A stretch of DNA of 15,264 bases, from contig CAWEXU010000008.1 of assembly GCA_963813075.1 (NCBI GenBank), positions 1 to 15,264 of the forward strand, read 5' to 3'. The notes below the pieces were generated by a model. That model worked only from the letters and a program-made list of their open reading frames with translations, did no database searches and was not told the origin of the DNA. The DNA comes from Methanotrichaceae archaeon (GTDB taxonomy: Archaea > Halobacteriota > Methanosarcinia > Methanotrichales > Methanotrichaceae). Positions 1-15,264 of the stretch are shown piece by piece (position 1 is the stretch's first letter; every line of letters starts with the position of its first letter). Both the position numbers and the translations under genes were made by a program.

Positions 1-756
1 GCCTCTTCGGATTCTGTCTCGGTCTCATTCTGCGATTCATTCTCTGCGGTCAGCTCATCAGTTGATTGTTCATTGGTTACATTTTCGGCTGCCGCAGTGG
101 AGGCATCAGCCGCAGAATCAGTGGCTGAAACTACCGTTCCTGCTGCAACGTCCTCTGGAGGAGTGACAACCTCGCTTGCGGATCCACCGGAGGAGGTGCC
201 GGAGCTGGTAGCTTCTGCTGGGGTTGTTGCAGCGCTATCGGTGCTCGCATCTGCGGCGATAGTATCCTGAGAGATCTGGTCTGGAGTGATGATGTCATTA
301 GATGCTGGAGTGGTGGGCGCTCCCGCTAGACTCCTGCTGAGAGGCACTGCTGGTCTGTTCAGCTGGGGGAGCGTTCTGCGAGCTTGATTCCGGTTGGGCA
401 GGCGCAGAAGAGCTCACCTGTGATGTTGTTACAGTTGCTGCTGCAGGAGCGGTAGCCGCTTGGAGTTGCAGGCGCTGCCGAGGCAGATGACGCCTGGGCT
501 GCGGATTGATCTGATGCAGCAGCACCAGTCGGAGTGCTGCTTTTGGCTTCCCAGGTTTCAACCCGATGTTTCGTTTAGACAGTGTTTCTGCTGAAATCGA
601 CGATTCCTGTGCACTGCTTCCTGAAAGCAGGCTATGGCTTATGCTTGGGGCTGCCCCGCTTGATGATTCAGAGGCTTGCGCCAATACATCTGCTGGCAGA
701 GCTGCAGCTAAAACTATGAGAAGCAGACAAACTCCACCGATCCTGACATAGTCCAT
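1..756 (-). CDS. Secreted/surface Ser/Thr/Ala/Glu-rich low-complexity protein, apparently frameshifted (4 single-base insertions), 3' end beyond window
   Basis: Signal-peptide-like N-terminus (MDYVRIGGVCLLLIVLAAALPADVLAQA). Removing one base from each of the runs at 574-576, 562-564, 460-461 and 315-317 gives a continuous S/T/A/E-rich frame (...LSNETSVETWEAKSSTPTGAAASDQ...SATTPASNDIITPDQ...ENESQNETETESEE) open to position 1. Confidence 0.65.
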
Positions 757-973
757 GGATATCCTCCCGTACCTGATGCTATATGCCTTTTATCCTAATC
801 AGACTTATTTATTGTTATTAGATTTATATTCCAATACATTAATTCAACGAGATCCCAGTCAATACCCTTATTTTGCTGATTTATGTTTTCTCTTTTGATC
901 TAATTACATGGCCTCAGATCTTAATGCCTTTTTTTTGTTATGCCCCTATTAAAGGATGGAAGGACGCTTCACA

Positions 974-981
974 TTTATAAA
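974..981. promoter_or_regulatory. Candidate archaeal TATA box (TTTATAAA, palindromic) in AT-rich divergent intergenic region
   Basis: Matches the TTTAWA consensus in the 757-1139 AT-rich spacer. A second candidate, TTTTATAT, lies near 1071-1078. Confidence 0.3.
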
Positions 982-1139
982 TCTGATTCCGAAAGGGGCA
1001 TATACAGCTTGAATTCATGTGGCAGGCAAGAGTTCAATGCAAGAGATCACATCTTCTCTATCCGTTGCTCTTTTATATCTTCAAGTGCTGGCTGACCAGA
1101 TTGGATATGATAATGATAGATGGATGACAGACAGGAGCG

Positions 1140-2189
1140 ATGATGGGCAAGGAGTTGGCAAAGGATATCAATCTCGGGGATATGCCCACAAAAGCAGCAG
1201 ATGATGCGGCAATCTCTGTAAGAGGCCTCACCAAGAGGTTTGGTGAGACGATCGCTGTAGACAATATAGACCTTCAGATCAGAAAGGGGGAGCTCTTCGG
1301 ACTTCTGGGCGCCAACGGTGCGGGAAAGAGCACCATTATCAAGATGCTGACCACCATGCTCACCCCCACCTCAGGCGAGGCCAGGGTCTGGGGCTACGAC
1401 ATCGTCCGGGAGAGGAACGAGGTGCGATCCTCTATCGGGGTCGTCTTTCAGGATCCTGCATTGGATGGCATGCTCACCGGTAGGGAGAACCTGGACTTTC
1501 ACGGCAGGATGTACGGAATGAACGCTGCCCTCAGAAAGGCCAGAATCGCCGATGTCCTGGAGCTGGTCGACCTGAAGGAGAAGGCAGACACCAAGATGCA
1601 GGACTACTCCGGTGGGATGAAACGCCGGCTGGAGATCGCCCGGGGGCTGATGCACCGCCCTCATGTCCTGTTTCTAGATGAGCCCACCATCGGCCTTGAT
1701 GCCCAAACCAGGCGATACATCTGGGAGTACATCGGCCGCATGAACAAAGAGATGAATGTGACCATGATCCTCACCACTCATTATATGGAGGAGGCGGACT
1801 ATCTGTGCGATCGGGTCGCCATCATGGACAGCGGCAGGATCGTGGCCCTGGACAGGCCGGAGAGCCTTAAGGATACCATCGGTTCGGATACCATAACCCT
1901 GATGACTGATAGCGGCGGGGACGCCCTCGTCCGGTCTTTGCAGTCATTCTCCTGGATCAAGTCCATCAGCTCGGATAATGGAAGCATCAAGCTTCATGTT
2001 GATCATGCTCAGTCCAGAATAGCAGAAGTGGTGCTGGAAGCGAGCAGGAACAATGCGGTCATAACCTCTGTCGGTCTGCACAAACCAACGCTGGAGGATG
2101 TATTCATCAAATACACTGGCAAGAAGATAAAAGAGAACGGCGGCAAAGATCGGGGTGCAGATATCGCTCTCCCCAGAGGCGGCAGATGA
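1140..2189 (+). CDS. ABC exporter ATP-binding subunit (DrrA-like multidrug type)
   Basis: Walker A GANGAGKST, Q-loop VFQD, signature YSGGMKRR, Walker B LFLDEPT, H-loop TTHY, C-terminal PTLEDVF. Confidence 0.95.
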   Translation: MMGKELAKDINLGDMPTKAADDAAISVRGLTKRFGETIAVDNIDLQIRKGELFGLLGANGAGKSTIIKMLTTMLTPTSGEARVWGYDIVRERNEVRSSIGVVFQDPALDGMLTGRENLDFHGRMYGMNAALRKARIADVLELVDLKEKADTKMQDYSGGMKRRLEIARGLMHRPHVLFLDEPTIGLDAQTRRYIWEYIGRMNKEMNVTMILTTHYMEEADYLCDRVAIMDSGRIVALDRPESLKDTIGSDTITLMTDSGGDALVRSLQSFSWIKSISSDNGSIKLHVDHAQSRIAEVVLEASRNNAVITSVGLHKPTLEDVFIKYTGKKIKENGGKDRGADIALPRGGR

Positions 2190-2971
2190 TCGCAGATAAG
2201 GTCAAAGGCGATCTGTACGCCATCTATAGCATCTGGCTTCGGGAGATGCTGCGCTTCTTCCGGCTCAAGAGCCGGCTGTTCGGCTCGGTTGCTTCTCCAT
2301 TCTTCTTCCTGGCATTTCTGGGGATTGGCTTTAACAATATCGGCAGAATTCCTGGAATTCCCGAAGGAGTGAACTACATGAGCTTTCTCACCCCGGGAAT
2401 CATAGGCATGACCCTGCTCTTCTCGGCGACATTTGCCGGCCTATCTGTCCTCTGGGACCGGGAGTTTGGCTTCTTGAAGGAGATAATGGTCTCGCCGGTG
2501 AGCAGGATAGCGATAGTGTTGGGACGCACCGCTGGCGGCCTGACCACTGGCATTCTTCAGGCTTTGATCATAATGCTCTCGGGGATACTGCTGGGCATGG
2601 GCATTCCCAGCATCCAGGGGCTGATTCTATCCCTGGTCTTTATGATTCTCATAGCAACGACGTTCATCGGCCTGGGTCTGGCCTTTGCGTCCAAGATGGA
2701 GGATATGTCCGGATTCAGCCTGATCATGAACTTCCTGATATTCCCGCTCTTCTTCCTCTCCGGAGCGCTCTATCCCTTAGACCAGTTCCCGGAGATTATC
2801 AAGATCCTGGCTTATTTCAATCCCCTCACCTATGGTGTGGATGGACTGAGATACTGCCTGATAGGCATAAGCGCCTTCTCGCCCCTTACTGACTTTGCCG
2901 TTCTGGGGGTATGCTGTGCGGCAATGCTGTTCCTGGGAGCATATCTATTCGAGACCACTGAGGTGAACTGA
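2186..2971 (+). CDS. ABC-2 type permease (DrrB-like)
   Basis: About six hydrophobic segments, DREFGFLKEIMVSP motif, FLSGALYP and NPLTYGVD. ATGA overlap with the ATPase gene. Confidence 0.93.
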   Translation: MIADKVKGDLYAIYSIWLREMLRFFRLKSRLFGSVASPFFFLAFLGIGFNNIGRIPGIPEGVNYMSFLTPGIIGMTLLFSATFAGLSVLWDREFGFLKEIMVSPVSRIAIVLGRTAGGLTTGILQALIIMLSGILLGMGIPSIQGLILSLVFMILIATTFIGLGLAFASKMEDMSGFSLIMNFLIFPLFFLSGALYPLDQFPEIIKILAYFNPLTYGVDGLRYCLIGISAFSPLTDFAVLGVCCAAMLFLGAYLFETTEVN

Positions 2972-2975
2972 TCTG

Positions 2976-3021
2976 GATTAGTCAACCACTGCGTTCTGAA
3001 GGGCGCGGCAGTTGACTAATC
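2976..3021. repeat. Intergenic palindrome/hairpin between convergent genes
   Basis: Perfect 11-bp IR GATTAGTCAAC (2976-2986)/GTTGACTAATC (3011-3021) enclosing an inner GU-rich stem CTGCGTTC-TGAA-GGGCGCGG. Confidence 0.7.
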
Positions 3022-3048
3022 TATGCCGGGCTTGCATCTGTACCCAGC

Positions 3049-3669
3049 TTATGCGCGATAACCGATGTTGATCCGGCCGGCGTTGCTCTCCATGTCCAGA
3101 ACGCTGCTTTTGCTCGCGCTGTTCTGGCTTTCGGATGATGCCTTCGGACTTGTCATAATCTCCTTATATTTTGATATATTCCCCTTCGATCCCTGGGGAA
3201 TGGGATCCTCCCACCAGGCAGATGAGTTAAACTCATTATTGCCGTCCTCCGCAAGATCGGCATGGCCATCGTCCACTAGCATTCTGTTCACTGGAGGCCA
3301 TATCGGACGGTAGCGGGAATCTATGAGATAGATTACGCAGACCATCTGCCCCCATTCATTGCGGCCTAGAGTGCTGTTCTCATCGATATCGATATAAACG
3401 ATCTGATCCTTCAGCAATAGATCAGCCGCTTTTCGGGCCGCCTTTCCCTGCGGGGTCACTGTGGATGGAGCGGCAATATCCGCCAGCCTCACGCTGTCCA
3501 CCCCTGTAGTCCTGGGATCATTGATCACCATCTCTATTCCCAGTGAGTCTGCGCTGATCACGCTCACAATTCGCCCTACTGCTTCATCGGGGACGGCCAG
3601 AGCACCAGGATTAAACGCCTCAAAGATCACTATTATCATGATCGATAAAATTGCCAGCTTCAGATTCAT
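3049..3669 (-). CDS. Secreted thermonuclease (SNase-like) family protein
   Basis: Signal-like N-terminus. Motifs GRIVSVISADSL, VRLADIAAP, RNEWGQMVCVIY and VNRMLVDDGHA parallel the SNase motifs, though they are degenerate. Confidence 0.75.
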   Translation of the reverse strand: MNLKLAILSIMIIVIFEAFNPGALAVPDEAVGRIVSVISADSLGIEMVINDPRTTGVDSVRLADIAAPSTVTPQGKAARKAADLLLKDQIVYIDIDENSTLGRNEWGQMVCVIYLIDSRYRPIWPPVNRMLVDDGHADLAEDGNNEFNSSAWWEDPIPQGSKGNISKYKEIMTSPKASSESQNSASKSSVLDMESNAGRINIGYRA

Positions 3670-3777
3670 AGCAACCTCTGCATGATTTGCGATCTTGCCT
3701 CAACCATACAAGTATAAAGGATAAATCCTCTCCTCGACAGGATAGTATGAACAAGAGGAGTAGCTAGGAGAGATCGG

Positions 3778-4845
3778 ATGACAATCAAGGTGAGCATAGC
3801 GACATTCAACCTCATGAGCCTGGACGACCGGCCAGATAGAAGCCCCAGCCTGGATGAACGCATACCAGTCCTTCGGCCTCAGCTCATCCGATTGGACGCT
3901 GACATTCTCTGCCTGCAAGAGATCTGCGCCCAGCACGAGCGTAACGGGAGGCCTCGCCTGGAGGCTTTGGACCGCCTCTTAGAAGGAACTCCCTATGAGA
4001 GCTTCAATAGGGCCTCAACCGTGGACCGGGATGGAAATTACCTTAGCCATCACAATCTGGTCATCCTCAGCCGTTTCGATATCATGGAGCAGCATCAATA
4101 TCAGCATGAGTATGCCCCCTCGCCGAGCTACAAGAAGGTCACTGCCCTGCCCGAGGAGCTGGAGGCACGGGAGATCTCCTGGGAGAGGCCCATTCTCCAC
4201 GCAAAGGTCAGGCTGCCTAATGGAGCGGTTCTGGATGTGATCAACCTGCACCTCAAATCCCGCCGGCCGACCAACATCCAGGGTCATAAGCTGAGCGAGA
4301 GAACCTGGAAGACGGCATTCGGCTGGGCAGAAGGGGTCTTCATATCCAGCATGAAACGCATTGGCCAGGCTCTTGAGACTCGCATTCTGATAGACAATCT
4401 TTTCGATGACAATCGCTGTGCTCTCATTGCCGTCTGCGGGGATTTCAACGAGGAGTTCGATGAGGTCTCCATAGAGGCTATCCGGGGTGACGTGGAGAAC
4501 ACGGGGAACATGGACCTGGCCATGAGGGTCATGGTGCCAACAGAGAGAAACATTCCCGAGCCCGCACGCTATTCTCTTCTGCATAACGGCAAGGGCAAGA
4601 TGCTGGACCATATTCTGGTATCAAGGACGATGCTCGCCTTCTTCAAGGGCTCTGAGGTGCACAACGAGCTCTTGCATGATGAATCCATAGTCTTTGCTCC
4701 CAAGATCTTCTATCCCGAGTCCGATCATGCCCCGGTGATCGCCCGCTTTGAGCTGCCGGAATCGGATATTAGATGGTCCACCACGACAAGCGTCTTGAGA
4801 AGGGAGAGAGGCAGAGACAAGAGCCATCGATCAAGATACAAGTAA
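3778..4845 (+). CDS. Endonuclease/exonuclease/phosphatase (EEP) family protein
   Basis: ATFNL, DILCLQE, HLKS, GDFN, LDHIL and SDHAP motifs. GGAG upstream of the start. Confidence 0.92.
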   Translation: MTIKVSIATFNLMSLDDRPDRSPSLDERIPVLRPQLIRLDADILCLQEICAQHERNGRPRLEALDRLLEGTPYESFNRASTVDRDGNYLSHHNLVILSRFDIMEQHQYQHEYAPSPSYKKVTALPEELEAREISWERPILHAKVRLPNGAVLDVINLHLKSRRPTNIQGHKLSERTWKTAFGWAEGVFISSMKRIGQALETRILIDNLFDDNRCALIAVCGDFNEEFDEVSIEAIRGDVENTGNMDLAMRVMVPTERNIPEPARYSLLHNGKGKMLDHILVSRTMLAFFKGSEVHNELLHDESIVFAPKIFYPESDHAPVIARFELPESDIRWSTTTSVLRRERGRDKSHRSRYK

Positions 4846-4861
4846 GATTGATAAAAATAAT

Positions 4862-5704
4862 ATGAGCAAAAAGAGCGGCGGGATCCTGCCTTTCAGGTTT
4901 CAGGACAATCATCTTGAGGTCTTGCTCGTCCATCCCGGTGGGCCCTTGTGGGCGGGGAAGGACGAGGGAGCCTGGTCGATATCCAAAGGCCTTTTCGAGG
5001 AGAACGAGAGCCCCCTGGATGCGGCGAAAAGGGAGTTTAAGGAAGAGACGGGCTTTGAGGTTGATGGGGTTTTCATAGAGCTGGGAAGGATAAAGCAGCC
5101 CAGCGGGAAGATCGTTTTTGTCTGGGCGGTGGAAAAGAACCTGGATGAGAGGAGGATTGTGAGCAATAAGTTCATGCTTGAGTGGCCCAGGAGATCGGGG
5201 ATAATGCGGGAGTTTCCCGAGATCGACAGAGCAGACTGGTTTGAAATAGAGTCTGCCCGGAAAAAGATCCTCAAAGGACAGCAGGGTTTCATCGACCGGC
5301 TGCTGCATGCCCTGGATCACCATATGTGCATCATCCCGAAATTGATCAGGATGAGTTCATCTCTCAAGAGCGCTCTTGACCTTCACCACCAGTTCTTCTT
5401 TCACCGCACTCCTGCGGTCTCCCCCGCAGACGATGCCCCGCACGCCGATGATGTCCGGCTGCAGGCGCAAGAGCGTTTCCAGATGAGGAAATCCGATGCT
5501 GCCAGCCAGGGCAACCTCCAGATCATTGCTATGGCCAAGCTCAATGAAATCCGCCAAGTCCTTCTCGCCCATGAAGTCGAATGTCGGCTTTCCATCCTTT
5601 ATGGCGGTGTCCACCATCACCACATCTGCCCCTGCCTCAGAGGCGGCTGCGGGCAGGAGCATGGGAGATATGCTTCCAACACGAAGGTAGTCAGAGTAGC
5701 CTGA
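4862..5704 (+). CDS. NUDIX hydrolase (domain ~aa 1-150) with anomalous C-terminal read-through antisense to mfnB
   Basis: LLVHPGGP..W, Nudix box KG...AAKREFKEETG, FPEIDRADWF. Residues after ~155 look non-homologous. Confidence 0.85.
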   Translation: MSKKSGGILPFRFQDNHLEVLLVHPGGPLWAGKDEGAWSISKGLFEENESPLDAAKREFKEETGFEVDGVFIELGRIKQPSGKIVFVWAVEKNLDERRIVSNKFMLEWPRRSGIMREFPEIDRADWFEIESARKKILKGQQGFIDRLLHALDHHMCIIPKLIRMSSSLKSALDLHHQFFFHRTPAVSPADDAPHADDVRLQAQERFQMRKSDAASQGNLQIIAMAKLNEIRQVLLAHEVECRLSILYGGVHHHHICPCLRGGCGQEHGRYASNTKVVRVA

Positions 5705-6061
5705 AGCCACCACCTTCTTCTTTGGATCGAGGTCTTTTACCGCTCGTACGATGGCTTTGAGCATCTCCTCTGCCTGATCACATGTTTTCACTCCCAATAG
5801 GCCCGCTTTGACGTAATCCGCGCCTGAGGACGCTGCGCCCAAAGCTGCCAGGCTCGCTGTTCCCGGCTTGAACTCCATGTCGCCGATGGTCGCACTTACC
5901 GGCACCTTGCCTCTTGCCAGGTCTGCTACCGAGCGTATGACCCAGGGGAAGTTCGCACCTAGGGATCCCTCTTTGGGGTTCTTCACATCCAAAATATCAG
6001 CGCCGCCCGCCAGTGCAGCATGCGCCTCTTCCATGTTCATGGGGCTGACCAATAATCTCAT
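5357..6061 (-). CDS. mfnB: (5-formylfuran-3-yl)methyl phosphate synthase (4-HFC-P synthase), methanofuran biosynthesis
   Basis: MRLLVSP, GGADILDVKNPKEGSLGANFPWVI, VSATIGD, DYVKAG, MVDTAIKDGK, ALAGS and DIIGVRG, all typical of MfnB/DUF556. Confidence 0.93.
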   Translation of the reverse strand: MRLLVSPMNMEEAHAALAGGADILDVKNPKEGSLGANFPWVIRSVADLARGKVPVSATIGDMEFKPGTASLAALGAASSGADYVKAGLLGVKTCDQAEEMLKAIVRAVKDLDPKKKVVASGYSDYLRVGSISPMLLPAAASEAGADVVMVDTAIKDGKPTFDFMGEKDLADFIELGHSNDLEVALAGSIGFPHLETLLRLQPDIIGVRGIVCGGDRRSAVKEELVVKVKSALER

Positions 6062-6087
6062 ATTCTCTCAATCCCGATTGGGCAAAT

Positions 6088-6777
6088 GTGAAATGCATCT
6101 TCGTCTTCGATATACTTAATGGTGCTGTTGTTCATGCCCTGCGGGGAGAGCGCAGCCGCTATAAGCCTGTTGCTGAATTCAGCCAGGTAATAGAATCCTC
6201 CGACCCCCTGCTGATTATGGATGAGCTTCGGCCGGTTCAGGTATATGTAGCAGACCTGGATATGATCATGGGCCGGGGAAATAATATGGAGCTGATCCAG
6301 GAGATATCCAAGCGGGCAAAGACAATGGCGGACACTGGCGCCTCTAGATCAAGCGATCTGGATCTCCTTCCTCCATCCGTTATCCCGGTTCTGGGGACGG
6401 AGACGGCCTCCATCTCCCTGATAGAGGAGGTCTCAGGCCGAAGGAGGACGATAGCCAGCCTGGATATGTCGAAGCGCAGGGTCCTGTCAAGGGATAAGGC
6501 CATGGCGGATCGTAGCCCTCTGGAGGTTCTGGAGGAGCTGAATCATATCGACCTGGAGGGAGTGATAATCATGGAGCTAGATCGGATAGGGACCTGTGCC
6601 GGTCTGGATGGGGAGTTTTTAGAGAAAGCCAGGGCTCGAAGCCGCCATCCTCTGATCCTGGGGGGTGGGGTAAAGGATGAGATGGATCTGGAGGCTCTGG
6701 AAAAGGTCGGCTTTTCCGGGGCTTTGGTGGCCACGGCGGTTCATAATGGAATGATTCCTCGGAAAAGGATACAGTGA
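6088..6777 (+). CDS. HisA/HisF-related TIM-barrel protein
   Basis: IFVFDILNGAVVHA..GERSRY.P, YVADLD, DRIGT..G, GGGVKD..DL and GALVATAVH. Confidence 0.88.
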   Translation: MKCIFVFDILNGAVVHALRGERSRYKPVAEFSQVIESSDPLLIMDELRPVQVYVADLDMIMGRGNNMELIQEISKRAKTMADTGASRSSDLDLLPPSVIPVLGTETASISLIEEVSGRRRTIASLDMSKRRVLSRDKAMADRSPLEVLEELNHIDLEGVIIMELDRIGTCAGLDGEFLEKARARSRHPLILGGGVKDEMDLEALEKVGFSGALVATAVHNGMIPRKRIQ

Positions 6778-6950
6778 AAGAAGTGACTGCTCCCCGCCCT
6801 AAAGAGCAGGGCTTCCACGGCTTCCTGTGCCGACAGATTGCAATCCCAATCTGAGAATATTTATCGCTGCGTTCCAATCCCGGTCCATCGACAGCCCGCA
6901 CTGAGTGCAGTTATGGACTCTATCGGACAGCGACTTTTCAATGAGAGTAC
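6765..6950 (-). ncRNA. Putative TnpB omega/reRNA of element #1 (boundaries approximate)
   Basis: TnpB reRNAs are known to overlap the tnpB 3' end and right end. The scaffold would end at TCAC (6783), with the guide from the flank TTCTTTCACTGTATCC. Confidence 0.5.
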
Positions 6951-7905
6951 CACACCTGGAACACATCTTAGACGTATTCCTTGGATCTACCAGGACCACC
7001 ACCGAACCGGCACTTGCAGCCTTGTAAGAGGTTAAAGTCACTAGCATGTTCCAAGCTACGTCTGAGATGCTTTTAGCCAGGCAATGATTATGAACCATGC
7101 CTTTGATGTTAAGATCTTCAAAAGCTATTAGACCAAATCTATCTACCAAGTTATGACTAACCTGATGGGCAAACTCATATCGCTTGTTAGCTATCCGCTC
7201 ATGGACTCGCTCAACAACCTTAAGAGCTTTCTTGCGATCTGGAGTTCCTTTAGGAGCCTTAGAGAGTTTCCTTTGGGCTCTAGCTAACTCGTGTTCTTCT
7301 TCTCGGAAGAATCGAGGATTAGCTATCGTCTCACCATTGGAAAAGGTGGCGAAGCTCTCAAGGCCGACATCAATACCTACTACAGCCCCATCTTTCCAGG
7401 GGGGGAGAGGAACATCTTCAGTTTCGACGGAGAAGCATGCAAACCATTTGCCTGTGGCTGTCCTTCTGACGGTCAGCCGTTTGATCTTGCCTTCTATCTG
7501 GCGATGGAGCTTGATCTTGATATCGCCTATCTTGGGAAGACGTACCATGCCGTTAACAAGATTGCCGCCCTTCTCAGGTTGTGGATAAGTAAATGAATCG
7601 TACCAACCCTTCCCTCGGAATCTGGGATATCCGGGTTCTTCTCCCGCCTTAACCCTTCTGAAAAAGGCTTTAAAGGCTAGATCTACCCGCTCCTGAACAT
7701 TCTGAAGGGTCTGAGCATATACGTCTCTCAGTTCGGGTTTATCCTCTTTCCAACCAGGAAGAAGAGCGTTCGTTTCATATTTGGAAACCGATTTGCCTTC
7801 ATTCTCCCAGGCGTTCTTTCTGTATGCTAGAGTCTGGTTGTATGTCCATCGGCACAAGTCCAGCGTTCGCTCCATCTTGGTTATCTGTGACTTCACATGA
7901 AAAAC

Positions 7906-7938
7906 TTAAAAAAACAAGATGCTGCGGTTCAACCGCAT
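7906..7938 (-). terminator. Hairpin + T-tract at end of IS110 recombinase
   Basis: Minus strand TGCGGT-TGA-ACCGCA, then GCATCTTGTTTTTTT. Confidence 0.4.
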
Positions 7939-9182
7939 CCCTCCTTCAAATCTTTCTCCACCAAGTATCCTGCCTGACTGATGATTTTTATCATCTCGTC
8001 GATATCCATCATGCTTATGGGCGAAACAGAGCTGGGTATTTTTGGTTTGGTTTTCTTGACCTCTGGCTCTTGATAATTCTCGTGATTCATAAGCAAATGA
8101 TAGAGAATGCAGAGCACTTTTCTGGCCAGCGCAACGGCTGCAATATTCTTCTTTCCGCACCTTGCCAAGATCCTCTGGAAGAATCTCTTTAACTTTGAAT
8201 TCTTCTTGGTCCTTGATATGGCTTTTGCAACTTCCACCAAGATCCTTCGCATATGCTTAGATCCCGTCTTAGTGATCTTCCCAGTTCGCAGCTTGCCTGC
8301 CGATTGGTAGACCGAAGGCACAATGCCGAAGTACTTTGCCATCTTATCCGCACTCGAAAAGTCCCTGTAATCTCCCATTTCTGCAATAATGGTAGCTGCC
8401 GAAATGAATCCAACGCCTGGCACGGATAAAGCAATTTTCAAATCCTCTTCGAAGGGTTTGACTTTTATGGCGATCTCAGCTTCCAGAATTTTTATCTTCT
8501 TACTGATATCATCTATGACATCAAGATTTGCCTTGATCAAAAATACCTGGACGGGATCTATTCCATTCCTAATGGCTTCTCTGAGTTCGTCCTCCTTTTT
8601 CCGAACCCTCTTCGAAGGTATTCCAGATATGATCTGATCGATCGTCTTTCCTTCCAGAAGCCTATCAATGATATATCTTCCAGATTTGCCAAAAGAGTCG
8701 GATATGACTGAGGAGAGCTTGATGCAGCAGGTCGAAAGTAATTGATGAATCTGGTTCTTGACTTTGGACCTTGCATTGACCAGTGTCTCACGAGCACGAG
8801 TTATGCTTCTTAGATCTCGGTAATCCTTCGGATAGATTCTGGAGGGCGTGATGAGATTATTGAGACAATATATCGCGATTCGTTCCGAGTCGAGTTTATC
8901 GGTTTTCTTGTGCTCAATATTCCGGATCTGATATGCATTGGCCAGGATAAATTCGACATGACCTTCCAGAATGGTGAAGATAGGATACCAAAAACCTCCC
9001 GTGGATTCTACAGCCAGCCTCTGGCATCTGTGGTTTAAAATCCAGGATCTAAATGCCAAGAGGCCATCTTGGTTCATATTAAAACGTTCTTGGAGCTTCA
9101 ATCCACTCCGGGATATCATTGTAGCAATAAGAAAATCCCTGTGGATATCCGCTCCGCAAACTATTTCCTTATCCGAGTCCAT
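7929..9182 (-). CDS. IS110 DEDD recombinase/transposase (~417 aa, start MDSDKEIVCGADIH)
   Basis: DEDD RuvC-like residues GADIH, AVESTG and KTDKLD. SVPGVG motif, Tnp domain GIVPSVYQSAGK with the catalytic Ser, and AVALARK. Confidence 0.95.
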   Translation of the reverse strand: MDSDKEIVCGADIHRDFLIATMISRSGLKLQERFNMNQDGLLAFRSWILNHRCQRLAVESTGGFWYPIFTILEGHVEFILANAYQIRNIEHKKTDKLDSERIAIYCLNNLITPSRIYPKDYRDLRSITRARETLVNARSKVKNQIHQLLSTCCIKLSSVISDSFGKSGRYIIDRLLEGKTIDQIISGIPSKRVRKKEDELREAIRNGIDPVQVFLIKANLDVIDDISKKIKILEAEIAIKVKPFEEDLKIALSVPGVGFISAATIIAEMGDYRDFSSADKMAKYFGIVPSVYQSAGKLRTGKITKTGSKHMRRILVEVAKAISRTKKNSKLKRFFQRILARCGKKNIAAVALARKVLCILYHLLMNHENYQEPEVKKTKPKIPSSVSPISMMDIDEMIKIISQAGYLVEKDLKEGCG

Positions 9183-9189
9183 CGTCTCA

Positions 9190-9345
9190 CTTGCCTGATA
9201 TGGGCAGATGATGATCACTCGTGCGTGCAACTTCACATACGCGTTCAAAGACGCATTTGGGCATCCGCGAGATCATGGTTGTCTTTGTGTCGAGATCAAG
9301 TCTCAGGGCACAGATCAGCCTTCACTGCCCATATCAGCCTTGCCT
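9190..9345 (-). ncRNA. Putative bridge/seek RNA of the IS110 element (boundaries approximate)
   Basis: 13-bp perfect closing IR (9195-9207/9325-9337). Two internal loops, each with a small hairpin (loops CUUGA, CUUUGA) flanked by 7-9 nt segments matching the target site and the element ends. Confidence 0.8.
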
Positions 9346-9463
9346 ATGACTCTATGGGTTTTTCATGCTTTGGGCATGATCCCTGCCTGAGGATCATGGG
9401 CTCTTTGTGGGATAAAGCCTGAACTTGTAAGCCTTAAGCATGTACAGTTCTAAGCCGTTATAG

Positions 9464-9471
9464 TATATTAA
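9464..9471 (-). promoter_or_regulatory. TATA-like box of tnpB #1 (TTAATATA), 22 nt upstream of ATG
   Basis: Spacing fits a leaderless or near-leaderless archaeal transcript. Element #2 has an equivalent GAAAAC-TATAAA 26 nt before its ATG. Confidence 0.5.
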
Positions 9472-9544
9472 GGTTCATAGCGTAGGGCGGGGTACGATTC
9501 ATCTCCGGCCTAAAGACCGGAGCCCTCTCTACCCCTGCGCCCCC

Positions 9545-10063
9545 AGCACTGTAGACACCCTGGTCTCAAGGGTTCTGGAAGGAGCCAGGGAGGCGGGGCT
9601 TGATACCTCCAAGTACTTGCTCAATGAGATGAAGTACTCCGGCTGCCAGGCTTGCGAGTACTGCAAGTCTCATGATCACTGCCGCCTGGATGATGACGTC
9701 ACAAAGCTCTTAGAGGAGATGAAAGAAGCGGATGCCGTGGTCTTCGGCTCGCCGATATACTTCTCCCTGTTCAGCGGACAGTTCAAGCTGATGGAGGACA
9801 GGATGTACTCATTGATCGATGCGGCATTCGTCCCCCGCCTCCGCCCAGGAAAGAAGGCCATCATTGTGACCAGCCAGGCAGATGCGGAAGTTGAGAACTA
9901 TGCCAGAGCAGCGGATGATTTTGCCCTCGCCCTGAAGATGCTCGGATTTGAGGTGGCGGATATTATTCGTATGGTAGATGGCATCACCCCGGATGCCGTC
10001 CTGGCTAAAGGGGAACTGCTGGATATGGCGCGGTCTGCGGGAGCTGCCCTCGGCGGGCGTTAG
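9545..10063 (+). pseudogene. Iron-sulfur flavoprotein / NADPH-dependent FMN reductase, 5'-truncated
   Basis: Frame extends upstream of 9617 as STVDTLVSRVLEGAREAG to 9545. CQACEYC...C motif and GSPIYF present. The N-terminal FMN-binding GSPR loop and start codon are replaced by the IS left end. Confidence 0.8.
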
Positions 10064-10845
10064 AATAGACCCTGCTTAAGGCCGAGACCCTCAGGCCAAC
10101 CAGCCTGACCTTTTTTTTCTTTCTCAAGAATTGATCAACCAGTCGTTTGCCATTGTTCCGGAGAATATCCAGGTCATTGGTGGAAAAAGAGAGGGACCTG
10201 GCGCGAGTGAATGTATCGAAGTGCTCGTATCTGACCTTGACGGTGATGGTCTTGAAGCGAAAACCGCACTCGATCAGCTCACCATGAATCTCTTCTGCCA
10301 GCCCGTCCATCATCTGCAGGATGGGGGCAGCATCTTTTATATCCCTCTCAAATGTCACCTCTCTGCCAATGGATTTGGTCTCATAGTTCACTACAACCTC
10401 GCTGGGGTCGATGCCCTGGGCACGCTCATAGAGCCTCTTTCCGAGGATTCCCAGCTGCTTTACCAGGCGGTCGGGATCAGCTGCTGCCAGCTGGCCGATG
10501 GTCCTGATATCCAGATCAAGCAGTATCTCCTCCGTCCTCGGCCCCACTCCGGGTATCTTCCTGACTCCCAGAGGAGAGAGGAACTCCTTAGCTCCCTTTT
10601 CACTGATGACAGTCAATCCATAGGGCTTTCTGAAGTCTGAGCCGATCTTGGCCAGCATCTTGTTTGGGGCGACTCCGACCGAGCAGCTCAGATCCTCTCT
10701 ATCCAGGACCTCCTGCATTATTGTCCTGGCCAGGTTGGCGGCCTGATCGAGATCCTCCACTCGACCGGAGAGGTCAAGGTAGGCCTCATAAGATGCGCTG
10801 CTAACAACGCCCCGCCCCCTGCCCTCTTTGGGATCAGCGCCAACG
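10005..10845 (-). pseudogene. dinB: DNA polymerase IV (DinB) remnant, downstream part
   Basis: VGADPKEGRGRGVVSSASYEA, SVGVAPNKMLAKIGSDFRKPYG, IPGVG, KSIGREVTF and VRLVGLRVS. Lacks the N-terminus and has an internal deletion. Confidence 0.9.
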
Positions 10846-11010
10846 GTGACTACTCCCACCCCTTAAAAGGGGCAGGCTTCTACGGTTTTGATTCCGACAG
10901 ATTGTAGTCCCAATCTGAGTATATTGATTGCCGCATTCCAATCTCGATCCAAGGATAGCCCGCACTGAGGGCAGCTATGGACGCGATCAGAAAGCGTCTT
11001 TTCAACCAGA
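10828..11010 (-). ncRNA. Putative TnpB omega/reRNA of element #2 (boundaries approximate)
   Basis: Same right-end architecture as element #1. Guide would be CGTTGGCGCTGATCCC from the dinB flank. Confidence 0.5.
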
Positions 11011-12100
11011 ATGCCACACCTGGAACACATCTTAGACGTATTTCTTGGATCTACCAGTACTACCATCGAACCGGCACTTGCAGCCTTGTACGAGGTCAGA
11101 GTCACAAGCATATTCCAAGCCACGTCTGAGATGGATTTTGCTAGGCAATGGTTTTTGAGCATATTTTGAATACTAAGATCTTCAAAGGCAATCAAGCCGA
11201 ACCTGTTAACCAGATATCGACTAACCTTATGGGCAAAATCGTATCGCTTGTTAGCTATCCTTTCATGGACCCGCTCAACCATCCGAAGAGCTTTCTTTTC
11301 TCTCTGGAGTGCCTTTCGGTGCTTTTGAGAGCTTCCTTTGGACTCTGGCGAGTTCCGTTTCCTCTTCTCGGAAGAATCGAGGATTAGCTATCGTCTCACC
11401 ATTGGAAAGAGTCGCAAAGCTTTCCAGACCAACATCTACACCAACGAGAGAACCGTCTTTCCAGGGAGGCCTAAGTTGATCTTCGATCTCCACAGAAAAG
11501 CAGGCAAACCATTTACCTGTCGCAGCTCTCCTTACGGTCAGCCGTTTGATCTTGCCTTCTATGGATCTATGGAGCTTGATCTTGATATTACCAATCTTGG
11601 AAAGATAGAGCTTACCAGCATTGAGCTTGAACCCCTTCTGAGGATAGGTAAAAGAATCGTACCAACCTCTTCCCCGAAATCTTGGATATCCAGGATTCTC
11701 ACCGGCTTTGACTCTTCGGAAGAACGCCTTCAAGGCAAGATCCACCCTTTCCTGGGCATTCTGAAGGGTTTGGGAAAAGACATCGTTAAGTTCAGGCTTC
11801 TCTTCTTTCCAAGTTGGAAGAAGATTGTGCGTCTCGTACTTGGATACGGATTTGCCTTCTTTCTCCCAAGCATCTTTTCGGTATGCTAAGGTCTGATTGT
11901 ATGTCCACCGGCATAGATCTAGGGTCCTCTCCATCTTCGTCCTTTGGGACTTTGTTGGATAGATCCTAAATTTATATGCCTTGAGCATAGATACTTATTA
12001 TGCGGTTGATTGTGTTTATAGTTTTCTGCACAACGGTGGGGCACGATTCATCCCCTCCCCTGAAGGAGAGGGGTCTTCTCTGCCCCTACACCCCGACGTT
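10846..12100 (-). mobile_element. IS200/IS605-family tnpB-only element #2, 1255 bp, inserted in dinB
   Basis: Left end follows TTAT (12104-12101). Right end is GAAG-CCTGCCCCTTTTAAGGGGTGGG-AGTAGTCAC, ending at 10846. Excision restores dinB GRPVI/VGADP with no target duplication. Confidence 0.93.
10863..11988 (-). pseudogene. tnpB: TnpB with a single +1 frameshift (374 aa if corrected); possibly a sequencing error
   Basis: ORFs 11275-11988 and 10863-11282 join as ERKKALRMVERVH if one T is removed from the run at 11296-11299. All RuvC and Zn-finger motifs present. Confidence 0.9.
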
Positions 12101-12114
12101 ATAACCGGCCTTCC
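12101..12114 (-). pseudogene. dinB: Short upstream dinB fragment (GRPV-I)
   Basis: GGA AGG CCG GTT AT joins C GTT GGC GCT across element #2. An in-frame TAG lies immediately upstream. Confidence 0.75.
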
Positions 12115-12142
12115 CTAAAATCTTTTCAATCCGGGTTTTGCA

Positions 12143-12724
12143 TCATTGCGAAGACTGCTCGGAGCCCTCCAGGACATCATCTGCCAGAATCGTCAGCAAG
12201 ACCGTCAAATCCTCCATGGTTAGGATCTGGGCCAGTGCGCGATCAAAGAGCATCGTCGCGTCTGCTGGCAGATCCTCATCCCTCTTCCAAAAAAGGATTC
12301 GGACAATGACGCCGGGAAAGGCCTCCACCTCCACTGCCACATCCGCTCCCTCCACCATCCTGCCGGCAAAATCCTCCAGCAAGATCTTGACCAAGCCCTC
12401 CGGGTCCTGGCTGAATCGCTCTGCAAGCGGCCTGATTGCCCGGCGAGAGAAATTGGAGCAGAAGAGCTTTCCTCCATAGGTCTCTTTGATGGATATCCAT
12501 TCTCCTGCAGGTTCGTACCCCTTTTTCGATCTGCCGATCAGATAATGGAGCAGGAGCACCGATACCATCTCAATAGCCTGGCGGCGACTGGGCAGGAGGA
12601 GAACCTCCCTTTCCGCCTGCTTAATCTCATATCTATCTTGGAACAGTGATATACTATTGCTGGATGGAAGGCCGAGTCTTTCCAGCTCCTCCCAGGCCAT
12701 GCCCAATGCTATATCGTATCCCAT
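12143..12724 (-). CDS. DUF3786-like domain protein
   Basis: LLLHYL..., GEWIS.KE..GG..F...F..RAI.PL and LFW..DEDLPA.ATMLFD...EDL pattern. Start taken at MGYDIAL. Confidence 0.7.
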   Translation of the reverse strand: MGYDIALGMAWEELERLGLPSSNSISLFQDRYEIKQAEREVLLLPSRRQAIEMVSVLLLHYLIGRSKKGYEPAGEWISIKETYGGKLFCSNFSRRAIRPLAERFSQDPEGLVKILLEDFAGRMVEGADVAVEVEAFPGVIVRILFWKRDEDLPADATMLFDRALAQILTMEDLTVLLTILADDVLEGSEQSSQ

Positions 12725-12847
12725 TGATCTTCTCCTCTCTCTGCAAGACAACTCAAAGAAGATTACTGGCGGTCATCATCATCCTTTCGGCTGGTCAGAT
12801 GAAAAAACATAGAAAGGCTTATGCCGTCAAAAGGAGGAGAAGAAAGC

Positions 12848-13915
12848 ATGAATCTTGGGCGGAGGTTCGACATAGGGGCGGGAATTTTCGTCTTTCTGAT
12901 AATCCTTCTCACCCTTTACCTGACCTTAGACTTCCTGACAACCATCCTCTTGAGCGTGGTGCTCGTTTTTCTCCTCAAGCCCCTCTATGCCCTGTTCTTC
13001 AGGCTGACTAAAAAAAAGCAGATATCCTCATTTTTATCCATAATGCTGGTCTTCATCCTTATCCTCTCCCTGATTCTGGGGATCACCAGCGCCCTATTGG
13101 TGGAGCTGTCCTATCTGCAGTCATCAGGAGCCATATCAGATGTGGAGATTGATGAGACCATCAATGAGATCGATGCCTGGTCCAAGAGCTTTATCCCCTC
13201 CTGGCTTTACAACTCCATAATCGAGATCGCCCTGCGCTATGTGCAGGAGATAAGCGACATTCCCATAGCGTTCGCCACCTGGGTATTTCCCATTCTGCAG
13301 CGTGAGCTCACCACCTTTGGCTCCAACCTGCCCATTCTCTTTGCCCATCTGATCGTGGTGGTATTCTTCACCTATTATCTGCTCATAGACGGCAAGGTTT
13401 TTATTGATCAGGCGGTGGATCTGGTCCCCCAGGAAAAGCAGGATATTGTCAGGCGATTTCTGGATGAGCTTTACAGCATCTACCATACTCTCTTTACCGT
13501 GTACTTCTCCACCTCCATGCTCAGCGGTGTGATGGCAGCGATTGGCTTCTCATTGCTAGGCATCCCCTATCCATTTCTGATGGGGGTGGTGGTGGCGGTA
13601 TTCACCCTCTTGCCCCTGCTGGGGCCGCCGTTCGTCTTCATTCCCATAGCAGTCTATTATCTGATCGTGGGAGACCTTTTCCGCTGCCTGATCCTCCTGG
13701 TATTTGGAACGGTGGTGCTGATGGTAATTCCTGAAAACGTTATCCGCCCACACCTGGCCATGATGAGCTCCCGGATACACCCCATACTCACCCTGCTCGC
13801 CTATACCGCACCCATATTTGTCATTGGAATCATCGGGGTGATAGTTGGCCCTACCCTCTACGGCTTCCTCCTCGCCGTCTACCGGTCGATCAATGCTGAA
13901 AGGAAAGGATTATAA
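12848..13915 (+). CDS. AI-2E (PerM-like) family transporter
   Basis: Multi-TM protein with YYLLIDG, LLPLLGP, ENVIRP, IHP and GIIGVIVGP motifs. AGGAGG upstream of ATG 12848. Confidence 0.88.
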   Translation: MNLGRRFDIGAGIFVFLIILLTLYLTLDFLTTILLSVVLVFLLKPLYALFFRLTKKKQISSFLSIMLVFILILSLILGITSALLVELSYLQSSGAISDVEIDETINEIDAWSKSFIPSWLYNSIIEIALRYVQEISDIPIAFATWVFPILQRELTTFGSNLPILFAHLIVVVFFTYYLLIDGKVFIDQAVDLVPQEKQDIVRRFLDELYSIYHTLFTVYFSTSMLSGVMAAIGFSLLGIPYPFLMGVVVAVFTLLPLLGPPFVFIPIAVYYLIVGDLFRCLILLVFGTVVLMVIPENVIRPHLAMMSSRIHPILTLLAYTAPIFVIGIIGVIVGPTLYGFLLAVYRSINAERKGL

Positions 13916-14062
13916 TCCAGGTGGCATCCTGCAATTCAGGGGATACTGCAGGTGAAGAATGAGGGATTTTGCGGTCAATTGGGGCTGAATCCTCCGAGCC
14001 AACAATATTATAATGGCTCTTCGCTGAATTATGTGGATGAGGTCCGGCAGAGAATATAGCCA

Positions 14063-14132
14063 CTGTTCCTTTGCGTCTCTGTGGTTGGGTCAGTGCACCA
14101 CGGTTCACCACAGAAGCACAAAAGACACAGAG
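14063..14132. repeat. Imperfect inverted pair of ~9-nt-periodic CACAGAG-type repeats
   Basis: CTTTGCGTCTCTGTGGT ... ACCACAGAAGCACAAAAGACACAGAG. Confidence 0.5.
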
Positions 14133-14193
14133 AATCTCCAATTCAAGTTTACCCATGCCAAATCGTGAGGATCCATTATAATTGAGAGGTTTA

Positions 14194-15093
14194 ATGGGCG
14201 GGCAGAAAGAGTATCAATTGGCGGTATTGTTCATAATCCTGGATGTTTTATTCTGGGGTTTTTCCTTTATAAGCACCAAGGTGGTCCTGTCACAGATTCC
14301 GCCTGTATCGATAGCATTCTTCAGGCAGATCATCGCTGCATCGACTCTGATAATGCTTGTTCTTTTTACCAGGACCTCATTCAAAATAGGTCGAAGGGAC
14401 ATGGGATATATCGTCCTCGCCAGCTTCTTTGGAATAGTGATGTACTTTTCCCTGGAGAATACCGGGCTTCTGTATACCACGGCATCCAATGCCTCGATGA
14501 TCGTGGCCGCCCTTCCCATATTCACCCTATTTGCCGAAGCTATGCTCTTCCGTCTGAAGGTCACCTGGAAGATGATTCTCTGCTTGATCCTTTCCACCAT
14601 TGGGGTGGCTCTGGTGGTCACAGTCGATGGGAAGGTGGATCTATCATCTGCCAGGTTTTTCGGCAATCTGCTGGTCATGGGAGCGATCATCTGCTGGGTA
14701 TTTTACACCCTGCTGAATAGAAGGCTCTCTGAGAATTACCCCTGCCTGGCTTTAACCGCTGCTCAATCAACAGTCAGCATAATTCTATTTATTCCCCTCA
14801 TCATCCCGGAGATCGAAAGATGGCCCGCGATATCCGAGATCTCTCTGCCGGTATTTGCTAATCTGCTCTTTCTAGGGGTTTTCTGCTCCGGCTTCGCCTA
14901 CATTTTTTATATTTATGCCACCAGAAGGCTGGGAGCAACGGTGGTTTCGGCCTTTTTGAACCTCATTCCAGTGGTGACAGTGGTCTTCGGCTATCTCATC
15001 TTGCACGATACCCTCTCCTGGATGCAGGTCCTTGGAATGGCACTGATAATGATCGCTTTATATCATCTTAACCGGTTGATGAAAAGGACGTAA
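14194..15093 (+). CDS. DMT/EamA family transporter
   Basis: About 10 TM segments in two repeats. WGFSF..TK, AFFR, TTASNAS...AALPI and LGAT.VS.FLNLIPV motifs. GAGGT before ATG 14194. Confidence 0.92.
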   Translation: MGGQKEYQLAVLFIILDVLFWGFSFISTKVVLSQIPPVSIAFFRQIIAASTLIMLVLFTRTSFKIGRRDMGYIVLASFFGIVMYFSLENTGLLYTTASNASMIVAALPIFTLFAEAMLFRLKVTWKMILCLILSTIGVALVVTVDGKVDLSSARFFGNLLVMGAIICWVFYTLLNRRLSENYPCLALTAAQSTVSIILFIPLIIPEIERWPAISEISLPVFANLLFLGVFCSGFAYIFYIYATRRLGATVVSAFLNLIPVVTVVFGYLILHDTLSWMQVLGMALIMIALYHLNRLMKRT

Positions 15094-15264
15094 ATCTTTA
15101 GCTGAAGAGAGGAAATGGCATATAATGCGATTCATGCCATCAAAGCCAGAGGATAACGCAGTTCCTGATTTGGAGGGAAGGGCAAAAATGGCTGGCTCGT
15201 CCAACCTCTCCATCTTAATCATCCCAAGCCACTCGATAGATAAAAGCCAGCTTTGGGCTCCTTC

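What the first reader, a model, noticed from the sequence alone, without database searches (positions are those of the whole stretch)
9190..9345. Archaeal IS110 bridge RNA whose guides can be read against its actual target and donor
Seen: on the minus strand, a perfect 13-bp stem (CTGATATGGGCAG) closes two parallel modules. Module 1 is ATCTGTG (9315-9309), hairpin GAGA-CTTGA-TCTC, then CACAAAG (9289-9283). These match the two halves of the empty target on opposite strands (ATCTGTG at 7883-7889; CTTTGTG at 9403-9409). Module 2 is ATGCCCAAA (9264-9256), hairpin GCGT-CTTTGA-ACGC, then ATGTGAAG (9238-9231), and the last segment equals the element's right terminus (7898-7891). Both 3' guides end in the AAG core. 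Known: IS621-type IS110 elements use a bridge RNA with target- and donor-binding loops from the long non-coding end. Inferred: this is a programmable bridge recombinase system in a methanogen, with the guide order flipped relative to the ORF strand compared with IS621 as I recall it.
Basis: partly seen in the sequence, partly recalled or inferred. Interest (0 to 1): 0.88.

Follow-up and report, generated by a model that had tools for sequence, protein, structure and literature searches.

The report
Archaeal bridge RNA with swapped guides
The stretch in front of this methanogen's IS110 recombinase gene very probably encodes the element's two-loop guide ("bridge") RNA, a known kind of system, but with the guide order of the IS1111 group and a donor guide that matches a site inside the element instead of its very end.

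Summary
The element (window 7891-9402, minus strand, 3-nt core AAG at both junctions) is an intact IS110-family insertion sequence. It splits a TnpB gene cleanly after codon 13.

Its 220-nt left end holds a 143-nt two-loop structure (9337-9195). I collected 66 distinct relatives, mostly from Methanothrix-like archaea. Across them, all four loop segments track their DNA partners better than any shuffled pairing:
- Loop 1, 3' side equals the left flank plus core.
- Loop 1, 5' side is complementary to core plus right flank.
- Loop 2, 3' side equals the right end plus core.
- Loop 2, 5' side equals a 9-nt site "X" 20-25 nt inside the left end, behind a hairpin. It does not match the start of the left end.

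The guide order is reversed relative to IS621 and matches the order published for IS1111 seekRNAs, although the RNA lies upstream of the recombinase gene as in the IS110 type.

Verdict: a real bridge RNA and a new variant of a known kind. No experiment supports it, and the RNA evidence is only contigs from RNA libraries. The role of X is open. This scan has already reported archaeal IS110 bridge RNAs on other DNA.

The parts
7891..9402 (-). IS110-family element, 1512 bp counting one copy of the 3-nt core AAG (right core = + strand CTT 7891-7893; left core copy 9405-9403 lies outside)
   Evidence: Removing it restores an in-frame TnpB N-terminus. The ends are the same in relatives.
7929..9182 (-). 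Recombinase gene, 417 aa, intact
   Evidence: translation. DEDD_Tnp_IS110 4.8e-22 and Transposase_20 7e-23. D12, E59, D95, D98 and S294 align with the IS621 catalytic motifs (alignment, invariant columns).
9183..9402 (-). Left non-coding end (220 nt) that encodes the RNA
9375..9398 (-). Left-end hairpin: CATGATCC (9398-9391), 8-nt loop, GGATCATG (9382-9375). It starts 4 nt after the core.
   Evidence: The same inverted repeat, with changed letters, is found in relatives.
9369..9377 (-). Site X, ATGCCCAAA, identical to the 5' segment of loop 2
   Evidence: the only exact second copy in the element. (identity covaries in 20-24 distinct guide classes).
9195..9337 (-). Bridge RNA core, from the 5' strand to the 3' strand of the 13-bp closing stem
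   Evidence: covariance model hit 9337-9195, 123.9 bits (this sequence is in the training set).
9277..9320 (-). Target-binding loop.
- Basal stem: GGCTG 9320-9316 with CAACC 9281-9277.
- 5' guide: 9315-9305.
- Hairpin: 9304-9292.
- 3' guide: CACAAAG 9289-9283, plus A 9282, which matches the first letter of the left end.
9211..9276 (-). Donor-binding loop.
- Basal stem: ATGATCTCG 9276-9268 with CGAG 9221-9218 and ATCAT 9215-9211.
- 5' guide: 9264-9256.
- Hairpin: 9254-9241.
- 3' guide: ATGTGAAG 9238-9231.
7891..7928 (-). Right end (38 nt). It ends in TTTTTCATGTG plus core AAG. A T-rich, TATA-like stretch (TTTTTTTAAG) lies about 17-26 nt before the end.
   Evidence: The promoter reading is inference only.
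9403..9411 (-). Left target half plus core (CCCACAAAG). Its last 7 letters equal the loop-1 3' guide.
7883..7890 (-). Right target half (T, then CACAGAT). The last 7 letters are complementary to the loop-1 5' guide.
   Evidence: The same CACAGA is at +2..+7 in three other copies of this clade (L006, L010, own-genome C4 remnant).
6799..7890 (-). Downstream part of the interrupted TnpB (IS605 OrfB) gene. The upstream 13 codons are at 9441-9403.

Best explanation
The left end of this IS110-family element encodes a bridge RNA. A closing stem carries two internal loops, each with a 5' guide, a small hairpin and a 3' guide.

Loop 1 chooses the insertion site.
- Its 3' guide has the sequence of the left flank plus the AAG core, so it pairs with the antisense strand. 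One further letter matches the first letter of the element.
- Its 5' guide is complementary to the sense strand of the right flank, from +2 to +8.

Loop 2 recognises the element itself.
- Its 3' guide has the sequence of the right end plus core.
- Its 5' guide has the sequence of site X, which lies behind a hairpin 26 nt inside the left end.

The recombinase would synapse the joined ends of an excised circle with the target and exchange strands at the core, as shown for IS621.

Shown here: the anatomy, the intact enzyme, the exact insertion, and covariation of all four segments with their DNA partners.

Inferred:
- that the RNA is made and bound;
- that the chemistry follows IS621;
- that a circle with a junction promoter is the donor;
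- that X is read on its antisense strand as part of donor recognition.

Compared with IS621, the 5' and 3' positions of the guides are exchanged. The 3' segments nevertheless carry the traits of IS621's 3' guides: the extra non-cognate letter, and a 2-nt bulge in some relatives. The whole coding unit therefore seems inverted with respect to the polarity of recombination, as in IS1111 elements, while the RNA is kept upstream of the gene.
For: Enzyme and insertion
- Both IS110 Pfam domains are present. The catalytic motifs align with IS621.
- The insertion in TnpB is clean, with a single AAG.

Structure
- Over 66 distinct sequences, 25 pairs are 93.5% paired, against 45% or less when slid.
- 24 cells changed on both sides, against 4.1 in shuffles (0 of 500).
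- The loop-1 basal stem pair is UA 46, CG 10, AU 1.
- A covariance model built from these finds L018, which was not in the training set, at 83 bits.

Guide-to-DNA covariation (one representative per distinct guide; 0 of 5000 shuffles reached the observed mean in each case)
- Loop-1 3' guide vs left flank plus core: 6.38 of 9 against 4.02 (n=34).
- Loop-1 5' guide as complement of core plus right flank: 6.04 of 9 against 4.64 (n=27).
- Loop-2 5' guide vs X: 8.25 of 9 against 5.26 (n=20).
- Loop-2 3' guide vs right end: 7.6 of 8 against 5.79 (n=10).

Position of the matches
- The best complementary match of the loop-1 5' guide in 70 nt of right flank starts at core position 0-2 in 15 of 26. Identity mode gives no signal (98 of 300 shuffles as good).
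- The best identity match of the loop-2 5' guide lies 22-33 nt from the core in 22 of 24. The matrix shows an identity diagonal with z up to 9.9.

Natural retargeting
- W: CACAAAG and ATCTGTG.
- L009: CGCAAAG and ATCTGCG, with flank ..CCGCAAAG.
- L013 and L025: CAAACAAAC against TAACCAAAC, each with a matching flank.
- L015 and L016: the 5' guides CCTTAA.. and CGAGAA.. fit the right flanks TTACCC and TGCTCG.

Literature
- IS621 layout and handshake guides (passages).
- IS1111 order (passages and abstract).

RNA libraries
- Contigs of four metatranscriptome runs from four studies cover 9094-9410.
- In one run, a 273-nt contig (8 differences) over 9140-9410 has word depth 2212, against 167 for the 1215-nt contig over the gene.
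Against: - No direct evidence for a discrete RNA, its ends or its strand. Contigs cannot show these, DNA can be present in RNA libraries, and part of the high depth belongs to relatives. In run X3 the gene body is deeper than the left end.
- No Rfam family matches, so there is no independent model-based membership.
- The single-sequence fold is only z -2.6 to -2.8, and it pairs the two loop-1 guides with each other.
- Pairing of the window copy's loop-1 5' guide with the core is poor (CCC where CTT is expected), and one target base (+1) must bulge.
- The loop-2 5' guide shows no clear complementarity to the start of the left end, which the IS621 model requires. Complement mode is only 5.96 against 5.67, reached by 1 of 300 shuffles.
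- The guide-X pair has a recurrent mismatch at position 6 in three clades.
- Only one intact copy and one remnant are in this genome, so recent activity is not shown.
- Shuffle tests keep column make-up but not relatedness, so their figures are not probabilities.
Confidence: 0.85

Rival explanations
1. The segments act as DNA, not RNA. Internal left-end sequences would pair with the target and the ends in single-stranded DNA, as the guide sequences of IS200/IS605 elements do, and the conserved stems would be DNA hairpins bound by the recombinase.
For: - All matches are equally true of the DNA.
- Three of the four segments, the loop-2 5' guide included, have the sequence of the sense strand, so they would pair with one and the same (antisense) strand.
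- No RNA ends are known.
Against: - The enzyme is a DEDD IS110 recombinase. For this family RNA guidance has been shown by biochemistry and structures.
- The two-loop layout, the extra non-cognate letter and the 2-nt bulge mirror the IS621 RNA.
- RNA-library contigs cover the region.
- G-U pairs are accepted in the stems (38 GU at one basal-stem pair, 7 and 3 in the hairpin), which fits RNA better than DNA.
Confidence: 0.05
2. The structure is only a 5' leader that controls translation or stability of the recombinase mRNA. The matches to flanks would reflect a protein-determined site preference plus chance.
For: It lies directly upstream of the start codon; the 3' strand of the closing stem ends 12 nt before the ATG. 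The single-sequence fold is only modestly significant.
Against: A leader would not change its loop letters together with the flanks in lineage after lineage (L009, L013/L025, L015/L016). Loop letters vary while stems are kept.
Confidence: 0.03
3. The RNA is a bridge RNA of the ordinary IS621 design, and my reading of the polarity or of X is an artefact. On this view the true right-donor guide exists but pairs discontinuously with the left-end start, and X is a by-product, for example of the left-end hairpin or of gene conversion between two copies of one motif.
For: - There is weak excess complementarity between the loop-2 5' region and the first letters of the left end (5.96 against 5.67, reached by 1 of 300 shuffles; 5 of 24 best hits at positions 2-5).
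- IS621's own right-donor guide pairs discontinuously.
- X overlaps the 3' half of the hairpin by 3 nt.
Against: - The swapped order rests on the two strongest signals, both 3' guides, which have the sequence of the sense strand to the left of the core. The published text on IS621 says the opposite.
- Only the 9 letters are shared between X and the guide while their flanks differ, and the 9 letters differ between clades. This looks like a guide-site pair, not a duplication.
Confidence: 0.1

Closest known systems
IS621 bridge RNA and recombinase (IS110 group; Durrant 2024 PMC11208160, Hiraizumi 2024 PMC11208158; PDB 8wt6)
   Same: - DEDD plus Tnp-domain recombinase.
- RNA encoded upstream of the gene in a long left end.
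- Target loop first, donor loop second.
- Each loop is a stem, a 5' guide, a hairpin and a 3' guide.
- Both target guides include the core.
- The 3' guide is followed by a letter that fits the other DNA (handshake-like).
- The donor 3' guide has a 2-nt bulge in some relatives (L013, L025, L096).
   Different: - The protein is only distantly related (E 2.7e-10, mainly residues 244-365).
- The core is 3 nt (AAG here; AAA in 21 of 28 relatives), not the CT dinucleotide.
- The guide with the sequence of the left flank or right end is on the 3' side, not the 5' side.
- The second donor guide matches an internal site, not the left terminus.
- A closing stem joins the two loops.
- The host is an archaeon, so any junction promoter would be TATA-type.
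IS1111-family seekRNAs (ISEc11, ISPa11, ISKpn4, ISPst6; Siddiquee 2024 PMC11187229)
   Same: The segment complementary to the top strand lies 5' of the segment complementary to the bottom strand. There are short subterminal inverted repeats around CATG (6-7 bp in the paralogue).
   Different: There the non-coding region and the RNA lie downstream of the gene; here they lie upstream. The protein matches IS5075 only over residues 252-371 at 31.7%. I did not compare donor recognition.
ISEc21 seekRNA (IS110 type; same paper)
   Same: Upstream non-coding region; short guide RNA.
   Different: ISEc21 has the bottom-strand match 5' of the top-strand match, the reverse of this element.
Bridge RNA variants from large surveys (Durrant 2024, Fig. 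6; bioRxiv 10.64898/2026.10.21.760802: 86 models, 32,190 RNAs)
   Same: Structures that depart from IS621 yet covary with target and donor.
   Different: I read only section 2.4 and some passages of the preprint, and its supplements are closed, so I cannot tell whether this family or this layout is among its models.

Membership tests
IS110-family bridge recombinase system (IS621 type) | Recombinase with DEDD_Tnp_IS110 and Transposase_20 domains and the catalytic D, E, D, D and S residues | tested here: met
   (both above the curated cut-offs). alignment to IS621; invariant D12, E59, D95, D98, S294.
IS110-family bridge recombinase system (IS621 type) | Structured non-coding RNA encoded in the long non-coding end, on the strand of the gene | tested here: inconclusive
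   The structure is conserved. RNA-library contigs cover it, but strand, ends and abundance are not shown.
IS110-family bridge recombinase system (IS621 type) | Target loop whose two guides pair with opposite strands of the two target halves, core included | tested here: met
   with the 5' and 3' positions exchanged relative to IS621.
IS110-family bridge recombinase system (IS621 type) | Donor loop whose two guides pair with the right end and with the start of the left end | tested here: inconclusive
   The right-end guide is met (7.6 of 8). The other guide matches site X, 22-33 nt from the core, in 22 of 24. It has at most weak complementarity to the left-end start.
IS110-family bridge recombinase system (IS621 type) | [quoted passage not shown] | tested here: not met
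   Here the 3' guides have the sense-strand sequence of the left target and the right end. IS621 text.
IS110-family bridge recombinase system (IS621 type) | Same short core at both junctions and in the guides | tested here: met
   AAG at 9405-9403 and 7893-7891 (minus-strand reading) and at the end of both 3' guides.
IS110-family bridge recombinase system (IS621 type) | Circular intermediate with a promoter made at the joined ends | not tested
   Only hints.
- One low-depth contig joins 9400 to 7929.
- An RE-core-LE junction lies in L105.
- A T-rich box lies in the right end.
IS1111-type seekRNA elements | Non-coding region and RNA downstream of the gene | tested here: not met
   The right end is 38 nt and the left end 220 nt.
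IS1111-type seekRNA elements | Top-strand complement 5' of bottom-strand complement | tested here: met
   published order.
IS1111-type seekRNA elements | Subterminal inverted repeats of 7-17 bp | tested here: inconclusive
   Only CATG-centred repeats: 5 of 6 bp in the window copy and 6-7 bp in the paralogue.

The most novel reading that the evidence does not exclude
This family is a third configuration of the IS110 superfamily: recombination polarity as in IS1111, with the guide RNA upstream as in IS110. Its donor loop works differently from IS621. Both donor guides would read the same (antisense) strand, one at the right end plus core and one at a site 20-25 bp inside the left end. That internal site would be brought next to the crossover point by a conserved hairpin or cruciform, or by bending of the donor. 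Donor recognition would then depend on DNA structure as well as on pairing. The first ~46 nt of the left end (hairpin plus X) together with the right end would be the minimal mobilisable unit. The MITE-like contigs in RNA libraries suggest this.
Probability: 0.3. Interest if true: 0.7.

Novelty: new variant of a known kind. Interest (0 to 1): 0.58.

Why it matters
Bridge RNAs are the only known guides that specify both partners of a recombination, and their rules come almost wholly from IS621 and a few bacterial relatives.

- This is a compact archaeal clade, with bacterial cousins at 33-38% identity. Dozens of natural guide variants can be read against real junctions.
- It shows that guide order is not tied to where the RNA gene sits.
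- It points to a donor signal (hairpin plus internal site) that the IS621 model does not contain.
- If X is needed, designs of donors for such enzymes would have to include it.
- It also gives a route to bridge recombination in methanogens.
- The sister element in the same genome is aimed at CRISPR repeats, which bears on how mobile elements and CRISPR arrays interact.

Tried and rejected
- Rfam: 0 matches at gathering in the whole window. At E up to 10 in 9100-9480 there is only SNORA48 on the + strand, 17.7 bits against a cut-off of 50, taken as chance. No tRNA in the window.
- A partner complementary to X and the loop-2 5' guide: none at a conserved place in 21 elements scanned on both strands at up to 2 mismatches.
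- An X-like distal identity site for the loop-1 5' guide in the right flank: no signal.
- MITE-like derivatives (left-end start plus right end): none in the own genome. In the fetched loci there was one spurious regex hit.
- Phylogenetic placement against IS621 and IS1111: not done. I had no full-length reference set, and pairwise searches align only the C-terminal domain to IS621 and to IS5075, so the group assignment is open.
- Bacterial relatives: the covariance model gives only a marginal hit in B. thuringiensis L170 (9.5 bits, E 0.4, at the place I had picked by eye) and none in Alicyclobacillus L171. By eye, both have a loop-1 3' segment equal to the left flank. I could not place their right ends.
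- RNAalifold on the MAFFT alignment did not call the two basal stems. I added the loop-1 basal stem by hand. The loop-2 basal stem is misaligned between clades and was left out.
- Depth of RNA-library contigs as a measure of expression: not usable beyond a hint.
- Earlier-findings look-ups: by all words and by sequence returned nothing.

Full report
**The observation.** On the minus strand of the window, the 13-bp stem CTGATATGGGCAG (9337-9325) pairs perfectly with CTGCCCATATCAG (9207-9195).
- Module 1: ATCTGTG 9315-9309, hairpin 9304-9292, CACAAAG 9289-9283.
- Module 2: ATGCCCAAA 9264-9256, hairpin 9254-9241, ATGTGAAG 9238-9231.

The start codon of a 417-aa open frame follows 12 nt after the stem (9182). 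The protein carries DEDD_Tnp_IS110 and Transposase_20. Its D12, E59, D95, D98 and S294 align with the catalytic motifs of IS621. The similarity to IS621 is otherwise low (E 2.7e-10, mainly residues 244-365).

**The element and its insertion.** The flanks fix the ends without using the guides. Window 9441-9403 (minus) reads MLKAYKFRLYPTK. Window 7890 onward reads SQITKMERTLDLCRW.... Together these are the N-terminus of a TnpB (OrfB_IS605, Cas12f1-like TNB). The HTH domain of the downstream part is matched only from profile position 20. The frame is restored if 1512 bp are removed and one AAG is kept. The element is therefore 9402-7891, with a 3-nt core AAG at both junctions, a 220-nt left end and a 38-nt right end.

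**The host.** The genome has mcrA. Of the 44 related loci found in species-representative genomes, nearly all are from Methanothrix/Methanotrichaceae, Methanoperedens or Methanoregula MAGs. A few are on short contigs binned as bacteria.

**Relatives.** The own genome holds one further remnant of this element (C4, 95% identical right end). It also holds three copies of a paralogue with 41% protein identity. A structural regular expression over all loci and the genome gave 82 hits and 68 distinct sequences. One of these (L138) was a chance match and was dropped. I aligned 66 distinct sequences.

**Structure.** RNAalifold recovers the closing stem and both hairpins. With the loop-1 basal stem added by hand:
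- 25 pairs are 93.5% paired, against 27-45% when the partners are slid;
- 24 cells changed on both sides, against 4.1 in shuffles (0 of 500);
- the basal-stem pair at columns 21/64 is UA 46, CG 10, AU 1.

A covariance model from this alignment finds L018, which my expression had missed, at 83 bits. The window sequence on its own folds only modestly better than shuffles. No Rfam family matches.

**Guides against DNA.** For each locus I located the left-end start from the inverted repeat next to X, and the right end from the T-rich CAT motif, without using the target guides.

This gave 74 insertion records. Records without a determinable end were left out of the test that needed it. Four loci where my finder mis-set the left boundary or the end is truncated (L010, L105, L113, L118) were kept and gave the lowest scores.

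With one representative per distinct guide, none of 5000 shuffles reached the observed mean for any segment:

| Segment | Partner | Own mean | Shuffled mean | n |
|---|---|---|---|---|
| Loop-1 3' guide | left flank plus core (same letters) | 6.38 of 9 | 4.02 | 34 |
| Loop-1 5' guide | core plus right flank (complement) | 6.04 of 9 | 4.64 | 27 |
| Loop-2 3' guide | right end plus core (same letters) | 7.6 of 8 | 5.79 | 10 |
| Loop-2 5' guide | site X (same letters) | 8.25 of 9 | 5.26 | 20 |

These tests ignore relatedness, so the figures are not probabilities. The individual cases are telling, however.
- L009 encodes a 96% identical protein. It has CGCAAAG and ATCTGCG where the window has CACAAAG and ATCTGTG, and its left flank ends ..CCGCAAAG.
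- L013 and L025 differ in the 3' guide (CAAACAAAC, TAACCAAAC) and in the flank in the same way.
- L015 and L016 share the 3' guide but differ in the 5' guide (CCTTAA.., CGAGAA..), which fits their right flanks (TTACCC.., TGCTCG..).
- The four right flanks known for the window's own clade all read CACAGA at +2 to +7.

[quoted passage not shown] Here it is the 3' side that has the sense-strand sequence of the left flank and of the right end.

The 3' segments still look like IS621's 3' guides in two ways.
- The letter after the core matches the first letter of the element in 24 of 28 junctions, and the first letter of the right flank in 8 of 28. It is an invariant C in most; only the window's clade differs, with A in both. 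This resembles the handshake guide of IS621.
- In L013, L025 and L096 the donor 3' guide carries two extra letters (ATA-TT-GGAAAA against ..CATAGGAAAA). IS621's right-donor guide likewise has two flipped-out uridines.

The simplest reading is that the recombination geometry is that of IS621, but the RNA-plus-gene unit is inverted relative to it. Siddiquee et al. report this order (top-strand complement first) for IS1111 seekRNAs and the reverse for the IS110-type ISEc21 (abstract and passages of PMC11187229). This family thus combines the IS1111 order with an upstream RNA.

Two bacterial relatives (B. thuringiensis, Alicyclobacillus dauci; 33-38% identity) show, by eye, the same equality of the loop-1 3' segment with the left flank. 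The layout is therefore not confined to archaea.

**The fourth segment.** It is not complementary to the start of the left end. It is identical to 9377-9369, a site directly behind a hairpin (CATGATCC 9398-9391, GGATCATG 9382-9375) that begins 4 nt after the core.
- In the window element this is the only other exact copy, and no complementary copy exists at a conserved place in 21 elements.
- Across 53 distinct guide/left-end pairs the only diagonal is identity between guide positions 0-8 and X, with z up to 9.9.
- The best identity hit lies 22-33 nt from the core in 22 of 24 guide classes. Complementarity to the left end is barely above shuffles (5.96 against 5.67).
- The loop-1 5' guide has no such distal identity site.
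- The 9 letters differ between clades (ATGCCCAAA, ATACGGGAC, ATGCATGAA, ATACATGGA, AAGTACACA, GCACCCGAA and others) while the sequences around them are unrelated. This argues for a guide-site pair.
- Position 6 mismatches in three clades.

The only pairing open to this guide is with the antisense strand at X. How that fits a synaptic complex I cannot show. A hairpin or cruciform, or the bent donor seen for IS621 (abstract), could bring X near the core.

**RNA.** 14 runs recorded as RNA hold part of the stretch, and I laid four of them, from four studies. All four have contigs over 9094-9410 at 95-99% identity.
- In a bioreactor run, the 273-nt contig over 9140-9410 has word depth 2212, against 167 for the contig over the gene.
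- In two peat runs the left end is also deeper. In the third peat run it is shallower.
- One low-depth contig joins 9400 to 7929, possibly an end-to-end junction of a variant.
- Contigs in three runs leave the window at 9357 and continue as a right-end-like sequence, which suggests a miniature derivative.

Contigs cannot give strand, ends or level, so this is a hint only.

**What is known.**
- Bridge RNAs and seekRNAs were described in 2024.
- 662 archaeal IS110 recombinases have been catalogued (passages of bioRxiv 10.1101/2024.06.21.599552).
- A 2026 preprint models 32,190 bridge RNAs with 86 covariance models, many unlike IS621 (passages and section 2.4; supplements closed).
- My searches for IS110 with archaea, bridge RNA and CRISPR repeats listed no paper on a bridge RNA of a methanogen or on this layout. 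I read only listings, plus passages of four of those papers.
- This scan has already reported an archaeal IS110 with a twin-loop bridge RNA on other DNA.

I therefore rate it a new variant of a known kind.

Noticed in passing
own genome C7:~600-2000, C7:~108400-109900, C10:~94950-96500 (L003, L004, L005); also L026, L028-L030, L063, L071, L111, L158: A paralogous IS110 (41% protein identity) sits in CRISPR repeats, always after ..ATTGAAA, one base before the repeat's end, and in the direction of the repeat. Its loop-1 3' guide reads GATTGAAAC. Relatives do the same in arrays with at least three different repeats that share this ending. Array transcription and repeat processing could supply the element's RNA; this last point is my inference.
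   Followed up: partly
L028 and L029 (one contig), L028 about 2560-2700: The right end of one copy is followed directly by the remainder of another copy's bridge RNA, starting just after its loop-1 3' guide. One copy has therefore inserted into the guide of a sibling, which has the same letters as the target.
   Followed up: no
L075 right end; L012, L023, L098 left flanks; L057, L081, L083, L104, L107 left flanks: Some clades sit at ..TTTTCATGGGACA or ..TTTTCATATCACA, which look like right ends of sibling IS110 elements. In L075 the right end is indeed followed by such an element. At all these junctions the DNA reads ACA where the guide reads AAA.
   Followed up: no
L105 (whole contig of 2064 nt): A right-end/core/left-end junction (..TTTTCATGGCA AAG CATCGATGA..) lies upstream of a full copy. 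This is either a tandem pair or an assembled circle.
   Followed up: no
window 9357-9398, in RNA-library contigs of runs X1, X2, X8: Contigs match the first ~46 nt of the left end (hairpin, X, GCATGAAA) and then continue as about 29 nt that resemble the right end (..TTTTTCATGTGGAG). This looks like a MITE-like derivative. None was found in the own genome or in the fetched loci.
   Followed up: partly
own genome C4:307126-307439 (L002): A 314-nt remnant of a copy of the window's element (95% identical). Its right end is ..CATGTGGAG, followed by GCACAGAG, which fits the loop-1 5' guide at 6 of 7 letters.
   Followed up: partly
window 6799-7890 and 9403-9441, minus strand: The interrupted gene is a TnpB of an IS605-type element. 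The insertion lies in the codons of its conserved N-terminal YPTK motif, co-directional with the gene, so read-through from TnpB could transcribe the bridge RNA.
   Followed up: partly
right ends of relatives (listing): A T-rich, TATA-like box (for example CTTTTAATTG, ATTTTTATGG, CTTTATTAGA) lies about 18-28 nt before the right terminus in many clades. In a circle this would place a start site near the first letters of the left end.
   Followed up: no

What the first reader, a model, noticed from the sequence alone, without database searches (positions are those of the whole stretch)
9358..9405. Donor site looks like a folded stem-bubble-stem hairpin (attC-like) rather than a plain duplex
Seen: joining the ends (predicted circle, + strand) gives GTTTTTCATG-ctttggg-CATGATCC-ctgcctga-GGATCATG-ggctcttca-CATGAAAAAC. 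This is a 10-bp outer stem (9358-9367 with 7896-7905), a 7x9 nt bubble with CTT on both sides, and an 8-bp inner stem (9375-9382/9391-9398). The two donor-loop guides are complementary to the two bubble arms on the same DNA strand: TTTGGGCAT (9369-9377, repeated at 9256-9264) and CTTCACAT (7891-7898, repeated at 9231-9238). The 5' guide does not match the canonical donor half (CATGGGCT). Inferred: the recombinase may recognise a single-stranded or cruciform donor. The same pairings could bring the two CTT cores together in the integrated copy for single-strand excision. This differs from the IS621 duplex-donor model and may be undescribed.
Basis: partly seen in the sequence, partly recalled or inferred. 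Interest (0 to 1): 0.85.

Follow-up and report, generated by a model that had tools for sequence, protein, structure and literature searches.

The report
Jumping gene reads folded DNA donor
In this family of RNA-guided jumping genes, both halves of the guide that recognises the element's own ends match one DNA strand, so the element probably has to fold that strand back on itself to move, unlike the double-stranded donors described for bridge-RNA systems.

Summary
Observation confirmed. The window holds an IS110 bridge-RNA element (7894-9405) inserted in a tnpB gene. Its left donor guide matches an internal arm (9369-9377) 9/9 on the same strand as the right guide's site, and matches the ordinary duplex donor only 4/9. 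In 51 relatives, with the register set without the guide, the guide matches the arm 7.25/9 and the duplex site 3.04/9 (37 versus 0 rows at 7/9 or better). On 24 branch-disjoint pairs, 29 of 62 guide changes are followed by the arm and 6 by the duplex site. Both stems show compensatory changes. The target loop of the same RNA reads an ordinary duplex. Junction cores fit top-strand-only transfer, and roughly 75-nt mini-elements keep the stems. Best reading: the recombinase reads a folded single strand as its donor. This is inferred, not shown: no circle was seen in the four runs laid, and folding energy does not pick the strand. The layout occurs in methanogens and bacteria. Six paper searches and three look-ups of this scan found no description. 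New variant of a known system.

The parts
7894..9405 (.). IS110-family element, 1512 bp. The recombining ('top') strand is the window + strand, antisense to the recombinase gene.
   Evidence: Flanks rejoin a tnpB frame; empty-site joint in 2 DNA runs; ends constant in other copies
7929..9182 (-). IS110 recombinase, 417 aa with Met. D11/E58/D94/D97 and S293 (416-aa numbering) are invariant or nearly so; extra C-terminal helix 393-412.
   Evidence: PF01548 and PF02371; alignment A1; distant IS621 hit, E 2.8e-10; model
9195..9337 (-). Predicted bridge RNA body: 13-bp closing stem with target loop and donor loop
   Evidence: expression not shown
9305..9314 (-). Left target guide; 8/10 to target 7884-7893 in ordinary duplex geometry
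9282..9290 (-). Right target guide (9284-9290) plus handshake GA (9282-9283), which can pair with donor TC at 9402-9403
9256..9264 (-). Left donor guide; pairs with + strand 9369-9377
9230..9238 (-). Right donor guide (9232-9238) plus handshake GU (9230-9231), which can pair with target AC at 7890-7891
9358..9367 (+). Left subterminal inverted repeat, one arm of the outer stem
9369..9377 (+). Arm read by the left donor guide: 6 bubble bases plus 3 bases of the inner stem; stands in for the bottom strand
9375..9398 (+). Inner hairpin, 8 bp with 8-nt loop
9399..9405 (+). Element tip: displaced top strand of the left donor, ending in the donor-derived core TT (9404-9405)
7894..7905 (+). Right donor and right subterminal inverted repeat (7896-7905)
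7884..7893 (+). Left target with target-derived core (7892-7893)
9406..9410 (+). Right target
6799..7893 (-). 3' part of the interrupted tnpB (IS200/IS605) gene; its 5' part lies at about 9406-9440
   Evidence: Pfam

Best explanation
This is an IS110 bridge recombinase whose donor site is built from one DNA strand folded on itself. The inner hairpin brings an internal arm opposite the element's tip, so the arm replaces the bottom strand for the left guide. The subterminal repeats close the other side. Each donor guide pairs across a ready-made bubble and invades about 3 bp of a stem. The target is read as an ordinary duplex. Inferred cycle: (1) the top strand, exposed by replication, transcription or the enzyme, folds at the left end; (2) it is cut 3' of the core at both ends and copied out as a single-stranded circle, or transferred directly; (3) the folded junction exchanges with the target's top strand only; (4) host replication completes the insertion. 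Shown here: the pairings, their covariation, and which side each core comes from. Inferred: folding in the cell, the circle and its strandedness, and the resolution step.
For: Guide versus arm 7.25/9, versus duplex 3.04/9, in 51 rows; 29 of 62 versus 6 of 62 concordant changes on 24 branch-disjoint pairs. Permutation null 4.71, reached in 0 of 5000. Guide positions 8-9 complementary to the core in 0 of 36, while the target loop is canonical at 6.3/9 versus null 4.3. Compensatory pairs in both stems. The right target guide's match runs on into the element tip in 28 of 36, marking the tip as top strand. Left junction core AA in 16 of 16; right junction GA in 14 of 18. 14 of 16 minis found without requiring the hairpin keep a left-end stem. 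IS621 works better on pre-opened bubbles at positions 2-7 (PMC11208158). IS621 and CazIS110-1 release top-strand circles.
Against: No experiment. No right-to-left circle joint in the 4 runs laid, which were contigs only. Folding energy does not favour the top strand: lower in 17 of 36, and the arm is mostly unpaired in the lowest-energy fold in only 9 of 36. The wobble-direction test was uninformative. Stem pairs 1, 2 and 6 are often broken (16, 21 and 18 of 36 Watson-Crick). Several bacterial members have short A/T stems and only 6/9 matches (5 of 15 at 7 or more). In 20 of 66 arm changes the guide did not change. 86 of 220 near-full-length loci did not parse automatically.
Confidence: 0.72

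Rival explanations
1. The circle is double-stranded and only the left end folds back, as a protein-assisted hairpin or cruciform. The subterminal repeats are protein-binding sites, as assumed for IS1111, and the right donor is an ordinary duplex.
For: The right guide works equally with a duplex; subterminal repeats exist in IS1111 elements; both strands fold equally well; CazIS110-1 integrates both single- and double-stranded donors.
Against: An 8-bp, often imperfect stem must compete with a perfect duplex. The outer stem starts exactly where the right guide ends, mirrors the inner stem, and keeps compensatory changes. Minis of about 75 nt would be very hard to circularise as duplex (inference).
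Confidence: 0.17
2. The left guide binds the arm as a separate R-loop for end recognition or control, and recombination needs only the right guide (half-match). The hairpin has another job, such as a terminator or an RNA 5' stem.
For: Half-match recombination is reported for IS621; 9375-9398 scores as terminator-like on the + strand.
Against: The stem places the guide at the same distance from the core as the left target guide; the guide overlaps the stem by 3 nt; minis without any bridge RNA keep it.
Confidence: 0.07
3. A prior inversion inside the left end creates a normal duplex donor.
For: IS110 enzymes can invert DNA, and the left end has inverted repeats.
Against: The two guides demand different letters at the core (0 of 36 compatible); no strand-change joint in the 4 runs.
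Confidence: 0.02
4. Chance match or a relic of an old duplication.
For: 9 nt is short, and both sites begin with a conserved ATG or AC.
Against: Covariation holds at positions 4-9 alone (4.47 versus 1.33 of 6) and on branch-disjoint pairs down to about 30% protein identity.
Confidence: 0.02

Closest known systems
IS621 / ISCro4 bridge recombinases (PMC11208160, PMC11208158, PMC13626964)
   Same: DEDD plus Ser enzyme; two-loop RNA upstream of the gene; duplex target; handshake dinucleotides; cut 3' of a 2-nt core
   Different: There the donor guides pair with opposite strands and both include the core. Here both pair with one strand and the left guide excludes the core. The top strand here is antisense to the gene, and the protein is only distantly related.
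CazIS110-1 and IS621 single-strand copy-out (10.1101/2025.10.25.684509; 10.64898/2026.08.31.748434)
   Same: Top-strand-only excision, single-stranded circle, top-strand integration
   Different: The passages read describe no folded donor and no guide that reads an internal arm.
ISPpu10 target stem-loop gate (10.64898/2026.03.19.712850)
   Same: A DNA hairpin contributes to recognition by an IS110 enzyme
   Different: There it is on the target, is an enhancer, and the guides still pair with opposite strands.
IS1111 group (PMC11187229)
   Same: Subterminal inverted repeats of about 10 bp; short asymmetric end extensions; top-strand complement first in the loop relative to the gene
   Different: Here the RNA is mostly upstream, the protein is about 400-440 aa, and the left repeat lies 38 nt inside behind an extra hairpin.
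Integron attC sites with IntI (PMC11641012, search listing; details recalled)
   Same: A folded single strand acts as a pseudo-duplex site; one strand exchange; replicative resolution (inferred here)
   Different: Tyrosine recombinase, no RNA guide, recognition by extrahelical bases.
IS200/IS605 peel-and-paste (PMC3971601 passage; details recalled)
   Same: Single-stranded element with a subterminal hairpin; recognition by base pairing at the hairpin foot
   Different: HUH/Y1 enzyme with DNA guides.
ISMac14, ISMba7, ISMba20, ISMma5 (ISfinder names in the PMC11208160 supplement)
   Same: The representative protein shares this clade's motifs, compared by eye
   Different: Their ends were not examined here; a search on these names found no study of them.

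Membership tests
IS110 family | DEDD RuvC-like domain plus Tnp domain with catalytic Ser | tested here: met
IS110 bridge RNA system | Two-loop noncoding RNA in an element end | tested here: met
   Predicted fold and covariation; expression not tested
IS110 bridge RNA system | Target guides pair with opposite strands of a duplex target, overlapping at the core | tested here: met
   6.3/9 versus null 4.3 in 26 parsed of 36; right guide
IS110 bridge RNA system | Handshake dinucleotides pair with the non-cognate top strand | tested here: met
   Both fit in the window copy; target-loop side fits in 28 of 36; donor-loop side is mixed in relatives
IS621-type duplex donor | Left donor guide pairs with the bottom strand next to the core and includes the core | tested here: not met
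   0 of 51 at 7/9 or better; 0 of 36 core-compatible
IS621-type duplex donor | Identical core at both junctions | tested here: not met
   Met in the window copy, but 14 of 18 right junctions differ from the invariant left core
IS1111 group | Subterminal inverted repeats of 7-17 bp | tested here: met
IS1111 group | Left repeat about 7 bp from the end, RNA downstream, protein 330-350 aa | tested here: not met
   Repeat 38 nt inside, RNA upstream, 417 aa; three relatives have the RNA downstream
Integron attC | IntI tyrosine recombinase and attC box pattern | tested here: not met
   The enzyme is IS110
Integron attC | Recombines as a folded single strand | not testable with these tools
   Needs biochemistry; sequence evidence points that way

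The most novel reading that the evidence does not exclude
A large, old branch of IS110 in methanogens and several bacterial groups is an obligate single-strand transposon. Its circle never needs a second strand, because the ends fold into their own recombination site. It would be an RNA-guided counterpart of integron cassettes, able to move any single-stranded cargo between about 60 nt of ends, as the natural minis suggest.
Probability: 0.45. Interest if true: 0.92.

Novelty: new variant of a known kind. Interest (0 to 1): 0.82.

Why it matters
Whether IS110 intermediates are single- or double-stranded is being argued in 2025-2026 papers. This clade makes the question directly testable, because its guides cannot both pair with a duplex donor. 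It also suggests a role for subterminal repeats as stems rather than only protein sites. Surveys that rebuild donors from 25 nt on each side of the core would miss this guide's site, which lies 28-36 nt inside the end, so such orthologues would be misprogrammed. If true, it offers a programmable integrase for single-stranded donors, and the duplex product would be a poor substrate, which could favour insertion over reversal (inference).

Tried and rejected
Wobble direction as a strand test: inner stem 19 antisense-type versus 13 sense-type mismatches, but the RNA stem control gave 13 versus 11, so it is uninformative; guide-arm mismatches 18 versus 10 is weak. Folding energy does not pick a strand. 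The window junction carried one extra base; one search replaces it. Four runs held as contigs gave no circle joint and no strand-change joint; contigs drop rare forms, so this is not absence. Rfam gave no real match. The sigma-70 promoter scan was at chance level and does not cover archaeal promoters. The pair-counting call failed on a length slip; one search covers the RNA fold. The 'ISGka2' of PMC8024623 is an IS701 element and is irrelevant. Replication-orientation bias was not tested; the literature shows mixed bias for IS110. Three relatives with downstream RNA match the arm only 6/9, no better than the opposite strand (5-6/9), so they are not counted. L237 and L243 did not parse. 'CTT on both sides of the bubble' was rejected as a conserved feature.

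Full report
1. The locus. The window encodes an IS110 recombinase on the minus strand (PF01548 and PF02371; catalytic residues invariant or nearly so in 23 relatives). Relatives at 82-97% identity come mostly from Methanothrix, Methanotrichaceae and Methanosarcinales records. The element splits a tnpB gene whose frame is restored by joining the flanks. An empty-site joint at the predicted ends appears in both DNA runs of the 4 runs laid on a 96% relative. The element spans 7894-9405.

2. The observation. All stems and guide matches are at the stated places. The predicted junction folds at -13.6 kcal/mol, z -3.8, 0 of 500 shuffles as low. The upstream noncoding region folds into a closing stem with two internal hairpins, with 12 of 36 consensus pairs showing two-sided changes in 14 sequences. 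In IS621 the 5' guide of each loop pairs with the bottom strand, the 3' guide with the top strand, and the core is part of all four pairings (PMC11208160 passages). Read that way, the top strand here is the window + strand, antisense to the gene.

3. Covariation. Of 269 loci with a recombinase hit, 220 were near full length and 134 parsed automatically, 114 of them distinct. 103 passed a filter that does not use the left guide (11 dropped) and formed 39 clusters at 80% identity. The left donor guide matched the stretch 1-3 nt upstream of the left repeat at 7.64/9 (35 of 39 at 7 or more); permuted pairs gave 4.71 and never reached it in 5000 draws. After dropping three mis-parsed or interrupted rows, arm versus duplex site was 7.97 versus 3.25. 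To remove bias from choosing the offset by the guide, I reset the register by stem pairing alone (56 rows, 5 without an ATG arm dropped). The result was 7.25 versus 3.04 in 51 rows, 37 versus 0 at 7 or more; positions 4-9 alone gave 4.47 versus 1.33 of 6. On 24 branch-disjoint pairs, 29 of 62 guide differences were followed by the arm on both sides and 6 by the duplex site. Position 6 is the weak one (24 of 51 match). Even positions 1-3 follow the arm where it departs from the tip (for example L026, L069).

4. Controls. The target loop of the same RNAs reads an ordinary duplex: 6.3/9 versus null 4.3 in the 26 of 36 that parsed. Left donor guide positions 8-9 are complementary to the right guide's core dinucleotide in 0 of 36, so the donor loop is internally incompatible with a duplex. 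The right target guide's match continues past the core into the element tip in 28 of 36, as expected for handshake pairing (PMC11208158 passages), so the tip is still the top strand. Outer stem: 327 of 360 pairs Watson-Crick with several pair types. Inner stem: pairs 3, 4, 5, 7 and 8 are Watson-Crick in 28-32 of 36, with up to four pair types, while pairs 1, 2 and 6 are often broken. Slid registers give 1.2-1.7 of 6 against 4.9; that figure is inflated by how the register was chosen.

5. Reach. Of 44 more distant loci, 15 did not parse; 17 bacterial or viral-contig rows, some near-duplicates, gave 6.4 (arm) versus 3.0 (duplex), null 4.65. Named examples are Alicyclobacillus, Geobacillus, Bacillus, Paenibacillus and Caballeronia plasmids. 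Nine of ten rows that had failed the automatic parse gave 7-9/9 on a looser second parse, taking the best candidate per row. The clade appears to include ISfinder's ISMac14, ISMba7, ISMba20 and ISMma5, and probably a cluster with ISCsa3 and ISSto4, by shared motifs in the Durrant supplement (compared by eye; that file was cut when stored and one file was unreadable).

6. Strand of transfer. In the window's own lineage, all 16 distinct left junctions carry the same core, while 14 of 18 right junctions carry a different one; the 4 that match are all the tnpB site. This is what a cut 3' of the core on the top strand alone gives. A second-strand exchange should put target-type cores at some left junctions, unless repair is biased (inference). 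Sixteen mini-elements of about 75 nt were found in 8 of 105 genomes by a pattern that does not include the hairpin. They lack the gene and RNA; 14 keep a left-end stem folding at -4.9 kcal/mol or better, with the arm in place. Recent origin could explain part of that retention.

7. Mechanism. The fold supplies, from one strand, the opened bubble that IS621 needed artificially: mismatches at positions 2-7 promoted its complex formation and recombination. The simplest cycle is fold-back of the top strand at the left end, top-strand copy-out, folding of the circle junction, one strand exchange into a duplex target, and completion by replication. Single-stranded circles are reported for IS621 (10.64898/2026.08.31.748434, abstract, introduction and passages) and top-strand pathways for CazIS110-1 (10.1101/2025.10.25.684509, first part and passages). 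The main rival keeps the circle double-stranded with only the left end extruded. The data here cannot separate the two.

8. Against. No circle joint was seen. Both strands fold equally (17 of 36 favour the top) and the bubble is partly closed by G-T pairs in predictions. Wobble tests were uninformative. Some lineages have weak stems and 6/9 matches. RNA expression was not shown.

9. Prior work. Six full-text searches and passages of PMC11208160, PMC11208158, PMC13626964, PMC11187229 (also section 6), PMC3971601, 10.1101/2025.05.14.653916, 10.64898/2026.03.19.712850, 10.64898/2026.08.14.744561 and 10.64898/2026.10.21.760802 showed no folded donor and no same-strand donor guides. The nearest is a target-side stem-loop in ISPpu10. 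bioRxiv supplements were closed and most subscription papers are not in the library, so a prior description is not excluded. Three look-ups of this scan's notes returned one unrelated bridge-RNA finding. Details of attC and IS608 chemistry are recalled, apart from the listing and passages.

10. Verdict. A real, conserved feature. It is an IS110 bridge system, but not an IS621-type duplex-donor one. New variant of a known kind; interest 0.82.

Noticed in passing
window 6799-7893 and 9406-9440; L006, L030, L306, L309: The element interrupts tnpB about 35 nt after its start, in the gene's direction; several copies in G035 sit at the same site, so the tnpB promoter could drive the bridge RNA.
   Followed up: partly
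L274, L277, L286, L289, L293, L298, L299, L310-L325: Non-autonomous mini-elements of about 60-110 nt made only of the two ends; dispersed copies in G015 and G016.
   Followed up: partly
L078, L133, L140, L143, L144, L153, L160, L163, L176, L253, L261: Left flanks that look like the right end of a family member. An upstream recombinase was confirmed only for L261, and L133 has such an element directly after its own right end: possibly a sub-lineage that targets its relatives.
   Followed up: partly
L071 around 1562: Head-to-tail tandem copies preserve a natural right-end/core/left-end junction with the predicted tip.
   Followed up: yes
L300, L302, L303: Truncated copies that stop exactly at the DNA copy of the right target guide and run into a target-like flank, as if the guide DNA itself was used as a site.
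   Followed up: no
L214, L215, L266: Relatives with the bridge RNA downstream of the gene but the same left-end layout; guide-arm match only 6/9.
   Followed up: partly
L007, L015 right flank: Two different elements share a similar altered right end and flank.
   Followed up: no
window 7932-8005: C-terminal extension beyond IS621's length: a disordered linker and a helix (393-412), present in most relatives and absent in some (L250, L251).
   Followed up: partly
L003-L005 (G000 C7, C10): A second family member (42% identical, 3 copies) in the same genome with different guides and the same layout.
   Followed up: yes
window 10863-11988: A second tnpB, split into two frames.
   Followed up: no
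window 10005-10859: ORF that looks like a DNA polymerase IV (DinB) C-terminal part; judged by eye only.
   Followed up: no
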